Assembly (NCBI GenBank): GCA_963783305.1
Contig: CAWAMW010000002.1
Coordinates: 480,001-544,000 of the forward strand
Direction: 5' to 3'
DNA: 64,000 nucleotides
Source: an uncultured Gemmatimonadales bacterium
Lineage (GTDB): Bacteria; Gemmatimonadota; Gemmatimonadetes; Longimicrobiales; RSA9
The notes under the pieces were generated by a model. The model worked only from the letters and a program-made list of their open reading frames with translations, searched no databases and was not told the origin of the DNA. Of this stretch, positions 1 to 64,000 are shown in pieces. Numbering within the stretch: the stretch's first letter is position 1; every line of letters begins with the position of its first letter. Both the position numbers and the translations under genes were made by a program.

Positions 1-358
1 GAACCGCGTCCTCTGCGGACCGCCCCTCCGCCCGGGCGCCCCGGATCTCCACCAGTAGCGGTGCGACATCGGGGAGCGGACGGCTTGCCAGGAGCCCTCG
101 CAGCAGCACCAGGATCGCCGACAGGTCGCCGTCCGGGTTCCGCGGCAGCCCGTAGTTCACGATCAGCCCGTCCCGCTCGTCCTCCAGCACGCCCGCATCC
201 CGCAGGTAGCGCAGGTGCCGCGACGCTTTCGGCTGCGTGATCCCGAGGATCTGCTCCACCTCGCAGACGCACAGCGGCCCGTGGCGGAAGATCAGCCCCA
301 TGACCCGCAGTCGCGTCTCGTTCGAGAGCGCCTTGAAGATGTCGGCCAGTCCGTCCAT
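1..358 (-). CDS. arsR: ArsR/SmtB family transcriptional repressor (3' end runs off the window)
   Basis: Translated by hand from ATG at 358: MDGLADIFKALSNETRLRVMGLIFRHGPLCVCEVEQILGITQPKASRHLRYLRDAG...; ArsR HTH with a CVC motif; near-identical to 35086..35487. Confidence 0.9.
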   Translation of the reverse strand, partial: MDGLADIFKALSNETRLRVMGLIFRHGPLCVCEVEQILGITQPKASRHLRYLRDAGVLEDERDGLIVNYGLPRNPDGDLSAILVLLRGLLASRPLPDVAPLLVEIRGARAEGRSAEDAV

Positions 359-366
359 GTCGCCTC

Positions 367-384
367 CAATCGAAAAGTCGATTG
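367..384. promoter_or_regulatory. Inverted repeat CAATCGA-AAAG-TCGATTG, probable ArsR operator
   Basis: Perfect 7-bp arms just upstream of the arsR start; an equivalent palindrome lies at 35496..35513 before the paralog. Confidence 0.7.
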
Positions 385-561
385 AAAGGTTGCACTCGTT
401 CCGCCCGGGGTCAGTAGGGGAATCCCTGCTTCTGGATTGGTGCTTCGCCCCACATCGTCCAATCGATCATACGATTCAAGCTCACCAGGAAGGTGCGGGA
501 GCCGAGTACACGGGCCGTGAACGCATTGTCACCGGTAGAGCTGCTGCGGATCCCGGCAGGA

Positions 562-813
562 GCGGGAGTCGCGGGAGTCGCGGGAGGCGCGGGAGGCGCG
601 GGAGTCGCGGGAGTCGCGGGAGGCGCGGGAGGCGCGGGAGGCGCGGGAGGCGCCGGAGTCGCCGGAGTCGCGGGAGGCGCGGGAGGCGCGGGAGGCGCGG
701 GAGTCGCGGGAGGCGCGGGAGGCGCGGGAGGCGCGGGAGGCGCGGGAGGCGCGGGAGGCGCGGGAGTCGCGGGAGTCGCGGGAGTCGCGGGAGGCGCGGG
801 AGGCTCGGGAGGC
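562..813. repeat. Tandem repeat of the 9-bp unit GCGGGAG(T/G)C, about 28 copies
   Basis: Directly visible; explains the low-complexity ORFs in all six frames. Confidence 0.95.
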
Positions 814-854
814 GCTGCGGGACGGGATTGAACGGGTGCGGGAGCACGCCGGGT

Positions 855-1150
855 GGATTCTGAAGAACCCGGGCTCGATCGCGAGCACGCGGCGGCACGT
901 CCTGGACCGTGCGTTCTCCGGCCGGCGGGACGTTCCCTGGGGGTGTTCGCAGCCCCGGCCGCGAAGAGCGAGAGCCATGGCTGCAAAGACCATGAGTATT
1001 CTGGCGTTCGCAGCCACGGGAGCGGCCGCGGAGGTCCAGGGCGGCAGACACCAGGATGATCATGGTGTTCGCAGCAAGCGCGCGGACCGCGGCCGTCTGC
1101 GGCTGCGATCACTGCGCCCGCGTCCGCCGCCACGCTTCCCTCAGGGCGGT
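855..1150. repeat. Dispersed element, copy 1: 61-bp-period array of ~35-bp imperfect palindromes (core 942..1112)
   Basis: GTGTTCGCAGC-like at 943, 1004, 1065; its inverse GCTGC(A/G)xxxAC-like at 980, 1041, 1102; homologous to 6500..6875. Confidence 0.8.
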
Positions 1151-1440
1151 CCTCGAGTCTTCCGCGGCCCTTCCGGGAATTCCGATCGCTACCCCACCAT
1201 TCTCGGCATCGGCGGCCGTGTGACCGAGGTGTACAGCCCCACCGAAGGCCGCCGAAGCCGGCTCGGGGCGGGCATCATGGGCTGGATCGACCGCGCCGCA
1301 GACGGGGGACACAGAACGAATCCGATTACGGCCGCACTTCCGCGACGCAGAAGGATCGTGGTCGGCCTCGGTGCAACCCGCGGGTCCGACAACCTGCGGC
1401 CGCTCACTTCTCCGAGTTGGAGGTGGCGCCGAACCTGACG

Positions 1441-1614
1441 CAGAACGCGGGCTGAAGAGAACGCGGGCTGAAGAGAACGCGGGCTGAAGAGAACGCGGAC
1501 TATGGCAGAACGCGGAGCCGGCAGAACGCGGAGCCGGCAGAACGCGGAGCCGGCAGAACGCGGACTATGGCAGAACGCGGAGCCGGCAGAACGCGGAGCC
1601 GGCAGAGCGCGGAC
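1441..1614. repeat. Tandem repeat of 16/17-bp units with AGAACGCGG core, 11 copies
   Basis: Cores at 1442, 1458, 1474, 1490, 1507, 1523, 1539, 1555, 1572, 1588, 1604; three tail variants. Confidence 0.95.
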
Positions 1615-1619
1615 CCGGG

Positions 1620-1994
1620 TCAGCGGCTCGAGTGGAGCGCTACGCGGTTGTCTTCCGTGTCCTCGAGGTGAGCGGTGAAACCGAACTCGCCGATGGCGGT
1701 GCGCCCTTTCAGGACCCGGCCGCCGTGGGACCCGACGCGCCCCAGGGCCGCGTCCAGGTCGTCGACGCTGAAGTAGACGAGCGATCCGGCGTGGGATGGC
1801 TCGTACGCCGGATGCTGGACGAGAGATCCGGTGGCGCCATCGCCGCCCTGCTGCATGGGGAACCAGGCCATCCGCAGCTCACCTAACTCCTGGCGCGCCA
1901 TCTCGATGGCGAGGACCGCCTCGTAGAAGCGTTGCGCGCGCTCGACGTCCCGAGCGGGGATCTCGAACCAGTTGACGGGATTCGCGGTGGCCAT
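1620..1994 (-). CDS. VOC/glyoxalase family protein
   Basis: NPVNWFEIP..D.ERA.RFYE ... LVYFSVDDLDAAL..V...GG ... FTAHLEDTEDNRVALH. Confidence 0.9.
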   Translation of the reverse strand: MATANPVNWFEIPARDVERAQRFYEAVLAIEMARQELGELRMAWFPMQQGGDGATGSLVQHPAYEPSHAGSLVYFSVDDLDAALGRVGSHGGRVLKGRTAIGEFGFTAHLEDTEDNRVALHSSR

Positions 1995-2129
1995 GGTCCT
2001 CACTCGTCCGGGGGTCTCGAGCGGCTCCGGAATGGTATCGTGGCGTGTGAGGTCGTGTCAAAGCTCCCGGCCCATCGGAGGAAACAGACACGTCTCTGAT
2101 CCGCCCGTCCCGAAATGCGAGGATCTGCG

Positions 2130-2408
2130 TCAGGCTGTCCGTCGCAGCTGTGCGTAAACGCCGAGCCGGTCGGTGATCTGCCAGTGCGTTCGGGCGCCCG
2201 CGTACACGTGGAATCCGTTGCTGGAGAGCACTTCGGTCATCCTGAGGCCGATGCCCGACGTCGAGCCCGTGACGAATACCGCCCGCTCACGGCCCTCAAC
2301 CGGGGACTGCTGGGCTTCGGCGTCGGTGAACGAAGAGGCAAGGAAGATGGCGGCGGCCGCAAAGCCGCGGGCGAGGGTCAGGACCGGGTGTCGTCTGGTG
2401 TTACACAT
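2130..2408 (-). pseudogene. Truncated secreted SDR oxidoreductase (N-terminal fragment)
   Basis: Signal peptide followed by the Rossmann start VFVTGSTSGIG...GFHVYAGAR, then an early stop at 92 aa. Confidence 0.65.
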
Positions 2409-2540
2409 GAAAGGCTATCCTGTTGGAGTTGGACCGACACGCCCTGTACGGAACGCGACGACGCAACCTTCGATAGCGGACGGCGAGCGAAGTCCGTCAT
2501 GCGCCACTCCCCTGCCACCGTGGCCGAACGTTGGGTGGGG

Positions 2541-3008
2541 TCAGGCGGCGCGGACAAGGAGCACCAGCCAGAGGCAAACACCGGCGATCGCCAGGTTGAA
2601 GGCGGCGCGCATGACCCAGGGCCGGCGGGAAAGGTCGACCCCCAGAGCCTCGCCAGCGAGTACGGCCAGACTCATGGCGAAGAACCACGGGGTAAAGAGA
2701 ACGAACCGCGACCGGTGCACTACCATCACCGCGATGTCGTGGATCGCCCCGCTGACCAGAAAAGTGAGCACCACCGCCCCTGCCCGGGGCAGGTGTCGTC
2801 GGCCCGGTCGATAGACGTAGCGGCCGAGATAGTAGCCCCAGATCGGGTTCCAGTACCGCCAGAAGCCTGCGAAGCTCGGGGCACCCAGGGAGCGGAGTAG
2901 CATGTTGCGCAGCGAACGGCTCCCGCCCATCGGGACTCCGTTGCGGGCCAGCACGTACTGGCGCAGCGTGAGCCGACGGGAGGTCTCCGTGCGATAGCGA
3001 TCAGTCAT
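2541..3008 (-). CDS. Short MBOAT-like membrane O-acyltransferase domain protein
   Basis: SFAGFWRYWNP and TFLVSGAIHD resemble the MBOAT FW..WN and SG..H motifs; paralog at 40749..41213. Confidence 0.7.
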   Translation of the reverse strand: MTDRYRTETSRRLTLRQYVLARNGVPMGGSRSLRNMLLRSLGAPSFAGFWRYWNPIWGYYLGRYVYRPGRRHLPRAGAVVLTFLVSGAIHDIAVMVVHRSRFVLFTPWFFAMSLAVLAGEALGVDLSRRPWVMRAAFNLAIAGVCLWLVLLVRAA

Positions 3009-3399
3009 GGCTCGAGCGTGACTCCGTGTTCTCAGCGCAGGGGCCGCCCGATCGTGCGTCGGCGGGCGTGGGGTGTCGGAGCCTGGACGAAGGTGAAGCT
3101 CCCGTCAAGGACCGGTCCCGCCGCGCACCGATCGTGAGGCGATGCTTGACACGCCAGAACACGAGGCCGATGGTGGTCGTTCCGCATTCGGCGACGGTTC
3201 GGCTCCGGCGCCACTCCGCTCAACTGGATCGAGTAATGCAGCCTGCCCAGCGCATCGCGCGGCTCACGGGAGAGCTTCGGCGCGTTCCTTTTCCCCGCGC
3301 ACGCGGCATTCCATGCGGCACTTGTTATGGTCGCGGGAGGAGCAGAGTGACTGCGGGGGGCACGTGGGCGCTCCGACCGGCGCCGCCGGGGAGCGAACG

Positions 3400-3951
3400 A
3401 TGACGCCGTTCGAGTACCTGGCGGTCCTCATCTCCATCGTTCTGGGGCTCGGTGTGACCGAGCTGCTCGCCGGCCTGCAGCGACTCGCCCATGCCCGCGA
3501 CCGGGTACGGTTCCACTGGCTCCCCCTCATCTGGAGCGCCCTCGTCTTCGTGACCCTGGTCCAGTGGTGGTGGGCGGCGTTCGGGTTCCGGGACCAGGCT
3601 CGGTGGAACTTCTTCTCCTTCCTCCTGGTCCTGCTCGTTCCCGTCCTCCTGTACATGGCCGCGGCGCTGGTGCTGCCGGCGGAGCAGGCCGAGGGACGCT
3701 ACGATCTCCGGGAGCACTATTTCGGGATCCATCGCCTCTTTTTCGGCGTGACCGGCGCGGCTACGCTGCTCGAGAGCGTCCGGGCGCTTCGAGTGCCCGA
3801 CTGGCAGGCGGCGGCCCTCAACCTCGCCGCCACCCTGCTGCTGGGATCGCTGGCCACCGTGAGGAGCCCGCGCTATCACGCCGCCGGAACCGTTCTGGCC
3901 GCGCTGCTCCTCGGGGCGTTCGTGGTGGCGGAGACGCTGCGGATCGCCTGA
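3400..3951 (+). CDS. Conserved hypothetical multi-pass membrane protein
   Basis: MTPFEYLAVLISIVLGLG... with about 6 hydrophobic segments. Confidence 0.75.
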   Translation: MTPFEYLAVLISIVLGLGVTELLAGLQRLAHARDRVRFHWLPLIWSALVFVTLVQWWWAAFGFRDQARWNFFSFLLVLLVPVLLYMAAALVLPAEQAEGRYDLREHYFGIHRLFFGVTGAATLLESVRALRVPDWQAAALNLAATLLLGSLATVRSPRYHAAGTVLAALLLGAFVVAETLRIA

Positions 3952-4287
3952 CTTGAGGCCGAAAGGTGGCCGGAAGCGCTTCGACCGCCGCTTTCCGGGT
4001 ACCGCTGCCCACGGGAGGATGAGGCCCTCCGGCTACGCCGCGAGGGGCCAAGATCCGACCGTCGCTGACCCCGCGCGCTGCGGCGATGACGCGCGCGTTC
4101 AGGCGCCGACGCATGTGGGGCGTGTCTCTTCGCCGGCCGTGCCCGTGGGGGGGGGCGACGTGGACGGTGTCGTCCGCGATGGGCGCGGGCCGAAGCCGAT
4201 CGATCGGAGGATCCGTGATCTGCCCCTCGGCGGGGCGCCCCGGGAGCAGCCCGGCGAGGGCGAGCAGGACGGCCAGGCGAGGCATGG

Positions 4288-6332
4288 CTACTCGCCGCGG
4301 AGCCAGGCCCGCCAGGCGTCGGCGTTGAAGGGGCGGCCGAGGAATCGCTCGACGAGGACCGCGCTCGGGGCCGTCCCCGTGGGCGCGAGGAGCTCGTCGA
4401 GATAGCGGCGGCCGGTGGCGGGGTCGAGGAGGTCGTCGCGGTCGAACGCCGTGAGGAGGTCCTGCGCGATGACATCGGACCAGAGGTAGGTGTAGTAGTT
4501 CGACGAGTAGCCGTAGAGGTGCTGGACCATGCGGCGGGGCGCAGCCACTCCGGGGGCGTGATGGGGAGGTAGGCGGCGACGCGGCGCTCGACCTCGGCGG
4601 TGGGCAGCTCCTCGGGCGGGGCCGTGTGGAGGTCGAACGCGAGGGCTGCGAGCCAGAGGTTCTGGCGGGCGGCGCCGGCGCGGCCGAACGCGCTCGCCTG
4701 GCGGTAGGCCTCGACGAGATCGGCGGGGATCGGCTCCCCCGTCTCGTGGTGGCGGGCGAACCGGGCGAGGACGTCGTAATCCTGCGTCCACGCCTCCAGC
4801 AGCTGCAATGGGGCCTCGACGAAGTCGGCCTCGAAGTCGCCGAAGACGTCGGCGCGGCCGGCGGCGAGCATGTGGATGAGGTGGCCGAACTCGTGGAAGA
4901 GGGTGGAGACCTCGTGTGCCTCGAGCAGCCCGGGGTCGCCCTGGGCGCCGCCGGGGAAGTTGCACAGGAGCGCCCCCTCGGGGACTTCGCCGCCGCCCAG
5001 GCGGAGCGGGAAGGCGGCGAAGTGGCTGAACTTCCCGTCGCGCGGGTGCATGTCGAGGGTGAATCGGCCGACGAGCGCGCCGTTCTCCCACACCTCGTAG
5101 GGCTCGGCGGCACCGGCCCAGGCGGGAGCGTCCGGAGCACGGCGGAACTCGAGCCCGAACATCTCGCTGTAGGCATCGAGCATCCCGTCGCGCACGGCGG
5201 AGTAGGGGAAGTAGGGCCGCATGGCCCGGGCGTCGAAGGCGTGGTCCTCCTGCTGGAGCCGGAAGGTCCAGTGGTACTGATCGAAGTACGGGATCGACGT
5301 GGCCCCGGGCTCGTGGCGCTGGCGGAAGGCGAGGAGGGCGGCGGCATCGCGCGCGGCGGCCGCCTCGGAGGCCTCGGCCACCTCGTCCAGGAAGGCGGCG
5401 AGGCGCTCGGGTGTGCCCGCCATCTTGGAGTCCAGGCTGTAGGCGGCCCACGAGTCGAAGCCGAGCAGCGTCGCCAGCTCGTGGCGGAGCGCCCGGAGGG
5501 AGTCGATCACGGGGATGTTCTGCGGGTTACCCCGGTCCAGGAACGCGCGGGCCGCGCGCTGACGGAGGTCGGCGTTCTCGGCGTAAATGGCGAGGGGGGC
5601 GAAGAGGTTCGGCGTGATGGCGATGACGAGCCGGCCGGCGTCGTCGGTCGGGCCGGACGCGAGCGCCGCGGCGAAGTCCGGTGGGAGGCCGCCGAGGGAG
5701 TCGGGCGAGACGGTGATGGAGCGGATGTCGGAGTGGATGTTCTGCTCGAAGCGGGTGCCGACCTCGGCGATCCGGGCGCGCAGGTCGGCGATGCGAGCGC
5801 GCGCGGGCGCGTCGAGCGCGATGCCGCCGCGGCGGTAGCTTTCGAGGTCCTGGTCGAGGACGTAGCGGAGGGCGGGGGTGAGGCCGTCGGCGTCCACCGC
5901 GGACAGGGGGTCGGCGTCCAGGGCGGCGAGGGCATCGTAGATCGCCCGGTCGACGGCGAGGGCGCTGGACCGCTCGTCCAGGAGGGCGTCGCGGGCGCGG
6001 GCGTAGGCCCGGAAGGCGGAGTCGGGGTGGGCGTTGAGAGCGATCTGGGTGAGCTGCTGTGCCTTCCCGAGCTCGTGCTGGGCGCGCTTGAACGGGAGCA
6101 GGGTGTTCTCGGCCGATCGCGCCCCCCGCACGGCGCGGACGGCATCGAGCAGGCGCTCGGCCTCGGCGACGTGGGCGTCTACGCGGAGGCCGAGGGAGGT
6201 CGTGTCGGTGATGCCGGCCCAGACGGGGCCCGGATCGGCCAGGCCACGGCCGGACTGGGCCGCCGCGGGAACCGAGAGCAGGATGCCGCCGACGAGTGCG
6301 GTCGCGAGGATGATGCGGGGGCGCAGGCGCAT
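4288..6332 (-). pseudogene. Secreted M3 family (thimet oligopeptidase-like) metallopeptidase, frameshifted near 4525
   Basis: Signal peptide, LDMHPRDGK, TLFHEFGH and DFVEAP lie in one frame; the C-terminal HLYGYSSNYYTYLWS...ERFLGRP lies in another frame ending at 4288. Confidence 0.85.
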
Positions 6333-6499
6333 GGAGCTTCCGCTGTCTTGGGGGGAACCGGCCCGAGGGAGGGCACCGTGATTGGCGCTTCGCGTACGGC
6401 CGAACGCGCGGTCGCCGAAGGTATTGCGCGTGTCCCGGACGCGCAAACGAGGCTATTGTCGAGCTGGGGCTCTCCCGGGCGAGCAGAAGGCCATGACGA

Positions 6500-6875
6500 T
6501 CTCCGAAAGGCCCCTTCTCGAGCTCGCGCAGGAATGGCGGGGCAGGAAGGGCGGAGCAGGAAGGGCGGAGCGGGAAGGGCGGGCCAGGAAGTGGCGGAGC
6601 GGGAAGGGTCCGGGGGGGGCCGGGGGGCGGTCCCTGATCCGCGGGCGCCCCTCCCGGCGGTGGGGTCCCCCACGCGGTGTTCGCAGCCCGGGACGGCGGC
6701 GGCGAGGCCGGTGGCTGCAGAAACCGTGATCATCCTGGTGATTGCATCCACGAGTGGGGCGGCGGGGGTCCACGGCGGCAGACACCACCGTGGTCATGGT
6801 GTCCGCAGCAATCGCTTGGAATCCGGGTGTTCATGGCTGCGATCACCAGGGCCGCCCCGATTCTCACAGGCGGTG
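6500..6875. repeat. Dispersed element, copy 2: 61-bp-period palindrome array (core 6676..6847) with an internal ~14-bp tandem repeat GGAAGGGCGGAGC(A/G) at ~6543..6608
   Basis: Motifs at 6677, 6738, 6799 and inverse motifs at 6714, 6775, 6836; same spacing as copy 1. Confidence 0.8.
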
Positions 6876-6958
6876 GTCAGCGCACCGCGCCCGCTGATCA
6901 ACCTGAACACTGTCCCTCCCGGACCCACAGGCGACCACCCTGGCCTGCCGGGTGAGAC

Positions 6959-7873
6959 TCAGTGCTCCGGCGTCCGGGCGCCGAGAGCGAGGCACAGGCG
7001 CGCGAGCACTTTGTCGGGCTCCTTCATGATCTGTCGCGGGGTGAAGCGCAGGACCATTATCCCCCGTGCGGCGAGGGCGGTGCCGCGGCTGCGATCGTTC
7101 TCGAAGGCCGGACGCTGGCGGTGAACCGTGTAGCCGTCGATCTCCACGGCGAGACGATAGTCGGGGAACAGCAGATCGACCTCCATGCCGTGGATTCTGG
7201 CATTGACCCTGGGCCGCGGGACGCCCGCCGTCCGCAGCCCCTTCAGGAGCAGGAGCTCGGGCGGCGAGCGAGTGAGGGCGGGACCGACGATGTCGTCGAG
7301 CAGTGCCCTGAGCTTTCCGCACCCCGGTCGGCCGGGATAGCGATCGATCGTGGCCCGAACCTCCTCGAGGGTGACCAGCTCCTGCCGTTCGGCCCGGGCG
7401 AGAGCGCGCTCGAGGTCGTACGGGCCGAGGCAGGCCGCGAGGTCCAGGATCGTCCGCGGGGCCGCGGAGAGCGGCAGGCCATGCCGTCGATCGACCTCTT
7501 CGGCGGGGAGCGCCCCGACGCGGTGGAGGCGGACCCCGGACCGTGGACCGCGCAGGGTGCGCGGGCCGGACACGTGGACGGGCTCCTCGGGTCGGGGCTC
7601 GGCGATAAATCGCAGGATCCCGGCTGCCGTCGAGTGCGTCAGCACGGCCTCGTCGCCACAGGCGAGCAGCGCGGCGGACTCTGCCTGGTACTTCGCCGTG
7701 ACAGGTCCCGTTCGGTACACGCCGCGGTGCAGGGGGCAGAGAGTTCCCGTCCGGAGCCGGTGCTCGATAGCGCCCCGAGACAGCCCCCGCTGCCGCAGCT
7801 GTTCGCGGGTGACCACCCCGTGCTGACCCGCCGCGATGTCCCGGATCCGGATGTCCGGATGGATGAGGTTCAT
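6959..7873 (-). CDS. AbiEi-type N-terminal wHTH plus DUF559 (Vsr-like PD-(D/E)xK endonuclease) protein
   Basis: AAGQHGVVTREQL...LHRGVY N-terminus; TRSPPE...EVDLLFPDYRLAVEIDGYTVH...FENDRSR...G..VLRFT C-terminus. Confidence 0.85.
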   Translation of the reverse strand: MNLIHPDIRIRDIAAGQHGVVTREQLRQRGLSRGAIEHRLRTGTLCPLHRGVYRTGPVTAKYQAESAALLACGDEAVLTHSTAAGILRFIAEPRPEEPVHVSGPRTLRGPRSGVRLHRVGALPAEEVDRRHGLPLSAAPRTILDLAACLGPYDLERALARAERQELVTLEEVRATIDRYPGRPGCGKLRALLDDIVGPALTRSPPELLLLKGLRTAGVPRPRVNARIHGMEVDLLFPDYRLAVEIDGYTVHRQRPAFENDRSRGTALAARGIMVLRFTPRQIMKEPDKVLARLCLALGARTPEH

Positions 7874-7944
7874 GCCTCAGGATTACTCGCGTCCCGGGGC
7901 ACGACCATGGCTGGATGGGACAGCGTGTCGAGCGGCCGGTCCGC

Positions 7945-9444
<1,500 letters not shown>

Positions 9445-9541
9445 TCAAATCACGGCCGGCGTTACCGCAGATCTCGACCGACGTCCAGCGCGAGGATCAC
9501 GGAGCGGACGGACGGAATCCGCGGGCGGTGTCAGCTCTTAC

Positions 9542-9597
9542 CTAAAGCCTTAGTTGACACCCGCCTCGGGTCGGCATACGTTCGCCTAAAGGATTAG
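9542..9597 (+). promoter_or_regulatory. Sigma70-type promoter (TTGACA 9554, N17, TACGTT 9577) flanked by two CTAA-N4-TTAG boxes (9542..9553, 9586..9597)
   Basis: Directly visible; matches the box in the blaI intergenic region. Confidence 0.7.
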
Positions 9598-9647
9598 TGC
9601 GCAGTGCGGGCGCGCCGTATCGGGAAAGCGGAGGATCGGGAGGGATC

Positions 9648-11372
9648 ATGACCCAGGGGACCGTGGTGAACCGCGCGGGGCTGCTTCTGATCGCGGCGCT
9701 GATCTTCGCGACCTCGGTGTCGGCGCCCGTCGTGGGCCAGGAGATCTTTCCCGCCGATGACGACCTCCAGCTCATGCTGGACTACCTGGTCGCGGATGGC
9801 GCGACGCCGGCGATCGTCCTGGGGATCGTGGATGGCCACGGCGCCACCCGGGTGCTCGGGGCGGGCAGCGGCGGGTCGAGGTCCGAGGGCGCGCGGACCG
9901 TGTTCGAGGTGGGCTCCATCAACAAGACGTTCACGGGCACGTTGCTGGCGCTGGCGGTCCGGCGCGGGGAAGTGGCGCTGGACGACCCGGTGGCGGACTA
10001 CCTGCCGGACTCCGTCACGGTCCCGCGCCAGGGCGACCGGGAGATCACGCTCCTCGACCTGGCGACCCACCGCTCGGGGCTGCCCGGGCTGCCGACGAAC
10101 TACCTCCCGGGCGATCTGGGCGACCCGTACGCCGCCTACACGCTCGATGTCCTGTACGACTTCCTCTCGAGCTACGAGCTGACCCGGGAGCCGGGCACGC
10201 ATACCGAGTACTCGAACCTGGGCTTCGGCCTCCTTGGCCACGCCCTCGCCCGTGCGGCGGGAACCACGTACACGGCGCTGCTGCGGGAGCGGATCCTGGA
10301 CCCGCTCGAGATGAACGACACCGGGTACGAGCAGGGTGCCGAAGCGGTGGAGCGCACGGCCGTGCCGCACAGTCGGGGCGAGGAGGTCCCGCTGTGGACG
10401 GGCACGGAAGCGATCCGGGGCGCGGGTGGCCTCCGGTCGACCATGGCGGACATGCTGAGGTACCTCGAGGCCAACCTCGGGCCGCCGGAGTCCGAGCTCG
10501 AGAGGGCGATGCGGGACGCCCACGAGACTCGGGCCCCGTTCGACGTCCAGGGAGTGGACGCCACACGGATCGGCCTGGCCTGGCAGAAGATCCCGCTGGA
10601 CTCCTCGGGCGATCGGGTGATCATCACCCATGGCGGGAACACGGCCGGCTCGTCGGCCCGGATCGCCTTCGACCCGGAGCGCGGCGTGGGGTTCGTCCGG
10701 CTCACCAACGTGGGCGCGTTCCCGGACGACATCGGCCTCTACCTGCTCCGCACCGGCCCACCGATCGACGACCCGGTGGTCGACGTGCCGGTGGAGGCGC
10801 TCCGTCGCTACGTCGGCGCGTACCGGTTCGCCCCGGGGGCGAACCTCTACATCCGCCTCGACGACCGCGGCGGCTGGCTGACCTCCCAGCTCGGCCGCAC
10901 CGTCGAATTTCGGCTATACCCGGACTCCGACACCTCCGCCTACCTCCGCCGGATCCACGCCCGGTTCGCCTTCCGCGTCGATGACGCCGGGGAAGTCGAG
11001 GCCGCGGTCCTGAACCCGGGTCCGCGGGAGCGTGTGCTGCCGAAGGTCGCGGACGAAACGCCTTCGCCCCGGTTCCCGACGCCGGAGATCCTGGACCGGC
11101 CGCTCACCAGGGAGGAGGTCGCCCGATACGCAGGGACGTACGACCTCGGAGGCGCCGCCCGTACGGTCGAGGTCCGAGTGCGCGGCGAGGGCGGACAGCT
11201 GGTCGCGGAGCTCGGGAACGGTGCCTTCGCACGGCTCCGGTACCAGGGCGACCACACCTTCATCCCGTTCCGGGACCCGGCCAGCCGCGTCACCTTCGAG
11301 GTGTCGGATGGTCGGGCCGTAGCGCTGACGATGGACCTCCACGGGTCCGCCCTGACCGGGCGGCGACGATAG
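9648..11372 (+). CDS. Secreted serine hydrolase (beta-lactamase class C/AmpH-like) with C-terminal accessory domains
   Basis: FEVGSINK (SxxK), EYSN (YxN), THGG; signal peptide. Confidence 0.9.
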   Translation: MTQGTVVNRAGLLLIAALIFATSVSAPVVGQEIFPADDDLQLMLDYLVADGATPAIVLGIVDGHGATRVLGAGSGGSRSEGARTVFEVGSINKTFTGTLLALAVRRGEVALDDPVADYLPDSVTVPRQGDREITLLDLATHRSGLPGLPTNYLPGDLGDPYAAYTLDVLYDFLSSYELTREPGTHTEYSNLGFGLLGHALARAAGTTYTALLRERILDPLEMNDTGYEQGAEAVERTAVPHSRGEEVPLWTGTEAIRGAGGLRSTMADMLRYLEANLGPPESELERAMRDAHETRAPFDVQGVDATRIGLAWQKIPLDSSGDRVIITHGGNTAGSSARIAFDPERGVGFVRLTNVGAFPDDIGLYLLRTGPPIDDPVVDVPVEALRRYVGAYRFAPGANLYIRLDDRGGWLTSQLGRTVEFRLYPDSDTSAYLRRIHARFAFRVDDAGEVEAAVLNPGPRERVLPKVADETPSPRFPTPEILDRPLTREEVARYAGTYDLGGAARTVEVRVRGEGGQLVAELGNGAFARLRYQGDHTFIPFRDPASRVTFEVSDGRAVALTMDLHGSALTGRRR

Positions 11373-11424
11373 CCGTCCCCGGACCGCAGGGGGTACCCTC
11401 GCTGGGCACGACCCCGGGCATCGA

Positions 11425-12579
11425 TCAGCCGGCGGGCGTGCTGTCCTCGCTGAGAGAATAGCCATCGCTCAGCTCCACGAGCGGAGCGGACCGCACCACG
11501 CTCTCGAAGACGGCCTTGAGCACGCCGATCAGGATGGGGCCGATGATGATGCCGACCAGACCGAAGGTGTAGACCCCGGTGATCAGGGCGAGGAACATCC
11601 AGTAGAAGTTGAGCATCCCCGCCTTGGCGGCGGCGATCTTCGGGCGCAGGTAGAGGGAGATGAACACCGTGTTCGCGAGTAACCCGACGAGGAACACGGT
11701 GATGCCGCCGGCCACGGTGTCGCGGAACACCATGAGGTAGATGGCCACGGGGACGTACACGGACCAGGACCCCACGATGGGGAGGAATCCGATGAAGAAG
11801 GAGGCGATGGCCAGGACCACCGCCAGGGGCACGTCCCAAATGAGGTTCAGGGCGAGGACGATCAACGCCTTGATGATCTGGGTGAGGAAGGTGGCGTACA
11901 GGGCGCCGTATGCGACCTGGCGGACGCTGTCGGAAACGCGCTTTCCGAGGGGTCGGTAGCGGCCGGGGATCTTGCTCCGGATGTAGTCTACGATCCGCTC
12001 GTGGTCGGTGAGGATGTAGAAGAGGGTGAAGAGGAAGACGGCGATGGAGAGGACGAGGATGTCCAGCGTCGCCTGGAGCGCCTCGACGATGCTGGTGCTC
12101 TGGCTCGCTGCTTCCGACACCCAGCGAGACAGGTCCTCCCGGACCTCGAGGTCCTCCGCGAAGGGAAGCCGCTGGACCGCCCTGGTGATCTCGGCCGCCA
12201 CCGCTTCCCGGTTCTCGTTCAGGTACTCCGCCGTGCTGGAAATCTCCACCCAGCTGTAGACGGTGATGACGAGGATCGGAACGATGACGGACACCATGAC
12301 GAGGATCGCCGTCAACGTCCGGTTGCCCAGGTGGCGCTCCGTCCAGAGGTGGAACGGCAGGAGGTAGATGGCCAGGACCACGCCCACGATGACGGCCACG
12401 AGCACGTCGTGGACCATGTACAGGAAGAGCCCCAGGATCGCGGTCAGCAGCGCTCCGGTCAGCAGCGCCTTTCGCACTTCGGGGATGGTGTAGTCGGCCA
12501 GGCGCACGAACTCGGCGCGGCGATCGTCCCGGCGGCGGTCGGAATCCGGGTCCTGCGTCTCGCTATCCCCTTCCGTCAC
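11425..12579 (-). CDS. AI-2E family transporter
   Basis: Typical hydrophobic pattern; FLPIVGS, LRPKI, FGLVGIIIGPIL. Confidence 0.85.
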   Translation of the reverse strand: MTEGDSETQDPDSDRRRDDRRAEFVRLADYTIPEVRKALLTGALLTAILGLFLYMVHDVLVAVIVGVVLAIYLLPFHLWTERHLGNRTLTAILVMVSVIVPILVITVYSWVEISSTAEYLNENREAVAAEITRAVQRLPFAEDLEVREDLSRWVSEAASQSTSIVEALQATLDILVLSIAVFLFTLFYILTDHERIVDYIRSKIPGRYRPLGKRVSDSVRQVAYGALYATFLTQIIKALIVLALNLIWDVPLAVVLAIASFFIGFLPIVGSWSVYVPVAIYLMVFRDTVAGGITVFLVGLLANTVFISLYLRPKIAAAKAGMLNFYWMFLALITGVYTFGLVGIIIGPILIGVLKAVFESVVRSAPLVELSDGYSLSEDSTPAG

Positions 12580-12681
12580 GACGCGACCTCCGCTCCCTCG
12601 AGCAGCATGGGTGGATCTGGGGTTGTCGCAGCGCGTGGTGCATGACGTGTTCCGCCCCGGTGGGGGGTGGTGGCGGAAGCC

Positions 12682-14133
12682 TCACTCGGGCAGCGAGTCC
12701 GCCATGGCGGCCTGGTAGAGCAGCCCCGCGAGGAAGGCGGCGGAACGGCGCAGGTCGTCGGGCGAGACGCGCTCGTAGAAATCGGCGTTCGTATGGTGGG
12801 TCCGGACGTCGTAGTCGCGGTAGTCCTGGATCGTGCTGAACGCGGGCACACCAGCCCTCTCGAAGCTGATGTGATCGCTGCTGCCGATCCGCCCCCGGGC
12901 GTTGCGCCGCGCGCCCGCCGGCCGGAGCCCCGCGACCCACCGGTCCAGGGCTGGGCGCCACGCCTCGTTCTCCTGGAGGTACAGTCCGTACGTGGCGCCA
13001 CCGCCAATGTCCTGATTCACGTAGAAGACGACGTCGTCCGATCCCTTCTCAATGTGCCGCTCGACCCACGCCAGCGAGCCGTGCAGCCCCTGCTCCTCCC
13101 CGCCCCACAGCCCGATACGGATCGTGCGCCGGGGCTGGACGCCCGCCGATTGCAGCAGGCGCAGCGCCTCCATCACCGTCGCGACGCCATCGGCGTTGTC
13201 GGTGGCGCCGGTGGAGGAGTGCCAGGAGTCCAGGTGCGCGCCCGCCATGACCACCTGGTGGGCCACGGCCGGATCGGTGCCCGGGATCTCGGCGATGACG
13301 TTCGGGATGTCGGGGTCGTCGTCGTGGAACCGGACATCGACGGCGACCCGGAGCCGGACCTCCACTCCGTGCTCCAGCAGCCGGACGATGCGGTTGTAGT
13401 GCTCGCCGGCGAGGACGACGGACGTGGCCGCGTCCCGGGGCGTTCCGGCGTCGCCGAGTACGAAGAGGGTGCCGTGGGCGCCCTGGTCCGGGCGGAAGTA
13501 TGCCCCCACCCCCAGCTCGCGCATCAACGACGGCACCGCCCGCCGGGGCAGCGCGTCCTCGCCGCGGATGAAGCGCGGGGCGCCGTGCTCGACGGGGCTG
13601 TCCTGCGCCGTCGGCTGGGGCCGGTCGTCCGTGATGAAGGAGGGCTGGGGCGCGTAGGGCAGGACCAGAGCGCCGCGTAGCTCGTCGCCCATGGCCCGTA
13701 CCTCCGCCTCGGTGCGGTCGCCCAGGTAGATGGCGGGGCCCTGCAGCACTCCGTTCGTTCCGGGCGACCACGCCTCCGGAAAGCCCGTGAGCGGGAAGTA
13801 CCCGGGCTCGGTCATCTCCAGCGTGAGGCCTTCCAGCGTCCAGCCGGGCCCGAACTCGAACTCCTCGGTGCGGGCTTCGATCCCCCACCCGCGGAGCCGG
13901 TCGTCCACGTACGCGGCGGCGGCTTCGTAAGCGGGCGTGCCACTGAGGCGGGGTCCGTAGACGTCCGTGAGGACCCGATAGGTCTCCACGACCTCGTCGC
14001 TGGCCAGCCCAGCCCGGAGGACGCGGTCGAGGACTGGATCGCCGGACTGGGCACTCGCAGGGGCGGGAGCCAGAACCGCCAGGCCGACGAGCAGGAGAGA
14101 GAGGGCCACTGGAGGGTTGAGCGGCTGTCGCAT
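12682..14133 (-). CDS. Secreted M28 family metallopeptidase (carboxypeptidase Q-like)
   Basis: GPRLSGT, GAHLDSW..GATDNADG, WGGEEQGL, SDH, THHTNAD. Confidence 0.9.
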   Translation of the reverse strand: MRQPLNPPVALSLLLVGLAVLAPAPASAQSGDPVLDRVLRAGLASDEVVETYRVLTDVYGPRLSGTPAYEAAAAYVDDRLRGWGIEARTEEFEFGPGWTLEGLTLEMTEPGYFPLTGFPEAWSPGTNGVLQGPAIYLGDRTEAEVRAMGDELRGALVLPYAPQPSFITDDRPQPTAQDSPVEHGAPRFIRGEDALPRRAVPSLMRELGVGAYFRPDQGAHGTLFVLGDAGTPRDAATSVVLAGEHYNRIVRLLEHGVEVRLRVAVDVRFHDDDPDIPNVIAEIPGTDPAVAHQVVMAGAHLDSWHSSTGATDNADGVATVMEALRLLQSAGVQPRRTIRIGLWGGEEQGLHGSLAWVERHIEKGSDDVVFYVNQDIGGGATYGLYLQENEAWRPALDRWVAGLRPAGARRNARGRIGSSDHISFERAGVPAFSTIQDYRDYDVRTHHTNADFYERVSPDDLRRSAAFLAGLLYQAAMADSLPE

Positions 14134-14347
14134 GATGGAAGATCTCGGTCGGGTGGGCGTTCCGGATGCCATAGCAATGTGCCCGATCGCGACGAGCCCG
14201 CGCAAACCGGGCCCGCTCATCGGTCTCGACGCCCGGCGCCGTGCGTTCGCGCCCGTCCCGCGCTGGCCGGGATAACGAAACGCGGACGTGGAGGAGGAGC
14301 CGGAGGAAGCGGGCTCCCCAGGTGCCATGACCGCCGACGGCCGCCCT

Positions 14348-14908
14348 TTATGGCTCCGGCCTCGCCCCCACCGCCGCTACCTCCCTCTCGACATTGGGAA
14401 GTAAAAGGTCTTCGAGGAAGTAGGCGGCCAGCTCGGCGCGGCTGCCGAGCCCGGCTTTGTGGTACACGGCCGTGGCGTGCTGGCGGGCGGTTCGCTCGCT
14501 GCGGTCGGTGGCGGTCGCCACGTGCTTGTGGCTGTAGCCCTTGAGGAGGAGCAGGGCGACCTCCCGCTCGGCGGGGGTGAGCTGCCAGGCTCGGAACTGG
14601 GCGTCGACGGCCGCGCCGAGCCCTTCCAGCGCCTTCCGGGCGTTCTCCTGCCATTCGTCACGCTCGGCCTTCCGCGCCTCCAGCCGCTCCCGCATGTCCT
14701 CCAGGGAGGCTTCGGCCTTCCACCACCCCAGCCAGAGCGTGGTGGCCATGAGCAGCGCGCCGGAAAGCATGAGCAGCTCGAAGATCACGTGGAAGGAGAT
14801 CCAGCTCTGCGGCTGATCGAGGATGAGGTCGACCGAGCCGCCGACCACGATCGAGCCGAGGGCAAGCGCGAGAAGCAAGGGAAGCCGTGGATCGCGCCCC
14901 ACGTCCAT
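14348..14908 (-). CDS. Membrane-anchored LuxR-type HTH regulator
   Basis: Two TM helices, a coiled coil, then WQLTPAEREVALLLLKGYSHK..A....SERTARQHA..VY.K; paralog at 63400..63954. Confidence 0.9.
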   Translation of the reverse strand: MDVGRDPRLPLLLALALGSIVVGGSVDLILDQPQSWISFHVIFELLMLSGALLMATTLWLGWWKAEASLEDMRERLEARKAERDEWQENARKALEGLGAAVDAQFRAWQLTPAEREVALLLLKGYSHKHVATATDRSERTARQHATAVYHKAGLGSRAELAAYFLEDLLLPNVEREVAAVGARPEP

Positions 14909-15028
14909 GGTGATGCCTCCGTCATTCGTTGGATACGGCGCCCGCCGCCCGGCTTCGAGTCGGATGACGGATTCGGCCGCGGCGCAGCCGGGATCAACTT
15001 AGGGTCGAACCCTAGCGGAGTATACCCA

Positions 15029-15646
15029 ATGCTGCCTGATCCGCTCCATCCTGCCGTCGTTCACTTCCCCCTCGTGCTGGTGTTCCTGCTGCCGCTGTTC
15101 GCCCTGGGCGCGGGCTGGGCGATCCGCCGCGGCGCCGCCGTCCGATGGACGTGGGCAATCCCACTCCTCATGGCGGCCGGGCTCGCTGGAAGCGCGTATG
15201 TCGCGCTCCGGACCGGGGGGGCCGAGGAAGAGCGGGTGGAGGGGGTCGTTTCCGAATCCGTACTCCACGAACACGAAGAGGCGGCGGAGCGCTTCCTCGT
15301 GTTGAGTGGGGTGCTGCTCCTCGTGGCCGCCGCCGGCCTGGCACCGGGCAACCTCGGCCAGGCCGCGCGCCTGCTCACGGTCGTGGGCTCTCTGGGCGTC
15401 GCAGTGGCCGGCGTCCAGGTCGGCGCGGCCGGAGGCGAGCTCGTGTACCGGCACAACGCGGCAGGGTCGCGTCAAAACCGCGTCACGAGGCCCATCGCGA
15501 GGCGTCCGTGCGCCGCCGGTGCGATGAACGGCCGGAGCTCCACCGAGCCATACGCCTGCCTCCCCTCGCTGACCATGCTGCGGCCCACCAGCGTGCCGAT
15601 CACCGCCCCTCCCACCACGTCCGACAGGAAGTGGGCGTCATGGTAG
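15029..15646 (+). CDS. DUF2231-like membrane protein; C-terminus probably disrupted after ~15462
   Basis: PLHPAVVHFP...HEHEEAA...GGELVYRH; the tail overlaps the convergent PAP2 gene by 175 bp. Confidence 0.7.
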   Translation: MLPDPLHPAVVHFPLVLVFLLPLFALGAGWAIRRGAAVRWTWAIPLLMAAGLAGSAYVALRTGGAEEERVEGVVSESVLHEHEEAAERFLVLSGVLLLVAAAGLAPGNLGQAARLLTVVGSLGVAVAGVQVGAAGGELVYRHNAAGSRQNRVTRPIARRPCAAGAMNGRSSTEPYACLPSLTMLRPTSVPITAPPTTSDRKWASW

Positions 15647-16356
15647 ATCCGGGCGAGCCCCACTCCTCCGGCGAGGCCGTACGCCACGATCCTGACCGGC
15701 CGGGACGACGATTCCGCCGCGATCACGGAGGCCACCGCGAACGCCTGTGTAGCGTGGCCCGAGGGAAACGAGACGGAACCCGAGAACGGTTCGAACTCGT
15801 ACGGCCCCTCCCGCTGCCGCGGTCGTGAGCGCCCCGCCGCCGCCTTCAGTAGCGGCGTCACGATCCCGCCGGCCACGAAGCTCGCGGAAACCGCCTCCAC
15901 GGCGGTCCGGCGCAGCGAGGGTTGCCGAGCGATGATGCCGCCAACGTAGAGGCTGGCGACGACCGCGAACGAGCCTTTATCGCCGAGCGGCTCGATGAGC
16001 GAGAGGATGCGGTCCGCGGCCCCGTTCTGTATGGGGTCCTCGACTTCCTCCACGTCCTCATCCGCCACGATCAGCGCCACGAGCCCGCCCGTCACAGCCA
16101 GCCCGCTCAGCCACTGGCTCTGCTCCCACCGGACCGGTGCGGTCAGTCCATGGGCCAGTTCGTGTGCCCCGAAGCGGAGGTCTTCGAGGAGGAAGAACGG
16201 AGCGTCCGGCTCGGAATGGGCGCTCACCCAGGGCTGCGCGGCCGCCCGCTCGGGCGTCTGCGCGGAAATCGGTGTGGCGGAGAGGAGGAGAGCGGCGGCG
16301 AGCGCGGCCACCCGATTCGCCCGCGCAGTCACGCTCGATCGGTCGGCGGTGGGCAT
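15472..16356 (-). CDS. PAP2 family phosphatase
   Basis: K..AGRSRP, SFPSGHAT, ARIYHDAHFLSDV. Confidence 0.9.
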   Translation of the reverse strand: MPTADRSSVTARANRVAALAAALLLSATPISAQTPERAAAQPWVSAHSEPDAPFFLLEDLRFGAHELAHGLTAPVRWEQSQWLSGLAVTGGLVALIVADEDVEEVEDPIQNGAADRILSLIEPLGDKGSFAVVASLYVGGIIARQPSLRRTAVEAVSASFVAGGIVTPLLKAAAGRSRPRQREGPYEFEPFSGSVSFPSGHATQAFAVASVIAAESSSRPVRIVAYGLAGGVGLARIYHDAHFLSDVVGGAVIGTLVGRSMVSEGRQAYGSVELRPFIAPAAHGRLAMGLVTRF

Positions 16357-16357
16357 T

Positions 16358-17930
16358 CTATACCGGGGACTGGACGGGGGGCCGGGCGTCGCAGCGTGTT
16401 CCCCCGCGGTCCGCGGGCAGGACGTACGCGCTGCGGCCGTACCCCAGCGCCACGCGCTCGACCCGTTCCGGCGCGGCCGCGGCGCGGATGGACGACGCGT
16501 CCCCGTCCCCGGCCACGATCAACACCGGGTTGCGGGAGCGCCGCTGGTCGGCCGCGAGCTGCTCCAGCGTGGCGCTGGCCCACGGCTCCAGACCGCCTGA
16601 CGACACCCGCCTCAGCGACCCACCGAGGTAGAACTGGAGTCCGTAAAGCCGGGGCTCATCGAGGATCCACGGCTCGGCGCACGGGGGCGCGGCGGCTTCG
16701 ATGGCGCGGCTCAGACGACGCATGTCGTTGCCGTCGGGCACCCGGGCGAGCACGCCCTTGACCAGCACGATCGCCGCGGCCCCGGCGATGGCGGTGCGCA
16801 CGCCGACCCGCAGCGCGCGCGCCGTACCCGAGCGCCGGATGGCCAGGCGCGCGATGGCGATGGCGATGGCCGGATAAAGCGGCAGCAGGTAGAGCGGAAG
16901 CCGGCTCCGGGAGAGGGCGAACACTCCCAACGGGAGAGCGAGCCACAACGCCAGGAAGGCCCCCGGCCCCCGACCCCGGAGGAGCGTGTCGGCGACGCGT
17001 CGGAGCCCCGGCGCGGGCCGCCCCCCTCCCCTCCCGTCCACCCACCAGCTCCGGGCGCCGCGCCACGCCTGCCAGATCCACGGCCCGGGCGCGAGCAGGA
17101 GCACGGGGAGGTAGATCGCGACGGGGCCGTACCACTCCGGATTGCGGTTCGCGGTAGCGGTGACGTTCCGGGCCACCACCTCCTCCATCACGAAGTAGTG
17201 GAGCAGCCCATCGTGGCGGAGGCTCACCAGCACGTACCACCACAGACCCACGACTGCCGCCAGTCCGATGCCCGCGGCACTGGCCAGCGACGGGACTCCG
17301 CCGGCACCCTCCCCGGCGTTCGCCCGGCTCCGCAGCCGGACGTGGAACACCACGATGGGGAGGAGCGGCAGCAGTCCGGCGGGTCCCTTGACCAGGAACG
17401 CGGCGCCGAACGCGGCCCACATGGCGGCGACCCATGCCGCGCCGCGCCGGGTCGTGCCCGCTCGAATGGCGCGGGCCCAGCAGAGGACGGCCAGCGCCTC
17501 GACCAACGCCAGGGGCATGTCCGCCGAGATGGCCGCGGCGCCGGCCGCCGGCAGGAGCGAGGTGGCGTAGACCAGGCCCGCGAGCAGTCCGGTGCCAGGG
17601 TCGTAGAGGGCGCGCCCGATGAGGAGCACCACCGCCGCGGTGAGGATCAGCTCGATGGCGTGGGAGAGACGCGCGCCCCACGCGTTGTCGCCGAGCAGGG
17701 CGACGCCGGCGGCGATCCCCCAGTACGCCGCGGGCGGCTTGGTCCAGTGGGGGGTCTGGTCCAGCGTCGGCTCGAGGAAATCGCCGGATTCGACCATCTC
17801 CCGGGCCACCTCCGCGTACCGCCCCTCGGTGGTCTCGAAGAGTCCACGCGAGCCCTGGAAGCCAAACCCCACGGCCAGGCCCACCGCCGCGAGGATCGCG
17901 AGGCTACGTCGCGTTCGGATCGGCGGAGCG
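16358..17930 (-). CDS. arnT: ArnT-like GT-C (GT39/GT83) lipid-linked glycosyltransferase; start uncertain
   Basis: EGRYAEVAREM..SGD...P.L....HWTKPP..YW, FLVKGP, FALSRSRLPLYLLP. Confidence 0.85.
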
Positions 17931-18179
17931 CTCGCGGCCCAGGAGCTGGATGTTCCGGCCGTAGATGAGGAGGCCGACGGACTGACCGAGAATGAAGACG
18001 GGGTCACGGCGATGGATGGCATAGATGAGCAACATGGACGATCCGGCGATACTGAGGAGCCAGAAGAGCGGCGGGACCACGCTCCGCCCGACCCGCTCGC
18101 TGGCCAGCCACTGAACAATGAACCGGCCGGAGAACATCGCCTGGCCGAAGAGTCCGACCCAGAGCCACGCGGCGCTCAT
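17904..18179 (-). CDS. Lipid A biosynthesis N-terminal domain (LAB_N) protein
   Basis: GLFGQAMFSGRFIVQWLASE..GRSVVP..FW..S..G...L.YAI.R.DPVFILGQ. Confidence 0.9.
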   Translation of the reverse strand: MSAAWLWVGLFGQAMFSGRFIVQWLASERVGRSVVPPLFWLLSIAGSSMLLIYAIHRRDPVFILGQSVGLLIYGRNIQLLGRERSADPNAT

Positions 18180-19060
18180 CGGGGCTGGAGCGCTTTCCCC
18201 ACCAGCCCACGCGTGCGGGTGGCGGCGTCAGACGGCTCTCCGCCGGCGGGATCGTGGGACAGCGCGTCCGGAGTGTCCGCCGGACCCGGACTGGCGGCGA
18301 CCGCGCCCGGTCGCCCCACTCCAGTCGCGGGAACCAGCCGCCGTCGCATCCAGACGATGGCGAACGTGTCGAACAGGCCGACCCAGAGGCGGTTCTGGAT
18401 GCCGTACTTCGTCACGCCCCGGCGCCGCGCCCGGTGCCGAACCGGCACCTCGACCACATGGTCCCACCCGTTCATGCGGATCAGAGTGGGCAGGAACCTG
18501 TGCATGCCGGCGAACACCGGGATCCCGTCGAGCGCCTCACGGCGGATGAGGCGAATGGAGCACCCCACGTCTCGCACCGACTCCCCCGTGACGCGGTTGC
18601 GGAAGCCGTTCGCGATCCGGGACGAGAAGCGCCGGATGGTGTTGTCGGCTCGCTCGCGCCGCCACCCATTCACCACATGCGCGCCCGTACGCCGCTGCTC
18701 CTCGAGCAGGAGCGGGATGTCCGCGGGCACGTTCTGGCCGTCCCCGTCCATGGTGGATACCCACGTCCCCCGGGCGGAATCGAACCCCGCGGCGAGCGCG
18801 GCCGACTGGCCGCGCCCCTGCTCCAGGCGCAGGAACCGGTGATGGGGCCGCTCGCAGGCAAGCAGCTCCAGGACCCGCGGGGTATCGTCGCCCGACCCGT
18901 CATCCACCCACACGGCCTCCCAGCCGATGTCCGTCGCTGCCATGGCCGCGTCGATCTCTCGGGCGAGGCTCGGGATGCTCGCGGCCTCGTCCCGCACCGG
19001 GATGACGATGCTGAGCTCGAGGTCCGGGGACCCTCCGGTATCCAGCGCGTAAAATCGCAT
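18176..19060 (-). CDS. GT2 polyprenyl-phosphate glycosyltransferase (ArnC/DPM1-like)
   Basis: SIVIPVRDE, VDDGSGD, GQSAAL.AGF, MDGDGQN, HRFLP. Confidence 0.9.
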   Translation of the reverse strand: MRFYALDTGGSPDLELSIVIPVRDEAASIPSLAREIDAAMAATDIGWEAVWVDDGSGDDTPRVLELLACERPHHRFLRLEQGRGQSAALAAGFDSARGTWVSTMDGDGQNVPADIPLLLEEQRRTGAHVVNGWRRERADNTIRRFSSRIANGFRNRVTGESVRDVGCSIRLIRREALDGIPVFAGMHRFLPTLIRMNGWDHVVEVPVRHRARRRGVTKYGIQNRLWVGLFDTFAIVWMRRRLVPATGVGRPGAVAASPGPADTPDALSHDPAGGEPSDAATRTRGLVGKALQPR

Positions 19061-19196
19061 GACCGAATCTTAAACCCTTTCACTTACGATTCCATTAGGC
19101 CGCCCTCGTCGGCGCCGGGGAAAACGCACCGCGACCCGCGTTCCGCCCCTTTCCTCATGGTCCTCGACAGCGAGAATCCTCACTCCTTCGCCTCCA

Positions 19197-19985
19197 TCAG
19201 TGGCCGTTTACGTCCATGATGATCGACGACATCAGCACGCCGAGAGCCGCTCCCGCCACGACATCGCTCAGCCAGTGCTGGTCATCCACGACACGGGAAA
19301 AAGCGGTGATCCCGGCGGCGGTGAACAGCGCCACCGCGAGGACCTCCCCCTCGTCATCCCAGCCGTCTACCATCTCGATGCCCACGGCGTTCGCCAGCGC
19401 GAACGCCGTAGCGGCGTGGCCCGAAGGGAAAGATCGCAGTTCCCGGGCGCCAAAACCACGGGCGAACCCGAAATCATGGGGATCCGACGGCTCCGAGAAC
19501 GGCCGGCGCCGCCCGATCAATCGCTGCGCGATCCAGCGGGCCGCCACCCCGGACAGGACAGCCTCCTCCACGTGGAGCCCGGCGTCCCGGAGAGCATCGT
19601 CGCCGGTGACGGCGCCCGCCACCAGCGCCATGGCGCCGGCGCCGTAGGCGAGTCGGCCGCCGAGGGGACGGAAGATCCCGTCCAGCGACAGGATCAGCGG
19701 GATCTCCTGTCCACGGCTCTGCGCCCACTCACGCACCGCCCCGTCCACGGGGATCAGCAGGAGCGCGCCGCCCGCCAACACGCCAGTGAGGGTCCGGACA
19801 CCGTCGCGCCGGAGTTCCAGGGGACCCTCCGGACCGGAGAGCCCCGACAACGCGGCGGCGGGCGCCGGGAAGGGGTCGGACGGAATGAGCCGCCCCGCCG
19901 CGGTCTGTCCCGCGCTGGGAGCAGGAACCAGCACCGGGAGCAGGACGGCTCCCACAACAACGAGCTTCTCCATCATCTGGTTCAT
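19197..19985 (-). CDS. PAP2 family phosphatase (second copy)
   Basis: GRRRP, SFPSGHAA, SRVVDDQHWLSDV. Confidence 0.85.
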   Translation of the reverse strand: MNQMMEKLVVVGAVLLPVLVPAPSAGQTAAGRLIPSDPFPAPAAALSGLSGPEGPLELRRDGVRTLTGVLAGGALLLIPVDGAVREWAQSRGQEIPLILSLDGIFRPLGGRLAYGAGAMALVAGAVTGDDALRDAGLHVEEAVLSGVAARWIAQRLIGRRRPFSEPSDPHDFGFARGFGARELRSFPSGHAATAFALANAVGIEMVDGWDDEGEVLAVALFTAAGITAFSRVVDDQHWLSDVVAGAALGVLMSSIIMDVNGH

Positions 19986-20303
19986 GGGGCCTGTATCGAG
20001 GGGATCAATGATCCGCATCGAGATGAAGTTCGCATCCTATCCCTCGTATTGCGACATCACGCCGCCGAACCGGAGCGCCGGGGAGGGCGCATGCCAGGCA
20101 TCGCGCCTCGACCACCGCGCAATTTTCTGCACAGCCCGCACGTTCTTGCGCGCAATCGGGCGCCTGTGCCGGACGGTTTTATGGTCCGTAAATATGTATG
20201 TGGCAACAGTTTACGGTGACACCGCACGAAGGGTCCCGACCTTGCCCGTGGCTGGGGTGCGAGACCTGGATCGGCCGGGTCGAACCACGAACATGGAGGG
20301 TTG

Positions 20304-21032
20304 ATGTCCGGAGGAGCAACGCTGCTTCTGGCGGTGGCGCTGGCCCAGGTCCCGGCGGGCGGTGCAGTGCCGGCCGGGATGGTGGATACGATCCCGACGC
20401 TGGCCGTTCGCCCGGAGCCACGGGTACGGTTCGACGCGGCGCTGGTGCCGCGGGGAGCGGTGGTGATCGAAGCGGGGTCGCAGCCGGCGTCTGCGGTGGA
20501 CGCGGAGTCGTGGGAGTCGTGGGATTTGGGTCGTGGGAACGGGTCGATCCCATCCCGGGTGGAGCCACTGGTGGCGGATACGCCGACGTCGCCGCCGCCG
20601 CTGATCGAGTACACGGACGCGTACTACAAGCGTCTCCAGATCCACAAGTGGGCGAGCTGGGCGATTCTGCCGGTGTTCGCGCTGCAATACGTGTCGGGTC
20701 AGAAGCTGGCGGACGAGGCGCCGGCGCCGGGTTGGGCGCGGGACGTCCACGGCCCCGCGGCGGCGGGAGTGGCGGCGCTGTTCGGGGTGAACACGGTCAC
20801 GGGTGTGTGGAACATGTGGGACGCGCGCCAGGACCCTTACGGTCGGAAGTGGAGGACGGCGCACAGCGTCCTGATGCTGCTGGCGGACGCGGGCTTCGTA
20901 GCGACGGGGATGCTGGCGGAGGACGCGGGGGAGGAAGGGGAAGTCGGGGCCCACCGAACCGTGGCGTTGACGTCGATGGGTGTCGCGCTGGCGAGTTGGG
21001 TGATGATGCTGCCGCCGTTGAGAAGGGACTGA
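20304..21032 (+). CDS. Membrane protein with four His-bearing TM helices, possible cytochrome b561-like
   Basis: IHKWAS, DVHGPA, TAHSVL and GAHRTV each start a hydrophobic helix. Confidence 0.6.
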   Translation: MSGGATLLLAVALAQVPAGGAVPAGMVDTIPTLAVRPEPRVRFDAALVPRGAVVIEAGSQPASAVDAESWESWDLGRGNGSIPSRVEPLVADTPTSPPPLIEYTDAYYKRLQIHKWASWAILPVFALQYVSGQKLADEAPAPGWARDVHGPAAAGVAALFGVNTVTGVWNMWDARQDPYGRKWRTAHSVLMLLADAGFVATGMLAEDAGEEGEVGAHRTVALTSMGVALASWVMMLPPLRRD

Positions 21033-21033
21033 C

Positions 21034-21774
21034 ATGGGCACGACACTGCTGGAACCACTGGCCAACGCGGCGCAGCCGTGGGCGGATCTGTATGGCGACT
21101 CGACGCTCCTCCAGACGGGCATCCTGTTCGTGCACTTCGCCGGTCTCCTCGTGGCGGGCGGGTTCGCGGTGGCGTCGGACCGACTGGCGCTGCGGGTGGG
21201 ACTGGAGGACGGGCCGGGGCGGGAGACGGTGCTGCGGGAGCTCCACGCGGTGCACCGACCGGTCCTGATCGGGCTCGTTGTGGTGACGCTCACAGGGATC
21301 GCCATGGCGCTGGCCGACGCGCGCTACCTCCTTACCTCCCTGGTCTTCTGGCTGAAAATGGGAGCGTTCGGCGCGCTGCTGGTGAACGGGCTGTTCATGA
21401 TGCGGGCGGAGCGGCGGCTCCGGGGTGCGGCGAAAAAAGAGCGGGCCGAGCGGCTGGCCGCGCCTCTGGCGTCGTGGCCCCCGCTGCGTGTGGCCCGGGG
21501 CGGGGCCGCCGCGGGTCCTGACTTCTTCCTGGCGCCGGACTCGGTGCGGCCGCCCCTCGGACTGGTCCAACCGGACGGGCCGGCGGCGCCGGCACCCGGA
21601 GGCTGGGCGGGAATGGCGGTCCGAAGGGCCGGCCGGACGGAAGAAGGATACGTGGTGGACCGGCGAGCGTCGACGGATCGTTCCCCGTGGCGGAGCCTGC
21701 GTCTGGCGGCGCTCCGGAGCATGGGATTGTGGCTGCTGACGCTCCTGCTTGGCACCGCGCTGACGGCGATTTGA
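21034..21774 (+). CDS. DUF6644/CopD-like membrane protein with a long low-complexity loop
   Basis: FVHFAGL, TLTG..M, VFWLKM, N, and terminal SMGLWLLTLLLG. Confidence 0.6.
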   Translation: MGTTLLEPLANAAQPWADLYGDSTLLQTGILFVHFAGLLVAGGFAVASDRLALRVGLEDGPGRETVLRELHAVHRPVLIGLVVVTLTGIAMALADARYLLTSLVFWLKMGAFGALLVNGLFMMRAERRLRGAAKKERAERLAAPLASWPPLRVARGGAAAGPDFFLAPDSVRPPLGLVQPDGPAAPAPGGWAGMAVRRAGRTEEGYVVDRRASTDRSPWRSLRLAALRSMGLWLLTLLLGTALTAI

Positions 21775-21784
21775 GGGAGGAAGC

Positions 21785-22405
21785 ATGAAGAAGTTCGAGG
21801 ATGTGGGACCGGGTGGCCGTCGGAGCGAGCCGGGCGACGGGGAAACGGACGGGGCTGCGGAGGGAAGTGCGTGCTCGGGCTGTGGCGTCTGCGAGGACCC
21901 GCCGGGGTCGCGGCGCGAGTTCCTCCGGCAGGGAGCGCTGGCGCTTGCGCTGCTGGCGGGCACGCGACTGCCGCTGGTCGCCTCGGCATCGGGCATCCGG
22001 TTCGGCGCCGGTGGCGGCCGGGGCGGCGGTGTGACGTACGACGTCCCGGGGGAGGACGGAGCCACGATCGACCGGAGGAACCAGGTGATCCTGGTCCGGT
22101 GGGAGGGGAAGGTCTACGCGTTCGGGCTGTCGTGCCCGCATCAGCGGACGGTGCTGCGATGGGAGGAGGATGACGGTCGGTTCCAGTGCCCCAAGCATCA
22201 CTCGAAATACGCCGCGGACGGCCGCTACCTCGAGGGCCGTGCCACGCGGAGCATGGACCGGTATGCACTGCGGCTGGATGCGGGGCGGGTAATCGTGGAC
22301 ACGGGGCGTCTCTACCACGAGGATGATGACCCGGCGGAGTGGGAGGCCGCCGTCGTCGTCCTCGCGGGCGGAGCGCCGGCGACAGGAGATGGCCATGGGG
22401 TGTGA
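21785..22405 (+). CDS. Tat-exported Rieske [2Fe-2S] protein
   Basis: SRREFL; CPHQ...FQCPKHHS. Confidence 0.9.
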   Translation: MKKFEDVGPGGRRSEPGDGETDGAAEGSACSGCGVCEDPPGSRREFLRQGALALALLAGTRLPLVASASGIRFGAGGGRGGGVTYDVPGEDGATIDRRNQVILVRWEGKVYAFGLSCPHQRTVLRWEEDDGRFQCPKHHSKYAADGRYLEGRATRSMDRYALRLDAGRVIVDTGRLYHEDDDPAEWEAAVVVLAGGAPATGDGHGV

Positions 22406-22841
22406 GGGATGCGGCATGAGTCGACGCGGGTTCGTGGAGCGCGCCACCCTGGTAGCGGTGGCGGCGGTGCTGACGGGGTGCGACCTGTCCAGCCCGACGG
22501 GGGTGGGCGTCCCGACGGGGGGCCCGTACCAGGTCCGGCTGTCCGACTATCCGGCGCTGGCGGACATCGGCGGGGTAGCCCGGGTCCAGCTGGACGACGG
22601 GTCGGTGGTGGGCGTGGGCCGAACGGGGGTGAGCTCCTTCGAGGCGTACGGCCTCGCCTGCACGCACGAGGGCACCCAGGTCAGGGTCCAGGGCGACGGC
22701 TGGCACTGCCCGAGCCACGGGGCCGAATTCGACACCGCGGGCGGCGTCACCCGCGGGCCCGCCAACCGGGCGCTGGTGTCGGTGCCTTGTACGTACGACG
22801 CGGCGACCGGCACGCTGACGGTGAACGGCGACCCGGCGTAG
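22395..22841 (+). CDS. Tat-exported Rieske [2Fe-2S] lipoprotein
   Basis: SRRGFV, lipobox LTGC; CTHEG...CPSHGAEF. Confidence 0.9.
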   Translation: MGCEGCGMSRRGFVERATLVAVAAVLTGCDLSSPTGVGVPTGGPYQVRLSDYPALADIGGVARVQLDDGSVVGVGRTGVSSFEAYGLACTHEGTQVRVQGDGWHCPSHGAEFDTAGGVTRGPANRALVSVPCTYDAATGTLTVNGDPA

Positions 22842-22875
22842 GCCGCCGGTCGCCGGTCAGGTGCGGAAGCGCGCG

Positions 22876-24246
22876 TCAGTCGTCCTGGCGCATCCCGAGG
22901 CGGTCCAGCTTGTACCAGAGGGTGCGGACCGAGATGTCCAGGAGCTCCGCCGCCCGGGTCTTGTTGTCGTCGGTGGCGGCGAGGGCGGCCCGGATCGCCT
23001 GGCGCTCGGCGCGGGCGATGGCGTCCTCCAGCGGCTCTACGGCGGGCGCCGCCGCCGCCCCGCCCCGCGGCACGCCTGTCTCCGCGGCGGAGAGGGAGGT
23101 CAGGGCGGTGGTGGTGAGGAGGCCGTCCCGTGCGAGGATCACGGCGCGCTCGAGGACATTGTTGAGCTCGCGGACGTTCCCGGGCCAGGCGTAGGCCTCG
23201 AGGCGGCGAACGGCGTCGTCGGCGAGGCGGAGCTGGCGGCCGGCGCGGCTGGCGAAGCGCTCGACGGCCTGGATGGCCAGGGGGGCGATGTCCTGGGGCC
23301 GGTCCCGGAGCGGCGGGACGTGGAGGGGGAAGACGTTGAGGCGGTAGAAGAGGTCGGCTCGAAAGGAGCGGTCCTCGACCATGGCCGGGAGGTCGCGGTG
23401 GGTGGCGGCGATGACCCGCACGTCCACGCGGCGGAGCACGTTGGACCCGAGGCGCTCGACGGCGCTCTCCTGGAGGACGCGGAGCAGCTTGGCCTGCATG
23501 GCGGCGGGCATGTCCCCGATCTCATCGAGGAAGAGGGTGCCGCCATCGGCGAGCTCGAACTTCCCCGGCCGGTCCTCGGTTGCGCCGGTGAAGGCGCCGC
23601 GGGTGACGCCGAAGAGCTCGGCCTCCAGGAGCTCCCCGGGGATCGCCGCACAGTTGAGGGCCACGAAGAGGGAGTCGCCGCGGTCGGAGCGGGCGTGGAT
23701 GGCCCGCGCCACCAGCTCCTTGCCGACGCCCGTCTCGCCCGTGATCAGGACAGTGCTGGGAACGGGCGCGACCCGCTCGATGGCGTCGACGACCTCGCGC
23801 ATCCCGGGGCTCGCAGCGACCATTCCCTCGAAGTCCGGCGCGGCCACCTCCCTGAGGTATGCGATCTCGCGCTCGGCACGGTGCACGTCGAGGCCACGGC
23901 GGACCAGCGTCTCGATCTCGTCCACGGAGAACGGCTTCACCACGTAGTCGAACGCGCCCAGCTTCATGGCCTCCACGGCCGTTTCCACCGTGCCGAACGC
24001 GGTCATGAGGATGACCGGGAGGTCGTCGCGTTCGGCGGCGATCTCTTTCAGCAGGTCGATCCCGGTCCCGTCGGGGAGCTGGAGGTCGGCGAGCACGAGC
24101 CGCACCCGCTCCTCTTCTATCTTGGACCGGGCCCCGGCCAGGTCTTCCGCCAGATGGACGGTGAACCCGGCGTCGGTCAGGGCCATCTCCAGCACCCGGC
24201 GGATGCGGGGCTCGTCGTCCACCACCAGGATCGGCGATTCCGTCAT
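22876..24246 (-). CDS. Sigma54-dependent NtrC-family response regulator
   Basis: REC domain (ILVVDD), GETGVGKE, GAFTGA, LFLDEIG, WPGNVREL, Fis-type HTH. Confidence 0.95.
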   Translation of the reverse strand: MTESPILVVDDEPRIRRVLEMALTDAGFTVHLAEDLAGARSKIEEERVRLVLADLQLPDGTGIDLLKEIAAERDDLPVILMTAFGTVETAVEAMKLGAFDYVVKPFSVDEIETLVRRGLDVHRAEREIAYLREVAAPDFEGMVAASPGMREVVDAIERVAPVPSTVLITGETGVGKELVARAIHARSDRGDSLFVALNCAAIPGELLEAELFGVTRGAFTGATEDRPGKFELADGGTLFLDEIGDMPAAMQAKLLRVLQESAVERLGSNVLRRVDVRVIAATHRDLPAMVEDRSFRADLFYRLNVFPLHVPPLRDRPQDIAPLAIQAVERFASRAGRQLRLADDAVRRLEAYAWPGNVRELNNVLERAVILARDGLLTTTALTSLSAAETGVPRGGAAAAPAVEPLEDAIARAERQAIRAALAATDDNKTRAAELLDISVRTLWYKLDRLGMRQDD

Positions 24247-25910
24247 GCGCTCTCCCCTTCCGCGGCCGGGAGCGAGACGCGCACCCGCGTCCCCTCCCCC
24301 AGCGTGGATTCGATGGTCGCCTCGCCTCCGTGGGCCCGGGCGATCCGGCGGACCAGCGGCAGGCCAAGCCCGGTCCCGCCGCGACGCGTTGTGACGAACG
24401 GCGTCCACACCTCCTCGCGGCGTTCGGGGTCGATCCCGGGCCCATCGTCCCTGACCTCGAGCACGGCGGTGCCGTTGGCGACCGCCGTCCGCAGCTCGAC
24501 GGTCCCCGCGTGCGCTGCCTCCATGGCATTCGTCGCGAGGTTGAGGGCGACCTGGTACAGCTGCTCCTCGTCCCCGCGGACCGGCGCAGGGTCGAGCACG
24601 GTCCGGAGCGTTATGCTCTCCTCCGCAGCGCGACCGGCCAGCGCGGTGGCGGCGCGGGCGGCCACGGCGGCCAGGTCGGCGGGGCCCATCTCGGGCGGAC
24701 GGGGCCGGGCGAAGACCAGCAGATCGCTGACCAGCCGCTCCAGTCGCATGATCTCCTCCTCCACGAACGAGACCAGCTCGATGCCGCGCTCGTCCTCGCC
24801 CACTCGCTTGCGGAGCATGTCGGCCGAGCCGCGAAGCACGGCCAGCGGGGTGCGGATCTCGTGGGCCAGCACGGCGGCCATGGCGCCCATGGCCGCCAGG
24901 CTCTCCTGGTGTGCCAGCGCCACCCGCGATGCCTCCAGCCGCCGGACCATGGTGGCGAGGGCGCCGGCCAGCACGCGGACCTCGCGGGGCGCGCCCTCGG
25001 GAGCCCGGAAGTCGGGCGCCTCGTCGCCTCCCGCCTCCACCTGCCGCGCGCTCGCCGTGAGCCGGCGGAGGGCGGCCGTGTTGGAGCGGGCTACCAGAAG
25101 CCCGGCCGGGACGGTGACGGCGAGGAGAACCAGGGCGAGGAGGGCGAACTGGCGGCGGGTGGCCCGGAGAGGGCGGAGCGCCTCGTCCAGCGGCGCGGCG
25201 AGGGCGAGGCGGACGGTATCGTCGCCAATCGGCACCGCGATGGGCGGCGACCGGAGCCGCCGGCGGTCCGGACCCGGGGCGGTGTCGGGGAGGAGCTCGA
25301 GGGCGGCCATGTGCTCGCCCGCGGCTTCACGGAGGAGTGGCTGCCATGGGGAGAGGAGCGTGATCCGGCCGAGGGGTCGGGCGTCGGCCCGGGAGGTGAC
25401 CGGCGCGTGGACCGCCACGACCCGCCCGAGCTCCGGGTCCTCGGCCAGGTGGAGGGAGGCGTCGCCATGGGCGGGCACGGGGAGCCGGGCCCACGCCCGG
25501 TCGGCCACGGACCGCCCGATCCAGCTGACGTCGGACGCGGCAATGACCTGGCCCGCGGGGTCAATCCCCAGCGCGATGGCGTCGCCACGGAAGCTGTCGG
25601 CGAGGCGGACGAGAGCGGAGGCGAGGCGCTTGTCGACGTCGTCGACGGCGAGATCCTGTGCCGCCTCGAGCTCGGGCCATGCGGAGACCAGGCGGCGGCG
25701 GAGCGCGATTCCGCGCTCGAGACGATCGGCCACGAGACGATCCCGGGCCTCGAGCTCGGCGGTGACGCGGCGGACGAGCTCCCGCCGACCGCGCACGTAC
25801 TCCACGCCGCCCACTACCGCGGTGGTGAGCACCACGAACGCGACCAGCGCGAAGCCCAGTCGGGCTCCGAGCGTGTCGAGCCTGCGATTCGCGGTCGGCG
25901 TCGAACCCAT
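24243..25910 (-). CDS. Membrane sensor histidine kinase (periplasmic domain, HAMP, HisKA, HATPase)
   Basis: AHEIRTPL, NLATNA, DDGPG, GTGLGL; 4-bp overlap with the response regulator. Confidence 0.93.
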   Translation of the reverse strand: MGSTPTANRRLDTLGARLGFALVAFVVLTTAVVGGVEYVRGRRELVRRVTAELEARDRLVADRLERGIALRRRLVSAWPELEAAQDLAVDDVDKRLASALVRLADSFRGDAIALGIDPAGQVIAASDVSWIGRSVADRAWARLPVPAHGDASLHLAEDPELGRVVAVHAPVTSRADARPLGRITLLSPWQPLLREAAGEHMAALELLPDTAPGPDRRRLRSPPIAVPIGDDTVRLALAAPLDEALRPLRATRRQFALLALVLLAVTVPAGLLVARSNTAALRRLTASARQVEAGGDEAPDFRAPEGAPREVRVLAGALATMVRRLEASRVALAHQESLAAMGAMAAVLAHEIRTPLAVLRGSADMLRKRVGEDERGIELVSFVEEEIMRLERLVSDLLVFARPRPPEMGPADLAAVAARAATALAGRAAEESITLRTVLDPAPVRGDEEQLYQVALNLATNAMEAAHAGTVELRTAVANGTAVLEVRDDGPGIDPERREEVWTPFVTTRRGGTGLGLPLVRRIARAHGGEATIESTLGEGTRVRVSLPAAEGESA

Positions 25911-25944
25911 GATATCCTTCCCGCTCAACGAGGCACCCAGTTCG

Positions 25945-27072
25945 ATGACGATGAACCCGATCCCGATGCGGTCCCGATTCCTGCGCGGCCTGGCCGCCGG
26001 CGCGCTCCTGGCGCTTCTTGCCGGCCCGGCGGCGGCGCAGCTGCCATCGCCGCCCGTGAGCAGCGCCGAGCGGCTGCACATCGGCGGCTACGGTGGCGCC
26101 GTCTTCGGGCACGACACCGCTCCCGGCGTCGGCACCGAGACCGGCATCAGCGAGGCAAACGCGGCGCTGCTCTTCTCCGGGACGCTGGTGCGGAGGTTAA
26201 GCTATTTCGGGGAGCTGGAGGCGGCCAGTACGACCCGACAGAACTGGACCGGGAACGACGAGGACGACGCCCTCGTCCTGGAGCGGCTCTACATCGAGTA
26301 CGCGTTCGGCGACGCACTGCGGCTGCGCGCGGGGCGCTTCCTCACCCCCGTAGGCCAGTGGAACGAGATCCACGCGGAGCCGCTGACATGGACGGCCCGG
26401 CGCCCCCTCACCACCTACCGGCCGTTCGCCAAGAGCATGACCGGAATCATGGCCGCGGGCCAGATCGTCGTCGCCGGGCACGACGCCGGCTACGCCGCCT
26501 ACGCCTCCGTCCCCCGCGGACTCGTGCGGGACGACGAGGAGAGCCACTTCCTGCACGCGTTCGGCACCCGGGGGGCCCTCGAGATCATACCCGGGCTCTA
26601 CCTCGGCGCGAGCGCCGTGGCGTTTCGCGCGTCCCGCCCCGTCGGGCCCGATGACGACGGGGAGTCGGAAGTGGACGAGGCCGAGGCCGGCGAGAGCGCC
26701 GAGCACGAGGCGTGGGAGGAGGATTCCGGGGACCGGTTCCTCGGCGGCCTGGACCTGTCCTGGCGCTTCGCCGGCGCCGAGCTCCTCGCCGAGGCGACGG
26801 CCCTGTCGGGCACCGACGCGACCCCTGCCGAGCGCGGCGCGTTCCTGCAGCTCGCGGTGCCGCTGCTCCGATCCGGACGAGTCCGCCTTCACGCTGTGGG
26901 CCGCAGCGAGTACTACGACCCCGTGGTCGACCGGCCCCTTGCGGTCCACACCCTCGGCCTGGCACTCCGGCCCACACGACACCTGACGGTAAAGGTGGAA
27001 CGCCAGCTCACCGACCGCCCCTCCTACCGCGTCCGGGACGGATGGTACGTCTCGCTGTCGGGGATTTTCTGA
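25945..27072 (+). CDS. Outer-membrane beta-barrel (porin-like) protein
   Basis: Signal peptide, LERLYIEY...LRAGRFLTPVGQWN, amphipathic strands, C-terminal Phe; start uncertain (25945-25966). Confidence 0.75.
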   Translation: MTMNPIPMRSRFLRGLAAGALLALLAGPAAAQLPSPPVSSAERLHIGGYGGAVFGHDTAPGVGTETGISEANAALLFSGTLVRRLSYFGELEAASTTRQNWTGNDEDDALVLERLYIEYAFGDALRLRAGRFLTPVGQWNEIHAEPLTWTARRPLTTYRPFAKSMTGIMAAGQIVVAGHDAGYAAYASVPRGLVRDDEESHFLHAFGTRGALEIIPGLYLGASAVAFRASRPVGPDDDGESEVDEAEAGESAEHEAWEEDSGDRFLGGLDLSWRFAGAELLAEATALSGTDATPAERGAFLQLAVPLLRSGRVRLHAVGRSEYYDPVVDRPLAVHTLGLALRPTRHLTVKVERQLTDRPSYRVRDGWYVSLSGIF

Positions 27073-27554
27073 GGCCGGAGTGGGCCGTACGGGCCCCGAT
27101 CCTCGCTCTCGTGCTGGCGCTTGCGGGGGCCGCACCGGTGCGCGCGCAGGCTGCGCCCAGTGCCCCCGTACCGCCACGGATCCTGGTCATCGCGAATCCC
27201 GATGTCCCACTGGATTCCGCCGGGATGACCGCGGCTGATGTGCGCCGAATCTTCCTCCTCCGGCGCCGGTTCTGGAGCGACGGCCGCCGGGCGGCTCCGG
27301 TGAACCTCCCGGCGACGAGCGCGCTCCGGGATCGCTTCTCCCGGGAGTTCCTGGGTCAGCCGCCCCTGGAGCTCGCCGACTACTGGAACGACCTCTATTT
27401 CCACGGCGTCGAGCCTCCGCCGGTGATGGAGTCCGAGCGGGCGGTGCAGCTGTACGTGGCCCGGACCCCCGGCGCCATCGGGTACATCGGGGCGACCGCG
27501 GTGGACCCCACGGTCCCGGTACGGGTGGTACCGATCCGCGGCGGTCCCGGATGA
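27042..27554 (+). CDS. Small PstS-like periplasmic binding protein
   Basis: VIANP...VRRIFL....WSDG...PVNLP....R..F...VARTPGAIGYI; follows the porin. Confidence 0.7.
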   Translation: MVRLAVGDFLRPEWAVRAPILALVLALAGAAPVRAQAAPSAPVPPRILVIANPDVPLDSAGMTAADVRRIFLLRRRFWSDGRRAAPVNLPATSALRDRFSREFLGQPPLELADYWNDLYFHGVEPPPVMESERAVQLYVARTPGAIGYIGATAVDPTVPVRVVPIRGGPG

Positions 27555-27655
27555 GGGCCCGGGGGTGCGGGATTTGCGGCTCGCGCCAGTAGACCGGCGG
27601 AGCCCGAGGTCGCAACGCGGCGTCACCCGCGCAGAATGCTGAACCGCGCGGTACA

Positions 27656-29578
27656 ATGAGAATAGGGACGGACGGATCGGGACGGGGCCTGCTGACGGTC
27701 CTGGCACTGGTAGTGGGAGGAACGTTCCTGGGGGCCGGTGTCCGATGGCGGGGGATGGAAGCGTCGGGAGCGGAGGCCGCTGCGGTCACTGCGGTATCGC
27801 AGGACCCAGGGGCGGTCTTCGCCGTGTTGCCGGACCAGATGCCGGGCGCCGAGGAGGACACCCCGGAGCTGGTGGAGCTCGGGCGTAAACTGTATTTCGA
27901 GACGGCGTTCTCGGGCGACGGATCCATGTCGTGCAACACCTGCCACCGGATCGACGAGGAGCTGGCGGGGACGGACTATCAGAGGACGTCGAAGGGGGTC
28001 CGCGGCAACATGGGGCCGCGCAACTCGCCGACCACGCTGAACGCCGGGTACCAGATGGGCCAGTTCTGGGACGCCCGGGCCAGGGACCTCCAGGAGCAGG
28101 CGGGCGGCCCTCCCCTTAATCCCATCGAGATGGCCATGCCCGACTCGGCGGCCGCCGAGAACGCGCTCGGGGCCCTCCCCCACTACCGTGAAGCCTTCGC
28201 GGCGGCGTTCCCCGGCGAGGCTCAGCCGGTCACATTCACGAACATGACGCGCGCCATAGCGGCCTTCGAGCGGACGCTGCGTACGCCCGCTCGGCTGGAC
28301 GCGTACCTGGAGGGCGACCATGGCGCGCTCACCGAGGCGGAGATCCGAGGGATGCAGACCTACGTGGACGTGGGCTGCGCTACCTGCCACCGGGGCGCGC
28401 TCCTGGGCGGTGACCGCATGATGAAGATGGGGCAGGTCCACGCCTACACCTGGAGCGACGACCAGGGGGCGGGCGGCCAGATGTTCAAGGTGCCCCAGCT
28501 GCGCAACGTCACCCTGACACCGCCCTACTTCCACGACGGGCAGGCGGAGACCATCGCGGAAGCGGTGGACCGGATGGCATGGCTCCAGCTCGGTCGAGAG
28601 CTGGAGCGGGACGAGATGCTCGACATCCTGCGCTTCCTGACCGCCACGGCCGACGTGGAGCGAACGGTGGAGGACTCCTGGCCCGAGGAGGGCTGGTGGC
28701 AGCCGCGCTCGCCCCGCACCGTCCCCGAGGGTGAGGCCGCCTACGGTCTGCGCCTGCTGACAGAGACCCCCGAGCTTCTGGGCCTCGACGACGGGACGGC
28801 CGGACACGCGGTGGGCAACGACCTGAGCTGCACCAGCTGTCACCAGGATCAGGGTGTGAAGCGCTACGGGATGCCATGGGTCGGTGTCACCGACCGCTAC
28901 CCGACGTTCCGGGGCCGCTCGGGTGCTGTGGCGGGGCTCGACGCCCGGATCAACGGGTGCATGGAGCGCAGCATGAACGGCCAGCCCATCGATCCCGACA
29001 GCCGCGAGATGAAGGCCATGCAGGCCTACTTCGCCTGGCTGTCGGAGAGCGTGCCGGAAGACCTCGAGGGCGCGGGCACGCCCGAATTCGACCGCCCGGA
29101 GCGGCGCGCGGACCTGGAGGCAGGCCGCGTTGTCTACACGGGCAAATGCCACTCGTGCCACGGACCCCACGGCACCGGGTACGAGAACCGGGCGGGGCGG
29201 GTGATCGTGCCACCGCTCTGGGGCGACCGCAGCTACAACGAGGGTGCGGGCATGACGCGCACCCTCACGGCCGCGCCGTTCATCCAGGCGAACATGCCCC
29301 TGGGCACACCGTTCAACCGGCCGACGCTCAGCGCGGAAGAGGCCTATGACGTGGCCGCGTTCATGAACTCGCACGAGCGGCCCATCAAGGTCAGGAAGAA
29401 CACCGATTACCCGAACCTGCTGGACAAGCCGATCGACGCGCCATACCCGCCGTACGCCGACGACTACCCGGTGGATCAGCACCGATTCGGGCCGTTCGGG
29501 CCCATCGAGCGGGCGCACGAGCGGATGAAGCAGCGGACGGACAGCGTCCCGAACCCGTACGTGGAGAAGGGCCGCTAG
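27656..29578 (+). CDS. Tetraheme fusion: cytochrome c peroxidase (CCP/MauG) domain plus TsdA-like thiosulfate dehydrogenase domain
   Basis: N half: CNTCH, NSPT, QFWD, NPIEM, CATCH, FKVP.LRN..TPPYFHDG. C half: CTSCH, RINGCMERSMNG, CHSCHG, PPLWG..SYN.GAGM, NMP. Confidence 0.9.
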   Translation: MRIGTDGSGRGLLTVLALVVGGTFLGAGVRWRGMEASGAEAAAVTAVSQDPGAVFAVLPDQMPGAEEDTPELVELGRKLYFETAFSGDGSMSCNTCHRIDEELAGTDYQRTSKGVRGNMGPRNSPTTLNAGYQMGQFWDARARDLQEQAGGPPLNPIEMAMPDSAAAENALGALPHYREAFAAAFPGEAQPVTFTNMTRAIAAFERTLRTPARLDAYLEGDHGALTEAEIRGMQTYVDVGCATCHRGALLGGDRMMKMGQVHAYTWSDDQGAGGQMFKVPQLRNVTLTPPYFHDGQAETIAEAVDRMAWLQLGRELERDEMLDILRFLTATADVERTVEDSWPEEGWWQPRSPRTVPEGEAAYGLRLLTETPELLGLDDGTAGHAVGNDLSCTSCHQDQGVKRYGMPWVGVTDRYPTFRGRSGAVAGLDARINGCMERSMNGQPIDPDSREMKAMQAYFAWLSESVPEDLEGAGTPEFDRPERRADLEAGRVVYTGKCHSCHGPHGTGYENRAGRVIVPPLWGDRSYNEGAGMTRTLTAAPFIQANMPLGTPFNRPTLSAEEAYDVAAFMNSHERPIKVRKNTDYPNLLDKPIDAPYPPYADDYPVDQHRFGPFGPIERAHERMKQRTDSVPNPYVEKGR

Positions 29579-29684
29579 CCACGATGATCCAGCGCCAGCG
29601 CCCCGGGCTCGCCTTTGCGGGTCCGGGGCGCCGGTCCTCGTCGGGGATGGATCGAGCGGAGTCCGAAGCGCGGGCGGGTGCCGT

Positions 29685-29924
29685 CTACCACTTCTGCCCG
29701 TGACACGAGTAGCAAGACGGCTCCCCGTTCGTTCCGCCTTGCAGATCCGCGCCGTGGCACGCGGTGCAATTGGCCGTGGGGTCCTCCAGGCCCGGCCTGT
29801 GCGCCACACCGTCCTTGTTCACCGTGTGACCTTGCGGCGCGTCGGGCGGGAGCGTGGGATCCTCACCGCACCCGACGAGTCCCCCACCGAGCACCAACGC
29901 CAGAGTCAGGAGTAACACGCGCAC
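29685..29924 (-). CDS. Very small diheme c-type cytochrome lipoprotein
   Basis: GTG start at 29924 with GGAGG RBS; lipobox LVGC; CTACH and CYSCH plus two additional His. Confidence 0.85.
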   Translation of the reverse strand: MRVLLLTLALVLGGGLVGCGEDPTLPPDAPQGHTVNKDGVAHRPGLEDPTANCTACHGADLQGGTNGEPSCYSCHGQKW

Positions 29925-30007
29925 GAGCACCTCCGGGTTGGGTTCGAGGGGGACCGCCATTCGCGATGGCGATTCCCGGACCACCCGCTTACGTCGGGTT
30001 GATCGGT

Positions 30008-31060
30008 TCAGTCCGTGGCCAGCCCTGGCGACTCCACGGACCGCGGCAGCACCGGCTCGTTGATATAGTCGAACGGCACCCGGCCCGTCAGCGAGCGCAG
30101 CCACGCGGTGATGTCGGCGACCTGCGCGTCGTCCAGCTCAACTCCGAGCTGATGGCGCCCCATCAGCCGCACCGCGTCCTGGAGCCGCTGAACCGACCCG
30201 TCATGGAAGTACGGCCACGTCTCTTCGATGTTGCGCAGCGACGGCACCTTGAATACCTGGTGGTCCGCTTCGTCGCCCGTGACCGCAAAGCGGCCGTCGT
30301 CCTCGCTCGAGAACCACGGCTTTACCAGCCCGGCCTTCCGGTATGTGCTGCCGCCCACGTACGCGCCGGTGTGGCACGTCCCGCAGCCCACCTGCGCGTA
30401 CGTTTCGAAGCCCTTCTTCTCCTGGTCGCTCAGCGCACCCTCGTCGCCGCCCAGGTAGGCGTCCCAACGCGACGGCGTGACGAGCCCGCGCTCGAACGCA
30501 CCGATGGCACGGCCGAAATTCTCGAACGTCACCGGTCCCGCCTCACCCGGGAACGCTGCGCGGAACGCCTCGACGTAGCCCGGAATCCCATTCAGCACGG
30601 TGACGACATCGTCACCCGTCGACATCCCCATCTCGACGGGGTTCAGCACCGGGCCCAGCGCCTGCGCCTCCACGTCCGGCGCGCGGCCGTCCCAGAACTG
30701 CGAGACGTGGCCCGCGGCGTTGTAGACGGTCGGCTCGTTGCGCCCGCCCATCGAGCCATCGTGGCCGACACCGGTGCGGCGGTGGCTCGTGCCGTAGTCG
30801 TGCAGCGGGTGGCAGACGTAGCAGGAAACGTCACCGCTCGCCGAGACGCGCGTGTCGTAATACAGCATCCGGCCGAGTGCGACCTTCTCGGCGGTGGCCG
30901 GGTTCTCACCGGACGCCATCGTCTCCGGCAGCGGCGCAAAGCTGGCGAGCAGCCCGGGATCGATGCCCGCCTGCGTCGGCCGCGGCGCTTCCCTCGTGTC
31001 CCCGCCGCACGCGCTGACGAGCACGTACAGCGCGATCGTCCCGATCTTCAGCGTCTTCAT
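30008..31060 (-). CDS. ccp: Diheme cytochrome c peroxidase (lipoprotein)
   Basis: CYVCH, GVGH, NEPTVYN, QFWDGRA, NPVEMGM, CGTCH, FKVPSLRN, MGRHQLG. Confidence 0.93.
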   Translation of the reverse strand: MKTLKIGTIALYVLVSACGGDTREAPRPTQAGIDPGLLASFAPLPETMASGENPATAEKVALGRMLYYDTRVSASGDVSCYVCHPLHDYGTSHRRTGVGHDGSMGGRNEPTVYNAAGHVSQFWDGRAPDVEAQALGPVLNPVEMGMSTGDDVVTVLNGIPGYVEAFRAAFPGEAGPVTFENFGRAIGAFERGLVTPSRWDAYLGGDEGALSDQEKKGFETYAQVGCGTCHTGAYVGGSTYRKAGLVKPWFSSEDDGRFAVTGDEADHQVFKVPSLRNIEETWPYFHDGSVQRLQDAVRLMGRHQLGVELDDAQVADITAWLRSLTGRVPFDYINEPVLPRSVESPGLATD

Positions 31061-31412
31061 CCTGATCCTCCTCAAAGTTGCCACGATCTCTCAGTCGCCG
31101 CCTCGTTCCCACGCCCAAGATCACGCCGGCCCTTGGCCGCGGGTATCCCACATCCGTCGCGGACGGGCACGCAGCCACGCCATTTCCGGGCGTATCCGAC
31201 AGATGACGGAGTCGCGCGATACACGCGCCCTCGCTAGCCTCCGAACCATGCGGCGAGCGCGGCGGGCGGGCCGCAGCCGGTGCGTTGATCACGAGCGAGC
31301 AGGGTCGCCGCCCGGGGGGTGGTCCGGGGCACGCCCTCTGCAAGGTGGCACGGAAACCGGGGCGCAGGCGTCGGCATCGACGGGGCCCCTCCACTGCGAG
31401 ACGGGAACAGCG

Positions 31413-32138
31413 ATGCGAACGAACACGGGGCGGGGTCTGATGATCGCGGTCGCGATGATAGTGTGGTTGGGTATGGCCGGGCACGGATCGGCGGCCGCCC
31501 AGACCACAGGCCGCACGATCGTGATGGAGGGCAACGGGCGCGGCGCGCAGGCATGCGAAACGTGCCACGGCATCACGGGTGCGGGCCAGCCGGCCATGGG
31601 GGCTCCCCGCCTCTCGATCCTCTCGGCGAGCTATATGACGGCTCAGCTCGAGGCGTTTCGACAAGGAACGCGGGAGAACCCGCTGATGACGCCCACCGCC
31701 AAGGCGTTGAACCAGGAGGAGAGCCGCGCCGTTGCCGAGTACTACGCCGGGGTGAGCGGAGACACGAGCGGGGACCCCGGTCCGGGCACCGTGCCCGACT
31801 CCATCACTGGCGACCGGGCGCTGGGAGAGCGTCTCGTCCGGCAGGGTGACTGGAGCCGGACGATCCCACCGTGCATGAGCTGCCACGGCCCTGGCGCGGC
31901 GGGGGTGGACCCCGGCTTCCCGGGGCTCGCCGGGCAGGACGCGGGCTACCTTTTGGGTCAGCTCCGCTCCTGGCGGGAGGGCCAGCGCAGCGGCGACCCA
32001 CTGGCTCTCATGGGCACCATCGCGAAGCGGCTCACGGAGGAGGATTCCCGAGGGGTGGCGGTGTACCTGGCCAGTCTCGTCCCGGCGGGTGGGGGTGCCT
32101 CGGACAACGGCGACGGCGCCACGGGAGGCCCGCGATGA
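31413..32138 (+). CDS. tsdB: Diheme c4-type cytochrome, TsdB-like electron acceptor
   Basis: CETCH and CMSCH, c4 motifs (P.L....Y...QL..F...R.N..M); ATGA overlap with tsdA. Confidence 0.8.
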   Translation: MRTNTGRGLMIAVAMIVWLGMAGHGSAAAQTTGRTIVMEGNGRGAQACETCHGITGAGQPAMGAPRLSILSASYMTAQLEAFRQGTRENPLMTPTAKALNQEESRAVAEYYAGVSGDTSGDPGPGTVPDSITGDRALGERLVRQGDWSRTIPPCMSCHGPGAAGVDPGFPGLAGQDAGYLLGQLRSWREGQRSGDPLALMGTIAKRLTEEDSRGVAVYLASLVPAGGGASDNGDGATGGPR

Positions 32139-33019
32139 GGGCCGGCAGAGGGACGGCGGTCGCTCTGGGGCTCGGGTTGCTTCTCGCGCTCACGGGGTGC
32201 GGCGATGCCGGAGACGAGGGGGCGGCGGCATCCGCAGAGGGCGTGGGCACCGGCGACGTCGCCTTCACCCCGCCCTCCGAGGACAGCATCCCGGACGGCC
32301 CCTACGGCGACATGGTCCGCCAGGGCCGGGACCTGTTCGTGAACACCCAGCAGCTGAAGGGCACGTACGTGGCCAACGACCTGTCGTGCGGGAACTGTCA
32401 CCTCGGCGGCGGCCGGCTGCGGAATTCGGCGCCCTTGTGGGCCGCGTTCCCCATGTACCCCGCCTACCGCGGCAAGAACGACAGGGTCAATACCATGACC
32501 GACCGGATCCAGGGGTGCTTCCGCTACAGCATGGACGGGACCCCGCCACCGGCCGACAGCGACGTCATGACCGCTCTCCTCACGTACATGGGATGGATGT
32601 CACGGGGTGCGCCCGTGGGCGAGGCGCTCCCGGGACGCGGCTACCCGGAGCTCGACGACCCGGCCCGCAGCCCCGACCCGACGCGGGGCGCCGAGGTCTA
32701 CGCCGCGAAGTGCGCGCTGTGCCACGGAGAAGACGGGCTGGGCCGCAGCTCGGCCGACGGCACGGTGGTCTTCCCTCCACTCTGGGGGGACGCCTCGTTC
32801 AACTGGGGCGCCGGCATGCACCGGATCAACACAGCCGCGGCGTTCATCATGGCCAATATGCCGTTCAGCCAGCCGGGCACACTGACCGAGGAGCAGGCGT
32901 GGGACGTGGCCGCGTTCGTGAATGGCCACGACCGGCCCGAGGATCCGCGTTTCACCGGTAGTGTGGCGCGCACGGACAGCCTCTTCCACGACCACATGTG
33001 CCGGTACGGGGAGCGCTGA
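32135..33019 (+). CDS. tsdA: Thiosulfate dehydrogenase/tetrathionate reductase TsdA (lipoprotein)
   Basis: CGNCH, RIQGCFRYSM (active-site Cys), CALCH, PPLWG..SFNWGAGM, NMP. Confidence 0.88.
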   Translation: MRAGRGTAVALGLGLLLALTGCGDAGDEGAAASAEGVGTGDVAFTPPSEDSIPDGPYGDMVRQGRDLFVNTQQLKGTYVANDLSCGNCHLGGGRLRNSAPLWAAFPMYPAYRGKNDRVNTMTDRIQGCFRYSMDGTPPPADSDVMTALLTYMGWMSRGAPVGEALPGRGYPELDDPARSPDPTRGAEVYAAKCALCHGEDGLGRSSADGTVVFPPLWGDASFNWGAGMHRINTAAAFIMANMPFSQPGTLTEEQAWDVAAFVNGHDRPEDPRFTGSVARTDSLFHDHMCRYGER

Positions 33020-33087
33020 GTACCGGATAGAGGAAGCCAGACTCGGATAAGCAGGACCGATTCAGGACCTCCGCCCGTTGTCGTTGG

Positions 33088-33279
33088 TCAGGCCAGGGCC
33101 GCCTCGATGGCGGCGAGCTCGTCGGCGGCGAAGGCCGGGGCGTCGAGGGCGGCAATGTTGGACTCGACCTGGGCTACGCGGTCGAGGGCCCCGTGTTCGC
33201 GAGCGGCGCGGGAGTCGGAGGGGATGGCGTCGAGACAGCGGTCTGTAAGTAGGCCCTGGGCGCGGGGGGAGAAGACGAT
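33088..33279 (-). pseudogene. Aldo/keto reductase remnant with an internal deletion
   Basis: Hand translation IVFSPRAQGLLTDRCLDAIPSDSRAAREHGALDRVAQVESNIAALDAPAFAADELAAIEAALA*; no start codon. Confidence 0.7.
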
Positions 33280-33302
33280 CCGACGAGCGCGACAGGTATT
33301 CT

Positions 33303-33359
33303 GGACCGGGGGAGCTCCGGCGACCCGCCGGGCCGGCAGGGCGGGGTTTGCCCCGGTCC
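33303..33359. terminator. GC-rich hairpin downstream of the thioredoxin-like gene
   Basis: GGACCGGGG...CCCCGGTCC arms. Confidence 0.45.
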
Positions 33360-33610
33360 TACGAAGCCGTGGCGGCCTCGGCAGCCAGCAGCTTCTTCAC
33401 CTGCTCGACGGACAGCAGGTGTCCCGATGACTTCACGTCACCGTCCACCGCCAGGGCCGGCGTCATGGCCACGCCCATCCGGGCGATGTCCTTGATCTTC
33501 TCCACCTTCTCGATCTCGGCGGCCAGGCCGAGCTCGGCGATGGCCTTTTCGGCGTTGGCCGTGAGGGCCTTGCACTTGGGACAGCCGGTTCCGAGGATCT
33601 GCACCTTCAT
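33359..33610 (-). CDS. Small thioredoxin-like protein (MTH895/TM0996 type)
   Basis: MKVQILGTGCPKC...TPALAVDG. Confidence 0.9.
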   Translation of the reverse strand: MKVQILGTGCPKCKALTANAEKAIAELGLAAEIEKVEKIKDIARMGVAMTPALAVDGDVKSSGHLLSVEQVKKLLAAEAATAS

Positions 33611-33659
33611 GGTCATTCTCCGTGCGTGGGTATCGTATGTGGGCTCAGCCACGACCGCC

Positions 33660-35072
33660 TCAGACGATCGCGCCGTAGATCATCCCGGCCGTCGTAGCCA
33701 TGACGATCGTGAGGGCCAGGAAGGCCAGCGTCTTCTTCGTGCCGATGAAGCTCCGGATCACCAGAATGCTCGGGAGCGAGAGCGCCGGGCCGGCGAGGAG
33801 CAGGGTCAGGGCGGGACCGTCACCCATCCCGGCGCCCATGAGACCCTGGAGGATCGGCACCTCCGTTAGGGTGGCGAAGTACATGAACGCGCCCGCCACG
33901 GAGGCGAACAGGTTCGCGCCCAGCGAGTTCCCGCCTACGGCCTCCGCCACCCACGCCGACGGGATCAGCCCTTCATGGCCGGGGCGCCCCAGGAGCATCC
34001 CGGCGATCAGGATCCCGATGAACAGGAGCGGGAAGATCTGCTTCGCGAACCCCCACGACGCGTCGAACCACTCCCCCGCCTCGCCCCCGCTGGTGCTGGC
34101 GGCGATGGACAGCCCCACGGTGGCCGCGCCAAACGCGATCAGCGGCTCGTGGGGGAAGAGGAGGGCGAGGGCGGCGGTCACCACCGTTGTCGCCCCGACC
34201 TCGAGGGCGCTCATGCGGATCCAGCGCACCAGCGCATACGCCAGGACGAGCCCGGAGGCGGCCGTGATCTTCCACTTGGCGCCGTAGAGCGCGAACCAGA
34301 AGCCTTCCGTGGTGTCGGGCGCGCCCCAGTTGGCGAATACGAGCACGGCCACCATGGCGCCGAAGAAGGTGGCGGTCTGCCAGAGGGGGCGAGCGTCACC
34401 GGCGTCGTCGTCCGGCCCCACCATCCACTGGCGCGACCGCTCCAGCTCCGAGCGCCGGAAGATCAGGTGCATGAGCAGGCCGATCATCAGCGCGAAGACC
34501 ACGGCGCCCACCGCGCGCGCGATTCCGATCTCCACGCCCAGCACGTTCGCCGTCAGAACAATGGCCAGCACGTTGATGGCCGGACCCGAGTAGAGGAACG
34601 CCGACGCGGGGCCCAGGCCGGCACCATTCGCGTAGATTCCGCCGAAGAGGGGCAGCACCGTGCACGAGCAGACCGCCAGCAGCGTCCCCGAGACCGAGGC
34701 CACACCATAGGCGACAGGCTTCGGCGCCGTCGGGCCCAGGTATTTCAGCACCGCCTGCTGACTCAGGAACACCGATATGGCGCCAGCGATGAAGAACGCC
34801 GGCACCAGGCACAGCAGCACGTGCTCCTGCGCGTACCACTTCGTCAGCGCCAGCGCCTCGGTCACCGCGCTATCGAAGCGGGCGTTCCCCACCGGGAGGA
34901 AGTAGAAGACGAGGAAGACGCCGGCGATCCACGCCAGCGGCTTCCATTCCGAGCCCCAGTCCGTGGCGCCCGGCTCCGCTCGCCGCCGCGCCCACCACTG
35001 CGCCAGAGGGCGGCTCAGCGACGCACCAGCCCCCACCGCAGCCCGCTCCTCAACCCGCCCCCGCACGCTCAT
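33660..35072 (-). CDS. DUF318/ArsP-like permease
   Basis: HVLLCLVPAFFIAGAI, AVCSCTVLP, FLYSGPAIN, MYFATLTEVP. Confidence 0.88.
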   Translation of the reverse strand: MSVRGRVEERAAVGAGASLSRPLAQWWARRRAEPGATDWGSEWKPLAWIAGVFLVFYFLPVGNARFDSAVTEALALTKWYAQEHVLLCLVPAFFIAGAISVFLSQQAVLKYLGPTAPKPVAYGVASVSGTLLAVCSCTVLPLFGGIYANGAGLGPASAFLYSGPAINVLAIVLTANVLGVEIGIARAVGAVVFALMIGLLMHLIFRRSELERSRQWMVGPDDDAGDARPLWQTATFFGAMVAVLVFANWGAPDTTEGFWFALYGAKWKITAASGLVLAYALVRWIRMSALEVGATTVVTAALALLFPHEPLIAFGAATVGLSIAASTSGGEAGEWFDASWGFAKQIFPLLFIGILIAGMLLGRPGHEGLIPSAWVAEAVGGNSLGANLFASVAGAFMYFATLTEVPILQGLMGAGMGDGPALTLLLAGPALSLPSILVIRSFIGTKKTLAFLALTIVMATTAGMIYGAIV

Positions 35073-35085
35073 CGCTGACCCCTCC

Positions 35086-35487
35086 TCACCGGACCGCTGA
35101 CGCCATATCGCCCGACCGATCGCTGCGCCGGGCCGCGTCCTCCGCCGACCGCCCTTCGGCTCTCGCGGACCGGATCCTGACCAGCAGCGGCGCTGAATCC
35201 GGCAGAGGACGATTCGCCAGCAGCCCCCGGAGCAGGACCAGGATCGCCGACAGGTCCCCATCCGGAACCCGCGGCAACCGGTAGTTCACGATCAGCCCGT
35301 CCCGCTCGTCCTCCAGCACCCCGGCGTCCCGCAGGTACCGCAGGTGCCGCGAGGCCTTCGGCTGTGTGATCCCCAGGATCTGCTCCACCTCGCAGACGCA
35401 CAGGGATTCGTGCCGGAAGATGAGCCCCATGATCCGGAGCCGGGTCTCGTTCGACAGCGCCTTGAAGATCTGGTCCAGACGTCGCAT
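35086..35487 (-). CDS. arsR: ArsR/SmtB family repressor
   Basis: FKALSNETRLRI...LCVCE...SRHLRYLRDAG; heads the permease-thioredoxin operon. Confidence 0.92.
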   Translation of the reverse strand: MRRLDQIFKALSNETRLRIMGLIFRHESLCVCEVEQILGITQPKASRHLRYLRDAGVLEDERDGLIVNYRLPRVPDGDLSAILVLLRGLLANRPLPDSAPLLVRIRSARAEGRSAEDAARRSDRSGDMASAVR

Positions 35488-35495
35488 GGCCCCTC

Positions 35496-35513
35496 TAATC
35501 GAATAGTCGATTA
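35496..35513. promoter_or_regulatory. Inverted repeat TAATCGA-ATAG-TCGATTA, probable ArsR operator
   Basis: Same position and core as 367..384. Confidence 0.7.
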
Positions 35514-35587
35514 AAGGATGGGACGACTCCGGCCTCGGGGAAGTAGGGTAATCCCTGATTTTCGGCCTGAGGGTTTCCCCACACCCT

Positions 35588-36106
35588 CTACCAGCCTGAT
35601 GTTCCCGGCGCCCCCTTGATCGGGCCGGTGAGGTTCGGGGTCACCCAGCCGCCATAGAAGCCACCGGGCTGCGGCTCCGCGCGCATCGCCCCTACCCACG
35701 CCTCATCGACCCTGCCGGCATAGAACGCGACCCACCCGGCGATCGGGCGAAAGGAAGGCGTCGGGTCGGGGTAGCTCCACGCGATCTGCCGGACCGGGTC
35801 GGCCCCCTGTTCCAGTGTCCAGTATCGTGCGCGCCCCTTCCACTCGCAGACGGAGCCGTGCTCCCCCGGCGTCAGCAGGTCCATCCGCACGTCCTCCGGC
35901 GGGAAGTAGTACACCGGTGCTCCTGCTGTCTCCACCACGCGTCGCCCCCGTGAAGTGCGGGCCAGTTCTTCGCCGCGCCGAATCACCAGCAGATCGGCCT
36001 CCACCGTCTCGATGCGCGGCGGTCGAGGATAGTCCCAAACGGACTCCTGGCCCGGCCCCGGCTCCTCCGCCCACGCCGGACGCTCGATCCCGATCCAGCG
36101 CCACAT
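35588..36106 (-). CDS. DUF427 domain protein
   Basis: QESVWDYPRPP, ET...PVYYFP, CEWKG.A.Y, AWSYP.P, GGFYGGW. Confidence 0.88.
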   Translation of the reverse strand: MWRWIGIERPAWAEEPGPGQESVWDYPRPPRIETVEADLLVIRRGEELARTSRGRRVVETAGAPVYYFPPEDVRMDLLTPGEHGSVCEWKGRARYWTLEQGADPVRQIAWSYPDPTPSFRPIAGWVAFYAGRVDEAWVGAMRAEPQPGGFYGGWVTPNLTGPIKGAPGTSGW

Positions 36107-36112
36107 TCGGCT

Positions 36113-36877
36113 CTACTCCCCCGTGGCCCGGAGCGTGAGGAGCCAGCGGCACTCGCGATCGAGATCGTCCAGGGAGCGGTAGCCCATGGTGCGGATGGGG
36201 CCGCCATCCAGGAGGATGCGGGCGCCGCGGTTGAGCCATGCGCCGGGAGCATCGCGGGCGACGTCGTCCAGGAGGAGTCTGAGGTTGGCCTGGCCCTGGT
36301 AAAGCATGCGGTCGCCCAGGCAGGAGAAGTCGAAGTGGCCAGGGTCGATGCGGAGGCGCCGGGCGGGGTCCTCGTAGTAGAGGTCCGCGTGGAACGACAG
36401 CTTCTGCTCGTCCCGGGTCCCCTCCACCGGCCGCTTCCTGCCGCCGATCTTGATGGGCAGCCCGGTGGTCATCATGATGGCCGCGCTGGCGGCGCGCTGG
36501 CTCCCGGTCGGGCCGGCCCCTTCCCTGGGCGCGGTCGTGGTAGTGACCGTGACCGCCGCCACGGCGACGAGGACCGGGGCGTCGGCCGGGAGCGCGCCGG
36601 CTGTCCGGACGGGCTCGGGCTCCGGCAGTCGCGGCAGGCTTCCCATCCGCGCCAGGCCGACGCGAACCCCCGCCGACGTGAGCGCATGCCCGAGCGAACG
36701 GGCGGCCGCTTCCGGGAGCCCCTCCGCCACGATCCCCCACGCGGACCGGGCTTCCAGCACCTGGTCCTGGACGGGCGTGCTCCGAGCCTCCGCCAGCGCC
36801 CGGGCGAGGTCCATGGGGTCGGCGTCGCGGTCGAGTTGGAGGAGCGCGAAGCGGTGGGCAGAATCTTCGTGGGTCAT
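36113..36877 (-). CDS. Hypothetical protein
   Basis: Coding-like ORF with GGAGG RBS, co-oriented with its neighbours. Confidence 0.6.
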   Translation of the reverse strand: MTHEDSAHRFALLQLDRDADPMDLARALAEARSTPVQDQVLEARSAWGIVAEGLPEAAARSLGHALTSAGVRVGLARMGSLPRLPEPEPVRTAGALPADAPVLVAVAAVTVTTTTAPREGAGPTGSQRAASAAIMMTTGLPIKIGGRKRPVEGTRDEQKLSFHADLYYEDPARRLRIDPGHFDFSCLGDRMLYQGQANLRLLLDDVARDAPGAWLNRGARILLDGGPIRTMGYRSLDDLDRECRWLLTLRATGE

Positions 36878-36944
36878 CACGCCTCCTGGCATGTCACTGA
36901 AAAGGGGCATGGAGCGCGCACAGCGCGGGGGGCCCGTGGGGGGA

Positions 36945-37337
36945 TCACCCTGCGCCAATCTGCTCCTCGAACAGCTCCCTGAGCGTGCGGGCGGGGTCGA
37001 GGGTGAGGCCGCTGTGGACGGGCGACGCCTGGATCACATCGGAGCGGGGGGCCGTGAGCCAGTAGAACCGTTCGGGTGGGCTCAACAGTGCGATCTCACC
37101 GGCCGATGCGTCTCCGTCGGCGATGGCCACGCACGACCGGAGGTAGCGGGCCAGAAGCTCGATGTCCGCGTCGGGCGCCAGCGCCCGCAGCCGGTCCTCG
37201 TCGGTGAGGGCGCGGAGGCCCACGAACTCCGCCGGCCGAGAGTGGAGTACCACGCCGACGTTCGCGAACGCCCCGGTATACGGATGCGGCACCACGCGCA
37301 GGAGCGCGAAGCTGTACGGCAGCCGTGGCGCACTCAT
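36945..37337 (-). CDS. DUF3037 domain protein
   Basis: YSFALLRVVP.....F.NVGVVL...ERFYWLTAPRS.VIQ.SPVH.G. Confidence 0.85.
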   Translation of the reverse strand: MSAPRLPYSFALLRVVPHPYTGAFANVGVVLHSRPAEFVGLRALTDEDRLRALAPDADIELLARYLRSCVAIADGDASAGEIALLSPPERFYWLTAPRSDVIQASPVHSGLTLDPARTLRELFEEQIGAG

Positions 37338-38161
37338 CGCCGGATCTCCAGGCGACGGGGTGGAGCCGCCAGCTTCTCGAGCCGAGCCACCTCCGCGGTC
37401 TCCACGAACGTCCGGGGTCCATCGAGCCGCTCCTCCAGGTAGCGGACGTAGCGGGCGCGGGCAGCGTCGGCGTCGGTGAAGTCGCCCCGGGCCAGCGGGT
37501 CCATGAGGAGAGAATCGGGAACGGCGGCCACGACCTCGCGCAGCACCTCGGCCGTGAGGCGCGGGGCCAGGCGAGCGTCCGCTTCCGGCAGCTTCTCCGC
37601 CAGCAGCAGGAGCACGTGGTCCTTGATCAGCGGGAACGGTGTGCGTGTCCGGTCGGTGTCCACGCTTCCCCACGCATGTTGGGCATACAGCGCCGAGCCG
37701 TGATCGATGAGCCACGGCCGCCGCTCCCAGACCAGCAGGTTCGGGTTCCGGGGGGTCCGGTCCGGGTTCGTCAGGTACGCGTCGAGCCAGACCACAGACG
37801 CGGCGAGATCAGCCTCTATCAGGTCGCCCGCCGCCCGGCCGTCGTAGTTGAATGCACCATCCAGGTAGCGGAGCCCCACGTTCGGTCCGCGGCTCGCCGC
37901 AAGCAGGTCACGGATTTCCGGGTCCGGCTCATCGGCGCCAAAAGGCGGCGGGACGTCCACCAGAGCCAGCGCCGGGAGGGGCAGCCCCAGCGCTTCCGCC
38001 ACGCCCCCCACAATGAGCTCGGCGATGAGGGCCCGCGGCCCCTGCCCCGCGCCGCGAAACTTTACCACGTACAGGCCGGCCTCCGTCTCTACCACGGCCG
38101 GCAGGGAGCCGCCCTCGCGGAGAGGCTGAAGGTAGCGGAGCGCTGTGAGCGTCGGGAGCAT
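37334..38161 (-). CDS. HipA-like kinase
   Basis: RY..PLREGGSLP, YVVKFRGAGQG...LIAE, N.DRT.RNPNLL, WLIDHG; 4-bp overlap with DUF3037. Confidence 0.85.
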   Translation of the reverse strand: MLPTLTALRYLQPLREGGSLPAVVETEAGLYVVKFRGAGQGPRALIAELIVGGVAEALGLPLPALALVDVPPPFGADEPDPEIRDLLAASRGPNVGLRYLDGAFNYDGRAAGDLIEADLAASVVWLDAYLTNPDRTPRNPNLLVWERRPWLIDHGSALYAQHAWGSVDTDRTRTPFPLIKDHVLLLLAEKLPEADARLAPRLTAEVLREVVAAVPDSLLMDPLARGDFTDADAARARYVRYLEERLDGPRTFVETAEVARLEKLAAPPRRLEIRR

Positions 38162-38280
38162 GGTCGTTCGAGTGCGAGCCGGAGTTCGAGCTGGACGGGC
38201 AAGATCGGGAGGAAGGCGGCGCGGGGAAAGGTGCGCGGCGCGCACGGAGAGGCCCGCAGCAGGGCACACCCGGGATGAAG

Positions 38281-38333
38281 TCAGCCCCGCCGTCCGGGAC
38301 CGATTCGGTCGTCGGTTCCTTACGGGGGGCTGA
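38281..38333. terminator. Hairpin downstream of the fasciclin gene
   Basis: TCAGCCCC...GGGGCTGA arms. Confidence 0.5.
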
Positions 38334-38377
38334 ACCCTTCGGTCCTTCGCTCACGCTGTTCGAGCGCGCGTCCGGCC

Positions 38378-38920
38378 CTACTGCGCCTTCGCTTTCATCG
38401 ACTCCGGCAGCACCACCGTGTCGATCACGTGGATCACCCCGTTCGACGCCTCCACGTTCGCCTGCACCACCGTGGCGTCATCCACCTTCACCTGGCCGTC
38501 GATAAACCGCACATTCAGCGACTCGCCCTGCACCGTCACCGGACGCACCTCCCCCGCGTCCACCACGTCCTTGGCCATCACCCTGCCCGACAGCACGTGG
38601 TACGTCAGCACCGCCGTCAGCGCCTCTTTGTCCTGCAGCAGCGCGGCCAGCGTCCCCTCCGGCAGCTTCGCGAAGGCGGCATCCGTCGGCGCAAACACCG
38701 TGAACGGGCCCTCCGAGCTCAACGTCTCCACCAGACCCGCCGCCGTCACCGCCTTCAGCAGCGTCTCGAAGCTACCCGCCTCCACCGCCACGTCCACGAT
38801 CGTCTTCTTCGCCATCGCCTCATCTCCCTTGTTGTGATACTGCGCCGCCGCCTCGGTCGGCGCGCCCAGGGCGGCCACCACGGCCACCGCCACTGCCATT
38901 GCCTTCAGCTCGTCGCGCAT
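38378..38920 (-). CDS. Secreted fasciclin (FAS1) domain protein
   Basis: GPFTVFAPTDAAF, VLTYHV, NGVIHVIDTV. Confidence 0.93.
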   Translation of the reverse strand: MRDELKAMAVAVAVVAALGAPTEAAAQYHNKGDEAMAKKTIVDVAVEAGSFETLLKAVTAAGLVETLSSEGPFTVFAPTDAAFAKLPEGTLAALLQDKEALTAVLTYHVLSGRVMAKDVVDAGEVRPVTVQGESLNVRFIDGQVKVDDATVVQANVEASNGVIHVIDTVVLPESMKAKAQ

Positions 38921-38954
38921 CTCGTCCTCCTGTTGCTCGAGTTCCATTCCGCCC

Positions 38955-39045
38955 GTTTGTATAGCCTTTGTACATGGACAGTACCCTGCGATGGCCCCTT
39001 TGTCAAGTGTTTGTACAGGCATGGTATTGACAATAGCTGTACAGG
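38955..39045. promoter_or_regulatory. CarH/LitR-type operator: 11-bp-spaced TnnACA repeats over divergent promoters
   Basis: TGTnnA at 38958/38969 and 39001/39012; TnnACA at 39027/39038; AT-rich stretch. Confidence 0.7.
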
Positions 39046-39061
39046 CTGCCACCGTTACTCC

Positions 39062-40015
39062 ATGAACGGAACAGACGACACACCACGGCACCCCATCGGC
39101 GTGGCCAGCACGCGCTCGGGCGTGAGCCCGGATTTGATTCGGGCGTGGGAGCGACGCTACGGTGCGACGGAGCCGGCGCGGGACGCGGCGGGACAGCGCC
39201 TGTACAGCGATGCGGACCTGGAGCGGCTGCGCCTGCTGCGTCTGGCGACGGAGGGGGGTCGAACCATCAGCCAGGTGGCGGGGCTCGATCAGGAGTCGCT
39301 GTCGGAGCTGGTGCGTGGGGACGAGGCGGCGCGGGCGGAACGAATCGCGGGCGGTACGGGCGCGGGCGGGGCGGGTGTCGGGGCGTCGCGGGAGGGGGAG
39401 GAGGTGGTGGCGGCGCTGGAGGCGCGAGCCCGGAGCCTGGACGGTGAGGGTCTGGAGGCGGCGTTGCGGGGGCGGCTGGTGGAGCTGGGCTTTGTGCGGT
39501 TCGTCGAAGAGGTGGCGGCGCCGCTGCTGCGGCGGTTGGGGGACGGGTGGCACGCGGGGGTGGTGACGCCGGCGCAGGAGCACCTTGCGACGGTGGCGGT
39601 GCGTCGGAGCCTGGAGGGGGCGCGGGAGGCGGCGCCGGCGGGGGGCGAGGAGCAGAGGGTGGTGGTGGTGGGGACGGTGGCCGGCGAGCGTCACGAGGCG
39701 GGAGCGTTGGCCGTGGCGGCGGCGGCCCGGCTGGCGGGGTGCCGGGTGGTCTACCTGGGAGTGGACCTGCCGGTGTCGGATCTGGCGGACGCGGCGCGGG
39801 CATCCGGAGCGGACGCGGTCTGCGTGAGCGGGACATACCGGTCATCGGGGGCGGGACCGGTGGAGCGGCTGCGGGCGCTGCGTGTGGCGCTCCCGGCGGC
39901 GGTAGAACTGTTCGCTGGGGGTGCGGCCGTGGCGGAGGCGCGGGAAGAGCTGGAGGGGCTGGGGATCCGGTGCCCGGCAGGGCTGGCGGCGTTGACCGCT
40001 GCGCTGCGGGAGTAG
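39062..40015 (+). CDS. carH: MerR-family cobalamin-binding regulator (CarH/LitR-like)
   Basis: IRAWERRYG, W-x9-EH (GDGWHAGVVTPAQEH), GERHEAG, VYLGVDLP. Confidence 0.85.
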   Translation: MNGTDDTPRHPIGVASTRSGVSPDLIRAWERRYGATEPARDAAGQRLYSDADLERLRLLRLATEGGRTISQVAGLDQESLSELVRGDEAARAERIAGGTGAGGAGVGASREGEEVVAALEARARSLDGEGLEAALRGRLVELGFVRFVEEVAAPLLRRLGDGWHAGVVTPAQEHLATVAVRRSLEGAREAAPAGGEEQRVVVVGTVAGERHEAGALAVAAAARLAGCRVVYLGVDLPVSDLADAARASGADAVCVSGTYRSSGAGPVERLRALRVALPAAVELFAGGAAVAEAREELEGLGIRCPAGLAALTAALRE

Positions 40016-40118
40016 ACGGCGGGGCCGCCGGAATCCGGGCGTCAGCCGGCCGCTATCCTTCTATCGGGCGCTGCGCCTGACGGGGCGACTATTCAAGGGG
40101 CGACGGAGGTCGATCGAC

Positions 40119-40649
40119 ATGCAGCTCAGCGAGGCGCAGGCGGATCTGCGGCGGGCATACGTGGACGGCGGTCCCGGCACCGTGATCTCCGGGCTGATCT
40201 GGATCGCTGCCGCCATGGCGCAGGCCCGGGAGGGTGTCGGGACCGGTTTCGCGGTCCTGTTCTTCGGGGGAATGCTGATCTTCCCGCTCAGCCTGCTGGT
40301 GAACCGCGCCCTGATCCGACGGGCCAGCGAAGCGACGGAGAACCCGTTCGGTCGGCTCGTGCTGGAGAGCACCGTCGCGATGATCGGGGGGCTATTCGCA
40401 GCGTGGCTCTTCCTGGGTCACGCCCCCCACCTCGTCATGCCGCTCGCGGCCCTCGCCGTCGGTGCGCACTACTTCGCGTTCAGGACCGCGTACGGCCTCC
40501 TGGTCTTCTGGGGCCTTGGCGGGGTGATCATGGCCATGAGCGTGGGGGCCATCTACGGGGTCCTTCCGATGGCCGGGTTTCTCGCGCTTGCTGTCGGCGT
40601 GGTGGAGATCGCCTTCGGGCTGGTCCTCACGGTCCGCGCGCTGATGTGA
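40119..40649 (+). CDS. Membrane protein (DUF7010-like)
   Basis: AQADLRRAY..GGPG..SG..W, NPFG.L, VGAHY..F...YG. Confidence 0.7.
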   Translation: MQLSEAQADLRRAYVDGGPGTVISGLIWIAAAMAQAREGVGTGFAVLFFGGMLIFPLSLLVNRALIRRASEATENPFGRLVLESTVAMIGGLFAAWLFLGHAPHLVMPLAALAVGAHYFAFRTAYGLLVFWGLGGVIMAMSVGAIYGVLPMAGFLALAVGVVEIAFGLVLTVRALM

Positions 40650-40748
40650 CGGGATGCAGTACCTGATCACCAACGTGGCCGGCGGATCCGCTGAAGGTGC
40701 GGTGCGTGGCTCCCTCGTAGGACCCGGCAGCGCGGCGGGCGGGCCCGA

Positions 40749-41213
40749 GTGACTTCCGGAGTCCCGGGTCGAGCGTCGGACACGCTGGGCCTCCGTCGCT
40801 ACGTGCTGGCTCGAACCGGCGTGCCGATCGGCGCCTCGGGCTCGCTCCGGAACATGCTCAGGCGTTCGCTGGGCGCCTCCAGCTTCGCCGGGTTCTGGCG
40901 GTACTGGAATCCGATCTGGGGCTACTATCTCGGCAGGTACGTCTTTCGACCGTCGAAGCGGCTGCTGCCGCGGGCACTTGCGGTGGTCGTGACGTTCACG
41001 GTGAGCGGCGCACTTCACGATCTTGCGACGTCGGCCGCGCGGGGGTCGGCTGCGTTCCTGTTCACCCCGTGGTTCTTCCTCATGAGTCTCGGACTGCTCC
41101 TGGGCGAGGCCCTGCACATGGACCTTTCCCACCAGCCGTGGATCTTCCGCGCGGCCACGAACCTCACGTACGCCGGCGTCTGCCTCTGGATCGCGCTGAT
41201 GCTGAAAATCTGA
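40749..41213 (+). CDS. Short MBOAT-like acyltransferase domain protein (paralog of 2541..3008)
   Basis: SLRNMLRRSLGASSFAGFWRYWNPIWGYYLG, SGALHD. Confidence 0.7.
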   Translation: MTSGVPGRASDTLGLRRYVLARTGVPIGASGSLRNMLRRSLGASSFAGFWRYWNPIWGYYLGRYVFRPSKRLLPRALAVVVTFTVSGALHDLATSAARGSAAFLFTPWFFLMSLGLLLGEALHMDLSHQPWIFRAATNLTYAGVCLWIALMLKI

Positions 41214-41386
41214 GTGACGCGCATTCGGCTCGGAGCGGCCGTGGTCGGCGCGATCTCAGCTGTTGGAACTGCGTCGCGCGATGATCGGCGCCATGATCGG
41301 AGCATTGACAATGGCGTGTTCAGACGCGATCGAGAGGAGTAGCGGCCGTGAGCGGCGGCGCTCCTCCCCCCCTCCAAGACAGACCG

Positions 41387-44299
41387 GTGAACAAGCCTCT
41401 CGATCCCGACCGTTGGGCCCGTGTCGAAGCGCTGTTTGAAGAAGCCATGGCGCGTCCCGCCGCACAGCGCGCCGCCTTCCTTGCCCGGACGTGCGGCGAC
41501 GACCTCGACCTGCTGGAGGAGGTGAAGAGCCTCGTAGTCGCTGCGGGTGCCGGAATAACTGAGCGCCTCAAGATCGTGGATCGCGTCGCCGACGATCTCA
41601 TGGCCGCGACGGGCGCCACGGCGGTCGGGCAGCGGCTCGGGCCGTATGTGCTCGAGGAGGAGGTCGGCCGGGGCGGCATGGGCGTGGTCTATCGCGCCGT
41701 CCGCGCGGACGACGCGTTCGACCAGACGGTGGCGGTGAAGGTGCTCCCCGGCGCTCTCTTCAGTGCCGGGGCGACGGCCCGATTCAGCAACGAGCGGCGC
41801 ATCCTGGCGGGGCTACAACACCCGAACATCGCCCGACTCCTCGACGGAGGGAGCACGCCCGCCGGCGTTCCATACGTGATCATGGAATACGCCGATGGCG
41901 TTCCGGTCGACCGCTTCGCGAACGAGGAAGGGCTGGGGCTGGAGGCGCGCATCCGGCTCTTCCTCGCGCTCTGCGAAGCGGTGCACTACGCTCACCGAAA
42001 CCTGGTGGTCCACCGGGACCTCAAGCCGTCCAACATCCTGGTCACCAGCGACGGCGCGCCCAAGCTCCTGGACTTCGGTATCGCGAAGCTGATGGAGCCG
42101 GGTGATGAGCCGGCCGCTCCACTGCCCACGGCGACGCGGCTGATGACGCCGGGCTTCGCGAGCCCCGAGCAGCTACTGGGCGAGCGCATCGGGATCGCGA
42201 CCGACGTGTATAGCCTGGGCCTCCTCCTCTACCTGTTGCTTGCCGGCGTCGACGCCCGGGCCGCGGCTGTCCCCGGCGGCCGTGGGACCGGCGTTTCCGA
42301 CGGGGACCCCGATGCCACGCCCTCCAGCCCGAGCCACGCGGAGCTGATCCGATGGGTCATGGAGGAGGAGCCGGTCGCCCCCAGCGTAGCCGCTGCGGAC
42401 CCCCGGCTCCGAGGCGATCTCGATACCATCGTGCTCGAGGCCCTTCGGCGCGACCCGGAGGACCGCTACGAGTCGGTCCGTGCCCTCGCCGACGACCTGG
42501 AGCGCTACCTGGCCGGCAAGCCGATCCGGGCTCGGCCGCCGACGGTCGGCTATCGCGCCCGTAAGTTCGTCAGGCGGAACCGCGCCCCGCTCTTCGCGGC
42601 CGCTGCCGCCGTCCTCCTGCTGGCGACGCAGACCGGCGTATTCATGAACCGGCTGGCACAGGAGCGTGATCTCGCCCGACGCGAAGCGGGGCGGGCGAAC
42701 CAGACTCTGGAGTTCCTGACGGACATGTTCCGTGGGGCCGATCCCTTCGTGTCCGCGCAGCCAGACCTGAGTGCGGCCGAGCTTCTGGCACGCGGCACGA
42801 GCCGGCTGGAAGAGCAACTGGCGGCGCAGCCCGCCGTGCAGGCCGAGATCCTCGATGTGGTCGGCACGGTCTATGAAAATCTGGGCATGCTGGACAGCGC
42901 CCGCGCCGTCCTCGAGCGGAGCCTGGCCGTGCGGGAGGCGACGTTCGGGCCCGAAACACCCGAGACCGCCCTGGGGATTTCGAGGCTCGGCGGCGTCTTC
43001 CTCCGACTGGACGACGTCGACCGCGCCGACTCCCTCCTGCTCCGATCCCTGTCCATCCGTCAGGCGACGCTCCCGGCCAACCACGCCGACATCGCCGCCG
43101 ACATCGGCCAGCGCGCGCACCTCGCCCACCGCGCCGGGGATCCCGCCGCCGCCGACACCCTCTATGCCGCCGCGGTGGCGATCATGGAGGACCCGGCCGA
43201 GCCCCGGGACCCCCTTCGGGCCACGCTCCTGAGCAACTACGGAGTCCTCCTGACGGAAATGGACCGCCTGGAGGAGGCCGAGACGACGCTGAGAGCCGCG
43301 TTGGCCCTGGAGCGCGGGCTCTACGGCGACAGGCACCCCCAGGTGGCCGTCACGCTCAACCACCTCGCACGGGTCCGCTACGTCGCCGGTGACCTGAGTG
43401 AGGCGCTGACGCTCTTCCAGGAGCTGCTCGCGTGGGCGCCGGACGTGCTGGGCGACGAGCATCCGTTCGTCACGACCTGGCGCGCCAACCTGTCCGCGGT
43501 GCTGAAGGACCTCGGCCGCAACGAGGAGGCCCTCGAGATCCAGGAGCGCGTCCTCGAGCAGCGGCGGCGGCAGTACGGCGAGGTCAGCGGCGAGATGGGG
43601 GTGGCGCTGAACAACATCGCCAATCTGTACGGCAACCTCGGTCGGTTCGATGAGGCGGAGGCGGCGCTCCAGCAGGCGCTCGACACCTACCGCGCCTTGT
43701 ACGGTGGTGACACTCCGGCCGTGACCACGAGCCTCAACAACCTCGCGACGCTCATCTGGCGGCGCGGCGACTACACACGGGCCGCCGCACTGCAGGAACG
43801 GGTGCTCGACATGGACCGTCGCCAGCTGGGGCCCACCCACGAGTACGTCGCCACGGACCTCACCGCCCTGGGACAGTACTACCTTTACGCGGGCCGCCTC
43901 GAGGAAGCCGTCGACCGGCTGAGGGAGGGCTACGAGCTCATCCGCGAGGTCCGCGGCCTCGACAATCCCAACACCGCCAACGCCGCCGCGAGCTACGCCG
44001 ACGCCCTCATCGCCACGGGCCGACCCCACGAAGCGGAGGCGCTGGCCCGCCAGTCGCTGGAGACCCGGCTGACGACCTTCGGCGAGGAGCACGCCACCGT
44101 GGCGCTGTCGCGTTCGACCCTCGGCGCCGCACTCGCGCTCCGCGGCGAGTTGGCCGAGGCCGAGGCCGAGCTCACCCGCGCACGTGACCTCATGGCGAGC
44201 TCCGTCCTCGAAGACGATCCAGCACGACTGCGCAACGACGAGCGGTTGGCGGCGCTGTACCAGTCCATGGGACACACGCCCCCTTCCGCTCAGCTGTGA
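41387..44299 (+). CDS. Hanks-type Ser/Thr kinase with TM segment and TPR repeats
   Basis: GRGGMGVVY, VAVK, HRDLKPSN, DFG, TPGFASPE; many TPRs; start could be 41348. Confidence 0.95.
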   Translation: MNKPLDPDRWARVEALFEEAMARPAAQRAAFLARTCGDDLDLLEEVKSLVVAAGAGITERLKIVDRVADDLMAATGATAVGQRLGPYVLEEEVGRGGMGVVYRAVRADDAFDQTVAVKVLPGALFSAGATARFSNERRILAGLQHPNIARLLDGGSTPAGVPYVIMEYADGVPVDRFANEEGLGLEARIRLFLALCEAVHYAHRNLVVHRDLKPSNILVTSDGAPKLLDFGIAKLMEPGDEPAAPLPTATRLMTPGFASPEQLLGERIGIATDVYSLGLLLYLLLAGVDARAAAVPGGRGTGVSDGDPDATPSSPSHAELIRWVMEEEPVAPSVAAADPRLRGDLDTIVLEALRRDPEDRYESVRALADDLERYLAGKPIRARPPTVGYRARKFVRRNRAPLFAAAAAVLLLATQTGVFMNRLAQERDLARREAGRANQTLEFLTDMFRGADPFVSAQPDLSAAELLARGTSRLEEQLAAQPAVQAEILDVVGTVYENLGMLDSARAVLERSLAVREATFGPETPETALGISRLGGVFLRLDDVDRADSLLLRSLSIRQATLPANHADIAADIGQRAHLAHRAGDPAAADTLYAAAVAIMEDPAEPRDPLRATLLSNYGVLLTEMDRLEEAETTLRAALALERGLYGDRHPQVAVTLNHLARVRYVAGDLSEALTLFQELLAWAPDVLGDEHPFVTTWRANLSAVLKDLGRNEEALEIQERVLEQRRRQYGEVSGEMGVALNNIANLYGNLGRFDEAEAALQQALDTYRALYGGDTPAVTTSLNNLATLIWRRGDYTRAAALQERVLDMDRRQLGPTHEYVATDLTALGQYYLYAGRLEEAVDRLREGYELIREVRGLDNPNTANAAASYADALIATGRPHEAEALARQSLETRLTTFGEEHATVALSRSTLGAALALRGELAEAEAELTRARDLMASSVLEDDPARLRNDERLAALYQSMGHTPPSAQL

Positions 44300-44375
44300 C
44301 CGCCGCGCCCTCTGCGGCAACATCTCGGCGGGTCGCCCGAAGACGGCCCGCCGGAGAAGTCGCACGCGCGGGTCC

Positions 44376-46487
44376 CTAGTTCACCTTCAGCGCTTCGAGC
44401 ACGGACTCCCAGACCACTTCTGCCCACGTGGACACCTGCATGTCCGACACCGCGCCCGCCTGGTAGCGCCGGCCGTCGATCACCGCGAAGGCGTGGAACC
44501 CGCGCCGGTCTTCGGCGTGGACGTAGACGAAGCCGAGAGTTCCCAGGTCGCCGACCGCCACCAGTCCGTCCTGCAGGTCGTCGCGAATCTGCTCGAACAG
44601 CTCACGGTCGGGCACCTGATCGTAGACCTGCTGGAGGCTGAGCTTCCGGTTCGAGGTCTCGGTGATCATCGGAACGTGGCTCGCTGCCTCCAGGAGCTTG
44701 CCGGCGTTCGCGTCGGAGAGGATCCGACGGCTGATGCTCTTGCTGTAGAGGGTGGCGCCGAAGATGGGGTCCTTGATGGTGATCGTGGCGCGGAAGATCT
44801 TCCTCGCCGCCACGTCCCGTAGCGCGCTCTCGATGGCGGCCCGGGTGGCGGCGTTGTCGGTGGCTCGCTGCGCCTCCGTCTTCAACCGGGCCAGGGCGGC
44901 GTAGTAGGGCGCCGTCTTCTTGTCGACCTCATTCTTCAGCGTGCCGTAGTAGACCTTGCCCCGGTGCGGGTTGAGCTCCGCCGCCACCGCGTCATCGAGC
45001 GCCTTGCGGGCGGCGTCCGCGATCCCGGGCAGCTGGGTACGGACGCCCCGAAGGCTGAGCTCGAACTCGTAGTCGGCGGTGGCCTCCTCGAGGTCCTCCC
45101 ACGCCGCCTGCGCGGAATCGATGCGCGGCAGGACCTCGTCGTTGATGTTGGTCGTCACCGCTTCCGTCAGCGACGAGGGGTAGTCCAGCGTGGCCACGGT
45201 GGAATCCACCGTCACGAGCGCTGAGACGCCGAAGGTGTCCGCGGCGCTCAGAATACTGCCGCTCACCCCGAACGCTTCGTCGCTCAGCGACACCGCGCCA
45301 CCCATCCCGACCACTCCAGCCGGGAACTCCCAGCCGTACTGGCCGGCCAGCCCCACCTCGAAGCGCCCCTCATCGGTGACGAACGCCTCCACGTCCAGAG
45401 TGCTCGCGGGCTTTGCCGGGCTGAACGACGGGTACCACGAGAAATCGCGCGTGGATACGCCGACGCCATAGGCGTGTCCTTTCAGCCCCTCCGCCGTGCT
45501 CGCGTCGGCGAAGATCCCGCCGCTCCCGTCGGCCACGGGAATGACGATCCCGCCGACATCCTTGATGGACAGGTCCAGATCGAACTGGCCGTTCCACCCC
45601 TGCTGGAAGCCGGCACGCAGCTCAGAGGCGAACGGGTCCTCCTCCGCCAGGTGGAGCTCGGTGTAGTTGTTGTCCACGGTCTCCCCCGTGATCGAGAAGA
45701 CCTTGAAGATCGGGAACGTGCCGGTGCGGATGGTCTTGCCCTGGAACGACCCCAGCTCCGACACGGGCCGGTTTGGCTCGAACGGGATACGACCATTGAG
45801 CGACCAGCCCATCCCGGCCGCGCCGATCAGGTCCTGCTCACCATAGATGAAGTACATGGGATCGTCGTAGTCGATGATCTCCACGATGCGGCCGCCCACG
45901 GGGAGCTTGACGGTGATCGGCCGGGTCGCCTCATCGCCCGTCTCGCCGGTGGCGATGTCCATCCCCACCGAGACCCCCACGTCGAAGACGAAGTAGTCCT
46001 GGTCGTCGCGTAGGAGGATCCCCAGCTCGCGCTCCTCGTTCAGGTAGGAGCCCCGGAAGAATCCGACATCGGCCTTCACCGGGTCGTGGAACCGGACCCG
46101 CGGGTGCGGCGATGGGATCCGAGCGGTGCCGCTGATGGCGACCACGCGGTTCTGGTCGTCGAAGCGCACCCTCAGATCGGCATCGAGGAAGGTGACGCTC
46201 GTGGTGTCGCTCGTCCTCAGCCCCAGAGCGCCAGAGACCGTGTACCCGTCGGAGGTCTCCGTCACCGTGCCGTCCGGCGACAGCTCCGAGCGCGTGAGGT
46301 TCGTGGCCGGGTAGACCGCGGCGGTGTCCTCGGGAGGGAGATCTCCATCGCCGGTCGGGCCTTCGGGGCCGGTGGGGCCGTCACCACAGGCGGCCGGGGC
46401 AATGAGGAGGGCAAGGAGCAAGTGGAGCGGACGACGGGCTTCGCTCCCTCGGATACCTCGGCGCGTAGCGTTCAGGGAGGCGATCAT
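44376..46487 (-). CDS. Large hypothetical lipoprotein
   Basis: Lipobox-like PAAC, beta-rich N part, helical C part; 703 aa. Confidence 0.75.
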   Translation of the reverse strand: MIASLNATRRGIRGSEARRPLHLLLALLIAPAACGDGPTGPEGPTGDGDLPPEDTAAVYPATNLTRSELSPDGTVTETSDGYTVSGALGLRTSDTTSVTFLDADLRVRFDDQNRVVAISGTARIPSPHPRVRFHDPVKADVGFFRGSYLNEERELGILLRDDQDYFVFDVGVSVGMDIATGETGDEATRPITVKLPVGGRIVEIIDYDDPMYFIYGEQDLIGAAGMGWSLNGRIPFEPNRPVSELGSFQGKTIRTGTFPIFKVFSITGETVDNNYTELHLAEEDPFASELRAGFQQGWNGQFDLDLSIKDVGGIVIPVADGSGGIFADASTAEGLKGHAYGVGVSTRDFSWYPSFSPAKPASTLDVEAFVTDEGRFEVGLAGQYGWEFPAGVVGMGGAVSLSDEAFGVSGSILSAADTFGVSALVTVDSTVATLDYPSSLTEAVTTNINDEVLPRIDSAQAAWEDLEEATADYEFELSLRGVRTQLPGIADAARKALDDAVAAELNPHRGKVYYGTLKNEVDKKTAPYYAALARLKTEAQRATDNAATRAAIESALRDVAARKIFRATITIKDPIFGATLYSKSISRRILSDANAGKLLEAASHVPMITETSNRKLSLQQVYDQVPDRELFEQIRDDLQDGLVAVGDLGTLGFVYVHAEDRRGFHAFAVIDGRRYQAGAVSDMQVSTWAEVVWESVLEALKVN

Positions 46488-46648
46488 CGGATCCTCCGGC
46501 TTTGGGGGGGCTTCGGGCGATGGATTCGCCCTTCACCCTGTAGAGCGTAAGATCGATGGGAGCTCCCTCACGGCTCCGGGCGGCCCCCGTTCTGAGCTGC
46601 CGGGCATGCTCCGCGGGACGGGGCGGCCTGCGGCTGTAGGACGACGCC

Positions 46649-47449
46649 TCAGCCGAACAGCCGGCGCGCCGCCTTGTCGATCCGCTCCAGGACCCGCACG
46701 CCTCGCAGCAGCCACGGGTGACGGGTCGGCCGGGAGAGGATGACGCGGGCGAGCACCGCCGCCTGGTCGTCCAGGGCCCGGCGGAGGAGTGTCCGCTCGG
46801 CGCTGGAGCGTGAGCCGGTAATGGCGACGGCGAATCCCCAGGCGTGGTCCCGCGCCTTCGGGATGCTGAAGGCGGTGAGCTCGTCATCGAGGGTGCCGGC
46901 GGCACGGTCCAGTCGATTGAGCAGGGGCGCGTACATCGTTCCGACGCTCTCCTTGAGCTCGGCCGTGGCGCGCCCGAGCACCTCGTTCACCCGCGTGTGG
47001 TCGGCATAACGCGTGGCGCGATCGGGGTCGATGCCAACCTCGCCGAGGGCCACCGCCAGGTCGTGGTTGATATGAGCGTTGATGCCGAGGACGAGGTGCT
47101 GGATGACCAGCCCGGTGCCGTCGCGGGCCGCATCGAAGGCGATGCGCCACGCCTTCGGGACGGCCGGTCGGTCGCCGAGCTCGTACGCGAGCAACGCTCG
47201 CCGGTAGAGGTTGGCGAAGCAGACCAGATACCGGGCCATCCAGTCCGGATCACGAAAGCCGGCGGTCTCCATCTCGGAGTCCAGGGCGCGTGTGATCCGG
47301 AGGTACGCCGTGCAGAAGATGCCGCGGCGGTCCCGTCGCGGCAGGCAGTAGGCTTCGACCGCTTCCAGGCTCGCCGCGACCTCGGCCGTCGTCGCGTACT
47401 CCGCCTCGAGCAGCGCGCGCAGGCCGTCACCGGATCCGGCGTCGGTCAA
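46649..47449 (-). CDS. DUF5995-like protein
   Basis: F...YLRIT, F.DP.W, FANLY, W..AF, LGINAHINHDL; TTG start after GAGGAGG. Confidence 0.75.
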   Translation of the reverse strand: MTDAGSGDGLRALLEAEYATTAEVAASLEAVEAYCLPRRDRRGIFCTAYLRITRALDSEMETAGFRDPDWMARYLVCFANLYRRALLAYELGDRPAVPKAWRIAFDAARDGTGLVIQHLVLGINAHINHDLAVALGEVGIDPDRATRYADHTRVNEVLGRATAELKESVGTMYAPLLNRLDRAAGTLDDELTAFSIPKARDHAWGFAVAITGSRSSAERTLLRRALDDQAAVLARVILSRPTRHPWLLRGVRVLERIDKAARRLFG

Positions 47450-47715
47450 TGGGAGTCCCTCCTCGGCATTGGAGACGTGGGCGGTCGGGGCGAGAGTGGC
47501 GGTGGACCCGGTGAACGTGTGCGGCCGCGAGCGCAAAGTCCAGGCAGGCGTGCCAGGGGCGGCCGCTGATCGTACGGTTCGGGGCCGCGCCGGCGAGCCC
47601 ACTCCTGCCGAACCGCGCGGCCATGAGGGCGAGCCCCCGTTTTCCCCGCTATACCGGATGTAGGCACCCCCGTGGCGGGCCCGCCGCCGCGGAGCCATCC
47701 GACCAGGGAGGAAGC

Positions 47716-48720
47716 ATGGAAATCACGCGCACCGCCACCGCACGGCCCCCCCGAGGGCTGCAGTCGACCGAACCCGTTCCCGGGCGAGCGTCCACCCCGG
47801 CGCCTCGCCCGTTCCGCCGCGCAGGGTGCCTGCTGGCGCTGGCGTCGTTCGCCGCCGGGTGTGCTGGCGATGGCGGCACGGGGCCCGCCGAGCAGACGCT
47901 GGACCCCGGGAGCCTGACGGCTTCCGCCGCGGATGGCGAGCCGGGGCAGCCCACGGACCTGGTGGTGGAGGCGCGGGATACCGAGGGTCGGCCCTTCATG
48001 GGACCGCTTCCGGGTCTCCAGCTGGAGGTCCGTGGCACGAACCGCGGGACCGTCACCGACGCGGTCGCCGGCGGAGACGGGTCCTTCACGCTGTCGTATA
48101 CGCCGGCGGAGATCGGCTTCGACACGCTGGTTGCGACGCTCGACGGCTCGACCATCGCCGGGACCCCTGTCGCCTCGCGCGTCCGGACCGTCTGGGTGGC
48201 CGCCTCCGGTACGGCGGGAATCGACGGAGTGGCGTCACCCGGGGAGTGGGACGCGGCGGAGGAGTACACCGTTTTCGGCGGTCCGACGCTGACCGGCACC
48301 ACCGTGCGGTTCATGGCTGATGCCGCGAACCTGTACATCCTCGTCAGCTACCCGGATTCCGTGAACAGTGTCGGTGTTCGCTTCGACAACACCCTCGACC
48401 TGGTGCTGGACGGGGACGATCTGATCGGCGGCGGCACCTCTGGCCTCGGCGACCGGGTGTTCGAGGGCGGCAGCTATGTCCGTGACGATGTGGAGCACGG
48501 GGAGGCCGCGGGTACGGTCACGTCGAGCTCCGCCATCCACGAGCTGAGCCATCCGCTCGACTCGGGCGACCCGCAGGACATCGCGGTGGGCGCGGGTGCT
48601 CGCCTCGGGGTGTGTCTGGGTGCCGGGATCGGCGGGACGGCAGGCGACATCTCGGCGCCCGGTGCCTGCATCCTCATCTTCACCCAGCAGGAGCGGTACG
48701 CGGAGCTTCAGCTCCCCTGA
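47716..48720 (+). CDS. Lipoprotein with Ig-like and DOMON/CBM9-like domains
   Basis: AAGC lipobox; GDGSFTLSYTP; IDG...PGEWD.A...D..NLYI. Confidence 0.65.
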   Translation: MEITRTATARPPRGLQSTEPVPGRASTPAPRPFRRAGCLLALASFAAGCAGDGGTGPAEQTLDPGSLTASAADGEPGQPTDLVVEARDTEGRPFMGPLPGLQLEVRGTNRGTVTDAVAGGDGSFTLSYTPAEIGFDTLVATLDGSTIAGTPVASRVRTVWVAASGTAGIDGVASPGEWDAAEEYTVFGGPTLTGTTVRFMADAANLYILVSYPDSVNSVGVRFDNTLDLVLDGDDLIGGGTSGLGDRVFEGGSYVRDDVEHGEAAGTVTSSSAIHELSHPLDSGDPQDIAVGAGARLGVCLGAGIGGTAGDISAPGACILIFTQQERYAELQLP

Positions 48721-48851
48721 TCCATCAGCGGCGCCTGCCTCCCGGAGGAACGCCCGTCGTTCCTCCGGGGGGTCCTCCGCGGGCGCTCGGATACGCGGGC
48801 GAAAAGCTCCTCGACGCCGCCCGGCGCCCCGGGCGGCAGCCGCGCGGTCAT
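48708..48851 (-). pseudogene. Remnant of a Ser/Thr kinase N-terminus
   Basis: ATG overlaps the ECF stop; VEELFARVSERP then, after a frameshift, PPEERRAFLREA, resembling the VEALFEEAMARPAAQRAAFL start of the kinase at 41387. Confidence 0.6.
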
Positions 48852-49459
48852 GCCTCCGCCTCCGACAGCGCCCGCGCCAGCCACGCCCGCGCCATCCGCA
48901 GGTCGCGATCCACCGTCGCCTCCGAGATTCCGACGGCTTCCGCGATCTCGCGGTAGGTCAGACCGCCGAACACGTGCGCCTCCATCACCCGGGCCTTCCG
49001 GGGGTCCTGCTCTTCCAGGTCCCGGAGCGCCTGGTCCAGGGCGATGATCTCCACCGTGTCCCCGCGCTCGGCGGCCGGATCGACGCCCGTCCGGTCGAGC
49101 GAAACGATCTCCACTCCCGCTCCCCTTCGCTCGGCGCTCCGTGCGCGGGCGTGGTCCACGAGGACCCGTCGCATGGTGGTGGCGGCCAGGGCGAAGAAGT
49201 GGGCGCGATCCTGCCACTCCACCTCCGACCCCACCAGCCGTACGTACGCCTCGTGGACGAGCGCCGTAGCCTCGAGAGTGTGGCCAGCGCGCTCCCGTCC
49301 CAGCCGCCGCCGCGCCACTACCCGCAGCTCGTCGTACACGATGGGCAGGAGCAGGTCGAGGGCGGAGCGGTCTCCATCGCTCCAGCGGTGCAGCAGGCCG
49401 GTGACCTCGTGGGTCCCGACGCGATGGCCTTCTCCGGGGGGGGCGGTGTCGCCATCCAT
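48848..49459 (-). CDS. ECF sigma factor (TIGR02999-type, usually kinase-associated)
   Basis: VTGLLHRW..GD..A...L...VYDELR, HTLEATALVHEAY, DRAHFF, TVDRDLRMARAWL. Confidence 0.92.
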   Translation of the reverse strand: MDGDTAPPGEGHRVGTHEVTGLLHRWSDGDRSALDLLLPIVYDELRVVARRRLGRERAGHTLEATALVHEAYVRLVGSEVEWQDRAHFFALAATTMRRVLVDHARARSAERRGAGVEIVSLDRTGVDPAAERGDTVEIIALDQALRDLEEQDPRKARVMEAHVFGGLTYREIAEAVGISEATVDRDLRMARAWLARALSEAEA

Positions 49460-49643
49460 GGGCCCAAGGTGCACTCCGACGCCCGGCGCGTCCAGCAATA
49501 TCTCGGCGGACGCGCCGCCCCGACTGTAGAGCGGAAGACATGGAGGAGATCCCTCAGCCTTCGGGCCGCGGCCGTCCGGGACTGCCGGAGGGTGGGATCG
49601 ATGGCGACGTGGTGAGGTCCGGGAGTCGCGTGCCCGCGGCGCT

Positions 49644-50417
49644 CTATTCCCGCACCGCGCAGTACCGGAGACTCTTGCGGGGCTTGCCCCGGCTCAGGTC
49701 CACCACGTCCACCACTCGGCCGCCGCCCTCCCGCACAGCCTCCTCCACCCGCGAGCGGGCCACGTAGTGCATTTCGTAGGGCTCCCGCCCCCGTAGCCGC
49801 TGCAGCGCCTGCCGGAGGTGGCGGCGGTTGAGGGTGTAGAGCCAGCCCCGGGGCCCGGCGAAGCGGAACCGGGGGCCGTTCCGTGTCTGGAGCACCGCCA
49901 CCCCACCCGGCCGCAGCACGCGCATGAACTCCCGGATGTAGGAGAGCTGCGCGCGTGGCGGGATGTGCTGGAGTACCTTGTTCGTGTAGACGAAATCGAA
50001 CGAGCCGTCCTCGAACAGGGCGAGGTCCGGGCGCGTGTTCAAGCAATACTGGACGCGATCCCCGTGGCGGTTGTGCTCGCGCGCCGCTTCGATCATGCCC
50101 TCCGCGATGTCGACGCCGACCACGTCCTCGAAATGGTCGCCGAGGGCCTGCGTGAGCCGGCCGATGGCGCAGCCGAAGTCGAGTGCGCGAGAGCGCCCCG
50201 GCTCCAGCTCGAGTGCGTCCACGTACTCCAGGACGCTGGCGATCTCGTCGCGGCCCACCGCGAAGAACTCGTCAGGGTCCCAGCCCCGATTCTCACGCCC
50301 GGACCGGGTGAGCGCCGCGTACATGGGATCGCGGCGGGCGAACTCCTCGAACGCCTTCTTCACGGGGCCGAGCTCTTCGGTCGCGCTCACGTCCACCTTT
50401 TTCCCGCTCCGAGGCAT
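49644..50417 (-). CDS. Class I SAM-dependent methyltransferase
   Basis: ALDFGCAIGRL, GVDI, SFDFVY, VLQH, RVLRPGG. Confidence 0.88.
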   Translation of the reverse strand: MPRSGKKVDVSATEELGPVKKAFEEFARRDPMYAALTRSGRENRGWDPDEFFAVGRDEIASVLEYVDALELEPGRSRALDFGCAIGRLTQALGDHFEDVVGVDIAEGMIEAAREHNRHGDRVQYCLNTRPDLALFEDGSFDFVYTNKVLQHIPPRAQLSYIREFMRVLRPGGVAVLQTRNGPRFRFAGPRGWLYTLNRRHLRQALQRLRGREPYEMHYVARSRVEEAVREGGGRVVDVVDLSRGKPRKSLRYCAVRE

Positions 50418-50552
50418 GAAATCCAGACACCCTTTCGGGCACGTTCGGCAGCATAGCCCGCGGCGGATCGGCGGGTCAAGGCGCCCGCCCCGCTGGCCAC
50501 CGCCCGCGCCCGGCGGTTATTGGACCGCGAAGGAACCGCCAGGAAGAGAGAG

Positions 50553-51600
50553 TCAGCGGGCGGCCGGATCCCACGCCGCGGCGCCACCGTAGAACCGGGC
50601 CATCTCGCGCAGCGCCCGCTCCACGAGCTCCGGGGCCGGCCAGTCGGCGCTCTTCCGGATGTCGTCGAGCTTGTAGCGCTGGACGTACATCGGCCAGACC
50701 ACCAGGACGTCATCCCCCACGATCAGGGCGTGATTGACGTAGCTCGAGACCACCACGGGGCGGGTCTCCTCCAGCGGGCCGAAGAGGTTCACGCCGTTGC
50801 TGTACTCTTCCGGCGCACCTCCGCAGCCTCGGTCACGGCTGACCCGGCGCGGTGTCGCAGGAGACATCGGCCAGGGGGTACACGAGGGAGCGCCGTTCGC
50901 CATCGGTGCCGTCCGCCTCCCGGATGATGCCCAGCTGCCCACCGTACTTCTGCGCGTTCTGATGCGACGTGACGGGGTAGTAGAAGGGGAGCTCGGGAGT
51001 GATCGATGTGATCCGGACGTCGTTCGCCTCGTAGGCAGCGATATGAAGCGTCTGGCTCGCCGTGAAGGCCAGAACGGCCACCGCCGCCAGCCCGATCGCC
51101 CACGGCTTCCGGACCCGCACCCGACCCGCCAGCCGGAAGACCCACCACTCGAGGGCGATGACCACGGCCAGCAGCGCCAGCGCCGCGACCACTTCCATTA
51201 CGCCTATCCCCACCCCACCGAAGGTCGTGAACAGGTACTGCAGCCAGAACGCGTCGATGTGCATCCTGAACACCCGGTACATCAGGCCCTCCAGGACGAA
51301 GTAGTAGAGGACGAGCGCCAGCAGAGCGCCGCTCGCGCCCACGAACAGGCGCACGCGGACGCCGAGCGCCAGCAGCAGCGCGGCCAGGAGCACGAGGAGG
51401 ATCAGGACGTAGTAGCCCAGGAAGACCAGCCCCACGTACACACCGCCGAGACCGCTCCAGTTCAGTCCCTCCGGGTACCGGCTGAGCGCCGCCACGAGGA
51501 ACGGGATGTTGAAAAGGAGCGCGACGACCACCAGGCCGTACGCTCTGATGCGGGCCGCGAGGACGCGACGTATGCGGGCAAGGATCTCGGAGCTGCTCAT
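50553..51600 (-). pseudogene. YejM/DUF3413-like membrane sulfatase with the catalytic core deleted
   Basis: N-terminal TM domain and LPFYYPVT...LVYP linker stop at 50833; an out-of-frame C-terminal piece GC..PEEYSNG.NLF...REMARFY ends at 50553. Confidence 0.65.
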
Positions 51601-51731
51601 TGCTGTCTGGAGCGGGTTACACCCGACTCGAGCCCAGGTGCCGCCGCGGGAGGATCGAACGCGAAAGGGGCGAGCCGCCCTCGGGCAGCCCGCCCCCGTT
51701 CACGTCGAGCGAACTCAGTGGATGCGACGCG

Positions 51732-52250
51732 TCAGACGTCTTCCCCCGGCCGGCGCCGCCGCGCGACTGCCGCAACCCCGAACAGCCCGGTGGCGAGGAG
51801 CAGGAGCGATGCCGGCTCCGGCACGGCCGTCCCCACCTGCGCGGCGGCGAACACGCCCTGGTTCAGCCCTGTGACGAACAGCTGCGAAGTGACGTTCGCC
51901 ACCGCCGCCATGGAAAGGAGGTTGTTCCCGTTGTTCGCGTAGATCGTGGAGACGCCGTTGAAGAGGATGCCGCCAAACGGTCCCTGGCTCGCGAACGCCG
52001 TGGTGTTCACGTCCCCGGTGACGCTGTTGTACGATGTCCCCTGCATCTCGATGCCGAAGGCACTCAGGAAGACATTGTTGTAGGCGGCCTCGACCGCGGA
52101 TCCGCCCGTGCCGGTCCCGCCGATCGCCAGCACGTTCCCGCCGCCCTGGACGTAGCTTGCCAGAGCACCGCCGGTGGCGGTCAGGTTCGAATTGCCCCCC
52201 GTGAACACGGCATCATAGCCGGCGAAGCTCGCGGCACTCGATGTCCTAGA
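51732..52250 (-). pseudogene. PEP-CTERM protein, N-terminally truncated
   Basis: VPEPASLLLLATGLFGVAAVARRRR; the frame is open to a stop at 52251-52253 with no signal peptide. Confidence 0.7.
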
Positions 52251-52335
52251 TCACCGCAGTCCTTCCTGATCCTCGGGGGCGCCAATGCGGCCACCCACGT
52301 CCGGCGGCCCCACATCCGGGAGAGGCATGAGAGGC

Positions 52336-52737
52336 ATGAGTGAGACGGACACACCGGTCCCCCGCGGACTGCGCATCGCGTTCCTGCTGAACGCCGTCAT
52401 CGCCGGGATCGTGGGCGCCCAGCACCTGCTCGCGCCGCGAGTGTGGACCGATCTCGCCGGGATCGCAGTGGACGACACCGGCCTGTGGCGCCTCATCGGA
52501 GCGGCCGTGCTCGGCTACGGCGTCGTCGCCGGCCTGGCCTGGCGGCGGGGAGCCTGGGCGCAGGTCCGGATCGTCGTGACGATGCAGGCGGTCTGGTCGC
52601 TGGTCGGCGCGGCCGTGGTCGTGTGGGCGATCGTCTACGAGGATCTCCCACCGCTGGAGTGGCTGAATGCCGCGCTTCTGGCGGTATTCGGGGTCGTCTA
52701 CTCCTACTATCTCGTCTCCGGAGGCGACCGCTCGTGA
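52336..52737 (+). CDS. Hypothetical 4-TM membrane protein
   Basis: Hydrophobic ORF with GAGG RBS. Confidence 0.65.
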   Translation: MSETDTPVPRGLRIAFLLNAVIAGIVGAQHLLAPRVWTDLAGIAVDDTGLWRLIGAAVLGYGVVAGLAWRRGAWAQVRIVVTMQAVWSLVGAAVVVWAIVYEDLPPLEWLNAALLAVFGVVYSYYLVSGGDRS

Positions 52738-52817
52738 TCCTGGTGGACCGGACACAGCTCGCCCGGCCCGGCCCTTGCCCGGCGCTGGCCGGCCTCCCAC
52801 GTTGCCGGTGACAGAGC

Positions 52818-52869
52818 GGCGAAGGAGTTCGCCCGGACCCGCGGCCCCGAGCCGCTGATGACTCCTCCC
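52818..52869 (+). ncRNA. Fluoride riboswitch (crcB motif)
   Basis: GGCGAAGGAGTTCGCC...CCGC...GCTGATGACTCC directly upstream of crcB. Confidence 0.88.
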
Positions 52870-52899
52870 AGCGGCCGCGGCCGATCGGGAGGCTTTTTT
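52864..52899 (+). terminator. Intrinsic terminator forming the riboswitch expression platform
   Basis: CCTCCC...GGGAGG followed by CTTTTTT; overlaps the aptamer 3' end. Confidence 0.8.
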
Positions 52900-52910
52900 A
52901 TGGGGGTGCC

Positions 52911-53294
52911 ATGATCTGGCTGTACATCGCGGCGGGAGGAGCCGCCGGGGCGATGGCCCGGTACGGCCTCGCGGGCTGGGTGCAGGACCGGGCCGGGTTC
53001 CAGTTCCCCTGGGGGACGCTCCTGGTCAACGTCCTGGGCTCCGCTCTGATCGGGGCGGCGCTGCGCTACCTGGAAGCCGCGCCAGCGTCGGCGGAGGTCC
53101 GCGCGCTCGTGACCGTCGGGCTCCTCGGTGCGTTCACCACCTTCAGCACCTTCAGCTACGAGACGGTCGGCCTCCTCGAGGACGGCGCGTTCGGGAGAGC
53201 GGTGGGGTATTCCCTGGGAAGTGTGCTGCTCGGCGTCCTCGCCGTGTATGGCGGGATCGCCGCCGCTGGCATCATCATCCATGTGAGGGGGTGA
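52911..53294 (+). CDS. crcB: Fluoride channel FluC/CrcB
   Basis: GGAAGAMARY, FPWGTLLVNVLGS, GLLGAFTTFSTF. Confidence 0.95.
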   Translation: MIWLYIAAGGAAGAMARYGLAGWVQDRAGFQFPWGTLLVNVLGSALIGAALRYLEAAPASAEVRALVTVGLLGAFTTFSTFSYETVGLLEDGAFGRAVGYSLGSVLLGVLAVYGGIAAAGIIIHVRG

Positions 53295-53296
53295 CC

Positions 53297-53668
53297 ATGA
53301 CCCACAGGTTCGAGGGGGAGCGGACCCTCATGCGCATCTTCATCGGAGAGTCCGACCGCTGCCAGCACGGGCCCCACGAGGGCAAATCGCTCTACGAGGC
53401 GCTCCTGGGTCTCTTCCGCGAGCGCGGCTTCGCGGGCGCGACCGTGCTCCGGGGAATCGCCGGCTTCGGGGCTAGCGCGAAAGTCCACACGGACCGGATC
53501 CTCCGACTGTCGCTGGACCTGCCCATTGTCGTAGAGGTCGTGGATACCGAGGAGCGGATCCAGGGGATCATGCCGGAGCTCGACGGCATGATCGGCGGGG
53601 GACTGATCACTCTGGAACGCGCGCACGTGATCCTCTACCGGCCCGGTAGCGCAGGAGACAGCCCGTGA
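53297..53668 (+). CDS. DUF190 (PII-like) protein
   Basis: MRIFIGESD, GATVLRGIAGFG, LSLDLPIVVE.VD. Confidence 0.9.
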   Translation: MTHRFEGERTLMRIFIGESDRCQHGPHEGKSLYEALLGLFRERGFAGATVLRGIAGFGASAKVHTDRILRLSLDLPIVVEVVDTEERIQGIMPELDGMIGGGLITLERAHVILYRPGSAGDSP

Positions 53669-53844
53669 GGAACGGCCCGTACCCCCCGATTCCCGCACGG
53701 GTCCGAAAGAGGCACCCCGCCGGGGCGTACACGTGAGCTGGCGGTACTAGCGACGGGGGCGAGCCCTGCCCGCAGAGCGACCTCGCACGCGAGTTGCGCG
53801 ACCCAGGGTACAGGGCAGGAGCTCACCGCAACCACAGAACCGCC

Positions 53845-55518
53845 ATGAGCAGGCATCCCAGCACAGCACCTCTCCTCCTCGCCGTCGCTCCCGCGTCCAT
53901 CGCCGTCCGTCTCGCGCGGACCCTCGCGGGCGCGGTCCTGGGCACCGCCCTCGGCCTGGCCGTGAGTCTCGGCGTCGTGGTATACGAGGCCCGGGTGGAT
54001 AACCGGTTCCTGGAGTCCACGGACGACATCATGAGCCTCCGGGCGGTGCCGATCCCCGCGGGGTTCCTGGCTGGCGCGATCGGGGGTTGGGGCGGGCCCG
54101 TGCTCCTGGCCGCCGGCGGCGCCGGCGGCGTGGCTGGCGGGGTCCTGGGCGCATTGGCCGGCGCGGCGGTCGGAGATATGGCCACAGACGCGCGCTCGGG
54201 CCCGTGGGCTGGCGGGGTCATGGGGAGCGCGGTCGGAGTCCTGCTGGGCATGGCGGCCGGCCTGATCTGGGCGCGCGCCCGCCGGAGGCGCGATCCTCCC
54301 GGAGCCCCCCGGGCCGCCGCGTCAGCGGCTCTGCTGCTGGCCGCGTCGGCCGCGTGGCTGACCGGGTGTGGCGGCGAAGCGCCAGCGCTGCCGGAGGTGC
54401 CGGCGGCGCCACCGGTGGGCGGTGAGGACGTGGCGAGCGTCCTGTTCCTCTTCGGCGACCCGGGCAAGGCGCGGTATTTGAAGTATCCGATCCTGCCGAA
54501 GCTGGCGCGGGAGGTCGATACCTGGAGCGCGCGGCTCGATCGCGATTCTTCCGTGGTCGTGGTCGCTCTGGGCGACATCATCTACCCTGACGGGATGCGG
54601 GATCCGGACCCGGCGTCCCCGGCCTTCGAGATCGACTCCCTCCGGGTCGAGAGTCACATCGACGTCGTTCGCGGCGCCGGGGCCAGGAGCCATGGTGCGC
54701 GGCTCTATTTTCTCGCCGGCAACCACGACTGGGGCCTGGCTGAGGATCGCGTGGGCACGACGCATCTGAAGAACCTGGGGCGGTTCATCGATCGGGCGCG
54801 GGCGCGCGACGACGTGAACGTGGACCTGGTGCCGGAGGCCGGGACGGGGATGCCGTACGTGGTGGATCTCGAGCACGTGCGCCTGGTGCTGCTGGACACC
54901 GCATGGTGGATCTTCGACGCGGAGCCGAATCGCAAGGAAGCCATGCTGGAGCGCGTTGCGGAGGCCCTGGCCACGGCGGGGGAGCGCGAAGTGATCATCG
55001 CCGCGCATCACCCGTACGCCTCGGCAGGCCCACACGGTGGCGAGACCACGGTGTGGAAGGACCTGGGGATCCGCTTTCTGATGGCCCGGAGCGGCGCCAT
55101 GCTGCAGTCGCTGGACTCCCGAGTCTATGGCGAGCTGCACGCCGGGCTCCAGGACGTCTTTGCGCGGGTCGAACGTCCGCTGGCGTTCATCGGGGGGCAC
55201 GAGCACTCGCTCCAGGTGATCCGGGGTGACTCGGCCACGGCTCCGCGCTACAGCATGGTTTCCGGCTCGGCCAGCAAGCTCACTCCCGTCGGGTGGCTGC
55301 CGGGAATGCTCTACCGGCGCTCCGCGCCCGGCTACATGCGGGTGGTCGTGCGGAAGAGCGGCGCGGTGGACCTGTACGTGGAGGCCGCTCCGGAGCAATT
55401 CCTCGTCTGCCCGGATGATCCGGACGCGGCCATGGACTGGGAGCGGTGCATGGAAGAGGGGGTCGCGAGCTACGAGACCGTGTTCTCCATGCGGCTCAGC
55501 GAGCCCGGCGGCTCCTGA
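53845..55518 (+). CDS. Calcineurin-like metallophosphoesterase with an N-terminal membrane region
   Basis: GDPG, GDIIY, GNHD, HHP, GHEH. Confidence 0.85.
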   Translation: MSRHPSTAPLLLAVAPASIAVRLARTLAGAVLGTALGLAVSLGVVVYEARVDNRFLESTDDIMSLRAVPIPAGFLAGAIGGWGGPVLLAAGGAGGVAGGVLGALAGAAVGDMATDARSGPWAGGVMGSAVGVLLGMAAGLIWARARRRRDPPGAPRAAASAALLLAASAAWLTGCGGEAPALPEVPAAPPVGGEDVASVLFLFGDPGKARYLKYPILPKLAREVDTWSARLDRDSSVVVVALGDIIYPDGMRDPDPASPAFEIDSLRVESHIDVVRGAGARSHGARLYFLAGNHDWGLAEDRVGTTHLKNLGRFIDRARARDDVNVDLVPEAGTGMPYVVDLEHVRLVLLDTAWWIFDAEPNRKEAMLERVAEALATAGEREVIIAAHHPYASAGPHGGETTVWKDLGIRFLMARSGAMLQSLDSRVYGELHAGLQDVFARVERPLAFIGGHEHSLQVIRGDSATAPRYSMVSGSASKLTPVGWLPGMLYRRSAPGYMRVVVRKSGAVDLYVEAAPEQFLVCPDDPDAAMDWERCMEEGVASYETVFSMRLSEPGGS

Positions 55519-55604
55519 CCACTGCGCGCGACCGGCCGCCCGCTTCCGGCGCGCCCGGGGCCGGCCATGCGTAGCACCGCCGACCCGCCGGTGCTACTGG
55601 CCTG

Positions 55605-56084
55605 TCAGCAGCCCGAGAAACCGTGGTACCCGAGCTCATTGGGCTCGCCCTCCAGTCGCAGGACGAACTCGGCCGGGAACGGCTCGTCACCTTCCGGGTC
55701 CTCCAGCGGGCGGACAGTCACGCTCACACCGCCATCCGCGTACACGCCCCCGCCGCGGGCCACCAGCGGCACCAGCTTTCCGTTCAGCTTGATTACGCCG
55801 GTCTGCGGGCCATAAATGACGATGGGGAGTCCCACCCGGGTGTACCGGAACACGCAGGCCTCGCCCGCGTCGGGGACGTTCCGGACATCCGCCTCGGTCA
55901 TCACCTCTGCCACGAGCAGGTGGGTGCCCACGCCCGTGAGGGCCTCGCTTGCGCTCGCCAGCTCCGCCGGCAGCGATGGCGGGTCGAGCGACGCCTCGCG
56001 GTCGTTCCCCGGAGCGGTGTTCTCCACGCAGCCGGTCACCAGGGCCGTCAGAACCAGGAACGGAAGGAAGCCGACGCGGATCAT
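55605..56084 (-). CDS. Lipoprotein of unknown function (possibly DUF6692-like)
   Basis: VTGC lipobox; 4-bp overlap with the DUF305 gene. Confidence 0.7.
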   Translation of the reverse strand: MIRVGFLPFLVLTALVTGCVENTAPGNDREASLDPPSLPAELASASEALTGVGTHLLVAEVMTEADVRNVPDAGEACVFRYTRVGLPIVIYGPQTGVIKLNGKLVPLVARGGGVYADGGVSVTVRPLEDPEGDEPFPAEFVLRLEGEPNELGYHGFSGC

Positions 56085-56578
56085 GGCGTTGCCTCCTCTC
56101 CGGAAGAAGTCCGGACCCCTTCGGCCTCGATCTTGGCGATGAGGTAGCGCATCTCCGCGATCTCACGCCGTTGCGCCGTGATGATCCCCTTTGCCAGCTC
56201 CCGGGTCCGGGGGTCACGGATGTGGGCCCGTTCGCTGGTCATGACCGCGATGGAGTGGTGCGGGATCATGGCTTTCATGTACGCGACGTCGTCAATGGTC
56301 TGCTGGCTCCGCACGAGCCACAGCGCGCCCACGAAGACCACGACGGACCCGATGTAGATGGCCGCGTTCTTCATGGGATCCTTGTACATCCCCAGCATGA
56401 ACGAGAGCATGATGAGCGCCATCGACGCGCCCATGACGAACGCCATCCAGAACCGTGTCTCGCTCCAGAACACGTGGTCCCAGGCGAACGTGTTCAGGTA
56501 CATGAGACCGAACATGACCGCCGTCGATGTCGCGATCATGGCGAGGAATCGTCGATACTTCATCCCACCCTCCGACAT
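56081..56578 (-). CDS. DUF305 domain membrane protein
   Basis: YMKAMIPHHSIAV...II.AQRREIAEM. Confidence 0.88.
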   Translation of the reverse strand: MSEGGMKYRRFLAMIATSTAVMFGLMYLNTFAWDHVFWSETRFWMAFVMGASMALIMLSFMLGMYKDPMKNAAIYIGSVVVFVGALWLVRSQQTIDDVAYMKAMIPHHSIAVMTSERAHIRDPRTRELAKGIITAQRREIAEMRYLIAKIEAEGVRTSSGEEATP

Positions 56579-56799
56579 GTCCACTCCTGTTCCGGTTGCG
56601 TTTCCCACATTCACGTGCCGGTCCGCGGCCGCGGTGGGGGGCTCAGCGGCCGCCCACCTGAATTCGCCGCGCTTTTGACCGCAGGAGCCACGCCACTGCC
56701 GGGATGCACGGGTGCGCCTACCCTCACGCGAGGTTCAGCGCCACCGAACCCGCGATCGAGGCCACGGCCGTGTCCAGCGCCGATTCGCGCCGCGGACGT

Positions 56800-57582
56800 T
56801 CACCTCTCCAGAAGCTGCGCGTCCGGCGGCACGAGCACGAGCCGGACGCCCATGCTGAAGTGGGGGGCGTACTCCAGCGGAACCGGATAGAGCGGCTGAA
56901 TCGGCTCGCCATTCGACCGCTGCCAGCCATAGAGGGCGGTGGCGAGGCTGTCCCCACTGGAGTCCGCCAACCGCACGACGTCGATCTTGTGGCCGGCCAC
57001 GAACTCGCCCGGCGGTGAGCCCGGCTGCCGCTGCGCCTGCACGAGCCGGCTGTGCCGCTCGAAATACCGCACACTGCCCATGTGCTCATCCGGCCGGATC
57101 CGGATCGGGACCAGCCGGGTGTCGGCCGCGGCCCAGATGGCGTCCACGAGCTGCGGCGTCGGCAGCGAGCCGCCCACCAGCCGGGCCACCCGAAGAGCCG
57201 TTCCCGGCGAGAGCGGCGTGTACAGGAAGTCTTCATCCGACCCCACGGCCAGGTAGTCCCGGGTGACCCAGAACGCCGCCGGCCGCGCGTCCGCGCCGCT
57301 GTCCACAGCCAACTCTACTCGTTCGAGCGGACGCAGCCAGTCCGGGACGTTCCCGCGTGCCAGCTCGGCGTAGATCCTCTCCTCCCGCGCCTCCACGCCG
57401 AGCTCCCCGATCTCGTCGGCCACCTGCCTGCCGCCCGGCGCATCGGCCGGCCTCGGCGGCAGGTCGAGCGTGGGGCCGGCCGCGGTTCCTGGGCCGCCCT
57501 CGCAGGCCGCGGACCCCACCACTGCGAGAAGCACCAGGGCCGCGCCCGCGAGGGAGCGCAGCCGGGGGGCGCGGCCGGTCAC
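56800..57582 (-). CDS. Conserved hypothetical lipoprotein
   Basis: SAAC lipobox; GNVP.WLR, DYLAVGSD.DF, LPT...VD.IW, AGHK.DVV, YGW....G.PIQP. Confidence 0.7.
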   Translation of the reverse strand: MTGRAPRLRSLAGAALVLLAVVGSAACEGGPGTAAGPTLDLPPRPADAPGGRQVADEIGELGVEAREERIYAELARGNVPDWLRPLERVELAVDSGADARPAAFWVTRDYLAVGSDEDFLYTPLSPGTALRVARLVGGSLPTPQLVDAIWAAADTRLVPIRIRPDEHMGSVRYFERHSRLVQAQRQPGSPPGEFVAGHKIDVVRLADSSGDSLATALYGWQRSNGEPIQPLYPVPLEYAPHFSMGVRLVLVPPDAQLLER

Positions 57583-57585
57583 CCG

Positions 57586-59136
57586 CTATACCGCCCGGCG
57601 GACCGGCGCCCAGAGCGGCCGCGAGACGGCCACGAGCGCCAGAGCCAGAGCCAGCGCCAGCGCCAGCCAGGTACCCCTGCCCCAGGACGACCAGGTGGCC
57701 GCGTTATTCGCGGCCGCCCGGGGCGCCGGCGTCTCGTCATCAACCTTCCACGCGGTCCAGCTCTTTCCGGCGAACTCGGGTTCCCGCTCGTCCACGCGTA
57801 TCGCCATCTTCACATCCTCCCCCGCGCGGTGGAACGCGACGGTGTACGGGCCCCTCAGCATGAAGAACGTGGTATCGGACTCCGCGAACAGGCGCGTCCG
57901 CACCTTCCCCCGCGGCTGGTACGTCAGGTAGCCCTCGTTCTCGAGTCGGATGAAATAGTGTCTGCGCTCGGGCGCCGCGGTGTACGTCCCGACTCCGGAC
58001 TGGTAGGTCCCTGCGTAGCGCCCGAGCACCGCCGGATCCACCGTGACCGATCTCGCCGAGGACGGCGGGTCAGGGAACAGAAGGTCCCTTCCGATCCAGT
58101 CGGCGAACCCCCGCGTGTTCGCGAGCAGGACCGTACCGATGCCCGCCGCCGGGTCGAGGGACATCAGCGCACTGAACCCCGCGGTGCCCCCGGCGTGCGT
58201 CAACAGCGGAGGCTGCCGCGCGACCGTGTACGTCCGCCAGGAGAAGCCGTAGCCCTCGTCCTCTTCGGGAGTCCCGCGCTCCACCCGGATCTCCTGGGCC
58301 AGCCGCACCGCCGGAGCCAGCTCCGTCGTGGCCGGGCGGGCGTTCGCCTTCAGGAACTTCAACATGTCCCCGGCGCTCGACCATAGACCGGTGGCTCCAC
58401 GCATCACGTCCGTGGACTCCGAGTACGGCACCACGTCCCCGTCCACGTGGCCACGAGCCCTCCGCCCCTCCGCCCCGCCCTCCAGCGCGTAGCCCGTCTG
58501 TTCCATGCCCAGCGGCTCCAGGACCCGCTCGCGCAGCAGCTCCGCGTACCCGCGCCCCGCGGCCCGCGACAGCGCCTCGCCCAGGAGAGCGTAGCCGATG
58601 GTCGAGAACCGATAGACTCGCCCCGGCGCCCGCTCGAGCGCATGATCCGACACCCGCTCGTACAGCTCTTCCCGCGTCACATCCCCTTCCCCGGCCGCAG
58701 GGCCCGCCGGAAGCCCCGACCAATGCGTCGCCAGGTCGCCGAGGGTGACCTCATGATCGCCGAACGAGGGGACAGTCACGTCTGCCGGAAGGTACTTCGC
58801 CACCGGGTCATCCAACGCAACGACTCCCCGGCTCACCATTTCCCCCAACAGCGTCCCCGTGAAGGTCATGGTGAGCGCACCCAGCTCGAACAGCGTGCCC
58901 GGGCCCAGCTCACCTCCACCCGGCCCAGCGCTCCCGTAGGCGACCATGCTCGTGGTCCCGTCCACGTCCAGCACCCCCAGCACGATCCCCGGCGTCTCGC
59001 CATCTTCCACGAGGTACCGGAGCATCGTCTCGAGGTCGTCGTCGGGAGGGAAATGCTGCGCGCCGGCCGCGCCCGGTGAGAGCACGAGCCCGCCCACCAC
59101 GATCAGACCGCATGCTGCGATGGCCGCTGTCTTCAT
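57586..59136 (-). CDS. Beta-lactamase-fold protein lacking catalytic residues, with a C-terminal TM anchor
   Basis: Paralog of 9648..11372, but SINK is ALTM and YSN is FST. Confidence 0.85.
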   Translation of the reverse strand: MKTAAIAACGLIVVGGLVLSPGAAGAQHFPPDDDLETMLRYLVEDGETPGIVLGVLDVDGTTSMVAYGSAGPGGGELGPGTLFELGALTMTFTGTLLGEMVSRGVVALDDPVAKYLPADVTVPSFGDHEVTLGDLATHWSGLPAGPAAGEGDVTREELYERVSDHALERAPGRVYRFSTIGYALLGEALSRAAGRGYAELLRERVLEPLGMEQTGYALEGGAEGRRARGHVDGDVVPYSESTDVMRGATGLWSSAGDMLKFLKANARPATTELAPAVRLAQEIRVERGTPEEDEGYGFSWRTYTVARQPPLLTHAGGTAGFSALMSLDPAAGIGTVLLANTRGFADWIGRDLLFPDPPSSARSVTVDPAVLGRYAGTYQSGVGTYTAAPERRHYFIRLENEGYLTYQPRGKVRTRLFAESDTTFFMLRGPYTVAFHRAGEDVKMAIRVDEREPEFAGKSWTAWKVDDETPAPRAAANNAATWSSWGRGTWLALALALALALVAVSRPLWAPVRRAV

Positions 59137-59175
59137 GGCGTCTCCTTTCGAGGGAGGCGTTCAGGACGTGGGAGC

Positions 59176-59246
59176 AACGTATCCGGCCCGGCCCATCGGT
59201 GTCAACTAAACACTTGGTTGACAGGGGGCCAACCCTCCCACACGTT
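59176..59246. promoter_or_regulatory. Back-to-back sigma70 promoters sharing the palindrome TGTCAACTAAACACTTGGTTGACA (59200..59223), probable BlaI operator
   Basis: TTGACA on both strands, with -10 elements CACGTT (59241, +) and TACGTT (59176..59181, -). Confidence 0.75.
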
Positions 59247-59279
59247 GCCCACAGCCATCCACACACACACGGAGCCGCA

Positions 59280-59651
59280 ATGGAGATCCAGTTCACCGAG
59301 CGAGAATCGGACATCATGGCGGTGCTGTGGGAGATGGGCCCGGCCACGGTGGCCGAGGTACGGGGGCGTCTGACGGACGAGCTGGCGTACAACACGGTGC
59401 TGACGATGCTGCGTATCCTGGAGGAGAAGGGATACGTGGGTCACGAGGAGGAGGGGCGGGCCCATCGTTTTCACGTGCTCGTGAAGCGGGAGCAGGCGAC
59501 GGAGAGCGCGGTGCGGAGCGTGGTGCGGAGGCTGTGCGGCGGCTCACCGTCGCTGCTGTTGACGCAGCTCGTCCGTCAGCGGGACCTTCCGGACGAGGAG
59601 CTGAAGAGGCTGAGGGCGCTGATCGACCAGCGGCTGGAGGGCGGATCGTGA
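59280..59651 (+). CDS. blaI: BlaI/MecI/CopY family repressor
   Basis: TERESDIMAVLW..GPATVAEV...LAYNTVLTMLRILEEKG. Confidence 0.92.
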   Translation: MEIQFTERESDIMAVLWEMGPATVAEVRGRLTDELAYNTVLTMLRILEEKGYVGHEEEGRAHRFHVLVKREQATESAVRSVVRRLCGGSPSLLLTQLVRQRDLPDEELKRLRALIDQRLEGGS

Positions 59652-60625
59652 TGGGCGCCTGGATGCTCTACGCGAGCGGTGTGGGGGGTGTGCTGGCGGT
59701 TGCGGGCATGCTGGCGGAGCGGGGGCTTCGCCACCTGGGGCTGCCGGTACGGTGGGTCTGGGTCGCCGCGATGGCAGGGACGATCACCGTGATGACCGGG
59801 CTCACTGGCACGACCGTCCTCACTGTGGCGGCCGGCGCGGTAATGGGCCTCGGTACGTTGTCGGACCGGCTCCTCCTGCTCGGCTGGGCGGTGGGTGCCC
59901 TCGTGCTGACGGCGAACCTGCGGCTCTCGGCGTGGACACTGCGACGGAACCAGCGATCGTGGGGGACGCGCCGGCTGGAGGGAGGGACGGTTCTGGTGTC
60001 GGCGGACTTTGGCCCGGGGGTGGTGGGGGCGTCGCGCCCGCGGATCGTGGTCCCGGGCTGGGTGCTGGGCTCGGGATCGTCGCTGGAGCGGTTGATCATG
60101 ACGCACGAGCGGGAACATGTGCGGGCCGGCGACGCGCGACTGCTGTTGTTGGGGAATATCCTGCCTGCGCTGATTCCGTGGTGCCTGCCCCTCTGGTGGC
60201 AGCGGTATCGGTTGCGGAGCGCGGTGGAGACGGACTGCGATGCTCGCGTTCTGCGTGCAACAGGCCGCCCCCGGGAGTATGCCCGCGCGCTCGTCGACGT
60301 TGCCGGGCGGACGGGGCGAGGGTTTGCGCCGGTGCCGGCCCTTGCCCCGGCGCGGGCCGAGCTGGAGCGCCGGATCCGGCTGATCACCGCGAGCGCCGCG
60401 GACCGGTCGAGATCGGCGGCCCTCCTGTCGCTGACGGCTGCCGCGGCCCTGGTTTTCTCCCTCGTGGCGGTGCCCAGGCCGGCTCCGGACGTCCGGTCGC
60501 CAGACGGCCGGTACGGCTCCCCGGGCCACAGCGCTGCCACCGCACCCGTTGATGCCGAGGCACCCAGCGCGGTGGTGCTCTTTTCCGTCCCCGGGAACTC
60601 GAACGCTCCGAACCGTTTACATTAG
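59651..60625 (+). CDS. BlaR1-like M56 metallopeptidase without a penicillin-binding sensor domain
   Basis: GPGVVG..RPRIVVP, HEREH, ETDCDARVL, YARAL; short C-terminus. Confidence 0.88.
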   Translation: MGAWMLYASGVGGVLAVAGMLAERGLRHLGLPVRWVWVAAMAGTITVMTGLTGTTVLTVAAGAVMGLGTLSDRLLLLGWAVGALVLTANLRLSAWTLRRNQRSWGTRRLEGGTVLVSADFGPGVVGASRPRIVVPGWVLGSGSSLERLIMTHEREHVRAGDARLLLLGNILPALIPWCLPLWWQRYRLRSAVETDCDARVLRATGRPREYARALVDVAGRTGRGFAPVPALAPARAELERRIRLITASAADRSRSAALLSLTAAAALVFSLVAVPRPAPDVRSPDGRYGSPGHSAATAPVDAEAPSAVVLFSVPGNSNAPNRLH

Positions 60626-60740
60626 CTCAGCCCGGGCAGAGGGCCCGCGTCCCGGTGTGGCTCGGAACGTCTCCGTTCCGGCGCAATTCCTGCCCTACGA
60701 TGATTGATTGCTGAACCCTATCTCCGTCCGAGGACTACAG

Positions 60741-61292
60741 ATGGCTCTTGATCCCCACGATCCCGAACGCGTGCGGCACGCCGAGCTGCCACTCGAGCGC
60801 GACCTGTTCCTGCGCTCGCTCCTGCGGGAGCTGTCCGGCACGCTGGAGGACGTGGTAGGGCTGCAGGAAGCGAGCGGATTCGTCTCGGTGGTGGGGCAGC
60901 GGATCGGGGACCAGATCAACCGGGACTACCGTACCGCCCTGCGCGTCGATCGCCTCACGCGGGAGGAGGTCGCCCGTGTCCTGGTGGACCTGAAACGCCG
61001 GATCCAGGGCGATTTTTACATCATCGAGGAGAGCGACGAGCGGATCGTCCTCGGGAATCGGGCGTGCCCCTTCGGCGACAAGGTGAAGGGGCGCCCGTCG
61101 CTGTGCATGATGACGTCGAACGTATTCGGGACCATCGCCGCCGAGAACACCGGGTACGGGAAGGTGGAGCTGAAGGAGACGATCGCCTCGGGGGCCCCGG
61201 AGTGCCGCGTCGTCGTATATCTGGAGCCGACCGAGGAGGCGGACGCCGCCCCCGGTCGCGAGTACTTCGAGCTGCGGGACGCGACGCCGTGA
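60741..61292 (+). CDS. Methanogen output domain 1 (V4R-like) protein
   Basis: [44 protein letters not shown]...C.V. Confidence 0.8.
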
Positions 61293-63382
61293 ATCCGGCC
61301 GATTTCCGTGCCTTTGCCCACCTCCTCCCGGATGCCTGCCTGCTCGTCCAGGCCGACGGAGAGGTCCTGGGCGTCAACCCGGCGGCCGAGCGACTCCTGC
61401 GAACGAGCCGCGAAACCCTCGAGGGCGGGAACCTGCAGCGGCTCGTGGCCGGCGCGCTCGACGACGTCCGCAGCTACCTGGAGTCGGCGTCTCGCACCCG
61501 CGGGCCGGTCTCGGGCGGGCTGACCTTCCGCGGCGAGGAGGAGATCGCGTGTACGTGCCTCGGCGGGCTGGTCGCGCCGCCGCGGGAGGGTGAGCCGGCC
61601 CTGCTCCTCCTGCGCATGCAGGAGCGCGGGGCCTCCACCAATCGGTTCCGACTGTTGAACGAACAGGTGGACCGCCTGAGCGCAGAAGTGCGCCGCCGGC
61701 AGCGGGCGGAGCGCGAGCTGGAACAGCGGGCCAGGCAGCTCGAGGAGATCACGGCTCGGCTGGAGCGGAACCGGGCGCTGCTCGAGGAGTCGCAGCGGAG
61801 CGCCTGCGTCGGTAGCTGGGAGTGGGACGTCGGGACCGGGGCGCTCACCTGGTCGGAGGAGCTGTACCGGATCTACGGCCTGGACCCCGCCGCCGGCGAG
61901 ATCACCTTCGATCGCTTCCAGTCCCTGATCCACCCCGAAGACCAGGACCGGGTCCGGGAGATCATCGCAGGGGCGATCGAGAGCGGTGAGCCATTCTCCT
62001 TCGAACACCGGATCGTGCGGCCGGACGGCGCCATCCGCACGCTCCACGGCCGCGGCCGCGGGATCACAACGCCCGACGGCCGGGTCACCCGGATGCTGGG
62101 CAGCGGTCAGGACATCACCGGGCGGAAGCGGGAGGAGGAGCGGGCTCACTTTCTCGCCGAGGCCGGCCACCTGCTCACGACATCGCTGGACTACCAGGAG
62201 ACGCTCCGGCGGGTGGCGGAGCTGGCGGTGCCGCACATCGCTGACTGGGCCGCCGTGGACGTGATCCATGACGGCGAGATCCGTCGTCTGGCCGTAGCGC
62301 ACCCCGACCCCGCCAAGCTCGCCATCGTCGAGGAGATCGCCCGCCGCTGGCCGGAGGATTCGCAGAAGCCCGGTGTCATCACCCGGGTGCAGCGCACGGG
62401 GGAGGCAATCCTGCTCCCGGAGATCCCCGGGTCCATCCTGGAGGAGAGCGCGCAGAGCGAGGAGCACCTGCGCATGCTGAAGGAGCTCCGGCTGCGGTCG
62501 GGGATGATCGTCCCCCTGGAGGCCCGCGATCAGATTCTCGGCTCCATCACGTTCATCGCCTCGGACTCCGGCCGCACCTTCGGGGAGCCCGACCTGAACC
62601 TCGCTCGCGAGCTGGCCGACCGCGCCGCACTCGCCGTGGACAACGCGCGCCTCTACCAGGAATCACAACAGGCGAGCCGGGCCCGCGACGACCTGATGGC
62701 CATCGTCTCTCACGACCTCCGTAGCCCGCTGAACGCCGTCCTCGCCGGGGCCAGCCTCCTCCTCGACGTACCGCTGAGCCAGGAGAAACGCGAGCGCCAG
62801 TACGCCTCGATAAAACGCTCCGCCGAGCGCATGGAGCGGCTCACCCGCGATCTTCTCGATATCACACGGATCGAGTCGGGACACCTGAAGGTCGAGCCCC
62901 GGTCCGAGGACGTGCGGTCGCTGGTGGCCGAGGCGCTCGAGGCCGCCACCTTCGCCGCCGGACGCACCGGCGTGTTCCTCTCCGCCGAGGTGCCCGACAA
63001 CCTCCCCCCGGCACGGGCCGACCACGCGCGCGTGCTGCAGGTACTGGACAACCTCCTGTCCAACGCCATCCGCCACACGCCGGAGGGTGGACGGGTTACG
63101 GCGGCCGTGGACTCCCTGCGGGACACCCTCCGGTTCCGCGTGAGCGACACGGGGGGTGGGATACCGGACGAGCTGCGGGACCACGTCTTCGACCGCTACT
63201 GGCAGGGAGAGCACGCGGACCACGGGGGCGCCGGTCTCGGTCTGCCCATTGCCAAAGGCATCGTGGACGCGCACGGAGGCCGGATCTGGCTCCAGACCAC
63301 CCCCGGACACGGCACAACGTTCTACTTCACCCTCCCTATTGCCACCGGTCAGGACGAGGAGGACGGCTCCGCCGTCGCCTGA
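61289..63382 (+). CDS. Cytoplasmic PAS-PAS-GAF histidine kinase
   Basis: PAS (GSWEWD..HPED), [27 protein letters not shown] overlap with the upstream gene. Confidence 0.92.
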
Positions 63383-63399
63383 TCAGGGACCGCGCCCGC

Positions 63400-63954
63400 T
63401 CAGTGGCCGGAACCCGTGGTGTCGCTGGGAGCCGGTTCCACGGGGAGCATGAGGTCCTCGAGGAAGAACGCCGCCAGCTCGGCCCGACCGGACAGCGACG
63501 CCTTGCGGTAGACCGAGGCTGCATGCTGCCGCACCGTCTGGTCGCTCCGGTCGGTGCTGCGAGCAATGGACTTGTGGCTGTGCCCCTTCATCAGTAGCAG
63601 CGCCACCTCGCGCTCGGCGGGCGTGAGCTCCCACCGCGAGAACTGCTCGCTGATGGCCCGGCCGAACCCGTGGAGGGCGTGCTCCGCGCTGTCCCGGAAC
63701 GCATCCCGCTCCGCCTTGCGCGCCTCCAGGGACCGACGCAGCTCACGCACGGAACGGGCACTCCGCCACCAGCCCAGCCAGAGCGTGGTCGCCATGAGCA
63801 TGGCGCCCGTGAGCATCAGCGTCTCGAACACGACGTGGAAGCTGAGCCAGCTCTCCGGCTGATCCAGCATCAGGTCGATGGTCCCGCCGATGATGATCGA
63901 GGCCAGGGCGATGGTCAGAACGCCCCTCAAGCGGCCCGAGGTCAGATCGTCCAT
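63400..63954 (-). CDS. Membrane-anchored LuxR-type regulator (paralog of 14348..14908)
   Basis: DL.LDQP.SW.SFHV.FE, WLGWW, WELTPAEREVALLLMKG. Confidence 0.9.
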   Translation of the reverse strand: MDDLTSGRLRGVLTIALASIIIGGTIDLMLDQPESWLSFHVVFETLMLTGAMLMATTLWLGWWRSARSVRELRRSLEARKAERDAFRDSAEHALHGFGRAISEQFSRWELTPAEREVALLLMKGHSHKSIARSTDRSDQTVRQHAASVYRKASLSGRAELAAFFLEDLMLPVEPAPSDTTGSGH

Positions 63955-64000
63955 TCTCCCGATCTACATCCGTTGCACCCCTCCCCCCCGGGCGCCGCTC

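Follow-up and report, generated by a model that had tools for sequence, protein, structure and literature searches.

A single gene at 27656..29578 (+) of the window, the 64,000-nucleotide stretch of DNA that was analysed, encodes P0001, a protein of 640 residues with four CxxCH motifs in which a diheme bacterial peroxidase domain is followed by a TsdA domain, as identified by its reading frame, motifs and Pfam matches. As judged from the aligned sequences, the four-heme fusion family to which it belongs is real and conserved, with both catalytic sites intact. P0001 would probably function (with a probability of about 0.6) as a periplasmic thiosulfate:H2O2 oxidoreductase, a single four-heme protein that transfers electrons internally.

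The frame is open from end to end, the CxxCH motifs lie at residues 93, 241, 392 and 498, and every motif named in a preliminary description of this DNA, which had claimed one uninterrupted 640-residue frame with two diheme domains, is present. The domain search proposed there recognised, in one chain, CCP_MauG at residues 71-222 (E 4.8e-55), SoxA-TsdA at 389-466 (E 2.5e-14) and cytochrome c at 488-573. In a comparison with solved structures, the stretch 54-333 was matched by bacterial peroxidases (E 1.6e-62 for 6fu3 of N. gonorrhoeae) and the stretch 368-578 by the TsdA of A. vinosum (4wq7, E 5.4e-42). The N-terminal hydrophobic anchor of the preliminary description was found by hydropathy as a hydrophobic segment at residues 11-29 (27686..27742, +), which may be a cleaved export signal or an uncleaved anchor; a periplasmic location is predicted for the protein. 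The inter-domain linker, residues 334-347 (28655..28696, +), has no stop and no signal peptide; the top 15-residue hydropathy within residues 300-400 is 0.8, compared to 2.24 at residues 11-12, in agreement with the earlier claim that an internal signal peptide is lacking. GC3 is the same in both halves of the gene, 0.91.

The junction is bridged by contigs of three DNA runs, all of them assembled contigs and not raw reads, which supports the junction across which read mapping had been proposed. A contig of run X1, possibly the source sample, has 0 differences over 28605-28844, and contigs from relatives span the junction in one piece in runs X2 (28365-29579, 83 differences) and X4 (27818-29570, 191 differences). 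An assembly artefact or a read-through was ruled out by these contigs and by 90 protein clusters that match across the junction. In the RNA run X3, short contigs of a relative lie over the gene, including one at 28667-28820, and contigs of this kind cannot show transcription; runs X2-X4 have small shares of words. A scan for promoters and terminators returned nothing exceeding shuffles.

Within 3.5 kb downstream of the fusion lie a small predicted lipoprotein with two CxxCH and no Pfam family (29685..29924, -), a stand-alone diheme peroxidase with the distal His, sharing 48% identity with the fused one (30008..31060, -), and a likely tsdB-tsdA pair. The latter consists of a diheme cytochrome c directly upstream of tsdA (31413..32138, +), labelled as a likely TsdB from its position and its two class I heme domains, and a stand-alone TsdA (32135..33019, +) that is 42% identical to the fused domain and belongs to another tree branch. 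With identities of no more than 48% and 42% to the fused domains, the adjacent genes are not the source of the fusion. The 96%-complete host genome contains cytochrome c assembly genes and KatG, and no SoxB, SoxY or monofunctional catalase was found in it; the three of its four molybdoenzyme matches that were scanned resemble Fdh, Nap and QrcB. At two of three foreign fused loci (L022 and L023) a SoxB-like gene lies downstream, scoring 356 and 260 bits against a cut-off of 550, and L022 also carries desulfoferrodoxin (superoxide-reductase)-like, WrbA and catalase-like genes. The third foreign locus is near a RuBisCO gene, and a sample of three is too small to call the neighbourhood conserved. 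A route combining TsdA and SoxB has been described (PMC9774590; this and the other papers are cited for the parts of their text that were available).

The peroxidase domain occupies residues 50-333 (27803..28654, +), as placed by alignment to 6fu3/6qkn and by a fold match with Z 30.9. In this alignment the P heme corresponds to C93-H97 and the E heme to C241-H245 with Met307, the calcium site to Asn123/Thr288/Pro290, the relay to Trp138 and the catalytic residues to Gln148/Glu158. W138, Q148, E158, N123, T288, P290 and M307 are equivalent to W98, Q108, E118, N83, T261, P263 and M280 of the N. gonorrhoeae peroxidase, for which the roles of the residues have been reported (PMC10094543). The features of classical peroxidases are present, that is, the P and E heme motifs, the Trp relay, the Gln/Glu pair, the calcium ligands and the E-heme Met, whereas the distal His on the P heme is absent. 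Its position, His75 in the N. gonorrhoeae enzyme, aligns with Val115, and the stand-alone peroxidase at 30008-31060 has GVGH where P0001 has SKGV, as the preliminary description had stated. None of the 84 ungapped family rows has His in this column, with Ala in 79 and Val in 3, and three members carry a His one position beyond it; among 94 stand-alone peroxidases chosen by their likeness to the family profile, His occupies the column in only 27.

A resemblance to E. coli YhjA had also been proposed, and it holds for the letters, which are identical in 9qdt (TSIGVGG and QAGGPPLNPIEMA). It is no sign of descent, because the family column is mostly Ala and His-less stand-alone peroxidases are common; in the alignment the YhjA-like Val is limited to the subclade of P0001, and the family has Ala. 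Descent from YhjA was likewise supported neither by the column data nor by the peroxidase tree, in which YhjA is not a row. Identity with MauG or MbnH was rejected from scores below the cut-offs (111.6 of 443.85 bits and 140.5 of 362.85 bits, respectively), and a Tyr ligand of the MauG/MbnH/BthA type, known from the Tyr-His ligation of these proteins (PMC6405878), is missing, Met307 being aligned with the canonical Met. The loss of the His alone does not prove independence from reductive activation, since the N. europaea peroxidase retains its His yet needs no activation (PMC10094543). A loop at residues 269-276 (28460..28483, +) lacks, by alignment, about 8 residues that most of the family has, a shortening common to P0001, P0002, P0003, P0004 and P0009; in P0001 and four close relatives the distance from the E-heme motif to FKVP is 7-8 residues below the commonest length (73/91 rows). 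The region that holds this loop moves on activation in the described enzymes (PMC10094543).

The TsdA domain comprises residues 348-615 (28697..29500, +), as placed by alignment to 4wq7, 4wqc and 5lo9 and by a fold match with Z of about 25 (VIA Z 25.2 and rmsd 1.7 A over 220 residues against 4v2k). By alignment, heme 1 corresponds to C392-H396, with the active-site Cys435 and Arg431/Arg438/Ser439, and the RINGCMERS of P0001 is matched to RIGDCFERS of 4wq7; heme 2 corresponds to C498-H502 with Asn546-Met547, of which Met547 would be the ligand (residue roles from PMC6879331). That this half is TsdA rather than SoxA, as had been claimed, was corroborated by an E value of 5.4e-42 for 4wq7 compared to 1e-4 for the SoxA structure 1h31, and SoxA was further rejected from a TIGR04484 score of 76.3 bits against a cut-off of 110 and from the host genome, in which no SoxY or SoxB was found, SoxA being an enzyme that works with SoxX and SoxYZ. 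A TsdB identity of the N-terminal half was also rejected, as its Pfam domain is CCP_MauG and the sequence match to 5lo9 is found only at 349-607. Asn546-Met547 aligns with Lys208-Met209 of A. vinosum, and the Asn occurs also in C. jejuni and M. purpuratum. As the C. jejuni TsdA works both ways, with similar rates in vitro, and is a tetrathionate reductase in vivo (PMC5146829, PMC6879331), the direction of the reaction cannot be read from Asn-Met.

When residues 200-480, spanning the junction, were used as the query of the family search, 423 hits were obtained among 6947 candidates. In the best 120 of the 423, the top 90 contained a TsdA Pfam domain with 73-100% query coverage and the other 30 were peroxidase-only; those 90 clusters, which are homologues with the architecture that the preliminary description had proposed to search for, were aligned with the query (91 rows). 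Four CxxCH are present in 82 of the 91 rows, the remainder being mostly fragments, and 75 of the 82 four-heme members retain all 12 ligand and catalytic residues checked in both halves; the seven exceptions are six members in which Trp138 is replaced and one with a broken end. Cys435, Arg431, Arg438 and Met307 are each found in 91/91 rows, Gln148 and Glu158 in 85/85 ungapped rows and the heme-2 Met in 87/88 ungapped rows. The earlier claim of intact catalytic motifs in both halves is thus extended, by the retention of the 12 key residues, from P0001 to its family.

These residues bear on the possibility that the peroxidase domain is a TsdB-like acceptor that would pass thiosulfate electrons to the respiratory chain, with peroxide reduction minor or lost in P0001. 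TsdB-TsdA fusions are known (PMC6879331, PMC9774590), the subclade of P0001 has lost both the distal His and the 8-residue loop, and Trp138 is replaced in the six members mentioned; yet Gln148 and Glu158 do not vary, the calcium ligands persist, 18 of the 27 differences in the peroxidase half of related contigs fall at third codon positions, among the matches listed, and a likely tsdB-tsdA pair is already available to the host 2 kb from the fusion. A role of this type is considered very improbable.

With regard to the hosts, many of the 90 junction-matching clusters are labelled Desulfobacterota. The source labels, which as bin labels may err, include Desulfobacter, Desulfobulbus, Desulforhopalus, Desulfoprunum, Desulfuromonadaceae, Syntrophales and Smithella, and further Kiritimatiellia, Planctomycetota, Parasphingorhabdus and Longimicrobiales, most rows having no name; the nearest Atlas cluster has 176 members, the commonest being Thermodesulfobacteriota. 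A full-length match was found in one of 41 related genomes and a junction-spanning match in one of 401 genomes of the phylum (a tally that includes the unpublished G187), among the matches listed and with five weaker ones besides; in both cases it was the host genome itself, and the fused gene is rare among kin. A scan of a genome collection with a single-protein query gave 21 stand-alone tsdA loci and no fusion, the best 15 of 224 plasmid matches contained no peroxidase-TsdA junction, and the metagenome scan gave at least 3 fused loci among the 80 loci listed. The database labels of the fusion proteins are 'cytochrome c peroxidase' or 'thiosulfate dehydrogenase', one domain each, so surveys of either function would miscount them.

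Many of the named hosts belong to groups known as anaerobes, in which tetrathionate would be an acceptor, and this was counted against a thiosulfate:H2O2 oxidoreductase. As the main alternative, the protein could be a terminal reductase with two acceptors, in which an outside donor such as a quinol-linked cytochrome would deliver electrons to H2O2 or tetrathionate, and thiosulfate oxidation would be a side reaction. The heme-2 Asn-Met, as in the C. jejuni TsdA, would fit this explanation, but the M. purpuratum TsdBA fusion has Asn-Met too, and in vitro the C. jejuni enzyme catalyses both directions at similar rates (PMC5146829). It would also fit the predominance of Thermodesulfobacteriota in the nearest Atlas cluster of 176, the naming of Desulfobacter, Desulfobulbus, Desulfoprunum, Syntrophales and Smithella, the use of H2O2 as an anoxic acceptor by YhjA (PMC10301912) and the absence of a Ttr- or Phs-type enzyme from the best matches of the three host molybdoenzymes scanned. 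Against it, the modelled heme-2 motif faces the peroxidase domain, which would suit internal transfer. Moreover, when H2O2 is present, the driving force estimated from its high potential would favour thiosulfate oxidation. We consider the two-acceptor reductase unlikely as the principal role, and it is compatible with the thiosulfate:H2O2 oxidoreductase, as both could run in turn.

Proteins with the reverse order, TsdA followed by peroxidase, were found by a profile search of 50% representatives, and they form two groups, P0157/P0300-P0303 and P0158/P0422. P0157 has four relatives with 80-87% identity across the junction, one of them on a 702-kb contig, and P0158, of which a second member is known, sits on a 3.39-Mb contig. 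All 10 reverse sequences examined keep the four CxxCH, the TsdA Cys motif and the peroxidase Gln/Glu, and one reverse fusion has a long linker of about 40 residues and a His-bearing peroxidase. In a quick TsdA tree of 94 rows, from which fragments of fusion clusters were excluded, 30 forward fusions fall on one side of a branch with support 99, and the two reverse groups are placed separately among stand-alone enzymes. The peroxidase tree (FastTree, 84 rows) has a branch of 22 forward rows and one stand-alone row with support 97; in this tree the P0157 group is nested in His-bearing stand-alone enzymes (99-100) and P0158 lies elsewhere. The forward rows of the trees were a hand-picked subset of 108, and midpoint rooting was used. 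Phylogenetically, peroxidase and TsdA have likely been fused three times, with one forward and two reverse origins.

The whole chain was modelled by AlphaFold2 from a 75-row alignment with pLDDT 82.3 and pTM 0.83, confidence being low at 122-138 (the P-heme region, pLDDT under 50) and at 341-345, and fold searches with the model recovered both families. The model fits open peroxidase structures (Z about 31) better than closed ones (Z 22-25), which may reflect model bias. When the two domains were modelled as separate chains with four hemes, a complex score of 0.85 was obtained, compared to 0.00 for the best of 3 controls; in calibration 116 of 157 solved complexes and 2 of 215 mismatched pairs attained such a score, figures that are a rough guide here, with hemes included. 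The runs had a contact agreement of at least 98% and a partner pLDDT of at least 92, and the complex was built from the fused-chain alignment and is not independent of the conservation data. On the TsdA side the interface consists of residues 492-518, among them 499-504 of the heme-2 motif, and 548-552, and on the peroxidase side of 285-290, 298-305 and 315-329, of which 285-305 adjoin Met307, with some residues at 101-108 and 226-229. The domain of the TsdA exit heme (heme 2) is therefore predicted, from the model, to dock on the E-heme domain of the peroxidase. As heme 2 is the electron-transfer heme of TsdA (PMC6879331), the modelled geometry would point the right way for internal transfer. 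Structure searches found no solved peroxidase-TsdA complex, and similarity to TsdBA might have raised the score. The VIA alignment to 5lo9 begins at model residue 227 and includes 251 residues; as the aligned part is approximately TsdA alone, 5lo9 was not counted as a common docking geometry.

Fusion-specific residues such as Asp305, Ala301, Tyr509, Thr551 and Pro552 are enriched at the interface among 23 fusions below 70% identity (5/22 compared to 11/142, p 0.044; 4/18 compared to 6/165, p 0.0096). General conservation is raised on the peroxidase side of the interface (p 0.014), and on the TsdA side it does not exceed that of other variable positions (p 0.65). All of these tests are in part circular and take no account of shared descent. 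The fusion-specific residues and the predicted interface argue against a mere tethering of the domains for joint export and regulation, in which each would keep separate partners and the chief use of the peroxidase might be to protect the TsdA cysteine from peroxide. The same is true of the forward linker, which measures only 20-25 residues between anchor columns in 88/91 rows. Tethering would be in line with the reverse fusion with the ~40-residue linker and the His-bearing peroxidase, and with the closeness of unfused tsdA and peroxidase genes in this window and at 3 of the 21 stand-alone tsdA loci, the three being closely related; however, the 77 stand-alone peroxidase loci contained no tsdA, and the two genes are thus not generally neighbours. 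Tethering alone is regarded as improbable.

For the thiosulfate:H2O2 oxidoreductase, the following path is proposed. Thiosulfate would bind at Cys435, and electrons would move from heme 1 to heme 2 (His502/Met547) and on to the E heme (His245/Met307). Trp138 would relay them to the P heme, and the peroxide would be acted on there by Glu158 and Gln148; the P heme would likely stay open, as the distal His is gone. In each cycle two thiosulfate molecules would be oxidised to tetrathionate, and two electrons would pass intramolecularly to reduce one H2O2 to water. The protein could remove peroxide where thiosulfate and H2O2 come together, at oxic-anoxic interfaces, and spare the quinol pool. The H2O2/H2O couple lies at about +1.3 V. 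The thiosulfate/tetrathionate couple is at +198 mV (PMC9562282), heme 2 of the C. jejuni TsdA at +172 mV (PMC6879331) and the E heme of YhjA at +210 mV (PMC10301912). By analogy with these relatives, the proposed electron path would be allowed.

Internal coupling is indirectly supported by the family-wide retention of both active sites, by the repeated fusion in both orders and by the interface predicted at the TsdA exit heme. The superoxide-reductase-like, WrbA, catalase-like and SoxB-like genes at the foreign loci were also counted in favour of the thiosulfate:H2O2 oxidoreductase. Counted against it were the Asn546-Met547 pair, the arrangement of a tetrathionate reductase in vivo, that of C. 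jejuni; the missing 8-residue loop of the activation-mobile region, together with the pLDDT under 50 around the P heme; the lack of higher conservation of the TsdA-side interface; and the SoxB-like neighbours, which are below the cut-off, occur at only two of three foreign loci and have no counterpart found in the host.

The bacterial heme peroxidases described so far in the available text of PMC10301912 are diheme enzymes with soluble donors and triheme enzymes with a quinol donor. A full-text literature search, with supplements and most subscription papers outside its scope, found no description of a peroxidase-TsdA fusion, including in the accessible parts of PMC6548844 and PMC10090131; the preliminary description had known of none either, and the four-heme fusion family is apparently undescribed. 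At slightly better than even odds, it would represent a third class of bacterial heme peroxidase, with four hemes, no need of a partner protein and at least three origins, acting as a thiosulfate:H2O2 oxidoreductase. The donor module of P0001 is itself an enzyme, and the two-electron stoichiometries of both halves match. If the halves are coupled, the sulfur cycle would be linked directly to peroxide defence, and sulfate reducers and syntrophs would gain a reason for thiosulfate oxidation, with tetrathionate pulses predicted on oxygen exposure. The thiosulfate/tetrathionate pool would then be an outside redox buffer against peroxide for anaerobes and microaerophiles, and sulfate-reducing communities would have an enzymatic source of tetrathionate.

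Compared to known systems, P0001 is similar to the M. purpuratum TsdBA (5lo9) in having four c hemes, a C-terminal TsdA with the Cys and Asn-Met, and an N-terminal electron-accepting diheme module. In contrast to TsdBA, this module is a CCP_MauG peroxidase that has a catalytic site itself, rather than a TsdB carrier, and the electron sink would be H2O2 instead of the respiratory or photosynthetic chain. With the stand-alone TsdA of A. vinosum and C. jejuni it shares the diheme fold, Cys435 (Cys96/Cys138) and Met547 (Met209/Met255), and it differs from them in the Asn at the position of A. vinosum Lys208, in the fused peroxidase and in fusion-specific surface residues such as Tyr509. The classical peroxidases (6fu3, P. 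aeruginosa 2vhd and N. europaea 1iqc) have the same fold, heme motifs, Trp, Gln/Glu, calcium site and Met, whereas P0001 lacks the distal His, the loop of its subclade is shorter, and the fused TsdA takes the place of a soluble cytochrome or cupredoxin donor; the classical class has two hemes and a separate donor (PMC10301912), and P0001 has four CxxCH in one chain. Finally, the triheme quinol peroxidases such as E. coli YhjA (9qdt, fold Z 29.3) also combine a His-less core with an attached heme module that feeds the E heme. In P0001, unlike YhjA, there is no N-terminal heme domain, the first CxxCH (93) belonging to the P heme and 9qdt aligning only from its residue 122 on, and most members of the fusion family have Ala instead of Val; the extra module is C-terminal, carries two hemes and is itself an enzyme, and its donor would be thiosulfate rather than quinol.

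In the window, the fusion gene is followed by a stand-alone, His-bearing peroxidase gene on the minus strand (30008-31060), directly downstream of which, on the same strand, a predicted lipoprotein of 79 aa with two CxxCH motifs is encoded (29685-29924), for which a Pfam search returned no match. A second stand-alone His-bearing peroxidase, close to the first, is present elsewhere in the genome (G000:C15:453413-454387). The stand-alone tsdA gene is adjoined on the minus strand by genes for an ArsR-like regulator (labelled by eye), an ArsP permease and a small thioredoxin-domain protein (33362-35487). On the plus strand, a DUF6644/DUF2214-like membrane gene is followed by those of two small Rieske proteins (21034-22838); these lie upstream of a minus-strand two-component pair, labelled from its sequence as sigma-54-type.

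In two other organisms, a SoxB-like metallophosphoesterase is encoded downstream of the fusion (L022:5998-7464 and L023:2133-3764), with TIGR04486 as the best match, below its cut-off, in both cases. The next gene in L023, of 152 aa, had no match in an NCBIfam scan.

Among the stand-alone tsdA loci, the closely related L001, L003 and L004 carry a gene of 575-600 aa with a peroxidase domain near tsdA. In L004, labelled Pseudohongiella (region 3025-9978), the two genes are separated by one for a Tat-type protein, which matches NF052225 only weakly. In the same locus, tsdA is preceded by an 885-aa cbb3-like oxidase fusion, labelled by eye.

Other fusion architectures were also found. The order is reversed, to TsdA-peroxidase, in two groups (P0157 with P0300-P0303, and P0158 with P0422); one group combines a His-bearing peroxidase with Lys-Met at heme 2, the exit heme of TsdA, and the other is His-less. 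In P0156 and P0163 the heme-2 half of TsdA only is joined to a peroxidase, and in P0155 the TsdA domain joined to the peroxidase lacks Arg438/Ser439; these three proteins may have retained the docking heme as a simple electron carrier, or may be assembly errors. In P0270 (569 aa, only two CxxCH motifs), TsdA is joined to a polytopic membrane domain, which we take, by eye, to be TauE-like.

The distal His, the P-heme residue of classical diheme peroxidases, is absent from many of the stand-alone diheme peroxidases of loci L025-L101, where SPGA, SLGV, SEGD and other motifs are found. These His-less enzymes are a group beyond the usual two-class scheme.
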